Below, one piece after another: positions 1 through 64,000 of a stretch of DNA of 64,000 bases. The notes beneath the pieces were generated by a model. It saw only the letters and a program-made list of their open reading frames with translations. It did not search any database and was not told the DNA's origin. Positions within the stretch are counted from its first letter, which is position 1, and each line of letters starts with the position of its first letter. Source of the stretch: Candidatus Aenigmatarchaeota archaeon (GTDB lineage: Archaea; Aenigmatarchaeota; Aenigmatarchaeia; QMZP01; QMZT01). Location: the NCBI GenBank assembly GCA_043808015.1, contig JAZDFI010000008.1, positions 13,271 to 77,270 of the forward strand. The letters are read 5' to 3'. The position numbers and the translations under genes are program-made.

Positions 1-1251
1 ACAGAAGAGATAAAGAGCATAATCATGAGGATACGCGGCATGGACCCCGGGAAAAGCGATGTTATCCGGTACTACGTACAACGAGACATCATCGGCCTGG
101 GCAGGATAGAGCCGCTCATGAGGGACAAGAACATCGAGGAAGTATCGTGCGACGGCGATAAAATCCCGCTTTACATCTACCACAGGAACCCGCTTTTCGG
201 CTCGACCGTGACCAATATAGTTTTCGACGACGCTGACGTTCTGGACACGTTCGTCATGAAGATGTCGCAGAAATGCGGCAAGTCGATTTCCGTCGCGGAT
301 CCCATGATAGAAGGCTCGCTGCCGGACGGCTCGAGGGTCCACGCGACGCTGGGAACGGACATAGCCAGACGAGGTTCGAATTTCACGATACGCAAGTTCA
401 CCAAGACACCGCTCACTCCGATACACATGCTGGAATACGGCACGCTCGACTCGACACAGCTCGCATACCTTTGGCTCGCGATAGAGAACCGCAAGTCCAT
501 GCTAATCTCCGGTGGTACGGCATCGGGCAAGACGTCGCTTCTCAATGCGCTGTCGCTTTTCATCAGACCCAACATGAAGATAGTTTCGATAGAGGATACG
601 CCGGAGCTGAGCCTGCCGCACCCCCACTGGGTGCCGGAAGTCGCCAGAACTCCGATATCCGAGGGCAAGAAGACCGGCGAGGTCAGCCTTTTCGACCTGC
701 TCAAGTCGTCGTTAAGACAGCGACCGGACTACATAATAGTCGGCGAGGTGAGAGGCACGGAAGCGTACGTCCTGTTCCAGCAAATCGCTACAGGTCACGC
801 CGGGATAGCGACGATTCACGCGGCGAATCTGCAGCAGCTCGTAGACAGACTTACGACGCCTCCCATCAACCTGCCGTCGAGCCTTATACAAAATCTGGAC
901 ATCATAGTGTTCATAATGCAGGTCAAGTCGCGCGACCGCTACGTGCGCAGAGTCAACCAGATTCTCGAGGTCACGGGAGTCAAGGGCGACAAGCCCGTGA
1001 CAAGCGAGGTCTTCAAATGGAAGCCCATCGATGACAAGTTCGAGCTTTCCGAGAGGAGCACCATGCTGGAGCACATCGCCAGGTCGCTCGGCCTGACAGA
1101 AATTACGCTAAAGGAAGAGATGCGCACCAGGAAGATCATCCTAGAGTGGATGTGGGAAAAGCGCATGTTCGACTACAGGGACGTGTCTAAAATGATAACC
1201 GGCTACTATTCCAATCCTGAAAGGATAATCGGCCTCGTCGAGGGCATATGA
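1..1251 (+). CDS. Type IV pilus/archaellum-family secretion ATPase (FlaI/PilB/GspE-like), 5'-truncated by the window edge
   Basis: Frame 1 is open from nt 1 (TEEIKSII precedes the first Met of ORF 25..1251). Walker A GGTASGKTS, Walker B-like DYIIVGEVRG and His-box ATIHAAN are present. Platform-protein genes follow directly. Confidence 0.85.
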   Translation, partial: TEEIKSIIMRIRGMDPGKSDVIRYYVQRDIIGLGRIEPLMRDKNIEEVSCDGDKIPLYIYHRNPLFGSTVTNIVFDDADVLDTFVMKMSQKCGKSISVADPMIEGSLPDGSRVHATLGTDIARRGSNFTIRKFTKTPLTPIHMLEYGTLDSTQLAYLWLAIENRKSMLISGGTASGKTSLLNALSLFIRPNMKIVSIEDTPELSLPHPHWVPEVARTPISEGKKTGEVSLFDLLKSSLRQRPDYIIVGEVRGTEAYVLFQQIATGHAGIATIHAANLQQLVDRLTTPPINLPSSLIQNLDIIVFIMQVKSRDRYVRRVNQILEVTGVKGDKPVTSEVFKWKPIDDKFELSERSTMLEHIARSLGLTEITLKEEMRTRKIILEWMWEKRMFDYRDVSKMITGYYSNPERIIGLVEGI

Positions 1252-1286
1252 GGTGCGACTAAGGCTGAGTTTTTCGTAATCCAGAC

Positions 1287-2156
1287 ATGCCTTGGCAAGG
1301 AAAATTTATGTTGGGAAGATTCGCATACAAACTTTTCGGGAGGGTAGTGGAATCATACGCCGAATATTTTGATTCTCTCAGCCTGCAGCTGAAGCAGGCC
1401 AAGATGAAATACCCGGTCGAGGAATACGTTTCGCTGCTGATGCTGGCGTCGCTCATAACCTTCGCGGCAGTTATAATGGCTGGCTCGTTCTACATTACCA
1501 TAACAACGGCCCGCGCTTTCTACTCGTACACGTTCTCCATCATAATCTCCTGCGTTGCGGCAGTCGGCGTGTTCTTCCTGGGCATGTATTATCCGACCAT
1601 GAAGGCGAAGGGCATACAGAGCGAAATAAACAAGTCCATTCCATTCGCCACGATTTACATGGCGACAGTCGCGTCTGCAGACACGAATGCGGCGCAGCTG
1701 TTCAAGATAGCTTCGCTCAGGGGCGGCCACATAGGCAAGGAGTGCGAAAAAATCTACCGCGACATACACATGCTCGGCATGGATGTTTCGACCGCGATAA
1801 CGAAGGCTGCGAACCGCACGCCGTCAGCGAAGTTCTCCGAGATGTTGTGGGGCATGCTTTCCGTGATAAAGCGCGGAGGCGACCTGGGCGAATACCTCGC
1901 GGACAAGTCCAAGGAATACATGAACGATTACAGGCGCTCGCTGGAAGACTATTCGAAGCAGATAAGTTTCTATACTGAGATTTACATAACGCTCATAATC
2001 GTGGGCACGCTGTTCTTCATCGTGCTCTCGTCGATAATGTCGCCGCTCGTGGGTGGCGATATACTCATGGTGCAGACGTTCCTGGTGTTCTTCTTCATAC
2101 CGCTCATATCCGCGGGATTCCTGGTATTGATGAAGAGCCTTTCACCTTCGAATTGA
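1287..2156 (+). CDS. Single T2SSF-domain membrane platform protein, first of two (FlaJ/PilC/TadB-like)
   Basis: 289 aa. TM segments flank a soluble helical domain typical of T2SS-F/PilC (IPFATIYMATVASADTNAAQLF, RTPSAKFSEMLWGMLSVIKRGGDLGEYL). Lies immediately downstream of the ATPase. Confidence 0.7.
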   Translation: MPWQGKFMLGRFAYKLFGRVVESYAEYFDSLSLQLKQAKMKYPVEEYVSLLMLASLITFAAVIMAGSFYITITTARAFYSYTFSIIISCVAAVGVFFLGMYYPTMKAKGIQSEINKSIPFATIYMATVASADTNAAQLFKIASLRGGHIGKECEKIYRDIHMLGMDVSTAITKAANRTPSAKFSEMLWGMLSVIKRGGDLGEYLADKSKEYMNDYRRSLEDYSKQISFYTEIYITLIIVGTLFFIVLSSIMSPLVGGDILMVQTFLVFFFIPLISAGFLVLMKSLSPSN

Positions 2157-2175
2157 AGGAAAATAGAGTGAACAT

Positions 2176-3102
2176 ATGGACAAGGAAAGGAGAGTGCTAC
2201 TGGTTTCGATGATAATAGCTGTCGTGCTGGTCAGCGTTTTCGCCGTCCTTACCCAGGATGTCGGCATCATAGTTAACGTGAGCGTCATAGCGCTGTTCAT
2301 AGTCATCACTCCGCTTTTCCTGATAAAATACACGGAATTACTCTGGTTAAAATCGATAGAGAAAGAGTTCCCTGCATTCATCCGCGACCTCGCAGGCTTA
2401 AAGCGCTCCGGCATCACGCTTTCCGAAGCGATAAAGATGACGACGAAGAACAACTATGGCAAGCTCACGCCTGAAATCCAGAAGTTCTCCAACCGCTTGT
2501 CCTGGGGCGTGCATTTCATCAGGGCGCTTGAAATTTTCGGCAAGCGCTTCCGCGCCTCGAAGCTCGTAACGGAGATACTGAGCATCGTAAGAGAAGCGTA
2601 TGTCTCGGGCGCCAACATATCGGTCACTCTCGATTCGCTTTCCAGGGATATGGTCACGCTCAAGGAGATCGATGAAGAGCGCAAGTCAGTCGTTCGCCAG
2701 CACGTCATGATAATGTACGGCATATTCTTCATGTTTGTCGCGATATCCATTTCCATAATCTACGTCCTCGTGCCCATGATGAGCCAGACGCAGCAGACGT
2801 CTGTAGCGAATTCGCCGTTAGTCATGTCCTTCGCCGACCCGTGCCAGAGGATGAACATCCCGTTCCCGTGCGCGTATTTCGGCGTGGTCTGCGAGTCGTT
2901 CTCAGTAAACCAAGGAGTGGGCTGCTATTACTTCTCGCTGTTCTTCACCGTGCTTGTCATACAGGCGATATTCATGGGCCTGATATCAGGGCAGCTCGGT
3001 GAGAATTCGATCGTCGCTGGCGTCAAGCACTCGCTCATAATGCTCGCTTCCGTGTTCATGATATTCATGTTCGTGGTCAGGAGCGGGCTGCTGCCGGTTT
3101 GA
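2176..3102 (+). CDS. Single T2SSF-domain membrane platform protein, second of two (FlaJ/PilC/TadC-like)
   Basis: 308 aa. N-terminal TMs, then EKEFPAFIRDLAGLKRSGITLSEAIKM...VSGANISVTLDSLSRDM (T2SSF-like), then C-terminal TMs. Starts 19 nt after the previous stop, in a different frame. Confidence 0.7.
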   Translation: MDKERRVLLVSMIIAVVLVSVFAVLTQDVGIIVNVSVIALFIVITPLFLIKYTELLWLKSIEKEFPAFIRDLAGLKRSGITLSEAIKMTTKNNYGKLTPEIQKFSNRLSWGVHFIRALEIFGKRFRASKLVTEILSIVREAYVSGANISVTLDSLSRDMVTLKEIDEERKSVVRQHVMIMYGIFFMFVAISISIIYVLVPMMSQTQQTSVANSPLVMSFADPCQRMNIPFPCAYFGVVCESFSVNQGVGCYYFSLFFTVLVIQAIFMGLISGQLGENSIVAGVKHSLIMLASVFMIFMFVVRSGLLPV

Positions 3103-3154
3103 TTCTGCAATATTTCCAGGCTAAATATTTTAAGAATACAAGCCAATAAAGAGT

Positions 3155-4009
3155 ATGGACTTCATCAGCGAATACTTCCTGAACCCCATTCTATCGAACG
3201 GCTGGTTCAACCCCGTCAATTCACTGGTTTATGGAATTATTCTTGTCGTGGCTGTATATTTTGTTTTCAAGCTCCTGAAGCGCATGCGCGTACGCATAGA
3301 CCGGCATTTCCTGTATGCGATAACGCCGTTCATCTTATGGGCGGCCATAACGCGCGTGCTTCACGACGCCGCGTTCGCTGGTGCGCTCAAAGGCGATATA
3401 GGCGATTTCTTCTCGATGCCGGTATTCCCGACGCCGGGCTCGTATTTCATCACGTTTACGCTCGCACTAGGAGTTTTAGTCATCTCTTTAGGCATACAGA
3501 AATATGCGAAAGCGATTCCGTACTGGAAATCCATGGCCGGGATTGGCGTGGCGCTATCGGCTATCGAATTAGCCATTATGCCAAAATTCGATATCATTCC
3601 AGTGGGCATGATTCTGGGCATCACTGGCCTATGGACTCTGCTGTTCTTCCTGTTCCACAAGTTTTCTGTTTCCTTGCAAAAAAAATCCATGCTGAAAACG
3701 CTTAAGCAGATTTTCACACTCGACAACTCGGCCATACTTTCGGCCCACATGCTCGATGCCAGCGCGACTTTCGTCGCCCTCGCGTTTTTCGGTTACGCCG
3801 AGCAGCATCCGCTGCCGCGCACGCTTATCGAGTTCTCCAACCCCGCGGCCATGTTCCTGCTCAAGCTCGTCGTGCTGATACCTGTTTTATACATAATCGA
3901 CCGTCACGCAGAGAAGGGCGAGTTCAAGAACTTCCTGAAGATAGTCATCTTCATACTAGGGCTCGCGCCAGGCCTGCGCGACATGATAAGGCTGATGGCA
4001 GGCGTCTAA
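3155..4009 (+). CDS. Polytopic membrane protein (possibly DUF63-like archaeal family)
   Basis: 284 aa with about 7-8 hydrophobic segments. The motif HMLDASATFVALAFFGYAEQHP is reminiscent of DUF63. The family call is from memory only. Confidence 0.5.
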   Translation: MDFISEYFLNPILSNGWFNPVNSLVYGIILVVAVYFVFKLLKRMRVRIDRHFLYAITPFILWAAITRVLHDAAFAGALKGDIGDFFSMPVFPTPGSYFITFTLALGVLVISLGIQKYAKAIPYWKSMAGIGVALSAIELAIMPKFDIIPVGMILGITGLWTLLFFLFHKFSVSLQKKSMLKTLKQIFTLDNSAILSAHMLDASATFVALAFFGYAEQHPLPRTLIEFSNPAAMFLLKLVVLIPVLYIIDRHAEKGEFKNFLKIVIFILGLAPGLRDMIRLMAGV

Positions 4010-4014
4010 CGATT

Positions 4015-7000
4015 TCAAGAATCAGAACCAGATTCTGCAGTGTATTGCGCCAATTCCTTCGGCCAGCATATATCATTGAATGTTATCAGCGTGTCCTTGG
4101 TGTCCTTCTTGGTGAAGCTGTACGTCGCACTCGCTGTTATAGTGTATGTCTTTTTCGGAACTTCTAACCTGCTGATACCGTTGTAGCTGCATACGCCGTC
4201 ATTTGAAAAGCCCAGCTCAAAAATATAGGCGGAAACGTTCGCGTCTTTATTGTTCAGATCAAATTTGAAACTTCTCGTGCACGTAGGTTCGCCCAAATCC
4301 TTGGTTACGTTTAAGGACACTTTGGCATTGCTTACCGCAGTGTTTTTCGGATCCCAAGTGGTTGAAAGATTGAAACCGATATAGAATCCTGTGCTTGCCT
4401 TTATTGGCTGGTCCATTGAACCGAGATTGAGGTTGGCAGGCGAAGTTGAAAGCAGAGAAGGCTTCTGCGCTCTTACAAGCTTGTCTTCTGATGAGAGCCT
4501 CTTCCATTCCTGGTCTGAAATGAAATCTATCTGCAGATTCGACGTCGACTCGTATTCGTAAGTCACGTTAATCATGAAAGGTATGTATTTCTCCCTCACC
4601 GTATGCTCTTGGCCGCCGATAAATCCGAAATCGTTCCACGCAGTGCTTCTGAAGTCTTCGCATTCCAGTTTACCGTAAAGTAGGATTGGGATGGTTTCTT
4701 TCATTTCTATATCTTCTATATTTATTCCCATAGCCTGGTTGATGTAATTTTTATCCATTGTGAACCTGTACCATTGTTCATTGGTCTTCTCGTTCTTGGG
4801 CAGCTTTTCCATTTTGTTTGTTGGGACGGTATTATGTCCAATCTTGAAATCCCTTATAGTCGTTAGTAAATCAATTCTGACGTTCTTTGCGTGGAATTGT
4901 CCCTTGTTCTCCAGCTCCATTTCTATCAAGAAAGGCTCCCCGAGATATATTGGATGGACGTCAAACTTCCTTATCTCCAGGCCGTACGCCCCTGATATTC
5001 CCATCTCGTTTTGCGCGTATTGGCCATTCGTTATCTGTTGAGCATACCCGACCGGGTTGGTGAACAGCATCCATCCCTGGCCGAACGTGTTCTGGAACTG
5101 ACCGAACATGTCGCCCATCGGCTTGAAGAAGTCATTTACGCCATTGTGGACTGACGGCCACCACTCGCCGAAGAAGGCCACGCCCACCGACTGCTGGCCG
5201 GAGCCAAGGCCGAAAATCACGAAACCTATCACGAGTATTATTACACCCATCCATGGCCTCGTCTCTGCCGGGGTTGTGAGCCCGGCTACAAGACCGAGAA
5301 TCCAAACGGCACTGAATACTATGCCGCCTGTTCCGGAGAAGAAGCCGCCAGCTAGGTTGAAGCCACCTATGACGGCAAAAATTACCATTATCGCAACGAA
5401 TACGACTTTGTCTATCATGTCGTAGCTTGCCCCTGACGCATTGCCTATTTTACCCAGAGCCTTTGCCAGGTTGTTCTTTTCTGTTGCGACAGGCAAAACG
5501 ACGAAGAAGGCCAACGTCAGCCAGCCAAGCTCTTTCGACTGGAATATGCCTCCGCCCAAAACGCCGAATATGAAAAAGGCTATGAAAAGTGCCAGCAGAA
5601 CCCTAACGAATGAAAGGATGAAGTCGTATGGCTTTGATGGTTCGAACTCTATCGGCATCTTGAAGTAAAAGCCGAACGCAAGGAACAGCAGCAGAAGATT
5701 GGAGCCCGGGAACTGCTGCGAATAAAGGCCGCCGATGAAGCACACCACGATGCCTGCCATCGCAACGGCTTTCAGAAAAGCTATGCCAGTGTTCGTTCTG
5801 TTTTCCGTATTAGTGAAAAGGCTGCCGAAAGTAGTGAATTCCTCGGCGTCGAGCTTGTTTTCCTTTGGGTTTGGAAGTATCATGTGGAAGCCCCAGAAAA
5901 TGAATCCGATAAGATACCATATGTTGCTTGTGTAAGCCGATATGGCAATTCCAATTATGACCAGAACCAGCGAAGAAATTATGTGATTGACGCCGTGACC
6001 AGTCTTCCTGGAAAAATCCGAGATGAGTCTGGAGCCTTTCGTCGCCTTTCCCAATGCTCGACCAGGACCCTTTTCTAAAATCGTGCTATCTGGCCTTTCG
6101 CCCTTACCGTCTAGATAATCTTTTATTTGCTCTTCTCTTGACCTGTTTTTTTCTTTTGCCTGTCCTTCTACCGACCGATTTTTTATTTCCAGTTTTATTA
6201 CGTCGGGGTCTGTCGGGCTGACTTCACCAGCGCTTACGACCACGCTTGCCGTTGCACTCACTTCCCTTACCTGCGTTGAAAATTCATCGGTGTATTCCTT
6301 CGTCACAGATACTTTGTATGACTTTACGCGCACTGCCGGCTGCCATGGTATCCTGCCGGCAGGAATGTCGGGAATGAAAAACTTGCCGTTCTTGCCGGAT
6401 GTGCCTTTATAATGCGTGCCGTTGACATCAATCAAGATTATTGCACCATCAACAGGAGAGCCGTGCAGGTCGGATATAATTCCGGTAGCAGCCCCGACTG
6501 CTTTGTCCGGGTCAGCCTGTTTGTTCCCTTCATGATTATGATAATGTAATTCTACATCTACAGGGTTGTCATGCACGTCAACATTGGTATTTCTATTTTT
6601 AGTGTTGTGAGTAGTGGTTTGTGTGCTACGCTGGTAGTTCTGATAGTTGAAATTAAATCCACCCTTGCCTTTTCCTCCGCCACCGCCTCCCCCACCGGAA
6701 CCGTCGAATTTTTTCGTTTTGACTTCTTTGAGCTCTTTTTTTAGCAGGAAATGACAGCCTTCTATGGCATAATGCGGATTGAAACCAGCGTTTGCCAGAG
6801 ACTTATTAATATCGATAGCTTTCGCATCTCCGGATTGAATATATGTGGGAATATCCTGAAGGTATCTCATAAGATCGTTGTATCTGGCTATTTTTTCCTT
6901 TGTGCCCATTCCCACCCATTGAACACCCGGAAAAAATATGTCCCTTGCGATTCTCAGCGCCTGCATATCCCTTCGTACTAAAGAAACTTCGTCCGGGTTT

Positions 7001-7053
7001 AAATCTGGCCCTTTCTTGCCTCTGCCTGTTAATCTGAACCTTTCAAGCACCAT
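4015..7053 (-). CDS. Large (1012 aa) multi-domain membrane protein of unknown function
   Basis: ATG at 7053. No N-terminal signal peptide. Contains a Gly run (GSGGGGGGGGKGKGG), an N/T/H-rich low-complexity stretch, a CarboxypepD_reg-like beta-sandwich (GSPVDGAIILIDVNGTHYKGTSGKNGKFFIPDIPAGR), about 8 TM helices, and a roughly 370-aa beta-rich C-terminal region with a CARDB-like segment (PIYLGEPFLIEMELENKGQFHAKNVRIDL). Confidence 0.7.
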   Translation of the reverse strand: MVLERFRLTGRGKKGPDLNPDEVSLVRRDMQALRIARDIFFPGVQWVGMGTKEKIARYNDLMRYLQDIPTYIQSGDAKAIDINKSLANAGFNPHYAIEGCHFLLKKELKEVKTKKFDGSGGGGGGGGKGKGGFNFNYQNYQRSTQTTTHNTKNRNTNVDVHDNPVDVELHYHNHEGNKQADPDKAVGAATGIISDLHGSPVDGAIILIDVNGTHYKGTSGKNGKFFIPDIPAGRIPWQPAVRVKSYKVSVTKEYTDEFSTQVREVSATASVVVSAGEVSPTDPDVIKLEIKNRSVEGQAKEKNRSREEQIKDYLDGKGERPDSTILEKGPGRALGKATKGSRLISDFSRKTGHGVNHIISSLVLVIIGIAISAYTSNIWYLIGFIFWGFHMILPNPKENKLDAEEFTTFGSLFTNTENRTNTGIAFLKAVAMAGIVVCFIGGLYSQQFPGSNLLLLFLAFGFYFKMPIEFEPSKPYDFILSFVRVLLALFIAFFIFGVLGGGIFQSKELGWLTLAFFVVLPVATEKNNLAKALGKIGNASGASYDMIDKVVFVAIMVIFAVIGGFNLAGGFFSGTGGIVFSAVWILGLVAGLTTPAETRPWMGVIILVIGFVIFGLGSGQQSVGVAFFGEWWPSVHNGVNDFFKPMGDMFGQFQNTFGQGWMLFTNPVGYAQQITNGQYAQNEMGISGAYGLEIRKFDVHPIYLGEPFLIEMELENKGQFHAKNVRIDLLTTIRDFKIGHNTVPTNKMEKLPKNEKTNEQWYRFTMDKNYINQAMGINIEDIEMKETIPILLYGKLECEDFRSTAWNDFGFIGGQEHTVREKYIPFMINVTYEYESTSNLQIDFISDQEWKRLSSEDKLVRAQKPSLLSTSPANLNLGSMDQPIKASTGFYIGFNLSTTWDPKNTAVSNAKVSLNVTKDLGEPTCTRSFKFDLNNKDANVSAYIFELGFSNDGVCSYNGISRLEVPKKTYTITASATYSFTKKDTKDTLITFNDICWPKELAQYTAESGSDS

Positions 7054-7125
7054 GTCGACCTGATAATAATTAATTAGGAATGTATAAATTTGTATAAAAA
7101 GAGAAAAGCGGTTCTAGCGACTACT

Positions 7126-7557
7126 TTACTTGCCGAACCAGAGCTTGAGCTCGGCTTTCGCTTCATCGGGCGTGCCGGAGGCGTGAATGAGATTGTAGAT
7201 GGAGCGGTGCTCTTTGTCGGCCTTCTCGCACGAGTCGTCGCCCAGATCGCCTCGTATCGTGCCCTTGTCGGCCTTGCTGGGGTCGGTAGCGCCGACTATT
7301 CGCCTCACGTGCGCGACCGCGTCCTTCCCTTCGAGCACCATAGCGACGACCTGCCGGTTGGCCAGGTATTTGATGAGCAGCTCAAAGAACGGCTTCCCCT
7401 TGTGCATGGCGTAATGCGTCTCAACAAAATCGCTGGTCGGCGCGACCATCTTCATGTTTCGCACTTTCAGGCCGCCGTCTTCAAAGCGCCTTATTATCTC
7501 GCCGATCAGGTTTCTGTCGACTCCGTCGGGCTTTATCAGGACTAGCGTTTTCTCCAT
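7126..7557 (-). CDS. ndk: Nucleoside diphosphate kinase
   Basis: MEKTLVLIKPDGVDRNLIGEIIRRFE...NLIHASG. ATG at 7557 is preceded by GAGGAGTGA. The longer ORF start at 7575 is less likely. Confidence 0.9.
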   Translation of the reverse strand: MEKTLVLIKPDGVDRNLIGEIIRRFEDGGLKVRNMKMVAPTSDFVETHYAMHKGKPFFELLIKYLANRQVVAMVLEGKDAVAHVRRIVGATDPSKADKGTIRGDLGDDSCEKADKEHRSIYNLIHASGTPDEAKAELKLWFGK

Positions 7558-7561
7558 AAAA

Positions 7562-8212
7562 TCACTCCTCAGCAAGCTTGTTTTTCTTCATGTAAGCATC
7601 AACCGATTTCAACATCCTGCGCGACACGTCTTCGATGCCGCCCACGGCGTCAACCTCTATTAGCACGCCTTTCTTCGTGTAGAAATCCACAAGCGGCTTC
7701 GTCGCCTTTTCATACACTTTCAGGCGCTTTTTGACCACGTCGTTTTTCTGATCCTCGCGGACGTAAAGTGCGCCTTTGCATTTGTCGCACATGCCGCTCT
7801 TCTTCGGCTTCGCGAACTTGTGGTGGTATATTTCCCCGCAATATCCGCATGTCAGGCGGCCTGTCATCCTTTCCAGGATGTTCCTGTTCGGCGCGACGAA
7901 GTTGATGACCATATCGATAGCGGCCGTCTTTTCGAGTTCTTTGGCCTGCACCAGCGTCCTGGGGAAGCCGTCGAGAATGAACCTCTTCCGCCCCTTGATG
8001 GCTTTCTTCATTATTTCCATAACTAAAGCGTCCGGCACCAGCTCGCCGCGGTCCATGTAAGCCTTCGCCTTTCTGCCTATTGCCGTGCCTTTCTTTGATT
8101 CGTTGCGCAGCATCTCGCCCGTGCATATGTTGGGTATCTTCATTCTGGTTGAAAGTATGCTGCACTGGGTTCCTTTGCCTATGCCCGGCGGGCCAAGGAG
8201 AATTATTTTCAT
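7562..8212 (-). CDS. adk: Adenylate kinase (long type with zinc-ribbon lid)
   Basis: MKIILLGPPGIGKGTQ P-loop and lid CGYCGEIYH...CDKCKG. Stop lies 4 nt before the ndk start. Confidence 0.9.
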   Translation of the reverse strand: MKIILLGPPGIGKGTQCSILSTRMKIPNICTGEMLRNESKKGTAIGRKAKAYMDRGELVPDALVMEIMKKAIKGRKRFILDGFPRTLVQAKELEKTAAIDMVINFVAPNRNILERMTGRLTCGYCGEIYHHKFAKPKKSGMCDKCKGALYVREDQKNDVVKKRLKVYEKATKPLVDFYTKKGVLIEVDAVGGIEDVSRRMLKSVDAYMKKNKLAEE

Positions 8213-8404
8213 GAATGTTCCTCTAGCTAGGATTATTATTCTTCAAAACGCATGCTTAAAACCTTTTCGCTACGCTCTCGTTTCTATCCCTTTCCTTATG
8301 CTCTTTATGAAATCCTCTGGCTTGACGTCGAACTTGACCTCCACTTTGGTCTGTAATGTCCTTGCTAACAACTTATTCATGTCTCCTATGACAATAATGT
8401 TACA

Positions 8405-9545
8405 ATGAGATTTAACATTCTGCAATATCTGCCTAAAGAAACAAAGATAATGATTGACAAAGATTTAGCGCAAATTCTATTTGCCAATAAAAAACTTTGC
8501 GAATTTTCCAGAGAATACGGAATCGGCTTAAAAAATATGAGCAGATACAGAAACTGCACCCGCTCGATTCCTATAAAATTATTTCAAAAAATAGCTCAAA
8601 ATTCTCCCATTAGAATGGAAGAATTCCAAGGAAAGATGCGAATTAAAATAAACAGAATGGGCAAGTATGTCAAAATAGGACCTGTTATAAACATTGATGA
8701 AAAGTGGGTATATATTTCGGAACTCATTAAAGGTGATGGTTATATCCCGTCTACTTACTGGTATATAGTTTTTGTTAATAAAAATGAAAATTTGATTAAT
8801 GTTGTCAAGAACTTTTTTTTTATCTTTGGGCTTGCCTGAAAAACAAATTGATATTCGAAGAAGATCAGATGCAACATTCCTTACAGTCAGATCATCTCCT
8901 ATTGCATACATCCTCAACGGAATACTTGGAGTGCCTGTTGGGAAGAAGGGCGAGATCGGTATCAAAAAGTTTGTTATGAATGATAAAATATTGTCGGTGG
9001 CGGCCGTTAGAGGGGCATTTGATGCGGAAGGTGCCGCTACATTCACCGGGTCGCGGAGGATATCCATAACGTCAAATAGTCAAACATGGCTCCTATATTT
9101 AAGTAAAATATTGAAGAATCTCGGTATAAAATCCACAATATATGAAGAACGGAAAGGTAGAAAAAAACCGATATATCGTTTGTTTGTGCAACATATTATT
9201 AACATTCGCAGGTTTTATGAAATAGTCCAACCTCAGCATACGCAAAGGAGTAGAAAACTTAGAGAAATCATTGAAACGTACAGCAAACCATATTTTGGTG
9301 TCGGGTATCTGAGGAAACCCATACTTCTTTCGATAAAATCAGGAAATACGAGAAGATCAAAAATAGCAGAAGACATATCACAAAATCCTATAACAGTTGG
9401 AAATAATATCAAATGGTTAAGAAAAAGAGGACTGATAAGGCCTTCAAAAATGGTTTATACGAACAATGGTGGCTTCTATGAATATATTTTGACAGAGATG
9501 GGGCTGAAATACCTAAGAGATGACACTCTCTCTTTTTTTGATTAG
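8405..9545 (+). pseudogene. Free-standing double-motif LAGLIDADG endonuclease-like gene with N-terminal HTH and C-terminal winged helix, interrupted by a frameshift
   Basis: ORF 8405..8839 carries motif 1 (SELIKGDGYI). ORF 8799..9545 carries motif 2 (AAVRGAFDAEGAA) and a wHTH-like tail (ITVGNNIKWLRKRGLI). The frames switch at a T9 run (8813..8821). The region is visibly AT-rich. Confidence 0.6.
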
Positions 9546-11240
9546 CTTGGTTATTTCGCTAATGAAGTCATCAATCTTAACGTTAAATTTCACCTTACCA
9601 TCTCTCGTTCTAACTGCCAAAGTGTTATTTTTTTCCTCTTTATCGCCAATTGTAATTACAAAAGGTATTTTATTTACAGCCGCATCCCTTACTTTGTATT
9701 CCACTGTGTTCGATTTCAGGTCGCATTCCGCCCTTATCCCCGCATTTTCAAGGCTTTTCAAGATTTCACCGGCCGCCTTATTGTTCCTGTCCGTGAAGGA
9801 CAGGACGCGCACCTGGACAGGCGAGAGCCAGACCGGAAGGTTGCCGTCAAAGTGCTCGAGAAGTATGCCTATGAACCTTTCCAAAGAGCCGTATATGACC
9901 CTGTGCAACATTACCGGCCGATGGTCCTCGTTGTCTTCCCCTTTGTACGTCAGGTCGAACCTTTCCGGCATGGCGAAGTCGAGTTGTATGGTTGCGCACT
10001 GCCAGGTCCTGCCCTGGCTGTCCTTGATGTGATAATCAATTTTCGGGCCGTAAAACGCACCATCGCCCTTGTTTATCTTGAAGTTCATTTTTTTGTGTTT
10101 GAGTGTCTCCTCGAGCTTCGCCTCCGCCTTGTCCCATATTTTGTCGTCGCCTATCCTTTTCTCGGGCCTGGTGGAAAGCTCGACGTGGTATTCGAACCCG
10201 AACTTTTTGTAAAATTTATCGACCAGTTCCATTATCCTTCCTATCTCGCTCTCCAGTTGTTCTTCGGTGCAGAAGATGTGCGCGTCGTCCTGAGTGAAGC
10301 GAATTACCCTGAAAAGCCCTGTGAGCACGCCGGACAGCTCCTGGCGGTGGACTACGCCAAGCTCGCCGACGCGAAGGGGGAGATCTTTGTAGGACTTGGG
10401 CCTGTTCTTGTAAACCATCATCCCTCCGGGGCAGTTCATGGGCTTGACGGCAAAGCTCCGGCCCTCGTACTCGGTTATGAAGTTGTTCTGGTATTTCTCC
10501 CAATGGCCTGAAATCTGCCACAACTTCTTGTCCATGATTTGCGGAGTCGAAATCTCCTGGTATCCAGCCTTCCTGTGCTGCTCCCTCCAGAAGCTGATTA
10601 GTTCGTTATATATGGTGAGACCCTTATCATGCCAGAACACCATACCTGGAGCGACTTCGCTGAAGCTGAAGAGGTCCATCTTCTGGCCGAGTATGCGGTG
10701 ATCGTTGTCCTTGAGGTTATCCTTGTCGAGCCGCGTCTTCGAGATGTCTCTCATAAGCTGCTTGTAGTCAAAACTCTCTTCCTTCGTTACCTTGGTTTTT
10801 GTTTTGGTCCTCTCGACCCCCTCGGGCAGTATGTCCCTGCTGAGCTCCGAAAGAGGATGCCCCTTGCACTTTATGTCGAAGGCCTTGTACCAGCCGAAGG
10901 GAGCGCGCTTAACCGGGACTTTCGCTTCGATTAGCGCTTCTTCCACGCCCTTGAGCACGTAGAGAGCGGAATCCGGCGACGATAGATCGCTGGACAGGTG
11001 GGCATACGGATAAACGACTACGTTTTTGGCGTTTACCTGGTTTCTGACGGATATGATTTCCTTGGCGGCTTTCTTGACCACGTCATCGAGGTTTGCCTGG
11101 TCCAGCTTCTCGACCGCGCTGAACACGACGAGGGCGTCTTCGACTCGTACGGGTTTCTTCTCGATTTCCTCCGCGCTTGAAATGGCTTTCTTCTTCGGCT
11201 CCCACTCTATGAAATCCGAATGCAGCAATAATATCTTCAT
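9513..11240 (-). CDS. thrS: Threonyl-tRNA synthetase, archaeal type with N-terminal archaeal editing domain
   Basis: 575 aa. Starts MKILLLHSDFIEWEPKKKAI. Class II core (FWHDKG, RVIRFTQDDAHIF) and a C-terminal anticodon-binding domain. Confidence 0.9.
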   Translation of the reverse strand: MKILLLHSDFIEWEPKKKAISSAEEIEKKPVRVEDALVVFSAVEKLDQANLDDVVKKAAKEIISVRNQVNAKNVVVYPYAHLSSDLSSPDSALYVLKGVEEALIEAKVPVKRAPFGWYKAFDIKCKGHPLSELSRDILPEGVERTKTKTKVTKEESFDYKQLMRDISKTRLDKDNLKDNDHRILGQKMDLFSFSEVAPGMVFWHDKGLTIYNELISFWREQHRKAGYQEISTPQIMDKKLWQISGHWEKYQNNFITEYEGRSFAVKPMNCPGGMMVYKNRPKSYKDLPLRVGELGVVHRQELSGVLTGLFRVIRFTQDDAHIFCTEEQLESEIGRIMELVDKFYKKFGFEYHVELSTRPEKRIGDDKIWDKAEAKLEETLKHKKMNFKINKGDGAFYGPKIDYHIKDSQGRTWQCATIQLDFAMPERFDLTYKGEDNEDHRPVMLHRVIYGSLERFIGILLEHFDGNLPVWLSPVQVRVLSFTDRNNKAAGEILKSLENAGIRAECDLKSNTVEYKVRDAAVNKIPFVITIGDKEEKNNTLAVRTRDGKVKFNVKIDDFISEITKLIKKRESVIS

Positions 11241-11414
11241 CCGCCATCACCTTTATCTTTATTTTTTACCATCACGGTTAATTAAACTCCCGGCTGGCCG
11301 GAGACAAATAAAAATCAGCCCGGCCGCAGACCTTTGGCTAGCACGTGGTCGTCGTAGTCGTCGTTTCGCTAGCGGTCTTGCCGGAATTCATAGAAGTTAA
11401 TTGTACAGGAAAGT

Positions 11415-12263
11415 TTAAAAGTTTTTCAGGAACGAGTAAACGCATTCCGGCAGCTTCTCGCTGTATCCGCCTTCCAGCACTGCGAATCTCGATATTTTCA
11501 GATCGGCTATCATCTTGGCGATTTTTGCATAAGTGGCGACGTTGAGCTTCAGCCCGCCAATCGGGTCGCCATCGAGCGTGTCGAAGCCCGCCGATATAGC
11601 CAGCGCATCCGGCTTGAAGTTTTCTATTATCTCCATCGCAGCTCCGAGCCTGTCGAGATAAAGCGTTTCTTCCGTCCCTGCGTCGAGCGGGAAGTTGTAA
11701 CAGTTCGCTTCAGAATGCTTGCCGGTGCCCGGATAGAAAAACGCTCCATATTGATGCAGCGATACGACTATCACGTTCTTTTTGCCAAGAAAGATTTCCT
11801 GCGTGCCGTTGCAGTGATGTACGTCGATGTCGAGAACCGCGACCTTCTTTTTCTGTTGCAGAAGCCTCGAGACCGCGAGCGCGATGTTGTTGAAATAGCA
11901 GAATCCCTCGAAATTCGTCTTGCCCGCGTGATGGCCGGGCGGGCGCATTAACGAGAATGCTTTTCCTTCCTTCAGCGATATATCGGCGGCCAGCATAGCC
12001 GCTCCTGCAGCGAGTTTCGCGTGGTCGTAAATGCCCGGGAGCGCTGGCGTTTCCGGATTGAAGAAACGGTCGTGCTTTATTTCGTTGACCATCGCCTTAG
12101 AATGGACGAGCAGCAGGTCCTGCCGCTCGCACGGCTCCGGCTGGACGAACTCGAAGCCCTTGAAATTCTGCAGGAACTCGTAACTCCTTCTCACCCGCGC
12201 GCTCGACTCGGGGTGGCCCGGCGCATCGTATCCGAGACACTTGGGCGAGAATATTATCTTCAT
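11415..12263 (-). CDS. Histone deacetylase-family (AcuC/Aph-like) zinc deacetylase
   Basis: Motifs PPGHHAGKTNFEGFCYFNN, DIDVHHCNGTQEIF, SAGFDTLDGDPIGG and LEGGYS. Start moved to MKIIFSPK (ATG 12263). The upstream 83 codons of the ORF overlap the divergent primase gene. Confidence 0.8.
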   Translation of the reverse strand: MKIIFSPKCLGYDAPGHPESSARVRRSYEFLQNFKGFEFVQPEPCERQDLLLVHSKAMVNEIKHDRFFNPETPALPGIYDHAKLAAGAAMLAADISLKEGKAFSLMRPPGHHAGKTNFEGFCYFNNIALAVSRLLQQKKKVAVLDIDVHHCNGTQEIFLGKKNVIVVSLHQYGAFFYPGTGKHSEANCYNFPLDAGTEETLYLDRLGAAMEIIENFKPDALAISAGFDTLDGDPIGGLKLNVATYAKIAKMIADLKISRFAVLEGGYSEKLPECVYSFLKNF

Positions 12264-12323
12264 ATATAATACATGGGGAGGCGTATCAAATAATTTAACC
12301 CCTGCCCCCAATCTATAGGTATT

Positions 12324-13637
12324 ATGATGGATTTGAGAGGGGTGCACGAGTATTATGCAAGGGAGGATGTGCAGAACTTCCTGCTCGAGTTCGGTAGAGA
12401 CAGGGAAGTCGTTGGCGTGTTCAGGAACGGCAGTTTCTCTCAGAGGCCTAACGTCGTTCTCTACCCGAATGACGTTCTCGCTATGGTCAAGACGGGCGTC
12501 GTCGAATTCCACTCGTCTCTCGAACGTTGGTCACAGCCCATGAGCCTGAAGCAGGACAACCATGGCCAGCTGCGCAAGGGATGGGACCTCATAATGGACG
12601 TGGACTGCGAGCTTTTCGAGCACGGCAAAATCGCCTCGGAGGCGTTCATCTGGGGCCTGCGCAAGCACGATATAAAAAACGTGTCCATAAAGTTCACTGG
12701 CGGCACTGGGTTCCACATAGGCATACCATGGGAGTCGATACCAAACGTCATAGACTATAAACCAGCGGCTTCCCTTTATCCCGAGCTCGCCCGAAAGATG
12801 GTGCTGTACCTGAAAGATTATGTTTTTGAAAGGCTGGAAAAGAACCTGTTCAAAAAATTCTCGGCCGAGGAAATGGCACAGCAGGTGAACAAGCCTCTCG
12901 GCAAGATACTCACGGAAGACGGCCTGAACGCGTACGCGGTGGTCGACGTCGACCCGGTCCTCATATCGCCGCGGCATCTATTTAGAATGCCTTACTCGCT
13001 AAACGCGAAGACGTTTCTCGTTTCGCTGCCCATCGATCCAGACAGGCTTGACAGCTTCGACCGCATGCAGGCCAAGGCAGAGCGCGTGCGAGTGCTGACG
13101 CCCTTCCTCTCCGGCGAAGGCAGGGACGGCGAAGCCGATACGCTCATAGCCGAGGCGCTGGACTGGAACGCGCGGATGCGCAAGAAGGAGGAGAAGCGGC
13201 TCGAACACAGAAACGAGATAACACGACCCGTCCCCATCGAGCGTTTCCCGCCGTGCGTCAAGAACATACTGAACGGGCTGCAGGATGGACGAAAGCGCTC
13301 GATGTTCATCCTCATCAACTTCCTGCGCTCCTCAAAGTGGACGTGGGACGACATAGAGAAGTTCGTCACCGAATGGAACAAGAGCAACAAGCCGCCGCTT
13401 CCGGAGAGCCACGTCCGCTCGCATATAAGATGGCACAGGACGAGGAACAAGGAAGTCCTGCCTCCGAATTGTTCGAACGAGGGATGGTACAAGAACTTCG
13501 GCGTGTGCGCGCCTGACGAGAAATGCGCCAAGGTAAAGAATCCGGTCAACTACGCGCTCCGCGGCATGAAGGCCGAGGAAGAGAAGAAAGACAAAACAAA
13601 AACCAAAACTAAGAAGCGCGCCCGCCGTCAGATGTAA
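12324..13637 (+). CDS. priS: DNA primase: PriS catalytic domain fused to a PriL C-terminal (Fe-S)-like domain
   Basis: PriS motifs DLIMDVDCE, FTGGTGFHIGIPW and VDPVLISPRHLFRMPYSLNAKT. C-terminal part: FPPCVKNILNGLQDGRKRSMFILINFLR...PPNC...GVCAPDEKC, with four Cys spaced like the PriL-CTD cluster ligands. Confidence 0.8.
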   Translation: MMDLRGVHEYYAREDVQNFLLEFGRDREVVGVFRNGSFSQRPNVVLYPNDVLAMVKTGVVEFHSSLERWSQPMSLKQDNHGQLRKGWDLIMDVDCELFEHGKIASEAFIWGLRKHDIKNVSIKFTGGTGFHIGIPWESIPNVIDYKPAASLYPELARKMVLYLKDYVFERLEKNLFKKFSAEEMAQQVNKPLGKILTEDGLNAYAVVDVDPVLISPRHLFRMPYSLNAKTFLVSLPIDPDRLDSFDRMQAKAERVRVLTPFLSGEGRDGEADTLIAEALDWNARMRKKEEKRLEHRNEITRPVPIERFPPCVKNILNGLQDGRKRSMFILINFLRSSKWTWDDIEKFVTEWNKSNKPPLPESHVRSHIRWHRTRNKEVLPPNCSNEGWYKNFGVCAPDEKCAKVKNPVNYALRGMKAEEEKKDKTKTKTKKRARRQM

Positions 13638-13792
13638 AAACTTGTCCAGCAGAATTTCCAGTCGACGCAGTTGCTGAAGCCGCCATTCTCATTTGTACAA
13701 CAGTCTCTGCATAGCGGTTTCTGCGTTTTCTTGCACACCACGACTTTCAATGTTTTAGTGCATTTTTCGCACGCGTGCTTTTCGCTTTCCAT
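13628..13792 (-). CDS. Small Cys-rich ORF (54 aa), unknown function
   Basis: Not in the ORF track (under 60 aa). Hand translation: MESEKHACEKCTKTLKVVVCKKTQKPLCRDCCTNENGGFSNCVDWKFCWTSFYI, with 9 Cys. Its TGA overlaps the primase stop region. Confidence 0.3.
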   Translation of the reverse strand: MESEKHACEKCTKTLKVVVCKKTQKPLCRDCCTNENGGFSNCVDWKFCWTSFYI

Positions 13793-13876
13793 CAGAACAC
13801 TGGTGATTTTTAATTTAGAAATGTAGTTAGTTGGATTACTAATAAGCTTGATTGCGTGTGTTCCAGAAAAAACTGC

Positions 13877-13996
13877 TTAACCCCTCTTCAGCTTCTCAAG
13901 CCTGACAGAACCGCATTTGGGGCAGACTTTCGTCGCCGGCTCCATTATGACGGGCTTGACGTCTTTCCCGCACTGCAGACATCTGTATTTTGCCAT
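13877..13996 (-). CDS. rpoP: Zinc-ribbon protein resembling RNA polymerase subunit P (Rpo12)
   Basis: Not in the ORF track. Hand translation: MAKYRCLQCGKDVKPVIMEPATKVCPKCGSVRLEKLKRG (39 aa). The Y-x-C-x2-C...C-P-x-C-G pattern matches archaeal RpoP. Confidence 0.45.
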   Translation of the reverse strand: MAKYRCLQCGKDVKPVIMEPATKVCPKCGSVRLEKLKRG

Positions 13997-14035
13997 GATT
14001 GTTATTCATGCTGGCAGAATTTAAATTCGCTGGCA

Positions 14036-15112
14036 TTAGTCCATGTGCAGCTCGACGATGTCGCCGTCCCTGAGAAGATGTTTTATGCCGACCTTCTGGC
14101 CATCAAATCTTGCCGTCGGTCCCCATATGCGCGCGTGGTCAAGATTCCTGGCGAACTCCCTGTGTATGCGTTCCGCTGCATCGTATACTGTCACGCCTTT
14201 CTTCATTATGAGCGGTTTTTCCATGTCCGGCGGCTTGCCGATTCGCTTCAGGTATATCCTGACCAGCTCGAGACGATTCCATATCGCCCTCTTCATCTCT
14301 TCCACACCCTCGCCCTTCAGTGATGAGATTTTCATATAATCCTTTGGAATAGTTTTCCTCCGCTCGTCCGTAAGGAGGTCGGACTTGGAAAAAACAATCA
14401 TCACCTTGACGTAAGCCCTGTTGCCTGACGTCGCGTCAATCAGTCGGTCGAGCGTTATGTCCTCGCGAATTATGACGTCGGCGTTGTGTATGCCGCGCTC
14501 GTTCATGATCAACTTGACCATTTTTTCGTCAACGTGCCGCAGGCGTACGCCTGCACTCACTTTGACTCCACCCCTGTCAGTCTTTTTTATCGTCACGTTC
14601 GGCGGTTTTTCGTTCAGCCTGAATCCCGCTTCGTAAAGTTCGCGCTGTATAACTTGCAGCTGCTGCGCGCTTTCTATCATTATCAGAATCAAATCGGCAT
14701 TCCTTACAACCGAGAATATCTCCTTGCCGCGCCCGCGGCCGGCTGAAGCGCCAGTCACGATGCCTGGGATGTCCAGGACCTGTATTTTCGCGGAGTTGTA
14801 TTCCAGTACGCCCGGCACGACGTCTAGAGTCGTGAAGTCGTATTCTCCGACCTTCGAATCCGCGGATGTTATCTTGTTAAGCAGCGTCGATTTGCCGACG
14901 GAAGGAAAGCCAACCAGCAGAACCGTCGCGTCTCCGCATTTCTTGACAGAAAAAACCTTACCGCCCACACCAGACTTGCCGCCGCTTTCTATTTCCTCCT
15001 TCAGTCGCGCTAGTTTACACTTCAGCTGGCCGACGTGGTATTGCGTGGCCTTGTTGTATTTGGTTTTGTGTATCTCCTCTTCTATCTTCTTCATTTCCTC
15101 TTCGCGACCCAT
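14036..15112 (-). CDS. DRG/Obg-family GTPase with C-terminal TGS domain
   Basis: G1 GFPSVGKSTLLN, G3 DIPG, G4 SKSD, and a TGS-like C-terminus (VTVYDAAERIHREF...DGDIVELH). Confidence 0.85.
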   Translation of the reverse strand: MGREEEMKKIEEEIHKTKYNKATQYHVGQLKCKLARLKEEIESGGKSGVGGKVFSVKKCGDATVLLVGFPSVGKSTLLNKITSADSKVGEYDFTTLDVVPGVLEYNSAKIQVLDIPGIVTGASAGRGRGKEIFSVVRNADLILIMIESAQQLQVIQRELYEAGFRLNEKPPNVTIKKTDRGGVKVSAGVRLRHVDEKMVKLIMNERGIHNADVIIREDITLDRLIDATSGNRAYVKVMIVFSKSDLLTDERRKTIPKDYMKISSLKGEGVEEMKRAIWNRLELVRIYLKRIGKPPDMEKPLIMKKGVTVYDAAERIHREFARNLDHARIWGPTARFDGQKVGIKHLLRDGDIVELHMD

Positions 15113-15151
15113 ATGCCCTCTTTTATTATGGAGTTTTCAGAATTATATTAT

Positions 15152-16792
15152 ATGGCTTTGCCTCTTTTATTCGATATTGGCATGATTATAGTCATTTCTG
15201 CGGTCCTAGCATACGTTGCCAAGTTTCTCAGACAACCGATACTGGTCGCATACGTGATTGCCGGCATTATCGTAGGACCCATGGGCATGGGCATAATAAC
15301 TAACAGCGAAGAGATAGCGTTACTGTCGGAGCTGGGCATAGTTTTCCTGCTGTTTTCCGTAGGGCTGGAGATAGATTTCCGCAAGCTCAGGCATGTGGGA
15401 TTCTCGTCGCTGGTCGGCGGCGCGATACAGATAGCGCTCATGTTCGGCCTCGGTTTCGTCGTCGCTGGCATGTTCGGTCTGGGCTCGATGCTCGCCGTTT
15501 ACATCGGCCTTTTGCTGGCGTTTTCGAGCACCATGATAGTCGCCAAGATACTCGCGGACAAGGATGAACTCAACACCATGCACGGCAGGATAATGCTGGG
15601 CATACTGCTCCTGCAGGACGTCATCGCCATAATCGTTCTTCCGCTGATGGCGAACATGGCGGCGGTAACGTCGCTTGATTTTACGTTGTCCATCGCCATG
15701 CGCGGCCTGGGGCTTTTCGCCCTTGCCATAGTTCTGAACAAATTTTTCTTCCCGCTCATACTCGACTACGCCGCGGAGAGGCATGAAGTCCTGTTCGTCA
15801 CGGCGGTCGCGAACTGCTTCTTCTTCATAGGCGCCTCGTATTTCCTCGGCTTTTCGATAGCGATAGGCGGCTTCATAGCCGGCATATCGATGGCCAACTT
15901 CCCGTACAACGTCGAAATCGCTGGAGAAGTCCACGCGCTGAGAGACTTCTTCTCGATACTGTTCTTCTCGACGCTCGGCATGCAGGTCAATTTCCTGGTC
16001 TTGCAGCAGTCGCTTCCGCTTTTCGTGACGCTCATGCTTTTGCTCGTGCTGCTCAAGCCGGTACTGCTATCGTTCATCTATCTCCTGCTCGGATACGGCG
16101 GCAGGACGTCCGGATACATCGGTCTTGGCCTCGGCCAATCCAGCGAGTTCATGTTCATACTGGCCGCCGAGATGCTCGTCATAGGCTCCATAACGCGCGA
16201 ATTTTATTCGCTGATCATAAGCGTCGTCGTGCTTTCGATAGTAATCACTCCATATGCCATGAACGCCAGGAGCGGTTTCTATAATATGTTCTCCCGTTTC
16301 AGGCTGCCGAAGCGTCTGCTGCATCCGAAAAGCATCCACGTCATAGAGAACCAGCCGAAAGACCAGATGAAAGCGCATGTCATAGTTTTCGGGGCGCACA
16401 GGATGGGAGGTAAAATAATAAAATACCTGGCCAGCGTGAAAGAGAAGTTCGTGGTCATAGAGCGCGACCCCGAGATAGTCAAGGAGCTCGGCAGGCAGAA
16501 CGTTTACATAAAATATGGCGACGCGGAAAACGAGGAGATACTCGAAAAGGTCGGACTCGCCAAAGCCAGGATGGTGATACTCACCATACCTTATGCCGAC
16601 ACATCGTCGTTCGTGATAAGAAGGGCCAGGAGGCTCAATCCCGGCATCAGGATCATAGCCCGCGCCCAGTGTGAACAGGACGCCGAAAGCCTTTATCTCG
16701 CCGGCGCGGACGCGGTCATAATACCCGAGATCGTTTCAGCGGAGAAAATAATAAAGAAAATAGACCATTTTCGTAAAGAGAAAAAACTATGA
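15152..16792 (+). CDS. CPA2 (Kef-type) cation:proton antiporter with C-terminal RCK/TrkA-N domain
   Basis: MALPLLFDIGMIIVISAVLAYVAKFLRQPILVAYVIAGIIVGP plus about 12 TMs. RCK domain: HVIVFGAHRMGGKI. The ORF start at 15035 overlaps the divergent DRG gene; 15128 or 15152 is more plausible. Confidence 0.8.
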   Translation: MALPLLFDIGMIIVISAVLAYVAKFLRQPILVAYVIAGIIVGPMGMGIITNSEEIALLSELGIVFLLFSVGLEIDFRKLRHVGFSSLVGGAIQIALMFGLGFVVAGMFGLGSMLAVYIGLLLAFSSTMIVAKILADKDELNTMHGRIMLGILLLQDVIAIIVLPLMANMAAVTSLDFTLSIAMRGLGLFALAIVLNKFFFPLILDYAAERHEVLFVTAVANCFFFIGASYFLGFSIAIGGFIAGISMANFPYNVEIAGEVHALRDFFSILFFSTLGMQVNFLVLQQSLPLFVTLMLLLVLLKPVLLSFIYLLLGYGGRTSGYIGLGLGQSSEFMFILAAEMLVIGSITREFYSLIISVVVLSIVITPYAMNARSGFYNMFSRFRLPKRLLHPKSIHVIENQPKDQMKAHVIVFGAHRMGGKIIKYLASVKEKFVVIERDPEIVKELGRQNVYIKYGDAENEEILEKVGLAKARMVILTIPYADTSSFVIRRARRLNPGIRIIARAQCEQDAESLYLAGADAVIIPEIVSAEKIIKKIDHFRKEKKL

Positions 16793-17601
16793 GACACGCA
16801 ATTTCTGCAGAACCCGTCCCGAAAGACCAGCATCTAATGACGAATCAGGGCACAGTTGATAAAATAGTGGCCGCCGCCAAATTGAAGCACGGCGACTACG
16901 TGCTCGAGATAGGTGCCGGTTCTGGTTTGCTGACGTTAAGGCTCGCTAGTAAGGGAGCCAGGGTGCTGGCGATAGAGATGGACAAACGCTTCGCAACAAC
17001 GCTTGGAAAAATCGAGGCGGCTAACGTCGAAATAATATACGCCAATGCCATAGACCTCATCGACAAAATAAAGTTCAACAAGGTAGTGTCCAACATACCG
17101 TATGCCATATGCGAGCCGCTTGTCAGCAGACTGATGAAAAAGGAGTTCGAAATCGCGGTTCTCAGCGTACCGGAGAGCTTCTACAAAATACTCACATCGA
17201 AGCCCGGGGAAAAAACGCATTCCATCCTTTCGCTGAAGGCGCAGAGTTTTTTCAGCACAGAGTTACTGTTCATCATAGACAAAAACGACTTCTCGCCGCC
17301 ACCTAAGACGGAGTCAGTAGCCATCGCCATAAGGCCGCTCTCGAAGAGCGATTACGAAAAAAATCCGGGCGCGTTCGTCTTCAGGGAGCTTTTCATGCAG
17401 AAGACCAAGAAGCTCGGCAACGCCCTGGCTGAAGCGCTCATAAACGCAGGCCGCATGCCACATGGCGAACAGCTCACCAAAAGGACAGCCAAGGCGAAAA
17501 TAAAGGAAATGGAATTAGGCAAGCTGTTGCAAAAGAAAGTCGAAGAGATGCGGCTTGATGATTTAATGGCCGTGAAAAAGAAGCTCACAATTTCTTCATG
17601 A
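16789..17601 (+). CDS. rsmA: 16S rRNA (adenine1518/1519-N6)-dimethyltransferase KsgA/Dim1
   Basis: SAM motif VLEIGAGSGLLT and VVSNIPYAI. The ATG overlaps the Kef stop (ATGA). Confidence 0.85.
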   Translation: MRHAISAEPVPKDQHLMTNQGTVDKIVAAAKLKHGDYVLEIGAGSGLLTLRLASKGARVLAIEMDKRFATTLGKIEAANVEIIYANAIDLIDKIKFNKVVSNIPYAICEPLVSRLMKKEFEIAVLSVPESFYKILTSKPGEKTHSILSLKAQSFFSTELLFIIDKNDFSPPPKTESVAIAIRPLSKSDYEKNPGAFVFRELFMQKTKKLGNALAEALINAGRMPHGEQLTKRTAKAKIKEMELGKLLQKKVEEMRLDDLMAVKKKLTISS

Positions 17602-18295
17602 AGGCTTCGTCACCGGACTGGACGCTTACACCTTTATCGGTTATCTTGTACGGGTGAAGCTTTTTCGAATGGTCGGAGCCGCTCATCTTCCATACCTGTA
17701 TAGCGCGGTTGAATGAGAATTCGTCCCTCTCGTAGTAAAGCACTACCACACTGTCGGTGACGAATTCTTCGACGCCGTAGCGCGAAATCTTGCCCGCGCT
17801 GCCAGGAACGATTTCAGAGACCAGAAGCGCCGTGCATCCCAGCTTGCGCAGGATGACGGAAAGGTTGAAAATCATGCGCCTCAGCTCGGCTTTGTCGCGT
17901 ACGTGGATGCCTAGAGCCGAAACAGAGTCGATTACGACGCGCTGGGCCTTGGTGTCGCGTATGGAGTTCTCGAGTATCTCGAAAACCTCTTCTATGTGAT
18001 AAGGGTCGTATTTTATGAAAGAGAACTTGCCGGCCTTTTCGTAAGGCTCGAAGTTGATGCCGAACTGGCTGACATTGTTCTTTATGCTCTGGGGCATTTC
18101 CTCGAACGACAGGTAAATGCCATTTTCCTTGAACTTGGTCAGGCCGTTGTATATGTATTGCGTGCATATGGTAGTCTTGCCAGTGCCGCAAGTGCCCGAA
18201 AGCAGGACGAGCTGCCCTTTCGGTATGCCGCCATTCATTATTTCGTCAAGGCCTTCTATACCCGTTTTTACGCGCTCCAACATAAGACCAACCAT
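17585..18295 (-). CDS. Single-domain KaiC-like RecA-superfamily ATPase
   Basis: VKTGIEGLDEIMNGGIPKGQLVLLSGTCGTGKTTICTQYIYNG, with Walker B VVIDSVS. Confidence 0.75.
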   Translation of the reverse strand: MVGLMLERVKTGIEGLDEIMNGGIPKGQLVLLSGTCGTGKTTICTQYIYNGLTKFKENGIYLSFEEMPQSIKNNVSQFGINFEPYEKAGKFSFIKYDPYHIEEVFEILENSIRDTKAQRVVIDSVSALGIHVRDKAELRRMIFNLSVILRKLGCTALLVSEIVPGSAGKISRYGVEEFVTDSVVVLYYERDEFSFNRAIQVWKMSGSDHSKKLHPYKITDKGVSVQSGDEAFMKKL

Positions 18296-18375
18296 GAAAA
18301 ATTTACAGTGTTATTCTTTTTCCGAGGCAGTATATATTGTTATTTGTCGCCCGATTCTTAAAAACGATTTTGGCG

Positions 18376-19401
18376 CTATCCCGATAGCCACCTGTTCAGA
18401 CTGTCGCAGCTTTTGCCGCGGTTTGAGCAGATGCGCTCTATGGTCTTGCCAATGCGCTCTTCCGAAAAGTCGAAATCGAGCATGAAGTCCCTGAGCGTCG
18501 CCATGTCAGGTTTCGTCCTCTTTATCTCCACGTCGCTCACCGGCGGCTTCATGAAGAAGTCGAATATCTCCTGCGCGCTCGTCTCGTTATCCCAGGTGAC
18601 GCGGGAAATCACGCCATCGAGGCTTTTATGATCCTTCACCATCTTCAGCGCGGTTTTCGGACCGATGCCTTTGACGCCGCCCGGATTGTAGTCCGTGCCT
18701 ATGAGAATCCCTGTTATTATCATCTGCTCGCGGCTCAGGCCGAGTTTCGCCAGCACGTCCTTTAGCTCGATAATCTCAGGCCTGACTTCGACGTAATCCT
18801 CCTTGCGCGCAACTTTGCGCCTGCCGCTGACTGTAAGGTTCTTTATCATCCTGTTCGCCCCGAAAAGCACAGAGTCCCAGTCCTGCGAGCCGCTCGCCCA
18901 GACGACGCCCGCGTTCGCCATATAAGCAGCCTGTGCCTCTCCTTCGCTCGGCGCCTGGACGACAGGTATGCCCATTAGCTCTAGCAGTTTTTTCGCATCG
19001 CTTATCATGTCGCCTGTAAGCCGCGAAGTAGCCTGCGCATATCGCCTCACGGCCTCGATATCGCCGTCGTCCCTCGCCTTCTCGAGTTTCGCCTCAGCAT
19101 TCTTCTTTATCGCGCTTCTTATCTCTGCAGTCCTGTGCTTGAACGCGGGCGGTTTGCCGTCGAATACGAATATCGGGTCTATGCCGTTCTCTATCAGGTT
19201 GGTCGTGCGGTAGAACAGCCCCGAGAGATGCGACGTGACGCGACCCTTCGAATCTTTCAGCGACTCGCCCGTGAAGCGGTCGCGTATTATGGAAAGGAAC
19301 TGGTACATCGTGTTGAACGCATCTATCGCTATCATCCGTCCCTTCAGGTCCGCTAGTTCTATCTGCCTGCCTGTGACCAGTTCTGAAAGATTCACGCCCA
19401 T
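18376..19401 (-). CDS. fen: Flap endonuclease 1
   Basis: MGVNLSELV...IAIDAFNTMYQFLS. XPG-N/I domains and H3TH (GTDYNPGGVKGIGPKTA). Start set at Met20 of the ORF. Confidence 0.9.
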   Translation of the reverse strand: MGVNLSELVTGRQIELADLKGRMIAIDAFNTMYQFLSIIRDRFTGESLKDSKGRVTSHLSGLFYRTTNLIENGIDPIFVFDGKPPAFKHRTAEIRSAIKKNAEAKLEKARDDGDIEAVRRYAQATSRLTGDMISDAKKLLELMGIPVVQAPSEGEAQAAYMANAGVVWASGSQDWDSVLFGANRMIKNLTVSGRRKVARKEDYVEVRPEIIELKDVLAKLGLSREQMIITGILIGTDYNPGGVKGIGPKTALKMVKDHKSLDGVISRVTWDNETSAQEIFDFFMKPPVSDVEIKRTKPDMATLRDFMLDFDFSEERIGKTIERICSNRGKSCDSLNRWLSG

Positions 19402-19447
19402 GCTAAAAATTGCCTTGGTGTTTAATAAACAATAAGCGCATACGATG

Positions 19448-19999
19448 CTAGAAAACAATGAAGGATAGTCCTATAAGAACGAATGCCATGCCTGCTATTT
19501 TTGTCATGGTTTTCGGGTTGATTTTTTTCGTTATGAACTTACCGGCGTATATCGCCATCGCTGAAAGAGTGAACATGGCGACCAGCGTACCAGCGAGAAC
19601 CGCTAGCGGATTGTATTGCGTGGCCAGAAGCCCGGATGAGAGTTGCGTTTTATCACCCCACTCGGCCATGAATATCATCAAGAAGCCTGCTAGAAACGGA
19701 TTCTGCGATCTCATTTTGTCCGGCTGGCATATACCTTTCTCTAAAAACATCATCACGCCGAAGGCGATGAACATTCCGCCTGCGACTACTTTTACATAGA
19801 ACTGCGGGATTAGCGCGGACAGGAAAGAGCCGGCGAGTATCGCCACGCCATCGACGATCAGATACCCCAGCGTTATGCCTATCAGAAGTTTGGTGTGGTT
19901 TTTCGTCTTTGAAGACATGAAAAGTATGCACAGCTGCGTCTTATCTCCTAGCTCTGCTATGCCAACTGCGACAAGCGCGACCAGAAAGTCAGCTATCAT
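19448..19999 (-). CDS. UPF0016/GDT1 (TMEM165)-family cation transporter
   Basis: Two E-x-G-D-K-T motifs (ELGDKTQ, EWGDKTQ) in a duplicated 3-TM architecture. ATG at 19999; an alternative GTG lies at 20008. Confidence 0.8.
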   Translation of the reverse strand: MIADFLVALVAVGIAELGDKTQLCILFMSSKTKNHTKLLIGITLGYLIVDGVAILAGSFLSALIPQFYVKVVAGGMFIAFGVMMFLEKGICQPDKMRSQNPFLAGFLMIFMAEWGDKTQLSSGLLATQYNPLAVLAGTLVAMFTLSAMAIYAGKFITKKINPKTMTKIAGMAFVLIGLSFIVF

Positions 20000-20007
20000 A
20001 AGCGTCA

Positions 20008-20349
20008 CTAGCAGCTGGAATGAATTAAGGCGACCGCTTTCTTCTTGTCGGCCAGGAAGCCGTTGAACATCTTAGCAGCCTTGGGCGAAAGGTCATGGTA
20101 TATCTCGATTTTTTTGTCCTCAGCGGCCTGGGCGACTTCCTCGGGGATTGTGACGTGGCCTTCCATGCCAGTGCCCAGAATAATGAGTTCAGGCTCTTTC
20201 TCGGCAAGCTTCAGGAACTCGTTTATGCCGAACTCGTGCGATTTCGTGCGGAATTCGATCTTGCCGTCCCACCACACAATCATGTCGGAAAAGTAGGTCT
20301 TGCCGTCTATATCGACCTCGTCGAACCTGACATCAGTTATCTTTACCAT
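20008..20349 (-). CDS. Mth938-domain (DUF498) protein
   Basis: MVKITDVRFDEVDIDGKTYFSDMIVWWDGK...PELIILGTGMEG. Start set at ATG 20349 because the longer ORF runs into the tRNA gene. Confidence 0.6.
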   Translation of the reverse strand: MVKITDVRFDEVDIDGKTYFSDMIVWWDGKIEFRTKSHEFGINEFLKLAEKEPELIILGTGMEGHVTIPEEVAQAAEDKKIEIYHDLSPKAAKMFNGFLADKKKAVALIHSSC

Positions 20350-20382
20350 GTTTATTATTGGTATTGGAGCGGATAAAAAGAA

Positions 20383-20547
20383 TAGCCCCGGGCGGATTCG
20401 AACCGCCGTCAACCGGTTTCTCCCGATTCGGGTTTTTGCTGAAGCTTTTTATTAAAAAGCTTCGTCCAGAGCCGGTTATCCTTAACCCCCCTCTCAAATC
20501 GCTTTAAGAAAAATTTTCAAAGGGATTGGCCACTAGACTACGGGGCT
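20383..20547 (-). tRNA. tRNA-Gln(CUG) with two introns (D-loop and canonical 37/38)
   Basis: Hand fold of the reverse complement: AGCCCCG-TA-GTCT-AGTGGCCAA-[44 nt]-GGAT-A-ACCGG-CTCTGG-[48 nt]-A-CCGGT-TGAC-GGCGG-TTCGAAT-CCGCC-CGGGGCT-A. The spliced product is 73 nt. Confidence 0.75.
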
Positions 20548-21422
20548 ATATTCAACATTCTTCTTACGTGCTTTATATTATTAAATCTTATGTTTGTTTT
20601 ATATTTTTCTATCTCCTCCTTTTTAGAGAGGAAAAATTGATCTAAAATTATTTTAGATGGAGAAAAACCAAGTGATATTAAACCACTTCTCGCGTCAAAA
20701 AGCAAATTTTTAGATTTATTTTTAAAGGATATTCTCAATAATTTTCTATCTCGTCTTGACATTCTAAATATTGATCCATCTGTATCTATCAAACCTCTTA
20801 TACATGATTTTAAAAAATTGGTATCAGTTTTTATCCATTCAGGTATTCCAACATTATTCACTTTTTTATTACCGTTTTTTAACCCAAAACTTTCCAATAT
20901 TTTTATAATTTCTTTGCTGTATACAGTTATGAATATTTCATTTTTTCTCATCTCGATTTTTGAATTTATTTTAAAAATGTCATCTACCAGAGGTTTTACA
21001 AAATTCAATAAATAATCTCTTTCTGTTTTCAAATCTCCAGCTATTTTTAACGCATATACGCCCTTTTCTCCGTTCCAGTAGAGATTACCATCGCCTAAAA
21101 TTATCCCTATGATTTCAGCCAATTCGATTGATTTTTCAGGAATCATAATTTTTTTGGTTTTACCGGGGGAATTTTTACCTCCCAGTACTTTGCCCCAATT
21201 GTCTTCCAGTTTTTTATCGATATGTTTGTAGAATTCAACTTCGGCAACCTGACACAATTTTTTAAAAACTTCTGAATTTAACGATACTTTTTCATTGAGT
21301 AAATCTATTCTCAAATAATCTTTACTAACTCCCACCATTTTACTCAATTGCAGCCATGTTTTATTTCTTTTCGCTTTCAATATAAGTTCCCTCTGCTTAC
21401 CATTTTTTAATATTACCCGCAT
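20538..21422 (-). CDS. Free-standing double-motif LAGLIDADG endonuclease-like protein with N-terminal HTH
   Basis: Motif 1 AEIIGIILGDGNLY, motif 2 IRGLIDTDGSIF. Very AT-rich coding sequence. The last 10 nt, including the TAG stop, overlap the 5' end of tRNA-Gln. Confidence 0.7.
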   Translation of the reverse strand: MRVILKNGKQRELILKAKRNKTWLQLSKMVGVSKDYLRIDLLNEKVSLNSEVFKKLCQVAEVEFYKHIDKKLEDNWGKVLGGKNSPGKTKKIMIPEKSIELAEIIGIILGDGNLYWNGEKGVYALKIAGDLKTERDYLLNFVKPLVDDIFKINSKIEMRKNEIFITVYSKEIIKILESFGLKNGNKKVNNVGIPEWIKTDTNFLKSCIRGLIDTDGSIFRMSRRDRKLLRISFKNKSKNLLFDARSGLISLGFSPSKIILDQFFLSKKEEIEKYKTNIRFNNIKHVRRMLNIAP

Positions 21423-21573
21423 TAAATTATTTAGTTTTTCTCACTTATAAATTTCCTTGTACACTGGACTACATATTAAAAAGTAAAATAATGTCAAATT
21501 ATTGTAACTTTTTAGTGATAAAACTATTTATAAATAAAAAAATCAAGTATTTACAATAAAACGGGTGACAGGT

Positions 21574-22953
21574 ATGGACTTCGGTTTCGAGAGCTTCGAT
21601 GCCGGTTTTGCAGGCTTTGACGTGGATGTGGAAGACTTCCATATCAGCAAAAAGAAGAAATACGACAGGATATGGAAGGTTGGTGCTGGCGGCAGCGTGT
21701 GCTCCAAACCTGTCATTGATGGCAATGTAGCTTACTTTGGGTCGCTTGATCATAATGTCTATGCTATTGATTTGAATACCGGCAAAGAGCTTTGGAGATT
21801 AAAGACTAACGGCCTTATACTTGATTCCTCTCCATCTCTGCATGATGGAGTGCTGTTCATCGGAACCTTTGGTCACGACGTTCATGCCATAAACGCTTAT
21901 GAAGGAACCGAGTTGTGGAAATTCCGTGCAGGAGCGGAGATAAACTCCAGACCTCTCGTTTTCAACGATATGGTATTTTTCACGTCAAAGAACGGCTACA
22001 TGTATGCTGTGAGCGAATCCTCTGGAAAGGAGCTGTGGCGCTTCAGGACGGGAGCGGAAATGGTTTCAGCACCGACCCAATACGATGGCAAAATAATAAT
22101 CGGCTCATACGACGGATACCTTTATTGTGTTAATATCGACGGTAAGGAACTCTGGCGCTTCAGAACAGGAGCGGAAATAGAAAATGACGATTATTTTCTC
22201 ATAGATGACGGCATAATATACTTCGGCAGCTTCGACAACAATCTTTATGCCGTGGACATAAAGACAGGCCGTGAAGCATGGCGCTTCAAAACGGGCAAAT
22301 ACGGCAACTGCGGCGTGCCGAGGATGCACAAAAAAGTCATATATTACGGATCGAGGGACGGTATATTCTACGCCATAGACTCCATTACGGGAAAAGAAAC
22401 CTGGCGCTTCAGCACAGGCAAAGAGATAATAGACAAGGGCCCCCTGGTATACAAAAACAAAATCTATTTCGGCGCGGGCGACAACAATGTTTATTGCCTG
22501 AACCTCGAAGGCGAAGAACTCTGGCGCTTCAAGACCAGCGGCGGAGTTTACACGTCTGTAGTTGAGCACAAAGGTACGCTCTACTTCGGCAGCTGGGACT
22601 GCCACCTTTACGCAGTCGATTCAGCTACGGGCAAAGAGGTGTGGCGCTTTGCGACTAGCTCGCTTACGCCAGCGCCGTTGCCGCCTGCATACGAATGCTT
22701 TGAAGTGGAAATCAAAAAAGGCGCTCACATAGAGGACGCGATATCTGAAGAAAAATATTCCAGTAAAAAACACGATCACGTTTCTCTTTCAAACTACCAG
22801 ATAACGAGCGAGTATTCGACTAAGAGCGAATACAAGCAGAAGAGCGATTACGACGCCCATTGGGTAATGTTTGAAGGTATACTAAACGAGGAGGAACTGA
22901 CATGTCTTTCGAATTTGGTGGATTTGAATCAGCGGACTTTGATGTCGAGCTAG
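21574..22953 (+). CDS. 8-bladed PQQ-like beta-propeller repeat protein, paralog 1
   Basis: Eight repeats of G-K-E-L-W-R-F-(R/K)-T-G spaced about 40 aa apart. No signal peptide. Acidic F/D-rich N-terminus. ATG at 21574 (the track start 21565 is GTG). Confidence 0.75.
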   Translation: MDFGFESFDAGFAGFDVDVEDFHISKKKKYDRIWKVGAGGSVCSKPVIDGNVAYFGSLDHNVYAIDLNTGKELWRLKTNGLILDSSPSLHDGVLFIGTFGHDVHAINAYEGTELWKFRAGAEINSRPLVFNDMVFFTSKNGYMYAVSESSGKELWRFRTGAEMVSAPTQYDGKIIIGSYDGYLYCVNIDGKELWRFRTGAEIENDDYFLIDDGIIYFGSFDNNLYAVDIKTGREAWRFKTGKYGNCGVPRMHKKVIYYGSRDGIFYAIDSITGKETWRFSTGKEIIDKGPLVYKNKIYFGAGDNNVYCLNLEGEELWRFKTSGGVYTSVVEHKGTLYFGSWDCHLYAVDSATGKEVWRFATSSLTPAPLPPAYECFEVEIKKGAHIEDAISEEKYSSKKHDHVSLSNYQITSEYSTKSEYKQKSDYDAHWVMFEGILNEEELTCLSNLVDLNQRTLMSS

Positions 22954-24254
22954 AAGATATCGAAATTAAAAGAACGAAAAAATTCGACAGGATGTGGGAA
23001 GTCGGCTTCGGCGGCAGCATCAACAACGGAGTAAGGCTTGTTGACGGCATAATATATTTCGGAGCCATGGACAACTACGTTTACGCTGTCGACGCATCGG
23101 ATGGCAAGGAAGTTTGGAAATTCAGGACAGGCGACGGCATATGCGAAAGCACGCCGGAAGTCTCGGGAGGCATAGTGTACGTCGGTTCTTTTGATCATAA
23201 TCTTTACGCGATTGACGCCAAGACTGGTACGATGAAATGGGCTTTCAGAACAGGCGGCAAGGTAGACGCATCCCCCATCGAAAGCGAAGGGATTGTTTAT
23301 GCCGGCTCAAAGGACTGTTATATCTATGCCGTTGACTGCAAGTCTGGCAAAGAAGTATGGCGCTTCAGAACAGGAGACGAGATAGCCTCGGCTCCGACAC
23401 TCCATGACAACGTGATTTTCAACGGCTCTTTTGACAAGAATTTCTACTGCCTGAACAAGAAAACGGGCAAGGAGATTTGGCGCTTCCGCACTGGTGGGGA
23501 AATACACAACGACAGGCCTTTCCTCGTGGTTAATGAAAGAGTATTTTTCACGTCATTTGACAGCCATCTTTACTGCGCTGATGTTAAAACGGGTAAAGAA
23601 ATATGGCGTTTTAAGACCGGACGATACGGCAACGCTGGTAGTCCTGCGTATAACAACGGAGTCATATATCACGGTTCCAGAGACGGCATATTCTATGCAA
23701 TTTCACATGAAGGCAGAGAGTTGTGGAGATTCAGAACAGAGAGAGATGAACCTATAGACGTAATACCACTGATATACAAAAACAGGATATATTTCGGAGC
23801 AGGTGACGGTAACTTTTATTGTCTTGATCTGAACGGAAAGGAAATGTGGAGATTCAGAGCTTCACACAACATTTACACTTCTGCGGCCGTGTTTAACAAT
23901 GTGATATTTTTCAATTCGATGGATTGCCACTTATATGCGCTGGACGCGGACACCGGAGAGGAAGTGTGGAGATTCGCCACGTCGACGATGACAATCTCAC
24001 CATTACCGCCGCCTTATGCATCCTTCAAACTCGAGGTCCGTAAATCACAAATATCTGAACATTTTGATATCAAAGAAAAATACAAGAAAAGCAAAGAAGA
24101 AACAGTGTCGCTGTCCGATTACCACATCAAAAGCGATTATGCAACAACTAGCGAATACAAGCAAAAAAGCGACTACGACACGCATTGGGTCATGCTCGAT
24201 GAAGTGTTTGCCGACGAACCTGAAATTTTCTGCGGAATTCTGAAGAAAGCCTGA
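22902..24254 (+). CDS. 8-bladed PQQ-like beta-propeller repeat protein, paralog 2
   Basis: Same architecture as paralog 1. The start is preceded by GAGGAGGAA and lies 52 nt inside the 3' end of paralog 1. Confidence 0.75.
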   Translation: MSFEFGGFESADFDVELEDIEIKRTKKFDRMWEVGFGGSINNGVRLVDGIIYFGAMDNYVYAVDASDGKEVWKFRTGDGICESTPEVSGGIVYVGSFDHNLYAIDAKTGTMKWAFRTGGKVDASPIESEGIVYAGSKDCYIYAVDCKSGKEVWRFRTGDEIASAPTLHDNVIFNGSFDKNFYCLNKKTGKEIWRFRTGGEIHNDRPFLVVNERVFFTSFDSHLYCADVKTGKEIWRFKTGRYGNAGSPAYNNGVIYHGSRDGIFYAISHEGRELWRFRTERDEPIDVIPLIYKNRIYFGAGDGNFYCLDLNGKEMWRFRASHNIYTSAAVFNNVIFFNSMDCHLYALDADTGEEVWRFATSTMTISPLPPPYASFKLEVRKSQISEHFDIKEKYKKSKEETVSLSDYHIKSDYATTSEYKQKSDYDTHWVMLDEVFADEPEIFCGILKKA

Positions 24255-24336
24255 CAATGCTTTTTAAGCAAAGGCCCGTTAAATTTTATTTAGCTTTTAT
24301 GGCTCTTATTTAACAAAATAAGACAAAGTGATAAAT

Positions 24337-25554
24337 ATGGCGAACGAGGACATTCGGAAGCGACGGCTGAAAGATATAGTCGAAGAACTCGACAACTTCC
24401 GCGGGCGCCACACGGAGCTAATATCTGTTTACATACCAGCAGGATTCAACCTCTACAAGGTGGTCGAGCAGATAAACAGCGAGAAATCTACGGCCCAGAA
24501 CATAAAGTCGAAGACGGTTCGCAAGAACGTCATGTCCGCGCTGGAGCGCATAACACAACATCTCAAGCTCTACAAGCAGACGCCTCCGAATGGCCTGGTC
24601 ATTTTCGCAGGCAACATTTCCGAGCGTGAGGGCGTTGACGACATAGAAATATACGCTCTGGAGCCGCCGGAGCCGCTTAACCAGCGGCTTTACAGGTGCG
24701 ACCAAAAGTTTGTCCTTGACCCGCTGAAAGACCTCATACGCGAGCGCGAGATATTCGGCATAGTTCTTATAGACAAGTCAGAGGCCGACATCGGCCTGCT
24801 GCACGGCAAGAAGGTCAGGCCGCTCAAGCACCTGGACTCGATGGTGCCGGGCAAGACTGAAGCGGGTGGCTGGTCGCAGGCACGATACGCTCGAGTGCGC
24901 GAAGGCCTGCTGAACGACTTCATGAAAAAAGTCGGCGAAATCGCTTCCCAAAATTTCAGCGACCAGAAGGATTTGCTGGGCGTGATTGTAGGAGGACCCG
25001 GCCCGATAAAGGAAATGTTCGCGAGAGGCGATTTCCTGAGATACGACTTCAAGAATAAAATAATCACGGTAGTCGACACGTCTTATATGGGCGAATACGG
25101 CCTCGAGGAAGCGGTCAATCGTGCCGAGGAGGCGCTCAAGGAAGCGAGCGTCATGAAAGAGAAACGAATTCTCATCCGCTTTTTCAACGAGCTCGGCAAG
25201 GATTCCGGCCTGGCGGTATATGGTCTCAAAGAGACCGTGGAAGCGCTCAAATCAGGAGTCGTCGAGTTGTTAATGGTTTCAGAGCATTTGGACTGGGTTA
25301 AAGCAAACATAAAATGCCTCAATTGCGGCGAGGAAAGGGAAGTCGTAATGCTGCGGGACAAGCTGGAGAGCCTGAAATGCGAAAAGTGCAGCGAGCTCTA
25401 CGAGATTCTGGCAGAGAAAGACCTTACGGACGAGATAATCAAGATGGCCGAGGAAATGAACACGAAAGTCGAGATGGTTTCCGCCGACACGAAGGAAGGC
25501 GCGCAACTGAAAGACATGGGCGGAATCGGAGGGATTCTCAGGTATAAGGCTTAG
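24337..25554 (+). CDS. prf1: Peptide chain release factor aRF1 (GGQ position reads GGW)
   Basis: NIKS (AQNIKSK) and YxCxxxF (YRCDQKF) are present. The middle domain reads VPGKTEAGGWSQARYARV where aRF1/eRF1 have ...GGQSxxRFxRL. A zinc-ribbon insert sits in the C-terminal domain. ATG at 24337 (the track start is GTG). Confidence 0.85.
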   Translation: MANEDIRKRRLKDIVEELDNFRGRHTELISVYIPAGFNLYKVVEQINSEKSTAQNIKSKTVRKNVMSALERITQHLKLYKQTPPNGLVIFAGNISEREGVDDIEIYALEPPEPLNQRLYRCDQKFVLDPLKDLIREREIFGIVLIDKSEADIGLLHGKKVRPLKHLDSMVPGKTEAGGWSQARYARVREGLLNDFMKKVGEIASQNFSDQKDLLGVIVGGPGPIKEMFARGDFLRYDFKNKIITVVDTSYMGEYGLEEAVNRAEEALKEASVMKEKRILIRFFNELGKDSGLAVYGLKETVEALKSGVVELLMVSEHLDWVKANIKCLNCGEEREVVMLRDKLESLKCEKCSELYEILAEKDLTDEIIKMAEEMNTKVEMVSADTKEGAQLKDMGGIGGILRYKA

Positions 25555-26057
25555 CCGCCGCGGGGTTCATATTCTTTTTTGTAAACAATCCAGAAAATTA
25601 CAGGTATTGTGATTCCAAGCACAGCCCCGCCGATCAGGTCTGCCGGCCAGTGGACGCCCAGGAAATAGCGCGACGCAGCCACGAGTAACGCTAGCGCATA
25701 AAGCGGCAGAAGCTGCTTCCTGCGCAGGGCCAGATAAAGCGACGTCACGACTGCGAACATCGCAGTGGTGTGGCCGGACGGGAAGGAATTATCTATGTCG
25801 CAGTACGGGTTGCAGTTGGAAGCGACGACGCACGGTATGCAAGGCCTTTCTATTATTATGAGGTTTTTCATGATCAGAACGACGAGCAGCGATATCAGCA
25901 CGCCGGGGATGTAGATGTAAAGAACCTTTCTGAAAAGCTTCCTTTTCTCAGATGACAGCTTCTTCCTGAAAATGAAATACGCCAACAAAAGGATTGCGGT
26001 AGAAGCGGCCCATATCTGCGGCTCGCCTATGTTAGTGACCAGATACCAAAAGTCCAT
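25551..26057 (-). CDS. PAP2-family phosphatase (membrane)
   Basis: Motifs SFPSGHTTAMFAV and SRYFLGVHWPADLIGG. ATG at 26057 (the track start is TTG). Confidence 0.8.
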   Translation of the reverse strand: MDFWYLVTNIGEPQIWAASTAILLLAYFIFRKKLSSEKRKLFRKVLYIYIPGVLISLLVVLIMKNLIIIERPCIPCVVASNCNPYCDIDNSFPSGHTTAMFAVVTSLYLALRRKQLLPLYALALLVAASRYFLGVHWPADLIGGAVLGITIPVIFWIVYKKEYEPRGG

Positions 26058-26104
26058 AAGAACCAATTATGAATTGGTAAAACCTGATTAAATAGTCAGC
26101 GAGT

Positions 26105-27106
26105 TTACTGCTGCGAACCCGTGTGCACGTGCTTTATCTCGATGGCTTCTTTCTGGCTGAAGTTTCTGAAAGACCTGCGGAAGAAAACCAGTCTCTTTTT
26201 CGCGCCAGGGACAGAGCCTTCGATGAATATGTAATTACCCTTGACTTCTCCGTAGTTGATGAAGCCGCCGTCGATTTTAACGCCTTCCTTTCCTATCTTG
26301 ACGAGCCTCTTGTTGTATTCGGTCCTGGTCTGGAAGCCCATCTGGCCTGCCTGAGCGATCGCGCCGGGCAGCACTCTGCTCGGCGTGACAGGACCCATGG
26401 TTCCGAGGTGGCGCCTTTTCAGCTTGTTTTTTCTGCTCCTGATTTTGATGCCGAACCTCTTGACAGGACCCTGATAACCTTTCCCCTTCGACACGGCTTT
26501 AACATCGAGAAATTCGCCTTCGGCGAAAACCTCGGAAACATCAAGCTCCTTGCCCAGCTTCTCCTTAACGTATTTCCATTTGTCTTCAACTGAACCAGAA
26601 AGGTCGAGTTCAAAAACTTCAGGCTTCTTCTTCCCTATCGCCGTATCTCTAGGCTGCGTGTGGACAAGAAGACGAACGTCCGCGACGTCGTTAAGCCTGC
26701 CATCGAAATCAGAAACCTGTTTAGTCGCCTTTTCTGGCAGGTTGAGTTTTCTGGCAAGATCTTTTTTCTGGTCCTTGGCCCATATCATGCCCATGTTGGT
26801 GTAGGTGTTTATGTATTTGCCGTAGACCTTGATGCCGAAAACATAAAGAGGTGGACATTCGAAAACCGAGACGGCCCTCGATATTTCCATGCCGTGCGTC
26901 GGGCTCTTTTTTCTGCTGTCCATGAATATGACGTGCGTCATGCCCGCCTTGTAGCCGGCGAATTCGACTGGCTTCGTCGTCGCGCCCATGATCTTCTGGA
27001 CGCTCACAAGCTGCGGCGAATGCTTTAGTCTGGGATAAATTCGCTTCGCCCTCTTCTTCGGCCAGAATGCTCTCGAACCGGCCCTGGGTTTGTGTCCTCT
27101 TGCCAT
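26105..27106 (-). CDS. rpl3: Ribosomal protein uL3
   Basis: MARGHKPRAGSRAFWPKKRAKRIYPR... is a typical archaeal L3 N-terminus, and the length (333 aa) fits. Confidence 0.9.
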   Translation of the reverse strand: MARGHKPRAGSRAFWPKKRAKRIYPRLKHSPQLVSVQKIMGATTKPVEFAGYKAGMTHVIFMDSRKKSPTHGMEISRAVSVFECPPLYVFGIKVYGKYINTYTNMGMIWAKDQKKDLARKLNLPEKATKQVSDFDGRLNDVADVRLLVHTQPRDTAIGKKKPEVFELDLSGSVEDKWKYVKEKLGKELDVSEVFAEGEFLDVKAVSKGKGYQGPVKRFGIKIRSRKNKLKRRHLGTMGPVTPSRVLPGAIAQAGQMGFQTRTEYNKRLVKIGKEGVKIDGGFINYGEVKGNYIFIEGSVPGAKKRLVFFRRSFRNFSQKEAIEIKHVHTGSQQ

Positions 27107-27116
27107 AAAGCATCAC

Positions 27117-27506
27117 TTAGACTCTGCGTCCTCCGCGTCCGCCCGGCTTTCTCGTGGTGTCGTGCGGAACTGGCGTCGCATCCTCGATCCTGCCTATCCT
27201 GAGGCCCGCTCTGACAAGCGCGCGAATCGCAGGCTGCGCTCCGGCGCCGGGGATTTTCTTATTATGACCGCCCTGTGCGCGGATTTTAAGATGAACTCCG
27301 ACAAGGCCTTTTGATATCGCTTCCTCCGCGACTTTTCTGGCAGCTTTCATGGCGGGGAATGGCGAACCTTTGTCCTTGTCCCTGCTGGTTATCATGCCGC
27401 CTGAGCAGCGGGCGATGGTCTCGGAACCTGTAAGGTCGGTTATGTGGATGATGGTGTTGTTGCCTGAAGAATAGATGTGAGCGATGCCCCATTTTTCGTC
27501 TTTCAT
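27117..27506 (-). CDS. rps11: Ribosomal protein uS11
   Basis: [25 protein letters not shown]...[11 protein letters not shown]. Confidence 0.9.
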
Positions 27507-27964
27507 TGTTTACCACCCTCTGCGTTTATCAGGTTCTCCTTGTCGACCGGAACTATGTATGCAGGGAAGACCATTTTCCTTCCCTCTACAAAAATATGAC
27601 CGTGCGTTATCCTCTGCCTCGCTTCCTTTACGGTCGAGGCGAAGCCTTTCTTGAAAACTAACGTTTGTAATCGGCGGTTAAGAAGCTCTCCAGCCTTGAG
27701 TTGCAGCACCTGGTCGAGGCCCTGTCCCTTCTGGATAAGGCCGATATAAACCAGCCTCTCAAGCAGAATCTGGGTTTTATTCTCGTCTTTCACCGCGATA
27801 AGGCTCCTTGCCCTTCTCCTGAAGTTGCGGACGCGCTCTTCAGCGCTCCATATCTCTCTCTTGCGCCTGAGCCCGAACTCTTTCAGTAATTTGGTTTCAT
27901 CTTCGAGTCTCGCTGAGTCCCATGGCGCTCTCGGCCTTGACAGTTTCTTTTTAAGTCTTCTCAT
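27503..27964 (-). CDS. rps4: Ribosomal protein uS4
   Basis: Archaeal S4 N-terminus ([15 protein letters not shown]) and an S4 RNA-binding domain. Confidence 0.9.
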
Positions 27965-27970
27965 AAATCA

Positions 27971-28540
27971 TCACTTCTTGCCTTTGTCTTCCTTTGAACC
28001 GGCACCAGCGCCCGGTTTGGCCTTGCTCCTCTGCACGCCTATCGTGCTGCCGCTCCTGAATGAGCTTCTGGTTCTCTGGCCGCGGACTGGCTGGCCCAAC
28101 GAGTGTCGAACGCCTTTGTAGCATCTTATCTTCTTCAGCCTGTCGATATCGTTCTTCTCAGTCAGATCGAGCTGTGACGTTGTAAGATGGAAAGTGCCAC
28201 CCTTTTCAGGGTCTTTTCTCCTGTTGAACATCCATGAGGGGATTTTGTGCTTATCCATGCTGTTTATGATATCCTCTAGCTTGCTGAGGTCATGCTCGCT
28301 CAGTTCTGACAACTTCTTGTCGCCAAAACCGGATATGTCGGCTATCGCGCGCGACAAAGAATATGATATGCCTGATATGCCCATGATGGCGTGCTGGACC
28401 TTCCTGTTGCCATCGAGATTAGTCTCGCCCAGCCTGATTATGTTTTTTAATCGCTTGTCAGCTCCGAATTCTTTCCTCTCTTCCTTCTTCTTGTCGGTCT
28501 TTTCGACCTTCTCTTTCTTTTGCGCTTTTTCGTCAGCCAT
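27971..28540 (-). CDS. rps13: Ribosomal protein uS13 with K/E-rich N-terminal extension
   Basis: Core IIRLGETNLDGNRKVQHAIMGISGI...CYKGVRHSLGQPVRGQRTRS. Confidence 0.9.
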   Translation of the reverse strand: MADEKAQKKEKVEKTDKKKEERKEFGADKRLKNIIRLGETNLDGNRKVQHAIMGISGISYSLSRAIADISGFGDKKLSELSEHDLSKLEDIINSMDKHKIPSWMFNRRKDPEKGGTFHLTTSQLDLTEKNDIDRLKKIRCYKGVRHSLGQPVRGQRTRSSFRSGSTIGVQRSKAKPGAGAGSKEDKGKK

Positions 28541-28628
28541 GAATACACCGATATATACAGTATGTCAATATGTAAAGACAATTATATAAATGAATATTTA
28601 AATATTCTCCGTTGCCGGTTTTCGGGGA

Positions 28629-29327
28629 CTATGTCACTTTTCTTGCAAATTCCTCAGCTTTTCCCCGCATATCGCTTGCCTGGTATAACGCCCGTCCGAT
28701 TATGGCGTGCCATTCCTTTCCGGCCGCGCGAGCCGCGTCGCTGATGTCGCCGCCCTGCGTTATCATGCCAGGCGAATAGAAAACGGGCTTTACACCTTTT
28801 GTTTCGAGCGTGCGCTTGTATTCGGCTATGCGCTCAGGCTTGTTGCCAGGCACGACGAAGTCGCTTACGCCTAGCGACGCCGCAAGCTCGTATATCGCCT
28901 GGGGCGCGCTGTTGCGTATGAAGCCGCCGTCGCTTTCGAGATATTTGGGGTGGGTCATCTCCCCGCCTATTATCACACCCAAACCCTCTTTCTGCGCGGC
29001 CTCAATCCATCGCCTCTCGGTTTCAGGCCCGGCCTGCGGGAAGAGAATCACAGCATCGACACCTTTGCACGCTTTCATGAACTTCTCACCGGTGTCGGGA
29101 ATGTCCGTCCCGGCCTTCTGGTGATCGTAAATTATCGGCAGTTCCGTGTGCATGCGTATCGTGTGTATGACGCTTTTCATGCCAAAAGGAATTACCAGCT
29201 CGAAGCCGATCTTGTAGCCGCCAATCCCTTTCACATCGCATGTTTCCCTGACCAGTTTATCGAGCGTTTCCAGCGTAGCGACGTCGCAAGCCGGTATTAT
29301 GCTCCTGTCTGCTTTTATTATTTTCAT
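28629..29327 (-). CDS. pyrF: Orotidine 5'-phosphate decarboxylase
   Basis: IIYDHQKAGTDIPDTG (D-x-K-x-x-D-type active site). Last gene of the pyr cluster. ATG at 29327 is preceded by AAGGTGATGAT. Confidence 0.75.
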   Translation of the reverse strand: MKIIKADRSIIPACDVATLETLDKLVRETCDVKGIGGYKIGFELVIPFGMKSVIHTIRMHTELPIIYDHQKAGTDIPDTGEKFMKACKGVDAVILFPQAGPETERRWIEAAQKEGLGVIIGGEMTHPKYLESDGGFIRNSAPQAIYELAASLGVSDFVVPGNKPERIAEYKRTLETKGVKPVFYSPGMITQGGDISDAARAAGKEWHAIIGRALYQASDMRGKAEEFARKVT

Positions 29328-29363
29328 ATCATCACCTTTCCATTTTTGCCATTGCAATTACTT

Positions 29364-30011
29364 TTATTCGAAACCCATTTTTCTGCCCCAGTTCGGAGGA
29401 TCCTTGTTCCATTCCAGAGCCTTGGAGGCCTCGTCGTGACTTATGTATTTCATATCACCCGCCACGCTTATCAGCGTCGTGAAGTCGCTCAGGGGGATGA
29501 GCTCGCATTTCGCCTGGATAAACGCGGCTTTCGCCTTCGCCATCTCGTATGTGAATATCGCCAGGCAATGCTCGACCACGCCTCCTTGGTCGCGCACGGC
29601 TTCGACGCCTGCGATGCTGGAGCCACCCGTCGAGATGAGATCCTCGACTATCAGTACTCGCTGTCCGCGCTCCATCTTCCCTTCGATCAAATTCTCCTTG
29701 CCGTGGTCTTTCGCTTCCTTGCGTATGTAAATCATGGGCTTGCCCAGTTTCTCGGCCAGCCACGCTGCATGCGGAATGCCAGATGAAGCGATGCCCGCGA
29801 CTATGTCGAAATCGAGCTTCCGCTCTTTGACGACTTTTGCAAAATAATCGACTATCATGGCGCGCTTATCGGGGTAGGACATTACAAGACGGTTGTCGCA
29901 GTAAATCGGGCTGAGTATGCCTGACGCGTATCGATAAGGCTTCTGCGGATTAAGCGTGACAGCCTTTATTTCAAGCAGAATCTTCGCGACGTCTTTTGCT
30001 ATATCACCCAT
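29364..30011 (-). CDS. pyrE: Orotate phosphoribosyltransferase
   Basis: PRPP-binding motif VLIVEDLISTGGS. Confidence 0.85.
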   Translation of the reverse strand: MGDIAKDVAKILLEIKAVTLNPQKPYRYASGILSPIYCDNRLVMSYPDKRAMIVDYFAKVVKERKLDFDIVAGIASSGIPHAAWLAEKLGKPMIYIRKEAKDHGKENLIEGKMERGQRVLIVEDLISTGGSSIAGVEAVRDQGGVVEHCLAIFTYEMAKAKAAFIQAKCELIPLSDFTTLISVAGDMKYISHDEASKALEWNKDPPNWGRKMGFE

Positions 30012-31203
30012 AAACTATCCCCCTCCCCTTGTTTTTCACGACATCACCATCATCGAAAACTATTTTTCCTCTCACGATGGTTTTCACCGGCCAGCCGCGT
30101 ACCTCGAAGCCGTCGAAAGGCGACCAGCCGCATTTCGTGCGCATCTCGTCGTTCCTGATTTTTTTCTGGGCCTTCATGTCCACTATCACGAAATCAGCGT
30201 CATACCCCTTTTTTATGAAGCCCTTGTTTTTGAGCCTGAAAATTTTTGCAGGGTTCTCGCACATGGTCCCGACCAAACGCCTCAGCGTGAGCCTGCGCTT
30301 GTTGACAGCGTCCAGCATTAGCGGAAGGCGCGTTTCGACGCCTGGCACGCCGTATAAATCGCCGGCTTCCTTTTCCTCGATGGTATGCGGCGCGTGATCG
30401 CTGCCTATCGTGTCTATCAGTCCAGCGTTAAGCGAATCCCAGAGCGCGCGCCTGTCGCTCTCGTTCTTGAGCGACGGCTTCATGCGGATGAGCTGCGTCT
30501 GGTCGGTCTCGGTCAGGAAAAGGTGGTGCGGCGTAACTTCGGCGAAAACGTTTTTGCCGTGGTTTTCCTTGACGTATTCCAGTTCGTTAAGTGTGCTCAC
30601 ATGACAAAGATAAAATTTCTTCTTCAGCTTTTCGGATATTTCTATCGCCTTCCTGGCGTTACGTCCCTCCGCGTGAATGGTGCACATGCGGGACGCCGCG
30701 ATTATGCCGCTGATTATTTTATCGTCCTGTATCAGCATGTTGCCCGTGGAAGCGTCCATGAAAATTTTCGTGGATGCGGCTTCCCCTGATTTTTCAACCT
30801 TATTGATTTCCTTTATGTTGTCAGCAGACGATCCGAAATGAAAACCGAAATCAACTATAGACTTGCTGGAGGCGAGCGAGATTTTTTCCTCAAGAAGCTT
30901 TCCCGTGAGAGTCGGTGGTTTCGTGTTCGGCATGTCCAGCACACTGGTTACCCCGCCCGCGGCTGCCGCCTGGCTGCCTGTCCTGAAATCCTCCTTGTGC
31001 GTCAGGCCGGGTTCGCGGAAATGGACGTGAGGGTCTATGGAGCCCGGAAGGATTAGCATATCGCTAGCGTTTATCGTCTCGTCCGCGGCTGTCTTGCCAC
31101 TGAATATTTTTTTGATGGTGCCGTTTTCAACTAGAATGTTTTTCCTGACAATCCTGCCGTCGATATAGACCATGCCGTTCTGGATAAAAAGCGTGTCGCT
31201 CAT
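30004..31203 (-). CDS. pyrC: Dihydroorotase
   Basis: PGSIDPHVHFREPG metal-binding motif and DHAPH. The start MSDTLF (ATG 31203) overlaps the pyrK stop as ATGA. Confidence 0.85.
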   Translation of the reverse strand: MSDTLFIQNGMVYIDGRIVRKNILVENGTIKKIFSGKTAADETINASDMLILPGSIDPHVHFREPGLTHKEDFRTGSQAAAAGGVTSVLDMPNTKPPTLTGKLLEEKISLASSKSIVDFGFHFGSSADNIKEINKVEKSGEAASTKIFMDASTGNMLIQDDKIISGIIAASRMCTIHAEGRNARKAIEISEKLKKKFYLCHVSTLNELEYVKENHGKNVFAEVTPHHLFLTETDQTQLIRMKPSLKNESDRRALWDSLNAGLIDTIGSDHAPHTIEEKEAGDLYGVPGVETRLPLMLDAVNKRRLTLRRLVGTMCENPAKIFRLKNKGFIKKGYDADFVIVDMKAQKKIRNDEMRTKCGWSPFDGFEVRGWPVKTIVRGKIVFDDGDVVKNKGRGIVYG

Positions 31204-31997
31204 TGGCATCTCCATCTGGCGTAATCGCTTATCGCGACTTTCTCGCCGCTCTTCAGGCGCGCGAAGGCGCCGAAGTCCTTTATCTTCCTGAGCTGTTCGC
31301 TAGCGAAAACGGGACCGTCCTTGCACACGCGTAAACCATCGGCTTCGCACTGGCCGCAGACGCCGAAGCCGCATTTCATGAAGCGCTCGAGGCTCGCCTC
31401 GCATTCGATTCCGTTCCGTTCGCATATCTCGAATACGCGCTTCATCATTATCTCGGGGCCGCACGTGTAAACGATGCTGAATTTCTTTTTCGCCAGTTGC
31501 GCTTCGAGAACGTCGGTGACGAAGCCCTTCGTCCCGGCAGTGCCGTCGTCCGTCGTTATGTTCGCGCCTTTAAAGCGCCCTTTGAAAATTATCCTGTCTT
31601 GCGACCTCGCTCCCTGGATGACGAGCGGGTTTTTCAGGCGCTCTATGAGCGTCGATAGCGGCGCGACGCCGCAGCCCCCGGCGACGACGCATGCGTCCGC
31701 CTTCAGCGTGAATCCATTGCCATACGGGCCGCGAATGCCTATCTTATTCCCAATTTTCATGCTGAAAAGCGCGTTCGTGAACTTGCCTTTCTCCTCGACT
31801 GTTATCGCCGTCTTATTGCCGGCGTAGGAGAGCGAAAACGGCTTTTCGTCCAGGCCCGGAAGCCATACCATTACGAATTGTCCTGGTTGCGCAACGATTT
31901 TCTTATTGATGAAAAAAGTCCTGACGTAAGGATTCTCGTACACGACTTTTGTTATCTTCACCATCTCAGGCAGTTCCGGTTTTTTGCAGTTATCCAT
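31200..31997 (-). CDS. pyrK: Dihydroorotate dehydrogenase electron-transfer subunit
   Basis: FAD/NAD-binding fold and a C-terminal 2Fe-2S motif (CGFGVCGQCEADGLRVC). ATG at 31997 overlaps the pyrD stop by 8 nt. Confidence 0.8.
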   Translation of the reverse strand: MDNCKKPELPEMVKITKVVYENPYVRTFFINKKIVAQPGQFVMVWLPGLDEKPFSLSYAGNKTAITVEEKGKFTNALFSMKIGNKIGIRGPYGNGFTLKADACVVAGGCGVAPLSTLIERLKNPLVIQGARSQDRIIFKGRFKGANITTDDGTAGTKGFVTDVLEAQLAKKKFSIVYTCGPEIMMKRVFEICERNGIECEASLERFMKCGFGVCGQCEADGLRVCKDGPVFASEQLRKIKDFGAFARLKSGEKVAISDYARWRCQ

Positions 31998-32901
31998 GGG
32001 CGGCACCTATTATTTCATCGAAGCGCTCGTATCCGTTCTCGTACATCCACTCGCTCATCTCGGAGCAGATTTTTTTGAAAACATCCATACCCCTGTAATG
32101 CACGGCCGAGCCTACGCCTATCGCCGTCGCGCCCGCCATCATAATCTCAATCGCATCCCGCCCTGTCGCGACTCCGCCGGTTCCTATTATCGGAATTTTG
32201 ACGCTTTCGTAAATGTCGTAGACGCAGCGGACAGCGACCGGCTTTAGCGCCGGTCCGGAAACGCCGCCCATCCTGAAGCCGAGAACCGGCGTCTTCGCGT
32301 CTATGTTTATTATCATGCCGGGACCCATCGTGTTGACAGCCGTTATAGCAGACGCTCCTGCCTTTTCAGCTGCCCTGGCGACGTCTCCGATGTTCCTCGT
32401 GATGGGTGATAGCTTTACGAAAACAGGAAGCTTGGTCTTCTTTATCACGGCTTTCACTATCTCGTGCGTCTTCTCGGGCGTGTCCTGTCCGGCGAGAGTG
32501 CCGAAGCCCGGGGTGTGAGGACATGAAAGCGGAATTTCTATCGCGGAGAACTCGAGACCTTCCAGCGCCTCGGCGACTTTCTCGAATTCGTCAACGTCCT
32601 GCCCTATCATGCTGGCGAAGACGGGAGCGCCCAGTTTTTTCAAACCAGTGAACTCTTTTTTCGCGTTGCTGGCGCCGGGATTCGAATAGCCTACCGCGTT
32701 CATGAGGCCGGCGTCGAAGGCGATGACAGTCGGGTTCTTGTGGCCCTCCCTGGGTTCGAGGGAAATCGATTTTATCGTCACTGCGCCGGCGCCGTTTCTT
32801 ATGACTTCAGAAAGAAGCGAACGTGAAACGCCAAGAATGCCGGAAGCAAGGATTATGGGGTTCGCGAGCTTTATGCCGCAGAGGTTCGTTTCAAGGTTCA
32901 T
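31990..32901 (-). CDS. pyrD: Dihydroorotate dehydrogenase catalytic subunit (class 1B)
   Basis: LANPIILASG, NTMGPG and GGVSGPALKPVA motifs. Confidence 0.9.
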   Translation of the reverse strand: MNLETNLCGIKLANPIILASGILGVSRSLLSEVIRNGAGAVTIKSISLEPREGHKNPTVIAFDAGLMNAVGYSNPGASNAKKEFTGLKKLGAPVFASMIGQDVDEFEKVAEALEGLEFSAIEIPLSCPHTPGFGTLAGQDTPEKTHEIVKAVIKKTKLPVFVKLSPITRNIGDVARAAEKAGASAITAVNTMGPGMIINIDAKTPVLGFRMGGVSGPALKPVAVRCVYDIYESVKIPIIGTGGVATGRDAIEIMMAGATAIGVGSAVHYRGMDVFKKICSEMSEWMYENGYERFDEIIGAAHG

Positions 32902-32911
32902 GCCTCTCTTC

Positions 32912-34365
<1,454 letters not shown>

Positions 34366-34501
34366 TTATTAATTCTGCCGGTATGACAAGCAGTTGCATG
34401 CACTACAAGTTGGTGGGCAATAATACGAAAATGCTCGAAATTTATATTAATAATACAATATAATTAACTAACTTTGTATGGTTAGTGTGAGAGGTGTGTT
34501 T

Positions 34502-35671
34502 ATGAAAAAAGAGATGTTATCGGTTTTCGTGATTGGAGCGTTCATGCTTACAATCATGTCTTCGGTCTTCGCGGCCACGATGGTGACAGGGGGTCTGCAA
34601 ATAATACTAACACGGCAGAATCCGTACCCCGTCGAGCCTGGTCAGGTCGTGGACATAGAAATCTCGCTGCAGAACAACGGTTACGCCGAGGCGCAGAATA
34701 TCATACTTGAGATAAATCCCAATAATCCGTTCACGCTTTTGCCTGGTCAGGAGAAGATCAAAAGCTTTTCCAGAATAGCCGCTCGCGATCATGTCACGGC
34801 GACTTACAAGCTGCTCGTCGCTCAGGATGCGATAACCAACAACTACGAGCTCGATTTCAAATATTACCAGCCTGGCAGCACCGACGTGCAGAGTACGGAC
34901 AAGGTGATCATACATGTCCAGGGAAAGCCGAAGCTCGTGCTGGACGGCATAGTAACGGATCCTGTTGAAATACAACCAGGCGACACAGTTACTATAAAGA
35001 CCATGGTAAAGAACATGGGAACCGGTTCAGCATCGCTGACAGAAGCGGTTCTTTTTTCCAACACGTCGTACATACTCCCGGTTTTTTCAGGCGGCATGTA
35101 TTTCATTGGTGAAATAAATCCGGGACGGACAGTCGAGGCGACTTTCACCATGAGCATAGACAATTCCGCCGAATACAAAAACTACCCGAGCATGCTCACG
35201 CTTTCTTACAAGGACGAAAGCGGCAATGACCAGACTACAAGCTTCTACATCGGCATGCCGGTAAGAGGAAGCCCCGTAATAGAGATATTGAATGCTAAAG
35301 TGGAAGGCTCGGACTTCAAGGTTGACCTTGAGAACATAGGCACTGCCAATGCGAAAGCGCTTAAGATATCGCTGGTCCAGTCAGGGCAGGTAAAGGACTC
35401 GCAAATCGCTAGCGAGTTGCGACCGTCGAAGCAGAAGACGCTGCGTTTCCGCGGCTTCGAGTACGGCAATGCGATAATAAACATTTCCTATCTGGACGAG
35501 AGCAACGAGTTTTTCAGCAACGAGATTCCGCTTTCGATTGCCCAGTCGGCATACGCCGAAGAACAGTCTGGGAATGGCGGCCTCTCGCCGCTGATACCGG
35601 TGCTGATAGTGGTCGTGGTGCTGGAAAGCTATTACGTGTGGAGACTGCGCAAAAAGTCCGGCAGTAAATAA
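34502..35671 (+). CDS. Secreted, C-terminally anchored surface protein with CARDB/COG1361-like repeats
   Basis: Signal-like MKKEMLSVFVIGAFMLTIMSSVFA follows the RBS GAGAGGTGTG. Three beta-sandwich repeats (for example PVEPGQVVDIEISLQNNGYAEAQNI) and a C-terminal TM (LIPVLIVVVVL) followed by basic residues. Confidence 0.6.
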   Translation: MKKEMLSVFVIGAFMLTIMSSVFAATMVTGGLQIILTRQNPYPVEPGQVVDIEISLQNNGYAEAQNIILEINPNNPFTLLPGQEKIKSFSRIAARDHVTATYKLLVAQDAITNNYELDFKYYQPGSTDVQSTDKVIIHVQGKPKLVLDGIVTDPVEIQPGDTVTIKTMVKNMGTGSASLTEAVLFSNTSYILPVFSGGMYFIGEINPGRTVEATFTMSIDNSAEYKNYPSMLTLSYKDESGNDQTTSFYIGMPVRGSPVIEILNAKVEGSDFKVDLENIGTANAKALKISLVQSGQVKDSQIASELRPSKQKTLRFRGFEYGNAIINISYLDESNEFFSNEIPLSIAQSAYAEEQSGNGGLSPLIPVLIVVVVLESYYVWRLRKKSGSK

Positions 35672-35690
35672 GCCATAGCGCCGCTCCAGG

Positions 35691-36377
35691 ATGGTAAGCA
35701 TGAAAAAGGTAATGTTTGAGCTGAAGGACGTCTGGAAGGTTTACTGCATGAAAGGCGCCGAAACGCAGGCGCTGAGAGACATAAGCCTGAAGATAGAGAA
35801 CGGCGAATACATAGCGATAGTCGGCCAGTCCGGCTCCGGCAAATCGACGCTCATGCACGTTATCGGGTGCCTCGACACACCCACGCGCGGCAGCGTAGTC
35901 GTCGACGGGAAAGAGATATCAGAACTCGAGGACGACGATCTTGCCAAGATAAGAAGAGAGAAGATAGGCTTCGTTTTCCAGGCTTTCAACCTTATAGGCA
36001 GTTTGACGGCGGCGGAAAATGTAGCGATGCCCATGAGGTTCAGCGGCTACGGAAAAGCGGAATCCATCAAAAAGGCAAAGGAGCTTCTCAAGAGGGTCGG
36101 CCTCGAAAAGCGAGTGGATCACAAACCAAACCAGCTTTCCGGCGGAGAGCAGCAGAGGGTCGCGATTTGCCGCGCCCTGGCGAACGACCCGGAAGTCATA
36201 CTTGCGGACGAGCCAACGGGCAACCTCGACAGCAGGTCCGGCAGCGAAATAATCGAACTTATTGAAGAACTTCACAAGTCGGGCAAGACTATAATAATAG
36301 TCACCCACGACCAGAGCCTTGCAAGGCGCGCGAAAAGGCAGATAAAACTGAAGGACGGACAGATAGTGAATGAATAG
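35691..36377 (+). CDS. ABC transporter ATP-binding protein (MacB/LolD-type)
   Basis: Walker [10 protein letters not shown], signature LSGGEQQRV, Walker [12 protein letters not shown]. Confidence 0.9.
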
Positions 36378-36379
36378 TT

Positions 36380-37507
36380 ATGATCGACTTTGCGCTAAAG
36401 GACCTGAAGGGTCACAGGGTTAGAACAATTCTCACCGGACTAGGCATACTCATAGCCATAACGGCAATCGTTTCTCTTGGTTCCATATCGGCCGGCATAA
36501 ACGAGATGGTCACATCGACCACGAGCAAAGTTGGTTCCGATACGATTTTCATCATGAAAACTTTTGATATGTCATCGATGTCCGGCCCGCCCACGTCTTG
36601 GCAGATAAGCGACATAAGCCAGGAGGACGTCGAAGCCATAAAATCCATTTCCGGCATCAAGCGCGCGGTCCCTGTTCTTTCAAAGAGCATGGGCGGCATC
36701 ATGGAAGTCGACGCTATCGACATAGACAACCTCGACATTTTCGGCGCTGACGACCTCACGTTCAAGGAAGGCTCGATGCCCGGGAACGATGATCAGGGAG
36801 CGGCGCTAGGATACACCGCTGCCAAAATTCTCGGCGTGAGCTCCGGCGACTACATAACGCTGAACAAAAAAGAAGTCGAAGTGATGGGCGTCGTCGAGGA
36901 AGGATACGGGTCTTATGACCTTGTCATACTTCTGCCTTACAAATACGGCGAGGAGATTTACGACGCAGAGGGCGAAGCCACGCAAGTCATGGTGGAGCCG
37001 CAGGACGTCTCTCTTGTCGATGAAATAAAAAATACAGTCAAGGATGAATTCGATGGGCTTGACGCCATGACCATGGAGGACGCGCTCTCCATGTCGAAAC
37101 AGATGACCCAGACGCTCGACATCATGACACTGGGCATAGGTTTCATCGCATCGCTCGTCGCTGCAATAGGCATCATAATAACGATGTATACGTCCGTTCT
37201 CGAGCGACGAAGGCAACTGGGCATAATGAAAGCCGTAGGCGCGCTGAGAAGAACGATAATGAAGCAGATACTCGAAGAAGCGCTTTTGATTTCGCTGGTA
37301 AGCAGCATGATCGGCCTCGGCATATCTTTCGTTTTCGTGGACCTGATAAACAACGTCCTGCTCGGCGGGACGAAAATAGCGACCATAACGCCGCTCCTTG
37401 GCATAGGGGCGGTCGCGTATGGCGTGATGATTACAATCATATCCAGTCTGTATCCGGCATGGGTGGCGGTTAAAATCGACCCCATAGAGGCGATAAGAAA
37501 GGGTTAG
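36380..37507 (+). CDS. ABC transporter permease, FtsX/MacB-type
   Basis: N-terminal TM, a large extracytoplasmic domain, and a C-terminal 3-TM FtsX-like module. Confidence 0.8.
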   Translation: MIDFALKDLKGHRVRTILTGLGILIAITAIVSLGSISAGINEMVTSTTSKVGSDTIFIMKTFDMSSMSGPPTSWQISDISQEDVEAIKSISGIKRAVPVLSKSMGGIMEVDAIDIDNLDIFGADDLTFKEGSMPGNDDQGAALGYTAAKILGVSSGDYITLNKKEVEVMGVVEEGYGSYDLVILLPYKYGEEIYDAEGEATQVMVEPQDVSLVDEIKNTVKDEFDGLDAMTMEDALSMSKQMTQTLDIMTLGIGFIASLVAAIGIIITMYTSVLERRRQLGIMKAVGALRRTIMKQILEEALLISLVSSMIGLGISFVFVDLINNVLLGGTKIATITPLLGIGAVAYGVMITIISSLYPAWVAVKIDPIEAIRKG

Positions 37508-37508
37508 C

Positions 37509-38615
37509 ATGCTTTGGGAAAATATTTTAAGGGAATTCGGAAGGCATAAGTTCAGGACAGCGCTAACGATACTCGGCGTTATGATAGGCATATTCCTCGT
37601 AACCAGCGTTTCCTCATTTTCCGAGGGGATAATCTACTACGTCAACGACCAGATAAAAGTGACGTCCGGCCTTATCACAGTCCACCAGAGCGACATCGCC
37701 GGTTTCAACATACAGGCCAGCGAGATAGACCAGGCCCTCGTGAGCGACGTGGAAGGCATATCCGGCGTGGAAAAGGTCGCGCCCATACTTTACGCTAACA
37801 TAGACGGCGTCGGCACCGCGATAGGCATATCAAAAGAAGGAGAAAACATACTGCGCGGCGTTAACATGGAGATAGAAGAAGGACGGGATTTCAGCGAGGG
37901 ACAAAAAGAAGTTGTTGCAGGAAAGACGTTCGCGGACAACAGCAATTACGTGGTCGGCGACCTGATCAAAATTGAAAACACGGAATTCGAGATAGTAGGC
38001 ATACTGCAGAAGACGGGCAGGAGCGACATCGACAACGCGATAAATCTTGACCTGGCCGAGCTGCAGGACGCCACCGGTAAAAAAGACATGATAACCCTGA
38101 TGATGATACAACCGTCGACACCCGAAGACGCGGATTACATAGAGCAGGCGGTCAACGACAATTTCGACGAGATAGAGGCGATGACGGACAAGAGCATAAT
38201 GAATTCGGTCAATGACATGCTGGGTCAGCTCAACGCGCTCACGTTCGCGCTAGGCAGCATAGCCGCTCTCATTTCCGGCATAGTGATAATGAACGTGATG
38301 ATAATCGCCGTGCGCGAGAGACGCAGGGAGATAGGAACGATGAAAGCGATAGGAGCGACCAACCGCCAGGTGTTACTATCGATTCTTTTGGAATCGATAA
38401 CCATAAGCCTCATCGGAGCGGTGATAGGCGTGGCCTTGAGTTTCGGAGGAGCGGCTTTCATCAACAGCATATTGTTCAGTCCCATCGCCCTCATAACGCC
38501 GCGCCTCATGCTACAGAGCATTCTATTCGCGACTTTCATAGGCGCTGTTTCGGGCATCGTTCCCGCAAGACAGGCCGCAAAACTCAATCCCATAGAATCG
38601 CTGAGATACGAATGA
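37509..38615 (+). CDS. ABC transporter permease, FtsX/MacB-type (second)
   Basis: Same architecture as the preceding gene (REIGTMKAIGATNRQV). Starts 1 nt after the previous stop. Confidence 0.8.
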   Translation: MLWENILREFGRHKFRTALTILGVMIGIFLVTSVSSFSEGIIYYVNDQIKVTSGLITVHQSDIAGFNIQASEIDQALVSDVEGISGVEKVAPILYANIDGVGTAIGISKEGENILRGVNMEIEEGRDFSEGQKEVVAGKTFADNSNYVVGDLIKIENTEFEIVGILQKTGRSDIDNAINLDLAELQDATGKKDMITLMMIQPSTPEDADYIEQAVNDNFDEIEAMTDKSIMNSVNDMLGQLNALTFALGSIAALISGIVIMNVMIIAVRERRREIGTMKAIGATNRQVLLSILLESITISLIGAVIGVALSFGGAAFINSILFSPIALITPRLMLQSILFATFIGAVSGIVPARQAAKLNPIESLRYE

Positions 38616-38619
38616 ATTT

Positions 38620-39387
38620 TTAGTGGCCTTCGAAAACAATTTTCATAACAAGTATTACAGCTATTCCCATTATCAGCATCGCAACCTGGATGAACGACTT
38701 CTTTTTGTCGCTGCTGCTACGATGAAGCTCCGGTATCAGGTCCGAAGCGGCGATGTATATGAAACCTCCGGCCGCGAAAGGCACGAGAAAAATCGCTAGG
38801 TTATCAGCGAAGTAGCTTGCAATTATAGCCACCGCGGCTCCTGCGACCGCTGTCAGCGCGGTCATGAAGTTCATCATCAGCGCCTTTTTGCGCTTGAAAC
38901 CGCCGTGCATGAGCACGCCGAAGTCGCCTATCTCCTGAGGTATTTCATGGAGTATTACGGCGAACGTTGTAGTGATGCCCAGCGGCACGGAGACGAGATA
39001 GCTGGCGCCTATTATCAGACCGTCTATGAAGTTGTGCACGCTGTCGCCTACCAGATTCATGTAAGCGAACGGGTGAGGATGGGATTCGCTGGTCGGCACG
39101 TGGCAGTGGCGCCAGTGCACGAATTTTTCGACCACGAAAAAGATAATCATGCCCGACAATAACGATATCGATATCTCAAGGCCGAAACCCGACGCTTCGA
39201 CGGCTTCCGGTAGCAGGTGTATGAAAGCGCCGCCCAGCAATCCGCCTGCCGAGAATCCCACGAGATAAAGCAGTATTTTTGACAGTTTCTCTTCCTTTAT
39301 GGAAATCGTTATTACGCCTATTAGCGAAATGGCGCTGACAATCAGAACACTCGCGATTGCGTAGAACCAGGTTTCCAGCAAAACCAT
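38620..39387 (-). CDS. ZIP-family divalent metal transporter
   Basis: HNFIDGLIIG and HEIPQEIGDFGVL motifs; 8 TMs. Confidence 0.8.
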   Translation of the reverse strand: MVLLETWFYAIASVLIVSAISLIGVITISIKEEKLSKILLYLVGFSAGGLLGGAFIHLLPEAVEASGFGLEISISLLSGMIIFFVVEKFVHWRHCHVPTSESHPHPFAYMNLVGDSVHNFIDGLIIGASYLVSVPLGITTTFAVILHEIPQEIGDFGVLMHGGFKRKKALMMNFMTALTAVAGAAVAIIASYFADNLAIFLVPFAAGGFIYIAASDLIPELHRSSSDKKKSFIQVAMLIMGIAVILVMKIVFEGH

Positions 39388-39439
39388 GCAAACTATTATT
39401 ATTTTCTTCTATAAAAGCGCGCTCGAATTTAATATCTAT

Positions 39440-40753
39440 ATGGCCAATAAAGTTGTCCATCACGATGCACATCCAGCACTCAAACGCGAGATAACGCTGT
39501 GGCAGGCGACCCTTACGGGCATAGGCCTTATCCTTGGCGCAGGCATTTACGCGCTGATTGGAAAGGCGTCAGCTATCGCTGGTAACGGCGTGTGGCTTTC
39601 ATTCGCACTGTCTGCGCTGGTGGCGATATTTACGGGCCTGAGCTACGCTGAGCTCAGTTCGATATTTCCCAAGGCCGGCGCAGAGTATGTTTACAGCAAA
39701 CACGCGTTCGGCAGGAAGCTCGCCTTCATAATCGGCTGGCTGGTAATAATATCCGGGTTCGTGTTTTCAGCGACGGTTGCGTTCGGCTTCGCCGGCTATT
39801 TCGAAAAGCTTTTCGGCGCGCCTTACATGCTGACAGCAGTAGTGCTCATTTTGCTGCTATCCTTCCTGGTTTTCTATGGCATCAAGGAATCGGTCTGGTT
39901 CGGGGTGATAGCGACATTGATCGAGATGGTAGGCCTTATCATAGTAATCATACTCGGCATTCCCTACCTAGGCCGGGTGGATTATTTTGATTTTCCAAGT
40001 CTTACGGGCGTCTTCACAGCGGCAGCTCTCGTGTTTTTTGCGTATGTGGGATTCGAACAGATATCCCGTTTGTCCGAGGAGACGAAGAATCCGAGGGTCA
40101 ACATCCATCGCGCGACTCTGTTGGCCATCGCAGTAACGACAATACTTTACATACTCGTCGCTGTCGCTGCTGTATCGATACTCGACTGGAACGTCTTAGG
40201 CGCTTCGAATGCCCCGATTGCGGACATCGCTTCAAAAATACTCGGGCCGCAGGGCTTCGTCGTTCTCTCGATAATCGCGCTGTTCGCGACTGCGAATACC
40301 GTCCTCTTCATGATGGTGGCGACCGCGCGCATGATTTATGGCGTAGGCAAATCGTTCTCGCACGAAAGCATATTGGCGCGCGTGCACTCGAAGACCCGCA
40401 CGCCCTGGGTGGCGACAATAATAACTGCCGTATTTTCGGTCGTCGCGCTCGGCTTCGGAAAGATAGACGTAGTCGCGAACATGACGGACTTCCTGATATT
40501 CGTCGTGTTCATCGTCATAAACGCCGCGGCGATAAAGCTGCGCTACACCAGCGAGCGCGAAGCGCATCATTTCAAGATGCCACTCAATATAGGACGCTTC
40601 CCGATTATACCCGTATTCGGCATAGTGTCATGCATCGCACTGATGGCCCACGTGAATTTAGACATAGTGGTTTATTCCGTTATTACGATCGCGATAGGCT
40701 TCGCGATAGCCGAAATCCTGGAGAGAAAAGGCATAAAGGCAAAATTCGAATAA
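39440..40753 (+). CDS. APC-superfamily amino acid/polyamine permease
   Basis: LWQATLTGIGLILGAGIYALIG and about 12 TMs. Start set at MANKVV (ATG 39440) to avoid overlap with the divergent ZIP gene. Confidence 0.8.
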   Translation: MANKVVHHDAHPALKREITLWQATLTGIGLILGAGIYALIGKASAIAGNGVWLSFALSALVAIFTGLSYAELSSIFPKAGAEYVYSKHAFGRKLAFIIGWLVIISGFVFSATVAFGFAGYFEKLFGAPYMLTAVVLILLLSFLVFYGIKESVWFGVIATLIEMVGLIIVIILGIPYLGRVDYFDFPSLTGVFTAAALVFFAYVGFEQISRLSEETKNPRVNIHRATLLAIAVTTILYILVAVAAVSILDWNVLGASNAPIADIASKILGPQGFVVLSIIALFATANTVLFMMVATARMIYGVGKSFSHESILARVHSKTRTPWVATIITAVFSVVALGFGKIDVVANMTDFLIFVVFIVINAAAIKLRYTSEREAHHFKMPLNIGRFPIIPVFGIVSCIALMAHVNLDIVVYSVITIAIGFAIAEILERKGIKAKFE

Positions 40754-40784
40754 TTTTATCGCGTGTTTTTCTGAAAAAATTTTA

Positions 40785-40903
40785 AGCGGAGGGAGGGAGT
40801 TGAACCCCCTTATGCCGGTATCTGCTCAGGATGACGCAGATTGCATCTGCGTCCGTCGCTTAGTCCGCTGCAGCCGGCCACATGGCCGTTTTGTTACCTC
40901 CGC
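40785..40903 (-). tRNA. tRNA-Cys(GCA) with a 48-nt intron at 37/38
   Basis: Hand fold: GCGGAGG-TA-ACAA-AACGGCC-ATGT-G-GCCGG-CTGCAG-[48 nt]-A-CCGGC-ATAA-GGGGG-TTCAACT-CCCTC-CCTCCGC-T. The discriminator is U73, the Cys identity element. Confidence 0.75.
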
Positions 40904-41038
40904 TTGTTTTCGGCTTTGTCTTGGTTATAATGTGTAATAATTACATAGCATATAGATTATTAAAAATTACATTTTTCCCGTTTCCTTGGAAATGGAAGGA
41001 TAATATATATTTATGTAAAATTTCCATCTTAATTTTGT

Positions 41039-41383
41039 ATGACAGACAATGATTCATATTTGTTGTCGCTGAAACACTCCTTATGGAATGTCCTTGCCGG
41101 AACGAGGGGCGGCGTGACCAGAATATGCATACTGAAACTGCTCAGGAAGAGGCCCTACAACATAAATCAGCTCCATGAAAAACTAAAGCTGGATTACAAA
41201 ACAATTCAACATCACATAAGGGTTTTGACAAACAACAAAATAATCACGGTCGAGAACGAAAAAAAATACGGATCGATGTATTTCATCTCGCCATTTTTGG
41301 AGAAACATATGTATCTTTTTGATGAAATCTTGGGGAAAATTGGGAAAAGGGAGTTAAATAACAACGAAAATAGTATTGTATAA
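41039..41383 (+). CDS. ArsR-type winged-helix transcription regulator
   Basis: GVTRICILKLLRKRPYNINQLHEKLKLDYKTIQHHIRVLTNNKIITVEN. Confidence 0.65.
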   Translation: MTDNDSYLLSLKHSLWNVLAGTRGGVTRICILKLLRKRPYNINQLHEKLKLDYKTIQHHIRVLTNNKIITVENEKKYGSMYFISPFLEKHMYLFDEILGKIGKRELNNNENSIV

Positions 41384-41392
41384 AGTGATTGG

Positions 41393-41680
41393 ATGAACTA
41401 CGTGGCATTGTCGTCGCTGGTAATCGACATATTGAACATAGTAGTCGTTGGTATGCTTTTCTACGTTTATATCAAAAATTACAGGCTAATAAGGTCGAGA
41501 TATAATTTGGGTCTGGTGGTTTTTTCCCTGATTTTCCTTCTGCAAAACATAGTTATCACGCACTTGAGCTTTTTTGCGTGGCCGGCCAGCATCGGCGATG
41601 CGGTAATGCTTGACATAATAACAATAAACTTCATCGAGCTTGTCGGCATGGCGACTCTTCTTTACATAACTTGGAAGTAA
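41393..41680 (+). CDS. Small 3-TM membrane protein, unknown function
   Basis: 95 aa with three hydrophobic segments. Starts 9 nt after the regulator gene. Confidence 0.45.
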   Translation: MNYVALSSLVIDILNIVVVGMLFYVYIKNYRLIRSRYNLGLVVFSLIFLLQNIVITHLSFFAWPASIGDAVMLDIITINFIELVGMATLLYITWK

Positions 41681-41784
41681 ACTGGAGTTTTGTGGGAATA
41701 AATTAGGAATACCGATATAAAGCGGTTTTGGCAAATAGAGTCTAGAAAAGCTATCAAGTAAAATCTTTTAAGAATAACATTAAA

Positions 41785-41865
41785 TCCACGGTCTGGTCAA
41801 AGAGGTGCGGCATTAGCCCCCCGTGATGCAGGGTTAAAATTCGCGCCCTGATCAGAAGGCCATGG
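41785..41865 (+). ncRNA. Candidate small structured RNA, copy 1 of an identical 81-nt element
   Basis: Identical to 51988..52068. Folds by hand into a rod: CCACGG/CCATGG, TCTGGTCA/TGATCAGA, GGTGCG/CGCGCC. AT-rich TATA-like sequence lies upstream and a T-run downstream. The strand is inferred. Confidence 0.4.
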
Positions 41866-41920
41866 ATGGTTTTACCTGAGTACGGTTTTTAAAAACAACT
41901 AAAGAGGGAGGAGTGTATAC

Positions 41921-42277
41921 ATGAAAGTCGTAAAGAAGGATGGAAGAGAGGAAAATTTCGACCATAACAAAATCAAAATAGGCATTGAAAAAGCGGCAGA
42001 GAGGGTTGGTGTCGAAAAGGAAAGAGCTAGACTGATAGCAGAAAAATTGGCGAAGGATGTGGAAAACCATTTAAGAAGCACCGCTACTGAGAGCAATCTC
42101 ACAAGCGTGAAAAGCAGTGATATAAGACATAGGGTCATCGAGGCTCTCGAAAAAGAAGAAAAGACAATCGCCGATTCTTTGAGGGAGTACAAAAAAGAGC
42201 AGACCCACAAACAGAGCCAGGAGCAGATTCACCACACAGAAACAAGAGCAGATCCACAAACAGAAACAAAATGTTAG
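41921..42277 (+). CDS. Stand-alone ATP-cone domain protein
   Basis: MKVVKKDGREENFDHNKIKIGIEKAA... is a typical ATP-cone N-terminus. Strong RBS GGGAGGAG. Low-complexity Q/T/H-rich tail. Confidence 0.7.
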   Translation: MKVVKKDGREENFDHNKIKIGIEKAAERVGVEKERARLIAEKLAKDVENHLRSTATESNLTSVKSSDIRHRVIEALEKEEKTIADSLREYKKEQTHKQSQEQIHHTETRADPQTETKC

Positions 42278-42541
42278 TGCTGATGACTCATGCCACAGCC
42301 TTTATTTATTTTTTTAACAATGGCACGTGAAGCAAAGCCGGACTGATGCGGAATGCTATCGAGAAAAATCAAAATATGAACTGTCAAACATGATGATCAT
42401 CCCATGGTCAAATTCTTTTGAACTGTATTTTACCACTTTAGTTGACTAAAAAACAAATTTATTGAAAAGCTATTTAAGAGGGCGCCGGGTTAACTTAAAA
42501 TATCCAGAACACTTCTTGTTTTGGCTATCGAGGGTTGTATC

Positions 42542-42976
42542 ATGGTAAAAACCACGGAAATAGTCGTCATCGATCTGATGAAACCGGCAAAGACTGTAAT
42601 GAAGGATATGGATATACACAAGGCACTCCACATGATGAGAACGGAGAACATCGATTTACTTTCCGTGGTTGACGACAAGCACACTCTGATAGGCGCGGTC
42701 AGCGAAGCGAACATGTTAAAACTGGTGAAGCAGGACCCGCCATCTCTGGGCGATCCGGTTTGGTACGACTCGCTTGAACATGACGCGGGCAATAAACCAA
42801 TAGAGACGATAATGACGAGAGGCATAACCACGATAGGCACGAATGACACGGCTGCCACCGCCCTCAAGGTCATGAGCGCGACCGGCTACAAACTTCTTCA
42901 CGTTGTCGGCCCGGCAGGAAGGCTGCTTGGCATCATAAGGATGAAGGATATAATCGATAAGCTGCTCGGTGCTTGA
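42542..42976 (+). CDS. CBS-domain pair protein
   Basis: Two CBS motifs (VIDLMKPAKTVMKDMDIHKAL..., IMTRGITTIGTNDTAATAL...). ATG at 42542 (the track start is TTG). Confidence 0.75.
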   Translation: MVKTTEIVVIDLMKPAKTVMKDMDIHKALHMMRTENIDLLSVVDDKHTLIGAVSEANMLKLVKQDPPSLGDPVWYDSLEHDAGNKPIETIMTRGITTIGTNDTAATALKVMSATGYKLLHVVGPAGRLLGIIRMKDIIDKLLGA

Positions 42977-42977
42977 C

Positions 42978-44141
42978 ATGGAACCTCTACTTGATTTGGC
43001 GTTGCTGCTCTTCGGGGCAAAGCTCGGCGGAATACTTTTCAGCAAGCTCAAGCAGCCCAGCGTGATAGGCGAGCTGGTGGCGGGCATTATACTCGGACCG
43101 TCGTTGCTGGCACTGGTCAATCCTTCAGACCTGGTCAAGGTCGTTTCTGATCTCGGCCTGCTGTTTATGATTTTGCTCGTAAGCCTCAGCATAGACTGGA
43201 AAATCCTCGAAGGACGCGCAGAACGCTTCAGCTGGATGGAACTTACGAGAGTCATACTTGTAATAATCGCGGTTTATGCGATAGGCACCGTACTGGGATG
43301 GAACATATACACCATGGTCGTGATGGGAACTGTGATAGCGATAGCTAGTACAGCGATAGTCGCGCGCACTCTCACCGACATGAAACTTTTCAGCACGGCT
43401 GAAGGACAAACGCTGATAGGACTGGAAGTCATTGACGAGGTCGTCGCCATAGTAAGCGTCGCGATAATAGCGAATGTCATGGGAGGCTCGGAGATAACGT
43501 TGTGGCCCATAATAACCACGATATTTCTCGTCGTGGGGTTGTTCGTCGTCATGAGCCGCGTTGGTTTCAAGTTCGTCACGAGGGTCACCAGCTCTATCCA
43601 GAAATACGGCATAGACGAGGCGTTGTTCGCTTTCACGTTGCTTTTCGCTTTCCTGCTTGGCAGCATCACTGAAGGCCTTAATCTGGCGTCCGTGCTTGGC
43701 GTATTCATCGCCGGCATGATACTCTGCAGAAGCGCGCAGCATCCGATAATAACGCGCAAGGTGAAGGAGATAGGCGAAAGCTTTTTCATACCGGTGTTTT
43801 TCGCGTCCGTCGGACTGTCAATAAACCTTTTTGCCGCATCCAGCCAGATAATCCCAATACTGATGATAATGGGCATCATCGTCGGAGTCAAGTTTGTCAC
43901 GGCCATGGCGGCTTTCAAGCTGTTCCGCTACAGCCTATCGGACGCGCTGAAGCTTTCGTCAGGCTTCGTCACGCTCTCCGAAATGACTGCGGTGATAGTC
44001 GCCGTCGCTATAGCGAAACTCGATCCGGTTTTCTACGTAGGGCTAATAGCGTCGTTCGTGCTGATTAATGCAGTATCGCCTCTCCTGATAAAATTCGCAT
44101 TCGGTCGCAGGGCAAGCGCAAACAGAAGGGGATGGAGTTAA
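42978..44141 (+). CDS. CPA2-family cation:proton antiporter
   Basis: MEPLLDLALLLFGAKLGGILFSKLKQPSVIGELVAGIILGPS and about 11 TMs. The ATG lies 1 nt after the CBS gene stop. Confidence 0.8.
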   Translation: MEPLLDLALLLFGAKLGGILFSKLKQPSVIGELVAGIILGPSLLALVNPSDLVKVVSDLGLLFMILLVSLSIDWKILEGRAERFSWMELTRVILVIIAVYAIGTVLGWNIYTMVVMGTVIAIASTAIVARTLTDMKLFSTAEGQTLIGLEVIDEVVAIVSVAIIANVMGGSEITLWPIITTIFLVVGLFVVMSRVGFKFVTRVTSSIQKYGIDEALFAFTLLFAFLLGSITEGLNLASVLGVFIAGMILCRSAQHPIITRKVKEIGESFFIPVFFASVGLSINLFAASSQIIPILMIMGIIVGVKFVTAMAAFKLFRYSLSDALKLSSGFVTLSEMTAVIVAVAIAKLDPVFYVGLIASFVLINAVSPLLIKFAFGRRASANRRGWS

Positions 44142-44160
44142 TTAAAATTTTTAATGATTT

Positions 44161-45639
44161 TCAGTAAGCTTTGGCGAAAAGCGCGGTCGCTTTCGCTGGT
44201 TTTCCGCAGATGGCGCATGCGCCTGCGTGAGCGTCACCTTCGATGCAGCGGATTGTCGCCGTCGTTTTCTCCTTCGTCTTCTCTTCGCATTCCGCGTAGC
44301 CGCACCAGTGGGCGCGGACCATCTTCTTGTTCTGTATGAGTTTTTCAAGTTCTTCGAAGTTTCTCGCGTCCTTTATGTTCGCTGTCAAAAACTCCTTGGC
44401 CTTCCTGAAAAGATTTTCCTGTATGTGATCGAGCGTAGTCGCTGCCGCGTGCTCTACGTCGCATTCTCTGACCGGTTTCTTCTCAGCCGTGTCGCGCCGC
44501 ACGAAGACGACCTGCCCGCTCTTTATGTCGCGGGGCCCGATTTCTATGCGAAGCGGCACGCCCTTCATCTCCCATTCGTTGAACTTCCAACCGGGAGAAT
44601 ATAAGTCGCGGTCGTCGAGCGTGACGCTGAATTTATGCTCCAGCGCCTTTCTGATCTTTTCGCCTTCTTTAAGCACGCTCGCTTTCGTGTCGTTGTCGTA
44701 AATAGGTATTATGACTATCTGGGTCGGGGCGATCTTCGGCGGAAGGACGAGGCCCTTGTCGTCGCCGTGCGTCATTGTAAGCGCGCCTATCGTGCGCGTC
44801 GTCAGGCCCCATGACGTCTGCCAGACCAGGCGTTCTTTTCCCTTGTCGTCCATGAACTTGATGTCGAACACTTTTGCGAAATGCTGGCCGAGCTTGTGCG
44901 ACGTCGCCATCTGCAGGCCGCGTCCGTCAGGCATCAGCGCCTCGAGCGCGATGGTGTAGTCCGCGCCTGCGAACGTTTCGCTCCTCGATTTCTTGCCCAT
45001 TAAGACGGGAATTGCGAGCTGGGTTTCTATTAGTTCTTTGTATTGACTCGCGCGGAGGGCGACTTCTTCTTCGCACTCCTTCTCGGTCGCGTGCGCGGTG
45101 TGGCCTTCCTGCCACAGGAATTCGCGTGTTCTCAGGAAAAGCCTGGTCGCCTTCACTTCCCAGCGGATTATGTTGCACCACTGGTTGATGCGAAGGGGAA
45201 GGTCACGCCAGGAGCGAATCCATTTCGCGTAAGAATCATACATTATAGTCTCGGATGTCGGGCGCAGCGCGTAGCGCTCTTCACCGTCGTCTTTCTTCTC
45301 AACCCAAGCGACTTCAGGCATGAAGCCTTCAAAATGCTCGGACTCCTTCTTCAGGAAGCGCTCGGGGATGAAGAGCGGGAAATACGCGTTCGATACGCCT
45401 GTCGCCTTTATCCTGTCGTCGAACCAGCGCTGTATCTTTTCCCATATGGCGAAGCCGTAAGGCCTTATGATCATGCAGCCGCTTATCGGAGCGTAATCCG
45501 CGAGGCCGGATTTCTGCACGAGCTGGTTATACCATTCGGAGAAATCGTCAGACTTCTTGATTTTCAGCCTGTCAGCTTCTTCTTTTGTGCCCTCTGGTTT
45601 CATGGCTTCGTGCTTTTGTCCGGCTTTTTTGTGCTCCAT
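44161..45639 (-). CDS. proS: Prolyl-tRNA synthetase, archaeal/eukaryotic type
   Basis: Class II motifs, a C-terminal Zn-binding domain (HWCGYAECE...CAICGKPA), and a terminal Tyr. Confidence 0.9.
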   Translation of the reverse strand: MEHKKAGQKHEAMKPEGTKEEADRLKIKKSDDFSEWYNQLVQKSGLADYAPISGCMIIRPYGFAIWEKIQRWFDDRIKATGVSNAYFPLFIPERFLKKESEHFEGFMPEVAWVEKKDDGEERYALRPTSETIMYDSYAKWIRSWRDLPLRINQWCNIIRWEVKATRLFLRTREFLWQEGHTAHATEKECEEEVALRASQYKELIETQLAIPVLMGKKSRSETFAGADYTIALEALMPDGRGLQMATSHKLGQHFAKVFDIKFMDDKGKERLVWQTSWGLTTRTIGALTMTHGDDKGLVLPPKIAPTQIVIIPIYDNDTKASVLKEGEKIRKALEHKFSVTLDDRDLYSPGWKFNEWEMKGVPLRIEIGPRDIKSGQVVFVRRDTAEKKPVRECDVEHAAATTLDHIQENLFRKAKEFLTANIKDARNFEELEKLIQNKKMVRAHWCGYAECEEKTKEKTTATIRCIEGDAHAGACAICGKPAKATALFAKAY

Positions 45640-45750
45640 ACATCCACCAATACGATGACAATTACTAAATTGTTAGCCTAAGTTATTAAATAATCATTCA
45701 CGTTTGGGTAAATTGAACTGCAAATCACTGAAAACAAAGCTGGCGGGACG

Positions 45751-46149
45751 TTAGCGCTCTTCTTCGTACGGCCTGTAATGGGTCAGCTGCCTGCCGATTA
45801 TGTATCTGATGTTCTTGGATACGATGTTGGTCGTTATCTTGCCGATTATCTTGCCGTCCCTGACGACTGCGAGTCTTCTTACCATTCTCTTGTCCATGAT
45901 TTCGCTCGCCTTTGATACGTCTTCGTTGGCGTCGATTGTTATGACTGGCGAGTTCATTATGCGTTTTACCGTGACGTAAGCCGGGTCCTTGCCCGCGGCC
46001 ACGACTTTTCTAAGAATGTCGCGTTCCGTCACCACTCCAAGCGGCGTTCCGTTCTCGGACACGAGAGCCGAGCCGGTGGCGTGCTTTTCAAGCGTCTTGG
46101 CAAGCTCGGTTACTGTGGTTTCAGGGCTCACTTTTACCCATTCCTTCAT
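45751..46149 (-). CDS. CBS-domain pair protein
   Basis: VKDVMKEWVKVSPETTVTELAKTL... and IMNSPVITIDANEDVSKASEIM. Start uncertain: ATG at 46149, or an upstream TTG near 46167. Confidence 0.7.
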   Translation of the reverse strand: MKEWVKVSPETTVTELAKTLEKHATGSALVSENGTPLGVVTERDILRKVVAAGKDPAYVTVKRIMNSPVITIDANEDVSKASEIMDKRMVRRLAVVRDGKIIGKITTNIVSKNIRYIIGRQLTHYRPYEEER

Positions 46150-46400
46150 GACGTCTTTTACCTTCAAGGATGACACCAAAATATATTGGAACTGTAAATC
46201 TTTAAAAAGACCTCCCACATATAATATATGCTCATAGATGCCACAAACTCGGCGGCGCATAACCCTATGTGCCAATGCTGACAGGCATTTATGACGAAGA
46301 TGTGAGCTTAATTACATTCAGAAAATTAAGTTTGAAGTAGGAGAACGTGAGAAAAGCAGCGAGATTTACAAGGAGTTTAAATAAATCCCGCCAATTTTTA

Positions 46401-47992
<1,592 letters not shown>

Positions 47993-48083
47993 TATATATA
48001 TCTCGCGCTCTCAACGCGTCTCCTACTTCTTCACACAGTCTTCAGCGATTGGCGCATACTCGTATGCGTCTTTCGTCAGTATT

Positions 48084-48216
48084 GGGCCGATAGATCAGCG
48101 GTAATGCGCGGGCGCAAGCCTGCGGTCGCTTGAGATCGCTCGCTTTGCAAGCGAGAGGCCGTGGGTTCAAATACGCCTTCGGCACGCCGCAGGCGATGGG
48201 AATCCCACTCGGTCCA
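48084..48216 (+). tRNA. tRNA-Ala(UGC) in the 16S-23S spacer, with two non-canonical introns (D-loop and T-loop)
   Basis: Hand fold: GGGCCGA-TA-GATC-AGCGGTAA-[~29 nt]-GATC-G-CTCGC-TTTGCAA-GCGAG-AGGCC-GTGGG-TTCAAAT-[31 nt]-CCCAC-TCGGTCC-A. The G3:U70 Ala identity pair is present. Confidence 0.75.
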
Positions 48217-48668
48217 TAAAAGCCTTTTAGAAAAAGGCTTTAGCGAAAAACGAAAGCGCGAACAATGTATATAAAGACCTGGCAACAATAATTAGTTGCT
48301 CACGCTTACGGAAAACGCAGGTGATGTCTGCGGTTTCCAAAACAATGGCTATCCAAAGCTGTTCAGAGCTGTGTCGTATCCGTGACAGGGAATGGCATTG
48401 CAGTCGGAGGGTGGCGTACGCGAGTACGATATCTGTTTTTCTGGACAAGCTAGGGCTAGCGACAACCAAATCTCAATGTCACGGATCATGCTAACCACAT
48501 TACACCGAACCGATTGCGGTTGATGCAAACCCGCTTTCGGCATATGAAGCCTTTCAGCGAACGCTGATGGGTGGATTAGAGAGGAGCGATGAATATCATA
48601 CAGTCACCTGAACGGACGCGCAAGCGCCTGTAATGACGAGGTGAACACCAATTGAGTTCCTTGATGAT

Positions 48669-48704
48669 GAAACATTGGCGAGTTGTCCTGACAAAAAGGA
48701 TCTG
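48669..48704 (+). promoter_or_regulatory. 5' arm of the 23S processing stem
   Basis: GAAACAT-TGGCGAGTTGTCC-TGACAAA-AAG-GATCTG pairs with 51817..51855. Helices of 6, 7, 13 and 7 bp are separated by 3-nt bulges (bulge-helix-bulge-like). Confidence 0.7.
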
Positions 48705-57609: not shown

Positions 57610-57675
57610 GTTTCATCCTCTAAGGCTGTAAAGCTTTGCTTGAGCAAATAGTGGTTTGTCAGAGGAAATAAATAG

Positions 57676-58545
57676 CTACCTGCATTTCTGGTAGGGGTTT
57701 CTGGGCACGATTATCCACAATACGATGTAAAGCAGTATGCCGAAGCCCCATGCGAGCGTCCCGATTATCCAGAGTATTCTTACTATCGTCGGGTCGATGC
57801 CCAAGTATTCGGCTATGCCGCCGCAGACGCCGCCCAGAATCTTGTCCTTGCATGACCTGTAAAGCCTGTGGACTTCTTCCATGTTCTGCGCTTTCACGGG
57901 TTTTGTTCTTTTCACAACACGCTCCTCCTGATGGTAAAGCGTCTTTTCAGTCGCGATAATTATAGCCAGGACGATGTAGCCCACGCAAAGGAAAAGCCAG
58001 AATACTAGAAATATGCTCTGGCCTATGTAGGAGACGAGGCTGGATATGAAGGGTATGTTCAGCGTCGTGTTCATGATCTGCAGTGCGTGCGCCCCTATCC
58101 AGAAGCACGTCGCTATGCCGACGGCGACAGAAACCGGGGAGAAAATCCTGTAAAGCCTGTAGTTGACCTTGGAGAAATGCGAAGTGTACGAGAAGAACAG
58201 CATGAGCATGAATAACACGCCTATGTTGCTAGTGAGGAACGCGTTTATGTCGTTGAGCAGCCAGCTCTGGACGTTGTTGTTTATGAAAGACATGACCCAC
58301 GTGAGAAGGACCATTATTATGATGCCTATGACGCTGGTTATGAGCGGCCCCAGCACGCCGAAAGTCTTGCTGAAAGAATTATCAAATTCGCAGCCTCGCC
58401 TTTCCCATGCCCTTCCCCGTCGCTCCATGTGCCTGCCGAAGCGGTTGCCGATATCCTCGACTTCCTCTCCGAAATCCTTGAAGCGCTTCTCGACGACGGT
58501 CTTTTCTTTCCTGACGTTTCTCGCGGGCTTTTTCCTTTTGACCAT
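57676..58545 (-). CDS. PspC-domain membrane protein
   Basis: C-terminal PspC motif: KDKILGGVCGGIAEYLGIDPTIVRILWIIGTLAWGFGILLYIVLWIIVP. Basic N-terminus and 4-5 additional TMs. Confidence 0.7.
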   Translation of the reverse strand: MVKRKKPARNVRKEKTVVEKRFKDFGEEVEDIGNRFGRHMERRGRAWERRGCEFDNSFSKTFGVLGPLITSVIGIIIMVLLTWVMSFINNNVQSWLLNDINAFLTSNIGVLFMLMLFFSYTSHFSKVNYRLYRIFSPVSVAVGIATCFWIGAHALQIMNTTLNIPFISSLVSYIGQSIFLVFWLFLCVGYIVLAIIIATEKTLYHQEERVVKRTKPVKAQNMEEVHRLYRSCKDKILGGVCGGIAEYLGIDPTIVRILWIIGTLAWGFGILLYIVLWIIVPRNPYQKCR

Positions 58546-58627
58546 ACAATTATTTTGTTCTGCTACTTAAAGTATTTTACCATGGTCCTGAAACAAGCAA
58601 TTTATTGGGCGCGTGCCAATTATTAAC

Positions 58628-59369
58628 ATGCTTAACGTTTTCATAATCAGCCTTCTGGCAGGCCTTGCCACGGCGCTCGGCGGGGCGCTGGTGCTCCATT
58701 CGAAAAAGATCGGCGACAAGACTCTTGGCTTCGGCCTGGGCTTTTCAGGCGGCGTTATGATTATCATAGCGTTTCTCAGCCTGTTATTCAAAGCAATAGA
58801 ATTCGGGACATATGCCGGCGCTGTCGTATGGTTCGTCATTGGCGCACTGATCATGCTCGTTCTCGACTTCTTCGTGCCGCACCAGTATTTCATAAAGGAA
58901 AAGCGCTTCGAAAGCGAAAAGAAGCTCAAGTTCATGAGGGTCGGCCTCCTTGTCGCTGTCGGGATGACGCTGCACAACTTCCCGGAAGGTGCCATAGTAG
59001 GGATAGGATATAACGTGATGCCTGCCTTTTGGCCTGATGCTCGCGTTCGCGATAGCCATGCACAACATACCTGAGGGCGTTGCCATCGCCATTCCGCTTC
59101 AGGCCGGCGGAATGAAAAGGAAAAAAATATTTATCATAACGCTTCTTTCAGGCCTTACGGAAACTTTCGGGGCGATGGTCGCGGCCTTGTTCCTGTCCGC
59201 GATTCCTGGCATAATACCAATAGCCCTCGCGCTGACCAGCGGCGTGATGGTTTACCTGTCCATGGACGAGCTGATACCTTTGGCGACGAAAAGCTGCAAC
59301 CCCCATTCGATAAGCATAGGGCTGATAGTCGGCATGGCCGCGGCGCTGCTTCTGGAAGCGATTGTTTAA
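58628..59369 (+). pseudogene. ZupT-like ZIP metal transporter interrupted by a frameshift
   Basis: ORF 58613..59074 ends after LHNFPEGAIVGIGYNV. ORF 59037..59369 continues as (LPFGL)MLAFAIAMHNIPEGVAIAIPL in another frame. The shift must lie near 59010..59020. Confidence 0.65.
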
Positions 59370-59382
59370 AACATCTAACGCC

Positions 59383-59994
59383 CTAGCTCTTCAGCAGGTC
59401 TTCCAGGCGTTTGTTGACAGCGTTCCAGTCGACGACGTCCCAGAATGCCTCGATGAATTTCGCGCGGTCGTTCTTGTAGTCAATGTAATACGCATGCTCG
59501 AACACGTCTATGACGAGCAGAATTCTGAACATCGGGTAGACGTTCGTGTTGTGCTTCTCTACTTGCATGATTATCGGGCGATGCGTCTGCCTGCAGAACG
59601 TCAGCGCGGCCCAGCCGCTGCCTTCGACGCTCATCGCGGCTTGAGTGAACTCTTTTTTGAAGCGCTCGAAGCTGCCGAACTCGTGATTTATGACTTCGAG
59701 TATCTTGCCGTGGGGCTGCGTCTTATTCGGAAGCGAGAGATTGCCCCAGAACAGCGAATGCATCAGGTGGCCGCCGATATGGAATGACAGTTCTTTGAGC
59801 GTCGCTTTCATGTCGGCGTCGCTGCCGTCGACGCGCGCCTTGTCCAGTTTTTGCAGTATCGCGTTCGCGCCGTTCACATACGCCTGATGATGCTTCTCGT
59901 AATGTATCTTCACCTGTTCTTCCGATAACGAGGGAGCCAGGTCACCGTAAGCAAAATTAAGCTTTGGCATTGCATAGAAGCCTTTGCCTTCCAT
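59383..59994 (-). CDS. sodA: Fe/Mn superoxide dismutase
   Basis: IHYEKHHQAYVNG and DVFEHAYYIDYKNDR. RBS GAGAGGTG upstream. Confidence 0.9.
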   Translation of the reverse strand: MEGKGFYAMPKLNFAYGDLAPSLSEEQVKIHYEKHHQAYVNGANAILQKLDKARVDGSDADMKATLKELSFHIGGHLMHSLFWGNLSLPNKTQPHGKILEVINHEFGSFERFKKEFTQAAMSVEGSGWAALTFCRQTHRPIIMQVEKHNTNVYPMFRILLVIDVFEHAYYIDYKNDRAKFIEAFWDVVDWNAVNKRLEDLLKS

Positions 59995-60017
59995 AATTAC
60001 ACCTCTCTTTTAAACGA

Positions 60018-60149
60018 CTATTTCTTTTTCTTTTCTTTATCGAGCTTCATGGGCTGGCCGCAGCATACCAGCGTGCCTGCGCCGTTCTCGACGACTTTCA
60101 CGACGTTGCCGCATATGAGGCATCTGTAAGTTTCCCCTACTTTTGTCAT
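60018..60149 (-). CDS. Desulforedoxin-like small iron protein (43 aa)
   Basis: Not in the ORF track. Hand translation: MTKVGETYRCLICGNVVKVVENGAGTLVCCGQPMKLDKEKKKK. C-x2-C...C-C pattern as in desulforedoxin and the Dfx N-terminal domain. Confidence 0.6.
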   Translation of the reverse strand: MTKVGETYRCLICGNVVKVVENGAGTLVCCGQPMKLDKEKKKK

Positions 60150-60183
60150 ACCTATCACTTTCCCCTTAATTATTTTTTGCTGG

Positions 60184-60471
60184 TCATTTTATTTTCATGA
60201 AAAGGCCGCACCAGCAGCGTCCTTCGTCTGCCCATATATCCTGCGCCTTGAAGTTGCAGGGACATATTAGTTTTAAGTCCCCGTCCTTAGTTCCGTCCCT
60301 CAGCCTGCACGGGCAGAGTTTAATGCCGTATTTCTTCTCGTTCACCCTGAGTCCTTTGAAAATCAGGCCCACGTGATTTTTGTCCGGGTTGAGCGCGAAG
60401 TCTTTTTTGTCGGCGAACTTGTTCCAGAGTGTGATCATATTCTCAAGTTCCGATACCTCGCCGCGCGTCAT
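60184..60471 (-). CDS. Ferredoxin:thioredoxin reductase catalytic-subunit-like protein
   Basis: CPCRLRDGTKDGDLKLICPCNFKAQDIWADEGRCWCGLF (CPC...CPC...CxC pattern). Confidence 0.7.
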   Translation of the reverse strand: MTRGEVSELENMITLWNKFADKKDFALNPDKNHVGLIFKGLRVNEKKYGIKLCPCRLRDGTKDGDLKLICPCNFKAQDIWADEGRCWCGLFMKIK

Positions 60472-60989
60472 TTTTTCAGGCGCTCCTCCGACAGATGGAG
60501 ATGGTCAGTCTCGATTTCAACCAGCGACTGGAATATCTCCTTCACCCGAGGATTCGTCGCTTCTCCGGCGGCCCTGCTGTAAAATTCGATAGCATTCGTC
60601 TCCCTCGTGTGCGAGTCTTCCAGGTTCTCGCGATTCGCTGCGTGACACTGCTCGCTACCGTCGGGCGTCTTGACCAGTTTCAGTATCTTTCTCCATATGG
60701 CCGCGTGCTCCGCCTCTATTTTGCCCAGCGCCTTGAACAGGAGCCGTCCCTCGTCATCGTCGGTCTTGCCGGCCGCGCAGAAATAAAATGCCGCGTTGCT
60801 AACTTCAACTTTCAGCGCGTGCTCCGCATTCTCCTTGTCTTTTGCGTTGAGCTCCACGTCGAAATTCGCTTTCGCGACTTTCGCCACTTTTATGTATTTC
60901 TGGTGCGCCCCGCAGAACGGGCAGTTTTTCGGGGGCGAATCACCCACGTAAGGATCTCCGCAAATCTCGCATCTCCACAGCACTACCAT
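60468..60989 (-). CDS. rbr: Rubrerythrin, reverse domain order (N-terminal rubredoxin-like, C-terminal diiron)
   Basis: CEICGDPYVGDSPPKNCPFCGA at the N-terminus. Two ExxH diiron motifs (EAEH, ETDH). Confidence 0.85.
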   Translation of the reverse strand: MVVLWRCEICGDPYVGDSPPKNCPFCGAHQKYIKVAKVAKANFDVELNAKDKENAEHALKVEVSNAAFYFCAAGKTDDDEGRLLFKALGKIEAEHAAIWRKILKLVKTPDGSEQCHAANRENLEDSHTRETNAIEFYSRAAGEATNPRVKEIFQSLVEIETDHLHLSEERLKK

Positions 60990-61008
60990 ATTATCACCAT
61001 CGATTCAA

Positions 61009-61272
61009 TTAACCATCAACTTCTTTCCTGCCGTTTTCCAGCTCCTTTATCTGCTCCTTGTCGAACTTGAGCAGCATGGTCTGGAATTCGCCCATGTGCG
61101 TCTTCTCTTCCTTCGCTATGTCCAAAAGCGTCTCCTTAAGTTTCCTGTCAGTCGCCATCGCAGCCATCTGCTCGTAAAGGTTGACGGCGTCGAGCTCGGC
61201 TATCATGCCGACTCTCGCGATCTGCCCGTCTATGTTTTCCTTGCCTATCCTCTTCGGAATGTCCGACATCAT
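61009..61272 (-). CDS. Small ferritin-like protein resembling encapsulated-ferritin (EncFtn) family
   Basis: 87 aa: [45 protein letters not shown] (E...Y...ExxH pattern). The family call is from memory. Confidence 0.6.
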
Positions 61273-61964
61273 ATTCCCTGCCTCCCTTTATGACCTTTTG
61301 GCTCTTCCAGTTTCTTGTGGCACAGCCACCAGTCAAAGCATTGTATTTCTCCCTTGCTAACCTGATCCTTTCTTTCGGCTATCATACTCTCGCTTCCAGC
61401 AGGCGGGACAATCACCTCGTCGCCGACAAGCTCGTTGTTCGGCCAGTTCGCAGGGCACGCCACTTTATGCGCGTCCACTGTCTGCAGTCCCTTCAGCATG
61501 CGCAATATCTCGTCCATGTTCCTGCCCAGCTCCTGCGGGTAGTAAAGCATCGCGCGAAGGGTGCCGGACGGGTCTATGAAAAACACCGCTCGCACGGTGT
61601 TCGTCCCCTTGCCAGGGTGTATCATGCCCAGCATCTCAGCTATCTTCCCCCGGTCGTCGGCTATGACCGGGAATTTTATCTCGACACTCAGCTTCTCTTT
61701 TATCCATTCGATCCATTTCAGATGGCTGAAGACCTGGTCTATGCTCAGACCCACCAGCTCCGCGCCGAGTGCCTTGAACTGGTCATAGCGCTTCTGGAAA
61801 GCGACGAATTCTGTGGTGCAGACTGGCGTGTAGTCTGCCGGATGGGAGAAAAGAACGACCCATTTCCCTTTGTAATCATGCGGAAAATTGAGCATTCCGT
61901 GCGTTGTTTTTGCCTCGAACTCAGGCACCTTTTCGCCAAGCAATGGCATTCTTGAATTTTCCAT
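61269..61964 (-). CDS. Peroxiredoxin (archaeal Prx6-like)
   Basis: [12 protein letters not shown] active site. ATG at 61964 is preceded by GAGGGGTGG. Confidence 0.9.
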
Positions 61965-61999
61965 AATCCACCCCTCTTTATTCAAAATCTTTAGATGCT

Positions 62000-62260
62000 T
62001 TATAAATTTAGTTCCTTGTCTATTGCGGCCCTGTCGAAGCCGACTATAACCTTGCCGTTTATCTCTATCTGCGGCACTCCGGTAAAGCCGGATTTGGCTA
62101 TCATTTCCCTAGCTGCACTCTCGTTAGACGATACGTCTATGTCCTCGAATTTCACATTCTTGGCTTTAAGATAGTCCTTTGCCATGTGACAATAAGGGCA
62201 TGTCGGAGTCGAATATATTTTCACGCTCGCTGTTTTTTTCTTGTTTGTCATTTCAACCAC
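62000..62260 (-). CDS. Glutaredoxin-like small redox protein
   Basis: [19 protein letters not shown] (CPYC) and [15 protein letters not shown]. Confidence 0.8.
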
Positions 62261-62325
62261 TCTCCTGTATTTTCAATATAATAAGTTACGATAAGTATAT
62301 AAATATGTTCGGATATATAAACATT

Positions 62326-62751
62326 ATGGTTCGAATTTCAAACTTAGAACTTGTAAAGTTATTGAAAGAAAATTCGCGTTCTTCGTATGTCGATATGGCC
62401 AGGCACTTCGGCGTCACCGAAACAGCCGTTAGAAAACGCGTCAAGAATCTTGAGACGATAGGCGTGATAAAAAAATACACCATAGACGTGGACCCGAAGA
62501 AAATCGGCTTTGACGTCGACACACTTATAGGCATCGACACGATGCCGGAAAAATATATCCGCGTGATGGAGAAGCTCAAGCCCATGCAAGAAGTGATGAG
62601 GCTTTGCTCATCGTCAGGAGATCATATGCTCATGATAGAGTGCTGGTTCCAGACCTCGCGCGAGTTCACGAAATTCATAAAGATGCTGGAAAAAATGGAC
62701 GGCGTTACAAAGGTCTGCCCGGCAATAATAAGCGAGAAGATGAAGTGCTAG
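62326..62751 (+). CDS. Lrp/AsnC-family transcription regulator
   Basis: MVRISNLELVKLLKENSRSSYVDMARHFGVTETAVRKRVKNLETIGVIKKY plus a RAM-like C-terminal domain. Divergent from the antioxidant cluster. Confidence 0.85.
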   Translation: MVRISNLELVKLLKENSRSSYVDMARHFGVTETAVRKRVKNLETIGVIKKYTIDVDPKKIGFDVDTLIGIDTMPEKYIRVMEKLKPMQEVMRLCSSSGDHMLMIECWFQTSREFTKFIKMLEKMDGVTKVCPAIISEKMKC

Positions 62752-62754
62752 GTG

Positions 62755-63549
62755 CTAGAGCCCCGCGCCTTTAAGCGCGCTCGCGCATGCGCACTCGCGC
62801 TCCTTTGGGAATTTGGTCACGAGCCTTTCCAGAACTTTTTTGACATTTTCCGTGCTCTTGTGCATCGCCTTTATGACTTCTTCTGCGGATACGGCGCCCT
62901 CTTTCCAGCAGTCGTAGTCAGTGACAGTCGCAATCGTCAGATAACAGATTTCCTTTTCCCTAGCCAGCGTGACTTCAGGCACGAGCGTCATGCCGATTAC
63001 GTCCGCTTTCATCATGCGCCACGCGTTCGACTCGGCTCTTGATGAAAAGCGCGGGCCGTCGATGCAGATGTACGCGCCTTCTTCGTGGTGACGCAGCTTC
63101 AGCTCTTTCAGGACTTTCATTGCGGCCGTCCTCATATCGTTACAGAACGGGTCGGCAAGCGAAACGTGCACGACTTTCGGCCCGTCGTAAAATGTAGTGA
63201 TGCGCATTTTAGTCATGTCTATGAACTGGTCCGGGATGACAATATCGCCTGGTCTCATATCCTCTTTCAAGGAGCCGACGGCGGCGATGCCTATTATTCG
63301 CTTGACGCCGAGTTTCTCGAGCGCTGCTATGTTCGCCCGGTAGTTTACCTTGTGCGGCGGTATCGAATGCGTTTCACCATGCCGGAAAATGAATGCGACT
63401 TTCACGCCCTTGCAAGTCCCGAGTATGATTTTGCTTGAAGGATTGCCGAACTGCGTGCTTACATCAACTTTCTTCACGTTCTCGAGCATGCTTTCAGAAT
63501 AAATTCCAGTCCCGCCGATGATGCCGATCTGCGCTTCCGCCATACACAT
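62755..63549 (-). CDS. mtnP: S-methyl-5'-thioadenosine phosphorylase / purine nucleoside phosphorylase
   Basis: IGIIGGTGIY, RHGETHSIPPHKVNYRANI and VIGMTLVPE. Start at 63549 or 63543. Confidence 0.85.
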   Translation of the reverse strand: MCMAEAQIGIIGGTGIYSESMLENVKKVDVSTQFGNPSSKIILGTCKGVKVAFIFRHGETHSIPPHKVNYRANIAALEKLGVKRIIGIAAVGSLKEDMRPGDIVIPDQFIDMTKMRITTFYDGPKVVHVSLADPFCNDMRTAAMKVLKELKLRHHEEGAYICIDGPRFSSRAESNAWRMMKADVIGMTLVPEVTLAREKEICYLTIATVTDYDCWKEGAVSAEEVIKAMHKSTENVKKVLERLVTKFPKERECACASALKGAGL

Positions 63550-63673
63550 TTTTTGTTGCTGTGGCTTAAATAATCCACTTTTATCGTTTGAAAAACAAGC
63601 GAAAAATTCTTAAATCCAGATATGTTAAAATAAAGATACTTTAAAAGGAATAATGTTAATAAAATAATTGATT

Positions 63674-64000
63674 ATGACTGCCAAAGAGACTGCGAAAGAG
63701 AAGATTCTCGTCATCAGCGTAGACAGGGATAACGATGTCGGCCAGAAGACGGGCATCGAAGGCCCGATTGTCGGACGCGAGAAGGCGATAGATGCAGCCA
63801 CGAAACTCAGCGTCAAGGACCCGGAGGAAAGCGACAGCAACGCCATATTCGGCGCGGTCAAGCTTCTCGACGAGCTCGGTGAGAAGTACGAAGCGGAAGT
63901 CGCTGTCTTAACCGGCCACAAGAACAGAGGGATTGACGCTGACCGTGAAATATCCAGGCAGCTGGACCACGTCCTCGAAAAGAGGCCGAGCGATTTTGTC
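63674..64000 (+). CDS. DUF373-like protein, 3'-truncated by the window edge
   Basis: Hand translation: MTAKETAKEKILVISVDRDNDVGQKTGIEGPIVGREKAIDAATKLSVKDPEESDSNAIFGAVKLLDEL... The frame is open to the window end. The family call is from memory. Confidence 0.55.
   Translation, partial: MTAKETAKEKILVISVDRDNDVGQKTGIEGPIVGREKAIDAATKLSVKDPEESDSNAIFGAVKLLDELGEKYEAEVAVLTGHKNRGIDADREISRQLDHVLEKRPSDFV

Follow-up and report, generated by a model that had tools for sequence, protein, structure and literature searches.

The archaeal class I release factor (aRF1) encoded in the 64-kb stretch of DNA analysed here (the window) carries GGW where the GGQ motif of the catalytic loop is expected. Judged by sequence comparison, this is a true evolutionary replacement in a lineage of the Aenigmatarchaeota. 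GGQ is the only motif that bacterial release factors have in common with the unrelated archaeo-eukaryotic ones. Its glutamine is methylated by a dedicated enzyme in all three domains of life and is described as the substrate of Mtq2-Trm112. To our knowledge, this glutamine is routinely called universally conserved and is considered a constant feature of class I release factors.

Results

The window encodes a regular aRF1 except for one residue

The aRF1 gene is an open reading frame at positions 24328..25554 (+), which comprises 408 amino acids from the GTG at 24328 and ends with a TAG stop codon. The corresponding NCBI protein (P0001) is a 405-residue version that starts with the ATG at 24337. 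A first reading of the window, made from the sequence only, described a normal-length aRF1 with intact stop-codon recognition motifs. This is in good agreement with our results: The aRF1 equivalog model TIGR03676 matches with 476.6 bits (cutoff 234.7) over positions 2-402 of its 403 positions, the NIKS motif is located at 24499..24510 (+; residues 58-61), and the YxCxxxF motif is found as YRCDQKF at 24691..24711 (+; residues 122-128). The three Pfam domains eRF1_1 (N domain, 65.8 bits), eRF1_2 (M domain, 124.8 bits) and eRF1_3 (C domain, 86.1 bits) all score above their cutoffs. The Pelota model TIGR00111 (79.9 bits, cutoff 177.65) and the acVLRF1 model NF041024 (46.2 bits, cutoff 125) stay below theirs, and a Pfam acVLRF1 match (46.4 bits) is overlapped by the stronger match of eRF1_2.

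An AlphaFold (AF2) model of the protein, with a mean pLDDT of 78.9, has its best structural matches in aRF1 (4af1, E = 1e-38) and in ribosome-accommodated eRF1 (5lzu). The model places GGW within a flexible loop directly ahead of the long helix of the middle domain. Pelota and Balon also occur among the fold matches. The earlier statement that all three stop codons terminate genes in the window is confirmed by its 58 non-overlapping long open reading frames, which end with TGA (23), TAG (19) or TAA (16). In its domains, its equivalog-level score and its stop-codon motifs, the protein agrees with the aRF1 family; the GGQ glutamine is the exception.

The catalytic loop is encoded at 24865..24879 (+) by the codons GGT GGC TGG TCG CAG, which specify G180, G181, W182, S183 and Q184; the tryptophan codon itself occupies 24871..24873 (+). 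In a phmmer comparison with solved structures, the loop vpgkteaGGWsqaryarvr of the window protein aligns to vpgkqrkGGQsaqrfarlr of 4af1 with zero gaps, and the human eRF1 loop GGQsalrfarlr aligns gap-free as well. The tryptophan is thus located at the glutamine position, as the sequence-only reading had claimed, together with a glutamine two residues on (GGWSQ). The same reading had named a loop insertion, which would bring the downstream glutamine into register, as an observation that would speak against it; the ungapped alignments contradict such an insertion. While the glutamine that defines the aRF1/eRF1 loop is absent, the two glycines and the following serine are retained. We also asked how TGG is read in the window: 13 of the 14 tryptophan residues of its prolyl-tRNA synthetase (ProRS) are matched by tryptophan in the majority, if not in all, of six distant homologs, and TGG is therefore an ordinary tryptophan codon here.

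GGW is a trait of a deep clade

The best 120 matches to the window aRF1 were collected from 5.8 billion proteins, with source assemblies from NCBI, ENA, JGI and Logan. 118 of them carry GGW, at 58-100% identity to the window protein. The other two comprise one sequence with GGQ and one that is interrupted by an intein and reads GGW as well. Where members of this set are named, they belong to Candidatus Aenigmatarchaeota. An intein also occurs in a GGQ-carrying aRF1, P0142 from assembly JAZDNN01.

An alignment of 45 clade members shows no variation at G177, G178, S180 and R183 and hardly any at W179 (numbering of the 405-residue version). Of 130 GGW sequences, 127 have NIKS, and all 130 have the Y, C and F residues of YxCxxxF. 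According to these alignments, the exchange of glutamine for tryptophan is evidently fixed throughout a deep clade and maintained by purifying selection. Apart from it, the loop (VPGK..GG.S..R[FY].R) is evidently retained, and so are the stop-codon motifs and the fold with its three domains.

Tryptophan, phenylalanine and methionine in further lineages

A wider aRF1 search covered 1.84 billion cluster representatives, and the sequences were arranged in a simple neighbour-joining (NJ) tree with 200 bootstraps. A sister clade carries GGW (P0125, P0132, P0135), GGF (P0123) or GGM (P0127, P0129, P0134, P0140); its NJ support is weak, as the bootstraps recover it as monophyletic in 54% and next to the main clade in 27.5%. 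In other parts of the aRF1 tree, isolated lineages with GGW (P0166, P0195, P0215, P0239) and with GGF (P0147, P0162) are located beside GGQ sequences. P0195, an independent GGW lineage, comes from assembly PWMI01. The lineages with W, F or M retain YxCxxxF, and they retain NIKS except for P0166 (NIKL) and P0162 (NIQD). The premise of the earlier reading, that the GGQ glutamine is invariant in class I release factors, does not hold, as W, F and M occur at this position among archaeal aRF1s. Since at least two base changes are required to turn CAA or CAG into TGG, the recurrent replacement by tryptophan is no trivial slip. Two sequences with GGE show degenerate decoding motifs and are probably something other than aRF1.

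The residues behind the replaced position follow a pattern. Ser-Gln (GGxSQ) is found in 7 of 7 independent W/F/M origins vs 19 of 96 GGQ sequences; if the origins are treated as independent, the chance of this is approximately 0.2^7, i.e., about 1e-5. The loops of 38 of the 130 main-clade sequences (~30%), which belong to several subclades, read GGWSANRY or GGWSASRF and do not contain any glutamine. In our reading, the replacement may have been tolerated on a GGQSQ background, giving GGWSQ, and the glutamine at +2 would have become dispensable later. When GGW and GGQ sequences were compared for discriminating aRF1 positions, none near the loop, except residue 182 itself, turned out to be common to the independent W/F lineages.

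The conserved Ser-Gln brings up a rival explanation for the GGWSQ proteins, namely that the catalytic residue is shifted in register, so that Q184 would act in catalysis and the tryptophan would merely be an added anchor. A GGxSQ motif has been reported for the Vms1-like families aVLRF-1 and acVLRF-1 (Burroughs and Aravind 2019, PMC6514570), which keeps this rival alive. Both the window protein, being GGWSQ itself, and the bias among the seven origins fit this idea. It is difficult to reconcile with the glutamine-free loops of the main clade, one of which (P0025) is encoded on the same contig as a 23S rRNA gene with the same variant sequence as that of the window (L140, see below). Furthermore, the loop has the length of the canonical aRF1 loop and aligns without gaps, whereas a longer loop is described for VLRF1 (PMC6514570), and the one GGQ lineage within the clade (P0270) reads GGQSA. 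We consider the shift unlikely.

The GGW gene is probably the aRF1 ortholog

The GGQ exception among the closest homologs (P0078/P0270) originates from assembly GCA_964555875.1 (CAZKUD01) and has the glutamine codon CAA. P0270 is 62-68% identical to GGW proteins and only 53% identical to the nearest GGQ sequences outside the clade. The main GGW clade together with P0270 is monophyletic in 93.5% of the 200 NJ bootstraps, while the GGW sequences without P0270 are monophyletic in 0.5%. P0270 also shares the neighbourhood aRF1-Nop5-...-TtuA-eIF5A with the GGW gene P0037, which is located on a contig of 297 kb. Because P0270 nests within the clade and the neighbourhoods match, the GGW gene is probably the aRF1 ortholog and no side copy. 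According to the NJ topology, glutamine would have been regained in this one lineage.

These observations bear on a second explanation, which the earlier reading had listed: a non-catalytic paralog, which would recognise only stop codons or stalled ribosomes and leave the hydrolysis of peptidyl-tRNA to another factor. Homologs without the catalytic glutamine do exist in the superfamily, and two of them, Pelota and Balon, are among the fold matches mentioned above. However, the Pelota model falls far behind the aRF1 equivalog model in score, and the conservation of the NIKS and YxCxxxF motifs, of both glycines and of the loop around them fits a factor that reaches the peptidyl-transferase centre (PTC). 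The gene neighbourhood is that of a GGQ ortholog, which is itself nested in the GGW clade. No second aRF1 was found by tblastn within the 64-kb window, and the GGQ clusters closest to the clade are all absent from the contigs known to encode GGW. The paralog explanation is disfavoured by these facts, and we rate it as quite improbable.

A sequencing or assembly error, which the earlier reading had also considered, is refuted by the homolog survey with its 118 GGW sequences from many independent assemblies (NCBI, ENA, JGI, Logan), and together with a decoding of TGG as glutamine at this site, which is countered by the conserved tryptophans of the window ProRS and by the need for at least two base changes from CAA or CAG, it was rejected as having a negligible chance.

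The 23S rRNA has an altered peptidyl-transferase centre

The window also contains a full-length 23S rRNA gene at 48693..51828 (+; Rfam LSU_rRNA_archaea, 2477.5 bits). It was compared by alignment with the archaeal consensus of Rfam and with E. coli rrlH, and E. coli numbering is used in the following. The 5' strand of the PTC (2447-2454; 51161..51168, +) reads GGUAAUGG and exhibits A2448G, C2452U and A2453G. The 3' strand (2497-2506; 51404..51413, +) reads UCUCCGCCGU and exhibits A2497U, C2499U, U2500C, A2503C and U2504C. In the segment 2576-2586 (51483..51493, +), G2576U and U2586A occur. The changes at 2452, 2453 and 2504 to which the sequence-only reading had pointed are thus present as C2452U, A2453G and U2504C, within a larger set. 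Positions 2453 and 2499 are altered jointly, from A:C to G:U, and the pair 2452:2504 has changed from C:U to U:C. Unchanged are G2447, A2450, A2451, G2505, U2506, G2583, U2584, U2585 and A2602.

The altered centre occurs with tryptophan and apparently also with glutamine

GGW and the variant PTC are found on the same contig in four cases: in the window itself (aRF1 at 24328..25554, 23S at 48693..51828), on a contig of 1,105,251 bp from assembly CAVSBQ01 (aRF1 P0003, 23S L002/L138), on a contig of 104,666 bp (P0035, L009/L160) and on a contig of 44,891 bp (P0025, of the GGWSASRF type, and L140). The 23S genes L002 and L009 were reached via the neighbouring ProRS gene; at L003 and L010, ProRS is not adjacent to the rRNA operon.

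For a broader view, 23S sequences were scanned with a pattern that leaves positions 2497, 2499, 2500, 2503 and 2504 free and requires the flanking signature bases. A metagenome scan returned 93 loci, all 93 of which have U/U/C/C/C at these five positions, and by blastn 92 of the 93 have U2452/G2453, the exception being L073. No aRF1 gene is present in these 93 metagenome loci. In a scan of species-representative genomes, the same U/U/C/C/C set occurs in 31 of 39 matches. The carriers are mostly Aenigmatarchaeota or archaea; three matches reside in bins named Freyarchaeota, Desulfobacterales and Pseudomonadota and look like bin contamination.

One of the genome matches comes from the assembly CAZKUD01, in which the GGQ protein P0270 is encoded on contig CAZKUD010000003. 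Another contig of this assembly, CAZKUD010000007.1 (L127), contains a 23S gene with the full variant PTC. Over 2,522 nt, L127 matches with 100% identity a contig of a JGI metagenome in which a P0270 contig is also present. The aRF1 genes of P0270, P0272 and P0127 have no rRNA gene within 10 kb. Since the assembly of the GGQ lineage has the variant PTC too, the PTC changes are not specifically tied to tryptophan, and if the bin is correct, the remodelled PTC works with glutamine as well as with tryptophan. The proposal that factor and ribosome have co-varied therefore stands in part: All linked GGW genomes have the variant PTC, but so does the assembly of the GGQ protein P0270. As far as these sequences go, a single clade-level co-occurrence of GGW and variant PTC on a shared background is established, not a strict co-variation. 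It is compatible with the variant PTC as a permissive or predisposing background for tryptophan.

A lead on the methyltransferase

A gene for Mtq2/HemK2 (TIGR00537, 195 bits) is located 6 kb from the aRF1 gene of P0272, a GGQ protein of the Aenigmarchaeota with 50% identity to the window aRF1. A word-limited search for homologs of this Mtq2 gave 189 matches, and among the best 120 of them, none belongs to a contig from which a GGW gene is known. We suggest a loss of Mtq2 in GGW lineages as a hypothesis only.

Discussion

Implementing all facts, we presume with moderate confidence that the GGW protein is the genuine and working class I release factor of its organism, an aRF1 ortholog in which tryptophan fills the pocket of the glutamine and the backbone amide catalyses. 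The GGW loop would dock in the PTC in the canonical manner, where the PTC and the amide of the peptide backbone at residue 182 would jointly promote peptidyl-tRNA hydrolysis. The indole would insert into the pocket of A2451, nucleotide 2452 and U2506 and replace the packing that is normally provided by the N5-methylated glutamine. Tryptophan would have arisen in a lineage with a remodelled second shell of the PTC (U2452, G2453:U2499, C2500, C2503, C2504, U2576). The remodelled ribosome presumably tolerates both tryptophan and glutamine, because a nested lineage again carries glutamine.

Laboratory substitutions of this glutamine in yeast and human eRF1, in the work of Frolova (1999) and Seit-Nebi (2001), were reportedly damaging, which counts against the proposal. 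For bacterial release factors, it has been proposed that the backbone amide of the glutamine can catalyse hydrolysis (PMC6742477). A change of this glutamine to proline abolishes release activity while the loop is not deformed, and the glutamine side chain has a packing role and selects the water molecule, which is enhanced by N5-methylation (PMC4691834). The pocket of A2451, C2452 and U2506, which the earlier reading had taken from bacterial termination-complex structures, is described as the narrow pocket that the methylated glutamine of RF2 enters (PMC11890864). A2451 and C2452 also make up the A-site cleft, a binding site for the side chains of amino acids, aromatic ones among them (PMC6393236). 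As the pocket thus includes a cleft that holds aromatic and other side chains, the natural occurrence of W, F and M, which are typical ligands of this cleft, would be explained. The glutamine at +2 in all W/F/M origins leaves room for a role of this downstream residue, which is not needed in a model of backbone catalysis and packing.

A more far-reaching version of the proposal can be put forward only tentatively, and we regard it as possible rather than probable. Factor and ribosome may form a co-adapted pair, in which W, F or M is plugged into the A-site cleft and the remodelled PTC, perhaps along with a loss of Mtq2, is the enabling condition; this would have occurred in several lineages independently. 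If so, nucleophile selection and the sensitivity to PTC-binding compounds would differ from the canonical system, and the pair could act as an orthogonal termination system.

In a survey of the superfamily, the motif of the classical aeRF-1 domains is given as GGQ (PMC6514570). A full-text literature search found no description of an aRF1 with GGW, GGF or GGM, although its coverage is incomplete and a prior mention is possible. A deep and species-rich clade with tryptophan fixed, relatives with phenylalanine or methionine, and a nested lineage that again has glutamine represent a natural mutagenesis series. This series supports catalysis by the backbone and pocket packing and not by the amide side chain, and its W, F and M sequences are ready for experiments on the roles of the glutamine side chain and its methylation. 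In DPANN archaea, the catalytic centre of the ribosome appears to be more changeable than is implied by textbooks. From a practical point of view, annotation and quality filters that require GGQ would flag GGW genes wrongly.

Comparison with known systems

With the canonical aRF1/eRF1 proteins (TIGR03676; 4af1, 3agk, 1dt9, 5lzu), the window protein shares the three domains, NIKS and YxCxxxF, the loop VPGK..GG.S..R[FY].R in identical length, and the zinc-ribbon-like CxxC...CxxC insert of the C-terminal domain. The canonical glutamine is a tryptophan in the window protein and a phenylalanine or methionine in related lineages.

The glutamine variants made in the laboratory are engineered, mostly impaired, and reside on an unaltered ribosome. 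GGW, unlike these, occurs in nature, where it has become fixed in a deep clade and has arisen repeatedly, and it is accompanied by a remodelled second shell of the PTC. The laboratory substitutions in bacterial RF1/RF2 and human eRF1 likewise point away from the side chain as the chemical catalyst (PMC4691834, PMC6742477).

The GGWSQ of the window protein fits the GGxSQ motif of aVLRF1 and acVLRF1, and all of them belong to the aeRF1 superfamily. These families differ in lacking the decoding domain with NIKS, in their longer loop and in their role in ribosome rescue. Compared to acVLRF1 in particular, the window protein has an N domain with NIKS, and many of its orthologs do without the downstream glutamine.

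Pelota/Dom34 and Balon have the same fold and, like the window protein, no catalytic glutamine. Pelota and Balon are known to lack the entire GGQ loop and the stop-codon motifs and are not known as release factors. The window protein, unlike them, has an intact glycine pair, an intact loop and intact decoding motifs.

Release factor genes

We observe inteins inserted directly at the catalytic loop of archaeal release factor aRF1. In about 59 of the 150 aRF1 cluster representatives, the intein lies exactly between the Q, W, F or M residue and the next Ser (pattern GGx/C...), which corresponds to the junction 24873/24874 in the window. Such homologs include P0087, P0121, P0123-P0125 and P0127-P0130, among others. 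Some of the intein-bearing proteins have a further one close to the YxCxxxF region (query residues 121-130). Hosts were found for all four loop types, GGW (the type of the window gene), GGF, GGM and GGQ, and thus the intein site lies within the catalytic motif itself.

In the P0272 lineage, a GGQ aRF1 lineage named Aenigmarchaeota, a gene for a glutamine methyltransferase of the Mtq2/HemK2 family (TIGR00537, 195 bits; L122 3183..3785, and also L123) is located 6 kb upstream of the GGQ aRF1. For the contigs with a GGW aRF1, a word-limited homolog search gave no Mtq2/HemK2 homolog among the matches listed, i.e., the best 120 of 189.

Ribosomal and transfer RNA genes

Another group of 23S genes from DPANN archaea exhibits a different variant of the peptidyl-transferase centre (PTC), with A2453U, C2499U and A2503C, plus C2452U in two members. 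It comprises L131, L141, L143, L148, L149 and L152, from genomes named 'Nanobdellati archaeon' or 'archaeon'. Second-shell variation of the PTC thus extends beyond the GGW clade. Among the 93 related metagenome 23S loci, L073 (FWWL01008195.1) alone retains C2452 together with G2453 and a fully variant 3' strand, and could be an intermediate or a revertant. In the MAG CSMAG_1028 (DAOVCJ01), two contigs (L156 and L162) each have a 23S sequence of the variant type, and the two sequences differ, which indicates either a mixed bin or a genome with two rRNA operons.

Relative to the Rfam archaeal consensus, the window 23S gene carries a 195-nt insertion in the loop of helix 89 (about 51194..51388). 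The 245-nt stretch that contains it is predicted to fold stably (-93.3 kcal/mol, z -6.4). The length of the insertion differs among relatives, with approximately 150 nt in L002, approximately 40 nt in L009 and no insertion in L127; the insertion may represent an intron or an expansion segment. In several related 23S genes, the homology stops abruptly at one of two places: directly after GCUGGG (around position 2583) or some 40 nt past CCUGG (around position 2524). These breaks, seen in L126, L128, L134, L137, L145, L154, L161 and L163 as well as in L009 (12433..13074), suggest putative rRNA introns within the PTC region; in L009, a LAGLIDADG ORF is located near the rRNA operon. A 109-nt tRNA was found by Rfam at 54658..54766 (58.7 bits), presumably containing an intron. 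ARAGORN reported no tRNA over the whole 64 kb.

Possible relation to PTC-binding drugs

Chloramphenicol, anisomycin, linezolid and the pleuromutilins bind to the PTC. The changed 23S positions 2452, 2453, 2499, 2500, 2503, 2504 and 2576 (window 51166, 51167, 51406, 51407, 51410, 51411 and 51483, respectively) are sites where mutations confer resistance to such drugs (cf. PMC4652758). The ribosome of the window organism may be intrinsically insensitive to PTC-binding compounds.

Follow-up and report, generated by a model that had tools for sequence, protein, structure and literature searches.

Upstream of the RNase P RNA gene of a member of Candidatus Aenigmarchaeota stands an 81-nt sequence that occurs a second time, unchanged and in the same orientation, 10.2 kb away. 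Such a sequence could be the gene of a small RNA, a control element of the gene that follows it, a relic of the rRNA operon, or a repeat that has been copied, and the question is which of these it is. The window, that is, the whole 64-kb stretch of DNA analysed here, was placed in this DPANN lineage through homologues of its prolyl-tRNA synthetase (ProRS). An earlier note on the same DNA had proposed that the element is a selected, independently transcribed RNA or the result of recent gene conversion, and the first of these is still its most likely interpretation as judged from conservation, covariation and the geometry of promoter and T-run.

Relatives and methods

Loci of relatives, about 20 kb each and about 0.5 Mb (0.53 Mb) in all, were fetched around ProRS homologues, one neighbouring MBL-hydrolase also serving as an anchor. 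Other relatives were sought by scanning species-representative genomes with a pattern of the element and JGI metagenomes with the 3' end of the 23S rRNA of the clade. Folds were tested with RNAfold on single sequences and with RNAalifold as a consensus over ten sequences.

Two identical copies and their neighbours

The 81-mer (TCCACGG...GGCCATGG) matches the window exactly twice, both times on the + strand and with 0 mismatches, and the number of matches expected in shuffled sequence is 0. Identity is lost at the first base beyond each border, and the flanks of the two copies (150 nt upstream, 60 nt downstream) are about 60% identical, which is the background of the aligner. No open reading frame is common to both copies. 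The identity, the sharp borders and the unrelated flanks that had been reported for the element are thus all borne out. A 12-nt AT-rich stretch upstream is loosely alike in the two copies (AATAACATTAAA versus AATAATAATTGG), probably by chance. A search of the window for extra copies, degenerate ones included, with blastn-short, nhmmer and a covariance model returned the two known copies and no others. The features of the locus are collected in Table 1.

Table 1. Features of the two copies and of the stable-RNA gene cluster (window coordinates)
Feature	Position	Strand	Description
Copy 1	41785..41865	+	Exact duplicate, located in a variable island 56 nt upstream of the ATP-cone ORF (41921-42277)
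16S rRNA	46401-47839		Rfam match; archaeal rRNA operon
23S rRNA gene	48693..51828	+	Upstream neighbour of copy 2; Rfam LSU_rRNA_archaea, 2477 bits, full-length match
TATA-like box, copy 2	51956..51963	+	TATAAAAA
Copy 2	51988..52068	+	Proposed small RNA gene, ancestral copy, 81-nt core; same post-23S place in 10 distinct relatives
P1, 5' strand	51988..52002	+	Pairs with 52052-52069; 15 pairs
P2	52007..52025	+	Irregular G-rich/C-run hairpin; 3-bp core GGC/GCC, 4-nt loop
P3	52034..52051	+	GGRY/RYCC stem, AU-rich loop of 9-14 nt; adjoins P1 without linker
P1, 3' strand	52052..52069	+	Bears the conserved A-rich bulge of 3 nt, 52058-52061 (G/A-A-A-G/U region)
T-rich tract after copy 2	52071..52079	+	TTTGTTTCT
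RNase P RNA gene	52130..52466	+	Downstream neighbour of copy 2; RF00373, 56 bits, E 1e-14, divergent

Copy 2 lies among genes of stable RNAs, 160 nt past the 23S rRNA gene and 62 nt ahead of the RNase P RNA gene. The 23S gene matches its model over the full length (1-2987) and is followed by a T-run.

Several features of these neighbours are observations in their own right. The RNase P RNA of this clade (window 52130-52466; L024, L026, L029, L030) scores 56-82 bits against an Rfam gathering cut-off of 84, and would therefore escape standard annotation. The 16S rRNA gene of the window carries an insertion of about 143 nt (47809-47951) between ...AAGTCGTAA and ACAAGGTAACCG...GGATCACCTCC, and because this insertion is bordered by the inverted repeat GTGACGAGAT/ATCTCGTCAC it is probably an rRNA intron of the bulge-helix-bulge type. 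The Rfam match to the archaeal small-subunit model ends at 47839, and the true 3' end of 16S, found separately, is near 47990. In the spacer between 16S and 23S, a weak tRNA-like match (48086-48184; 25 bits, under the cut-off) may represent a spacer tRNA that is degenerate or contains an intron. At 54658-54766, Rfam identifies a tRNA gene with a 38-nt intron (58.7 bits) that ARAGORN missed. In some relatives (L016/L017, 3768-6716; L017, L018, L023, L034), 16S and 23S are separated by protein genes and a tRNA, and LAGLIDADG endonuclease ORFs lie within the rRNA genes. Elsewhere in the window, at 21900-24200, a unit of about 120 nt (40 aa) is repeated in tandem, and its motif GKELWRF is typical of PQQ-like beta-propeller proteins.

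Copy 1 and the ATP-cone gene that follows it lie in an island between an amino-acid permease and a Na+/H+ exchanger, and the gene content of this island is different in every relative. The ATP-cone protein is a stand-alone one of 118 aa, whose sole match among 5.8 billion proteins is itself. In 20 kb of the closest relative only the post-23S copy is present, although this locus stops about 1 kb before the site of copy 1 is reached, and a pattern scan of two related assemblies gave one match each. Since these relatives show a single copy, placed after 23S, copy 2 is the ancestral one and copy 1 probably a recent addition in this lineage, as far as assemblies that may be incomplete can tell.

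Orthologues after the 23S rRNA gene

Ten distinct orthologues were assembled, namely those of the window, L009/L040/L041, L025, L030, L001, L029, L019, L022, L024 and L026, and the post-23S element was also located in L031 and L032. All orthologues lie 145-232 nt beyond the 3' end of 23S on the strand of the rRNA. They are 81-87 nt long and score 78-93 bits with covariance model R1. RNase P RNA follows downstream in all relatives, with an EamA gene intervening in most; the subclade of the window is without EamA, and there the element abuts the RNase P RNA gene. Counted by context, the gene directly downstream is EamA in seven, RNase P RNA in five and the ATP-cone ORF in one.

The element is under purifying selection. 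In the closest relatives it is 98.8-100% identical, versus 84-89% for the preceding spacer and 85-90% for the following 60 nt, and L009 differs at one position only, where a G-C pair becomes G-U. Between the window and L030, the element is 87.7% identical, whereas the flanks are at the background level of about 65%. The RNA is nevertheless restricted to a clade, and is not universal even nearby, because L028, whose 23S 3' end is 93% identical, has no element within 1.8 kb downstream. In more distant relatives, reached through ProRS and the MBL-hydrolase, these anchors are no longer syntenic with the rRNA operon, or else the locus breaks off within 23S.

In relatives of the EamA type (L001 4120-4290, L019, L022, L024, L026, L029, L030), conservation extends, at about 80%, to the spacer that separates 23S from the element. 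This spacer includes the hairpin CCGCTATCAGCGG and, immediately ahead of the TATA-like box, the inverted repeat ATTTCC...GGAAAT, and it could have a regulatory function or represent another small element.

Secondary structure

The element had been drawn by hand as an extended rod, built of outer helices CCACGG/CCATGG and TCTGGTCA/TGATCAGA and a middle helix GGTGCG/CGCGCC. All of these helices can form in the window sequence, and RNAfold agrees by giving the rod as the minimum free energy (MFE) structure of that sequence alone (-31.4 kcal/mol, with a modest z-score of -2.17). The comparison of relatives leads to a partly different fold. The RNAalifold consensus of the ten sequences is a three-way junction, in which 90.5% of cells are standard pairs versus at most 46% after a shift of the 3' partners by 1-3 columns. 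Six of its pairs change on both sides, each of which amounts to one or two evolutionary events because the ten sequences come from about four subclades. The covariation score is 0.309 versus 0.192 in shuffles, none of 500 shuffles reaching 0.309, so that the covariation analysis favours the three-way junction. The rod survives in its outer helices, which carry compensatory changes, but not in its middle and apical helices, which are just 75-79% paired and are broken in the L019-type subclade. In L030, a loop change from AUUA to AUCG likewise breaks the rod and leaves P2 intact. For sequences of the window and L001 types, RNAfold gives -32.8 kcal/mol for the rod versus -29.2 kcal/mol for the three-way junction, and since the rod is the MFE structure in two subclades it is possible as an alternative conformer.

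The three-way junction with its helices P1, P2 and P3 is supported by compensatory changes. In P1, the pairs A4-U79 (AU/GC/GU), G7-C76, U8-G75 (UG/CG), C9-G71 (CG/UA) and G12-U68 (GU/AU/GC) show compensatory or one-sided changes. The helix probably extends by 2-3 further pairs through the flanking GG/CC, in copy 2 to 51986-52071 (GG...CU), for a total of 15-18 bp. Its bulge is present in all ten orthologues (10/10), with A72 and A73 invariant (alignment A2). In P2, two core pairs switch fully between subclades, from GC to CG and from CG to UA (5 versus 6 sequences), and an extension GG.G./CCC with an invariant C-run is seen in single-sequence MFE folds. P3 has 97.7% of its cells paired; G49-C62 becomes A-U in four sequences and U50-G61 becomes C-G in three, and a 3-nt insertion in L026 lengthens the hairpin. 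G49/A covaries also with its partner in the rod model, G21/A, because both changed in the same subclade, and column C62/U covaries with both candidate partners. The many G-U pairs indicate that the + strand is the RNA strand. Invariant nucleotides cluster around the junction, and the peripheral loops and the linker between P2 and P3 are variable.

This alignment also disposes of the idea that GTGATGC and CTGA form a k-turn. GUGAUG is unconserved in four orthologues, which have GGCAAAU, GACAAAU, AAACAU or AGUAAAU instead, and CUGA is base-paired within the covarying helices P3 and P1.

Transcription signals

In 10 of 12 distinct contexts, the motif T[TA]TAAAA[AG] starts 32-35 nt ahead of the element; in L001 and L029 the distance is 44 nt. 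Archaeal TATA boxes stand at a characteristic spacing from the transcription start, and this spacing places the predicted start of copy 2 at GG 51986-51987. The T-rich tract TTTGTTTCT is likely an archaeal oligo-T terminator, judged from its sequence, and nearly all contexts have T-runs downstream of the element, which in most orthologues number at least four T within 5-20 nt. The next T5 after copy 2 (52101-52105) belongs to the promoter region of RNase P RNA. Past the element, the gene that comes next (EamA or RNase P RNA) has a further TATA-like box ahead of it, at a distance suited to a promoter, which suggests that the element and this gene are separate transcripts. The element is therefore predicted to be an independent small RNA gene, with a promoter and a terminator of its own at conserved distance.

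Both copies had been described as having a TATA-like sequence upstream. This applies to copy 2 but not to copy 1, the upstream DNA of which is AT-rich but lacks the conserved box, and the two copies are not equivalent. Copy 2 would then be the working, ancestral gene. Copy 1 would be a recent duplicate of the exact helix-to-helix core, put into a variable island without its native promoter, where it could be either expressed or silent. It could have arisen as an RNA-mediated copy or by a short conversion or insertion.

Search for known RNA families

Neither copy has a match in Rfam 15 at the gathering score or at E<=10, and the orthologues in L024, L025, L026, L029 and L030 have none at E<=10; an overlap with a picornavirus IRES on the minus strand (12.6 bits, E 1.1) is noise. 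With no known family found for either copy, the proposal of a novel small RNA stands, and no description of such an RNA was found in the literature. As for tRNA, ARAGORN reports none in the element, the Rfam tRNA model has no match at E<=10, and there is no cloverleaf. As for 5S rRNA, RF00001 gives nothing at E<=10 on the element or its orthologues, and nhmmer with four archaeal 5S queries finds none in 0.53 Mb.

Other classes were compared with the alignment and rejected. An H/ACA sRNA is contradicted by the lack of a large internal loop, of an ACA after the helix and of a conserved k-loop, and by eye the core sequences of hammerhead, SRP helix 8/S-domain, T-loop, bulge-helix-bulge and H/ACA elements are missing or unconserved. 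Pairing between the P3 loop and an AU-rich region before EamA is a loose complementarity that is inconsistent across subclades, and the same inconsistency applies to Shine-Dalgarno-like purine runs with respect to the 3' end of 16S. Nine bacterial matches to the pattern in the genome collection are due to chance. A pattern scan of viral contigs gave two matches, both rejected by the covariance model.

Alternative explanations

An alternative to an independent gene is that the element is a cis-acting 5' leader of the downstream gene, originally of the EamA/DMT transporter, with a riboswitch-like aptamer and a ligand-dependent stop at the T-run. An EamA start codon does lie about 45-65 nt downstream on the same strand in seven distinct contexts, but EamA is absent in the subclade of the window, where the RNA is still 98.8-100% conserved versus 84-90% for its flanks. 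The genes now found downstream (EamA, RNase P RNA, ATP-cone) are unrelated and do not form one functional class. Because the RNA is kept where EamA was lost and the downstream genes are unrelated, the leader reading is weakened, and we consider it unlikely. The T-run after the element would suit such a stop; however, the TATA-like box GTTTTAAAC about 21-25 nt before the EamA ATG suggests a separate, leaderless mRNA. An alternative pairing joins UGAU-N-CAGG in the linker between P2 and P3 to CCUGAUCA and displaces the top of P1, the two pairings being mutually exclusive, although the covariation of G12-U68 favours the long P1 over this alternative.

The conserved junction core with its variable periphery is aptamer-like, and it recalls the purine, TPP and c-di-GMP-I riboswitches and the hammerhead, by analogy with which a loop-to-bulge clamp between P2 and the bulge of P1 is possible. 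The element nevertheless has none of their core sequences and no Rfam match. Unlike three-way-junction aptamers, it is untied to one downstream gene, and its own T-run is followed by the promoter of the next gene.

Descent from the distal gene of the rRNA operon, a 5S rRNA or tRNA gene cut down to a three-way junction and kept in a ribosome-linked role or put to new use, is in our view also improbable. Genes for 5S rRNA and tRNA sit after 23S in many archaea, and the element lies directly after 23S with a promoter of its own. Like 5S rRNA (RF00001), it is the gene of a small stable RNA after 23S, the fold of which is a three-way junction closed by a terminal helix, and no linker separates the 3' arm from that helix. 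It differs from 5S rRNA in being 81-87 nt rather than about 120 (115-135) nt long. It also differs in having as arms hairpins of 4-7 bp without loops B, C, D and E, in place of the two long arms (II-III and IV-V) that 5S rRNA bears on helix I. These arms are far too short for loop C, loop E, loop D or an anticodon arm, and with nothing at E<=10 from the 5S and tRNA covariance models the descent has no sequence support. The 64-kb window and the approximately 0.5 Mb of related loci yielded no canonical 5S, which would favour descent, but the DNA searched is less than 10% of any one genome and this absence carries little weight. Ordinary 5S genes are present in other Aenigmarchaeota MAGs (PMC8407114), which counts against descent or replacement, and about 98% of complete Nanobdellota genomes have them as well. 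Finally, 5S rRNA contrasts with the narrow distribution of the element, which is absent after 23S in the near relative L028.

Operon-distal tRNAs and tRNA-like processing elements share with the element the place after the large rRNA, a flush terminal helix and a 7-bp outer helix followed by U8, and duplicated tRNA genes share with it the identical copies of mature length in unrelated flanks. In contrast to them, the element has no cloverleaf, anticodon arm or T-loop consensus, and with its own promoter it is predicted to lie outside the pre-rRNA, given the T-run after 23S and the TATA box. Chloroplast 4.5S rRNA is likewise a small RNA encoded right after 23S, and it is the detached 3' end of 23S; the 23S of the window, however, is complete (1-2987), and the element has no similarity to rRNA.

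That the element is a mobile or recombination repeat, whether a MITE-like hairpin, an att site or an artefact of assembly, is most unlikely. Two exact direct copies with sharp borders, one of them in an island that varies between relatives, would be consistent with mobility, but they remain the only two, with none elsewhere in the 0.53 Mb or in viral contigs. No target-site duplication was seen, and no integrase, transposase or other mobile-element gene lies near copy 1. The rRNA operon and ProRS between the copies are ordered as in relatives, and the contig is therefore not chimeric. A generic dispersed repeat, which the earlier note had named as the outcome that would speak against an RNA gene, does not agree with two copies, strictly syntenic orthologues and a covarying structure under constraint.

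A box C/D-like or other k-turn RNA binding L7Ae is hardly credible: although the element is in the size class of archaeal box C/D sRNAs and has GUGAUGC and CUGA in the window, L001 and L030 types (GUGAUGC in 6 of 10 orthologues), these boxes are unconserved, not juxtaposed and, in the case of CUGA, helical, the sequences flanking them are not complementary and no terminal stem joins them, there are no C'/D' boxes and no guide architecture, the candidate guide region being helical or variable between subclades, and there are no tandem G-A pairs beside the 3-nt bulge and no Rfam C/D match.

Proposed nature and significance of the RNA

On balance, the element is probably a clade-specific, independently transcribed and trans-acting structured RNA gene in the rRNA/RNase P cluster, with a folded core that would serve as a platform for binding protein or RNA. 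The basis of this interpretation is the repeat, its synteny, the purifying selection and covariation, the geometry of promoter and terminator, and the lack of a known family. That the RNA is transcribed and acts in trans we infer from the sequence. It would be a transcript of its own of about 85-95 nt, restricted to one Aenigmarchaeota clade, and would take its place in a cluster of stable-RNA genes in the order 16S, 23S, small RNA and RNase P RNA. In the proposed fold, P3 would stack directly on P1, the terminal helix P1 would carry the A-rich bulge, and P2 would be G/C-rich. The conserved junction with variable loops and linker suggests a folded binding platform for protein or RNA rather than an antisense guide.

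From its location and architecture, one might tentatively suppose that the RNA is a protein scaffold connected with translation or with the processing of RNA. A more specific idea is that of a lineage-specific ribosomal or ribosome-assembly RNA at the 5S position, either an extra RNA of the large subunit or, in the extreme, a reduced stand-in for 5S. Mitochondrial ribosomes offer a precedent for swapping 5S for another small RNA, but for the present RNA this idea is very unlikely.

To our knowledge, very few non-coding RNAs of DPANN archaea have been described beyond rRNA, tRNA, RNase P RNA and SRP RNA. The genomes of these archaea are small and keep little that is dispensable. A compact RNA that keeps its fold under strong selection among the genes of stable RNAs is therefore a good candidate for an undescribed component of housekeeping or of interaction with a host. 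The alignment of the element and its structure provide a clean seed for a new RNA family, and the exact helix-to-helix duplication raises the minor question of how these genomes copy RNA genes. Association with the ribosome, if true, would be relevant to the question of how variable cellular ribosomes can be.

Follow-up and report, generated by a model that had tools for sequence, protein, structure and literature searches.

In Haloferax and other model Euryarchaeota, the tRNA-Ala gene of the rRNA spacer is not known to be interrupted. The locus described here lies in a 64,000-nucleotide stretch of archaeal DNA, which was analysed as a whole and is called the window below. It raises the question of whether a segment of the 16S–23S spacer in which the two halves of the D arm, and likewise those of the T arm, are held apart by some 30 nucleotides can be a working tRNA-Ala(UGC) gene, and what the extra nucleotides are. 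We conclude that this is very probably a functional tRNA-Ala(UGC) gene carrying two BHB introns that would be removed by EndA and a ligase, one at position 20/21 and one at position 59/60. This reading is based on the canonical tRNA that is restored when the inserts are taken out, on BHB-compatible folds, and on conservation and covariation in relatives; we infer the splicing itself from sequence only.

Read directly from the sequence, the gene occupies 133 nt of the spacer (48084–48216, plus strand) and contains two inserts. The acceptor strands GGGCCGA (48084–90) and TCGGTCC (48209–15) include G3:U70 and are followed by A73 at 48216; U8 and A9 stand between the acceptor and the D stem, the anticodon arm CTCGC-TTTGCAA-GCGAG (48139–48155) is uninterrupted, the variable loop is AGGCC, and CCA is not encoded at the 3' end. 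The D stem (GATC 48093–96 and GATC 48134–37) encloses a normal D-loop, AGCGGTA, plus 30 extra nucleotides, while the T stem (GTGGG 48161–65 and CCCAC 48204–08) encloses TTCAAAT plus 31 extra nucleotides. Sequence alone leaves the splice junctions ambiguous, since a single nucleotide is repeated at the D insert and AAT at the T insert; with BHB geometry they are fixed at 48102/48103, 48132/48133, 48171/48172 and 48202/48203, and the gene then divides as follows.

48084..48102, plus strand: exon 1 of tRNA-Ala, positions 1–20 (acceptor 5' strand, D stem 5' strand, AGCGGT), from the sequence and in-silico splicing
48103..48132, plus strand: predicted intron 1, 30 nt, D-loop 20/21, from BHB geometry, MFE folding and orthologues
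48133..48171, plus strand: exon 2 of tRNA-Ala, positions 21–59 (D stem 3' strand, anticodon arm, variable loop, T stem 5' strand, TTCAAA)
48172..48202, plus strand: predicted intron 2, 31 nt, T-loop 59/60, from BHB geometry, register scoring and covariation
48203..48216, plus strand: exon 3 of tRNA-Ala, positions 60–73 (T60, T stem 3' strand, acceptor 3' strand, U70, A73)

When both inserts are deleted in silico, 72 nt remain, which ARAGORN calls as tRNA-Ala(tgc); the cloverleaf is perfect and includes G3:U70, A73, a 7-nt D-loop and the 7-nt T-loop TTCAAAT, and we take this mature sequence to be very close to haloarchaeal tRNA-Ala. The first-pass annotation had proposed a tRNA-Ala(UGC) in the spacer, its anticodon loop intact, and the sequence and the ARAGORN call after in-silico splicing bear this out. 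The acceptor strands with G3:U70, the 133-nt span and the uninterrupted anticodon arm read as it described them, its 31 extra nucleotides between the T-stem halves are confirmed, and its coordinates are right to within 1–2 nt. It had put the D-arm insert at about 29 nt, and here the insert is present while the count is 30. Its main proposal, that the D-loop and the T-loop each contain an intron, agrees with the in-silico splicing and also with the BHB geometry, the conservation in orthologues and the covariation presented below. A split or permuted tRNA gene is ruled out, since the three exons follow one another in the normal order, all within 133 nt; a self-splicing group I or group II intron is ruled out by the size of the inserts, only 30 and 31 nt, and no Rfam intron family matched the tRNA-Ala region at E-values up to 10.

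In the archaeal BHB (3-4-3) a central helix of 4 bp is flanked by two bulges of 3 nt each, and cutting takes place after the second nucleotide of the bulge. The D insert fits a strict 3-4-3 motif, in which AGCG (48097–100) pairs with CGCT (48127–30) between the bulges GT/A (48101–03) and TG/A (48131–33), with the slash at the predicted cut, and the 4-bp D stem is the outer helix; inside intron 1, CGCGGGC and GCCTGCG (48107–13/48118–24) form a hairpin with a GCAA cap. At the T insert the central helix is TTCA (48166–69) with TGGG (48197–200), two of its pairs being G·U, the bulges are AA/T (48170–72) and AA/T (48201–03), and the 5-bp T stem is the outer helix; the internal hairpin of intron 2 combines CGCCT/AGGCG (48174–78/48191–95), a 5-bp helix that begins after one A·A mismatch, with CGG/CCG. 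The BHB folding suggested beforehand as a check thus finds both inserts compatible with a BHB, although the MFE structure of the window T arm itself differs: TTC pairs with GAA and a 2x2 loop remains. Among eight homologues, MFE folding gives a clean 3-nt 3' bulge for the D arm in all eight, the window included, and a 3-nt 3' bulge for the T arm in four, the window not being among them, and within the window the D-intron BHB is cleaner than the T-intron BHB. Strict 3-4-3 geometry with an outer helix of at least 2 bp is matched 18 times in the GC-rich 133-nt precursor, and the outer helices of 4 and 5 bp are the longest or joint-longest among these matches. With a scan for strict geometry this unspecific, and with a T-arm MFE in the window that does not form a BHB, the motif taken alone is weak evidence and the comparative data carry the argument.

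Orthologues came from two scans. In species-representative genomes, a pattern for tRNA-Ala(UGC) with a T-loop insert matched at least 119 loci; about 80 bacterial chance matches were discarded, and at least 31 are real archaeal spacer tRNA-Ala genes with a T-loop insert. The closest among the matches listed is L096 (JAPLVC01), from a MAG labelled Candidatus Aenigmatarchaeota, with 98.3% 16S identity, 99.7% identity over the first 1436 nt of the 23S and syntenic flanking genes. Judged by this relative, the DNA of the window very probably belongs to an Aenigmatarchaeota-like member of the DPANN. A scan of metagenomes for the D-loop insert gave six distinct contigs (L120–L126, of which L125 duplicates L124), whose 16S sequences are between about 83% and about 94% identical to that of the window. 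In all seven orthologues (L096 and the six metagenome contigs), as in the duplicate locus L125, the gene lies between 16S and 23S, and both inserts are present in all seven. The spliced exons are identical to those of the window at 72 of 72 positions in five of them and at 71 of 72 in the other two (A57G). Exon 1 is identical in all seven, a figure to be read with the fact that the search pattern fixed most of exon 1; exon 3 was left unconstrained by the metagenome pattern, and its identity in 7/7 orthologues is therefore informative. Across the eight orthologous sequences the D introns measure 21–40 nt and the T introns 31–42 nt, with cores that are mostly unrelated in sequence. The 3' end of intron 1, CGCT plus the bulge, is kept in seven of the eight on quite different hairpins; in the most divergent homologue, L124, three of the four D-intron central pairs can form, or else a shifted, relaxed motif. 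The split architecture is thus found in seven other independent assemblies, with near-identical exons and diverged inserts, and such recurrence of a predicted split tRNA-Ala is far beyond chance.

These data bear on the possibility that the locus is a tRNA-like relic, never spliced and kept only as a structural or processing signal with its RNase P and RNase Z sites, while an intron-less tRNA-Ala(UGC) gene elsewhere does the decoding. Such a relic could account for the behaviour of the standard detectors: ARAGORN makes no call on the unspliced 133 nt, either by default or in its intron mode, which is for anticodon-loop introns, and in E-value mode the Rfam tRNA model, whose gathering score is 29, borrows a wrong 3' half and still gives the unspliced gene a sub-threshold 25.2 bits. 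The missed call is a limitation of the detectors and no argument against the gene. The relic would also be compatible with the non-BHB fold of the window T arm, and the search for another tRNA-Ala gene, which found none, covered the 64-kb window. It is very unlikely all the same, given that the 72 exon positions are unchanged in five orthologues down to about 83–90% 16S identity, with a single change in two others, and that the positions kept include those needed only in a mature tRNA, namely G18, G19, T54–C56, A58, the anticodon loop, G3:U70 and A73. Meanwhile the inserts diverge freely and their boundaries keep BHB pairing with compensatory changes; a relic would not retain the exact splice geometry. 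The comparison between orthologues also disposes of the idea that the two inserts pair with each other, GCCTGCGG (48118–25) with CCGCAGGC (48187–94), to make a composite structure or to be processed jointly as one substrate. In the window these are perfect 8-nt complements, which mononucleotide shuffles produce with P about 0.014. The helix is kept in none of the seven orthologues, where the longest complement is 5–6 nt (P 0.14–0.52), two G-to-A changes destroy it in L096, and its bases are used in the MFE fold of each intron's own hairpin. We find a joint structure scarcely credible and reject the 8-nt complement, which is not conserved, as a chance match.

The T intron of the two-intron gene could be followed further. 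The 38 archaeal spacer tRNA-Ala genes recovered come from Aenigmatarchaeota, Micrarchaeota, Woese-, Pace- and Nanoarchaeota and Thermoplasmata, and all genome counts given here are lower bounds. Register 59/60, with a 5-bp T stem and a central helix of 3–4 bp, is the best of the seven registers tried in 38/38. In an ungapped alignment of the T-intron junction segments (38 rows), 89.7% of the alignment cells pair, against a mean of 74.0% after shuffling, and none of 500 shuffles, which ignore relatedness, reaches this value; sliding the partners by 1–3 columns, a control that does correct for relatedness, leaves at most 59.7% paired. The central helix is paired at 93.4%, nucleotide 57 and its intron partner form A-U in 20 rows, G-C in 7 and G-U in 3, and in each of the four intron-helix pairs both partners change. 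For the D intron no covariation is visible, because the exon strand of its central helix is invariant; its support consists of the conserved 3' end, the 3' bulges in the MFE folds of all eight homologues and the differing hairpins. These differences between the inserts are the ground on which one could suppose that only one of them is spliced and that the other is retained as an expansion of the D-loop or the T-loop: the D-intron BHB of the window is cleaner than that of the T intron, and the D-intron central helix cannot show covariation. We consider this highly improbable. Both inserts combine conserved boundary geometry with diverged cores, and a retained insert of 30 nt, in whichever loop, would obstruct the elbow contacts, the nucleotides for which are invariant. 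Comparative support, from 38 genomes, is strongest for the T intron, and the D intron has the best thermodynamic BHB.

Several observations made on the scanned genomes concern other genes or other contigs. In one Micrarchaeota MAG (L069, about 4098–4240) the spacer tRNA-Ala has an insert of about 35 nt in the D-loop region besides the 59/60 intron, and in one Woesearchaeota MAG (L083) the corresponding insert is about 16 nt. The contig L090, labelled Aenigmatarchaeota, has tRNA-Ala and rRNA matches identical to those of the Thermoplasmatota contig L064, and L003, labelled Campylobacteraceae, carries an archaeal, Thermoplasmata-like rRNA operon; L090/L064 and L003 are probably mis-binned contigs in public MAGs.

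Maturation of a tRNA-Ala with two introns would proceed by analogy with known archaeal splicing. EndA would cut after 48102, 48132, 48171 and 48202, each time after the second nucleotide of a 3-nt bulge, an RtcB-type ligase would join the three exons, and the excised introns would be released, probably as circles. RNase P and RNase Z would trim the ends, and CCA would be added, a step proposed because it is not encoded. As the two tRNA BHBs are predicted on separate arms, their removal would be independent and would need no set order, and the D-loop/T-loop elbow (G18–G19 with U55–C56) could form only after both introns had been removed.

The gene is placed among further candidate endonuclease substrates. 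On the plus strand the SSU extends from 46401 to about 47992–47994, its true 3' end being GGATCACCTCC at about 47992, and is followed by tRNA-Ala (48084–48216) and by the LSU (48693–51828). Two pairs of complementary strands flank the rRNAs.

46334..46365, plus strand: 5' strand of the 16S processing stem, candidate BHB (TGAG 46348–51, bulge AAA 46352–54), from complementarity found by hand
48000..48029, plus strand: 3' strand of the 16S processing stem (CTCA 48010–13, bulge ACG 48014–16), 55 nt upstream of the tRNA
48674..48704, plus strand: 5' strand of the 23S processing stem (TGAC 48689–92, bulge AAA 48693–95), in a 31-nt inverted repeat
51817..51847, plus strand: 3' strand of the 23S processing stem (GTCA 51826–29, bulge AAA 51830–32), in the same 31-nt inverted repeat

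When the strands of the 16S stem are cofolded, both outer helices pair, with a 5x5 internal loop drawn between them and not the 3-4-3 motif that can be placed there by hand; in the cofold of the 23S stem a short central helix lies between two AAA bulges and can be shifted into a 3-4-3 form. Since BHB-compatible 16S and 23S stems flank the spacer, it is a reasonable idea that several EndA events would act on one transcript. The first-pass annotation had likewise expected several endonuclease cuts in this short segment, and the predicted BHBs of both introns together with the BHB-compatible rRNA stems agree with it. The endonuclease that splices the tRNA would probably be the one that cuts the BHBs of the 16S and 23S stems, with up to four BHB substrates per precursor. 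If the rRNA motifs are used as in Haloferax (PMC7714728), there would be four EndA substrates within about 5.5 kb of precursor, three of them between 48010 and 48700.

The operon has other features of its own. The 16S rRNA is about 1594 nt long, and the Rfam archaeal SSU match ends at 47839, about 150 nt short of the true 3' end. The helix 44 region (about 47800–47950) measures about 120 nt, against 26 expected from the bacterial model, and folds as a long branched helix (z = -3.1) that is common to L096; this enlargement looks like an expansion segment. The 23S is about 150 nt longer than the model. Between tRNA-Ala and 23S, a TATA-like box, GTATATAAAGAC, at 48262–48280 is kept in L096 and L126; it may be an internal promoter, in which case co-transcription with 16S and tRNA-Ala would not be the only source of the 23S. 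About 300 nt downstream of the 23S lies an archaeal RNase P RNA gene (52130–52466, plus strand; 56 bits in Rfam against a gathering score of 84), and its counterpart in L124 (7699–8035), in the same relative place, scores 103 bits. The motif AGCGAAAAACGAA precedes the RNase P RNA (52108–52122) and recurs after tRNA-Ala (48241–48253). Directly 3' of tRNA-Ala, at 48220–48249 on the plus strand, there is a 30-nt hairpin-plus-tail element, AAGCYTTTT-AGA/AAT-AAAAAGSYTTYAGCRAAAA, which is found again inside the canonical intron of the tRNA-Gln gene described below (20462–20433, minus strand) and in the orthologous spacers of L121 (315–344), L122 (858–887) and L123 (736–765). Its stem shows paired C/T and G/A changes among the orthologous spacers, and the element could be a protein-binding, termination or mobile module.

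Interruption is not confined to the spacer gene. A second tRNA gene with two inserts, tRNA-Gln(CUG), is found at 20547–20383 on the minus strand, with a canonical 37/38 intron of 48 nt (20465–20418) that forms a strict hBHBh' motif and a D-loop insert of 44 nt (20525–20482) that forms a relaxed BHB only. Unspliced, it is mis-called tRNA-Leu(cag) by ARAGORN; with both inserts removed, it gives a clean 73-nt tRNA-Gln. The tRNA-Cys and tRNA-Lys genes of the window have canonical introns, and all four tRNA genes found in the 64-kb window are therefore interrupted, with six inserts in total. As tRNA-Gln, tRNA-Cys and tRNA-Lys are also interrupted, the tRNA set of this genome is intron-rich. A search for EndA (PF01974) and RtcB gave no match in about 41 of the 69 candidate ORFs of the window, the rest being judged by eye. 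The tRNA-Ala motifs would be close enough to strict for any archaeal EndA, and the relaxed D-loop motif predicted in tRNA-Gln hints at a broad-specificity endonuclease. Low-GC islands at 20538–21422 (minus strand) and 8405–9545 (plus strand) have 37–40% GC against about 50% elsewhere. An ORF of LAGLIDADG type (Pfam PF14528) lies in the 20–22 kb island, immediately upstream of the tRNA-Gln gene, and the ORFs of the 8–10 kb island are LAGLIDADG-like by eye only.

The closest known parallel is Candidatus Micrarchaeum acidiphilum ARMAN-2, in which pre-tRNA-Cys(GCA) has a 59/60 intron and pre-tRNA-Pro(GGG) has introns at 53/54 and 59/60 (Fujishima et al. 2011, PMC3239211), and whose epsilon2 EndA cleaves the 59/60 intron in vitro (PMC3239211). 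Our locus shares with ARMAN-2 a DPANN host, a short 59/60 intron in the T-loop, multi-intron tRNA genes and a BHB stacked on the T stem. It differs in that ARMAN-2 belongs to the Micrarchaeota and the present host is Aenigmatarchaeota-like, in that the interrupted gene is the spacer tRNA-Ala, and in its second intron, at D-loop 20/21; furthermore, the ARMAN-2 tRNA-Cys intron forms a relaxed hBH motif, whereas both motifs predicted here are close to strict 3-4-3. In a broader comparison, DPANN EndAs with an L3 loop associate with disrupted tRNA genes (PMC5829648). The first-pass annotation had held T-loop introns to be rare outside Thermoproteales. This does not hold: the same predicted 59/60 intron is present in the spacer tRNA-Ala of at least 30 further species-level archaeal genomes labelled DPANN or Thermoplasmata, and 59/60 introns exist in ARMAN-2 and are cleaved in vitro (PMC3239211). 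With these genomes and the ARMAN-2 precedent together, T-loop introns, as far as they can be predicted, are therefore not rare in DPANN.

In Thermoproteales, multi-intron tRNA genes are common (Sugahara et al. 2007/2008; Marck & Grosjean 2003; summarised in PMC4033280 and PMC8450103). As in our locus, a tRNA there can have two or three BHB introns at non-canonical positions that include the D and T arms, and standard predictors miss such genes unless the BHB is modelled. Thermoproteales are Crenarchaeota with an (alpha-beta)2 EndA, and their rRNA spacers are normally without a tRNA; their introns look recently spread between tRNA genes, whereas here one orthologous gene has stably inherited the same two sites. 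A third parallel is Haloferax volcanii, which has the same 16S–tRNA-Ala(UGC)–23S order with BHB-capable inverted repeats around each rRNA, and in Haloferax EndA processes the rRNA BHBs in vivo (PMC7714728). Compared with Haloferax, there would be two further BHB substrates here, contributed by the tRNA and placed between those of the rRNAs.

In conclusion, the introns of this locus are of an archaeal type that is already known, 59/60 introns and multi-intron tRNAs being documented in ARMAN-2 and in Thermoproteales; the feature is real and conserved but mechanistically ordinary, and no new mechanism is revealed. In a limited literature search we found no description of the spacer tRNA-Ala as an interrupted gene, of the combination of a D-loop with a T-loop intron in the Aenigmatarchaeota-like clade, or of how widely the 59/60 intron recurs in the spacer tRNA-Ala genes of DPANN and Thermoplasmata MAGs. 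A more ambitious model, to which we give a small chance of being right, is that the 59/60 intron is an old feature, selectively kept across several DPANN phyla and some Thermoplasmata, which couples the maturation of tRNA-Ala to the EndA that releases the rRNAs. For example, the intron might leave the elbow unformed and so bar RNase P and RNase Z from the spacer for as long as EndA had yet to act on the rRNA stems; a second lock of this kind, in the D-loop, would then be an addition made by the Aenigmatarchaeota clade.

For annotation, the two-intron tRNA-Ala means that standard tRNA finders miss the gene, that the genomes of this lineage would seem to be without tRNA-Ala(UGC), and that inferences on completeness or decoding drawn from them would therefore be wrong. 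Aenigmatarchaeota-like archaea join the lineages with multi-intron tRNAs, and the predicted 59/60 intron recurs, with clear covariation, in many spacer tRNA-Ala genes of DPANN and Thermoplasmata. This recurrence provides a natural data set on the co-evolution of EndA substrate range with tRNA gene disruption, and on the coupling of tRNA splicing with rRNA processing on one precursor.
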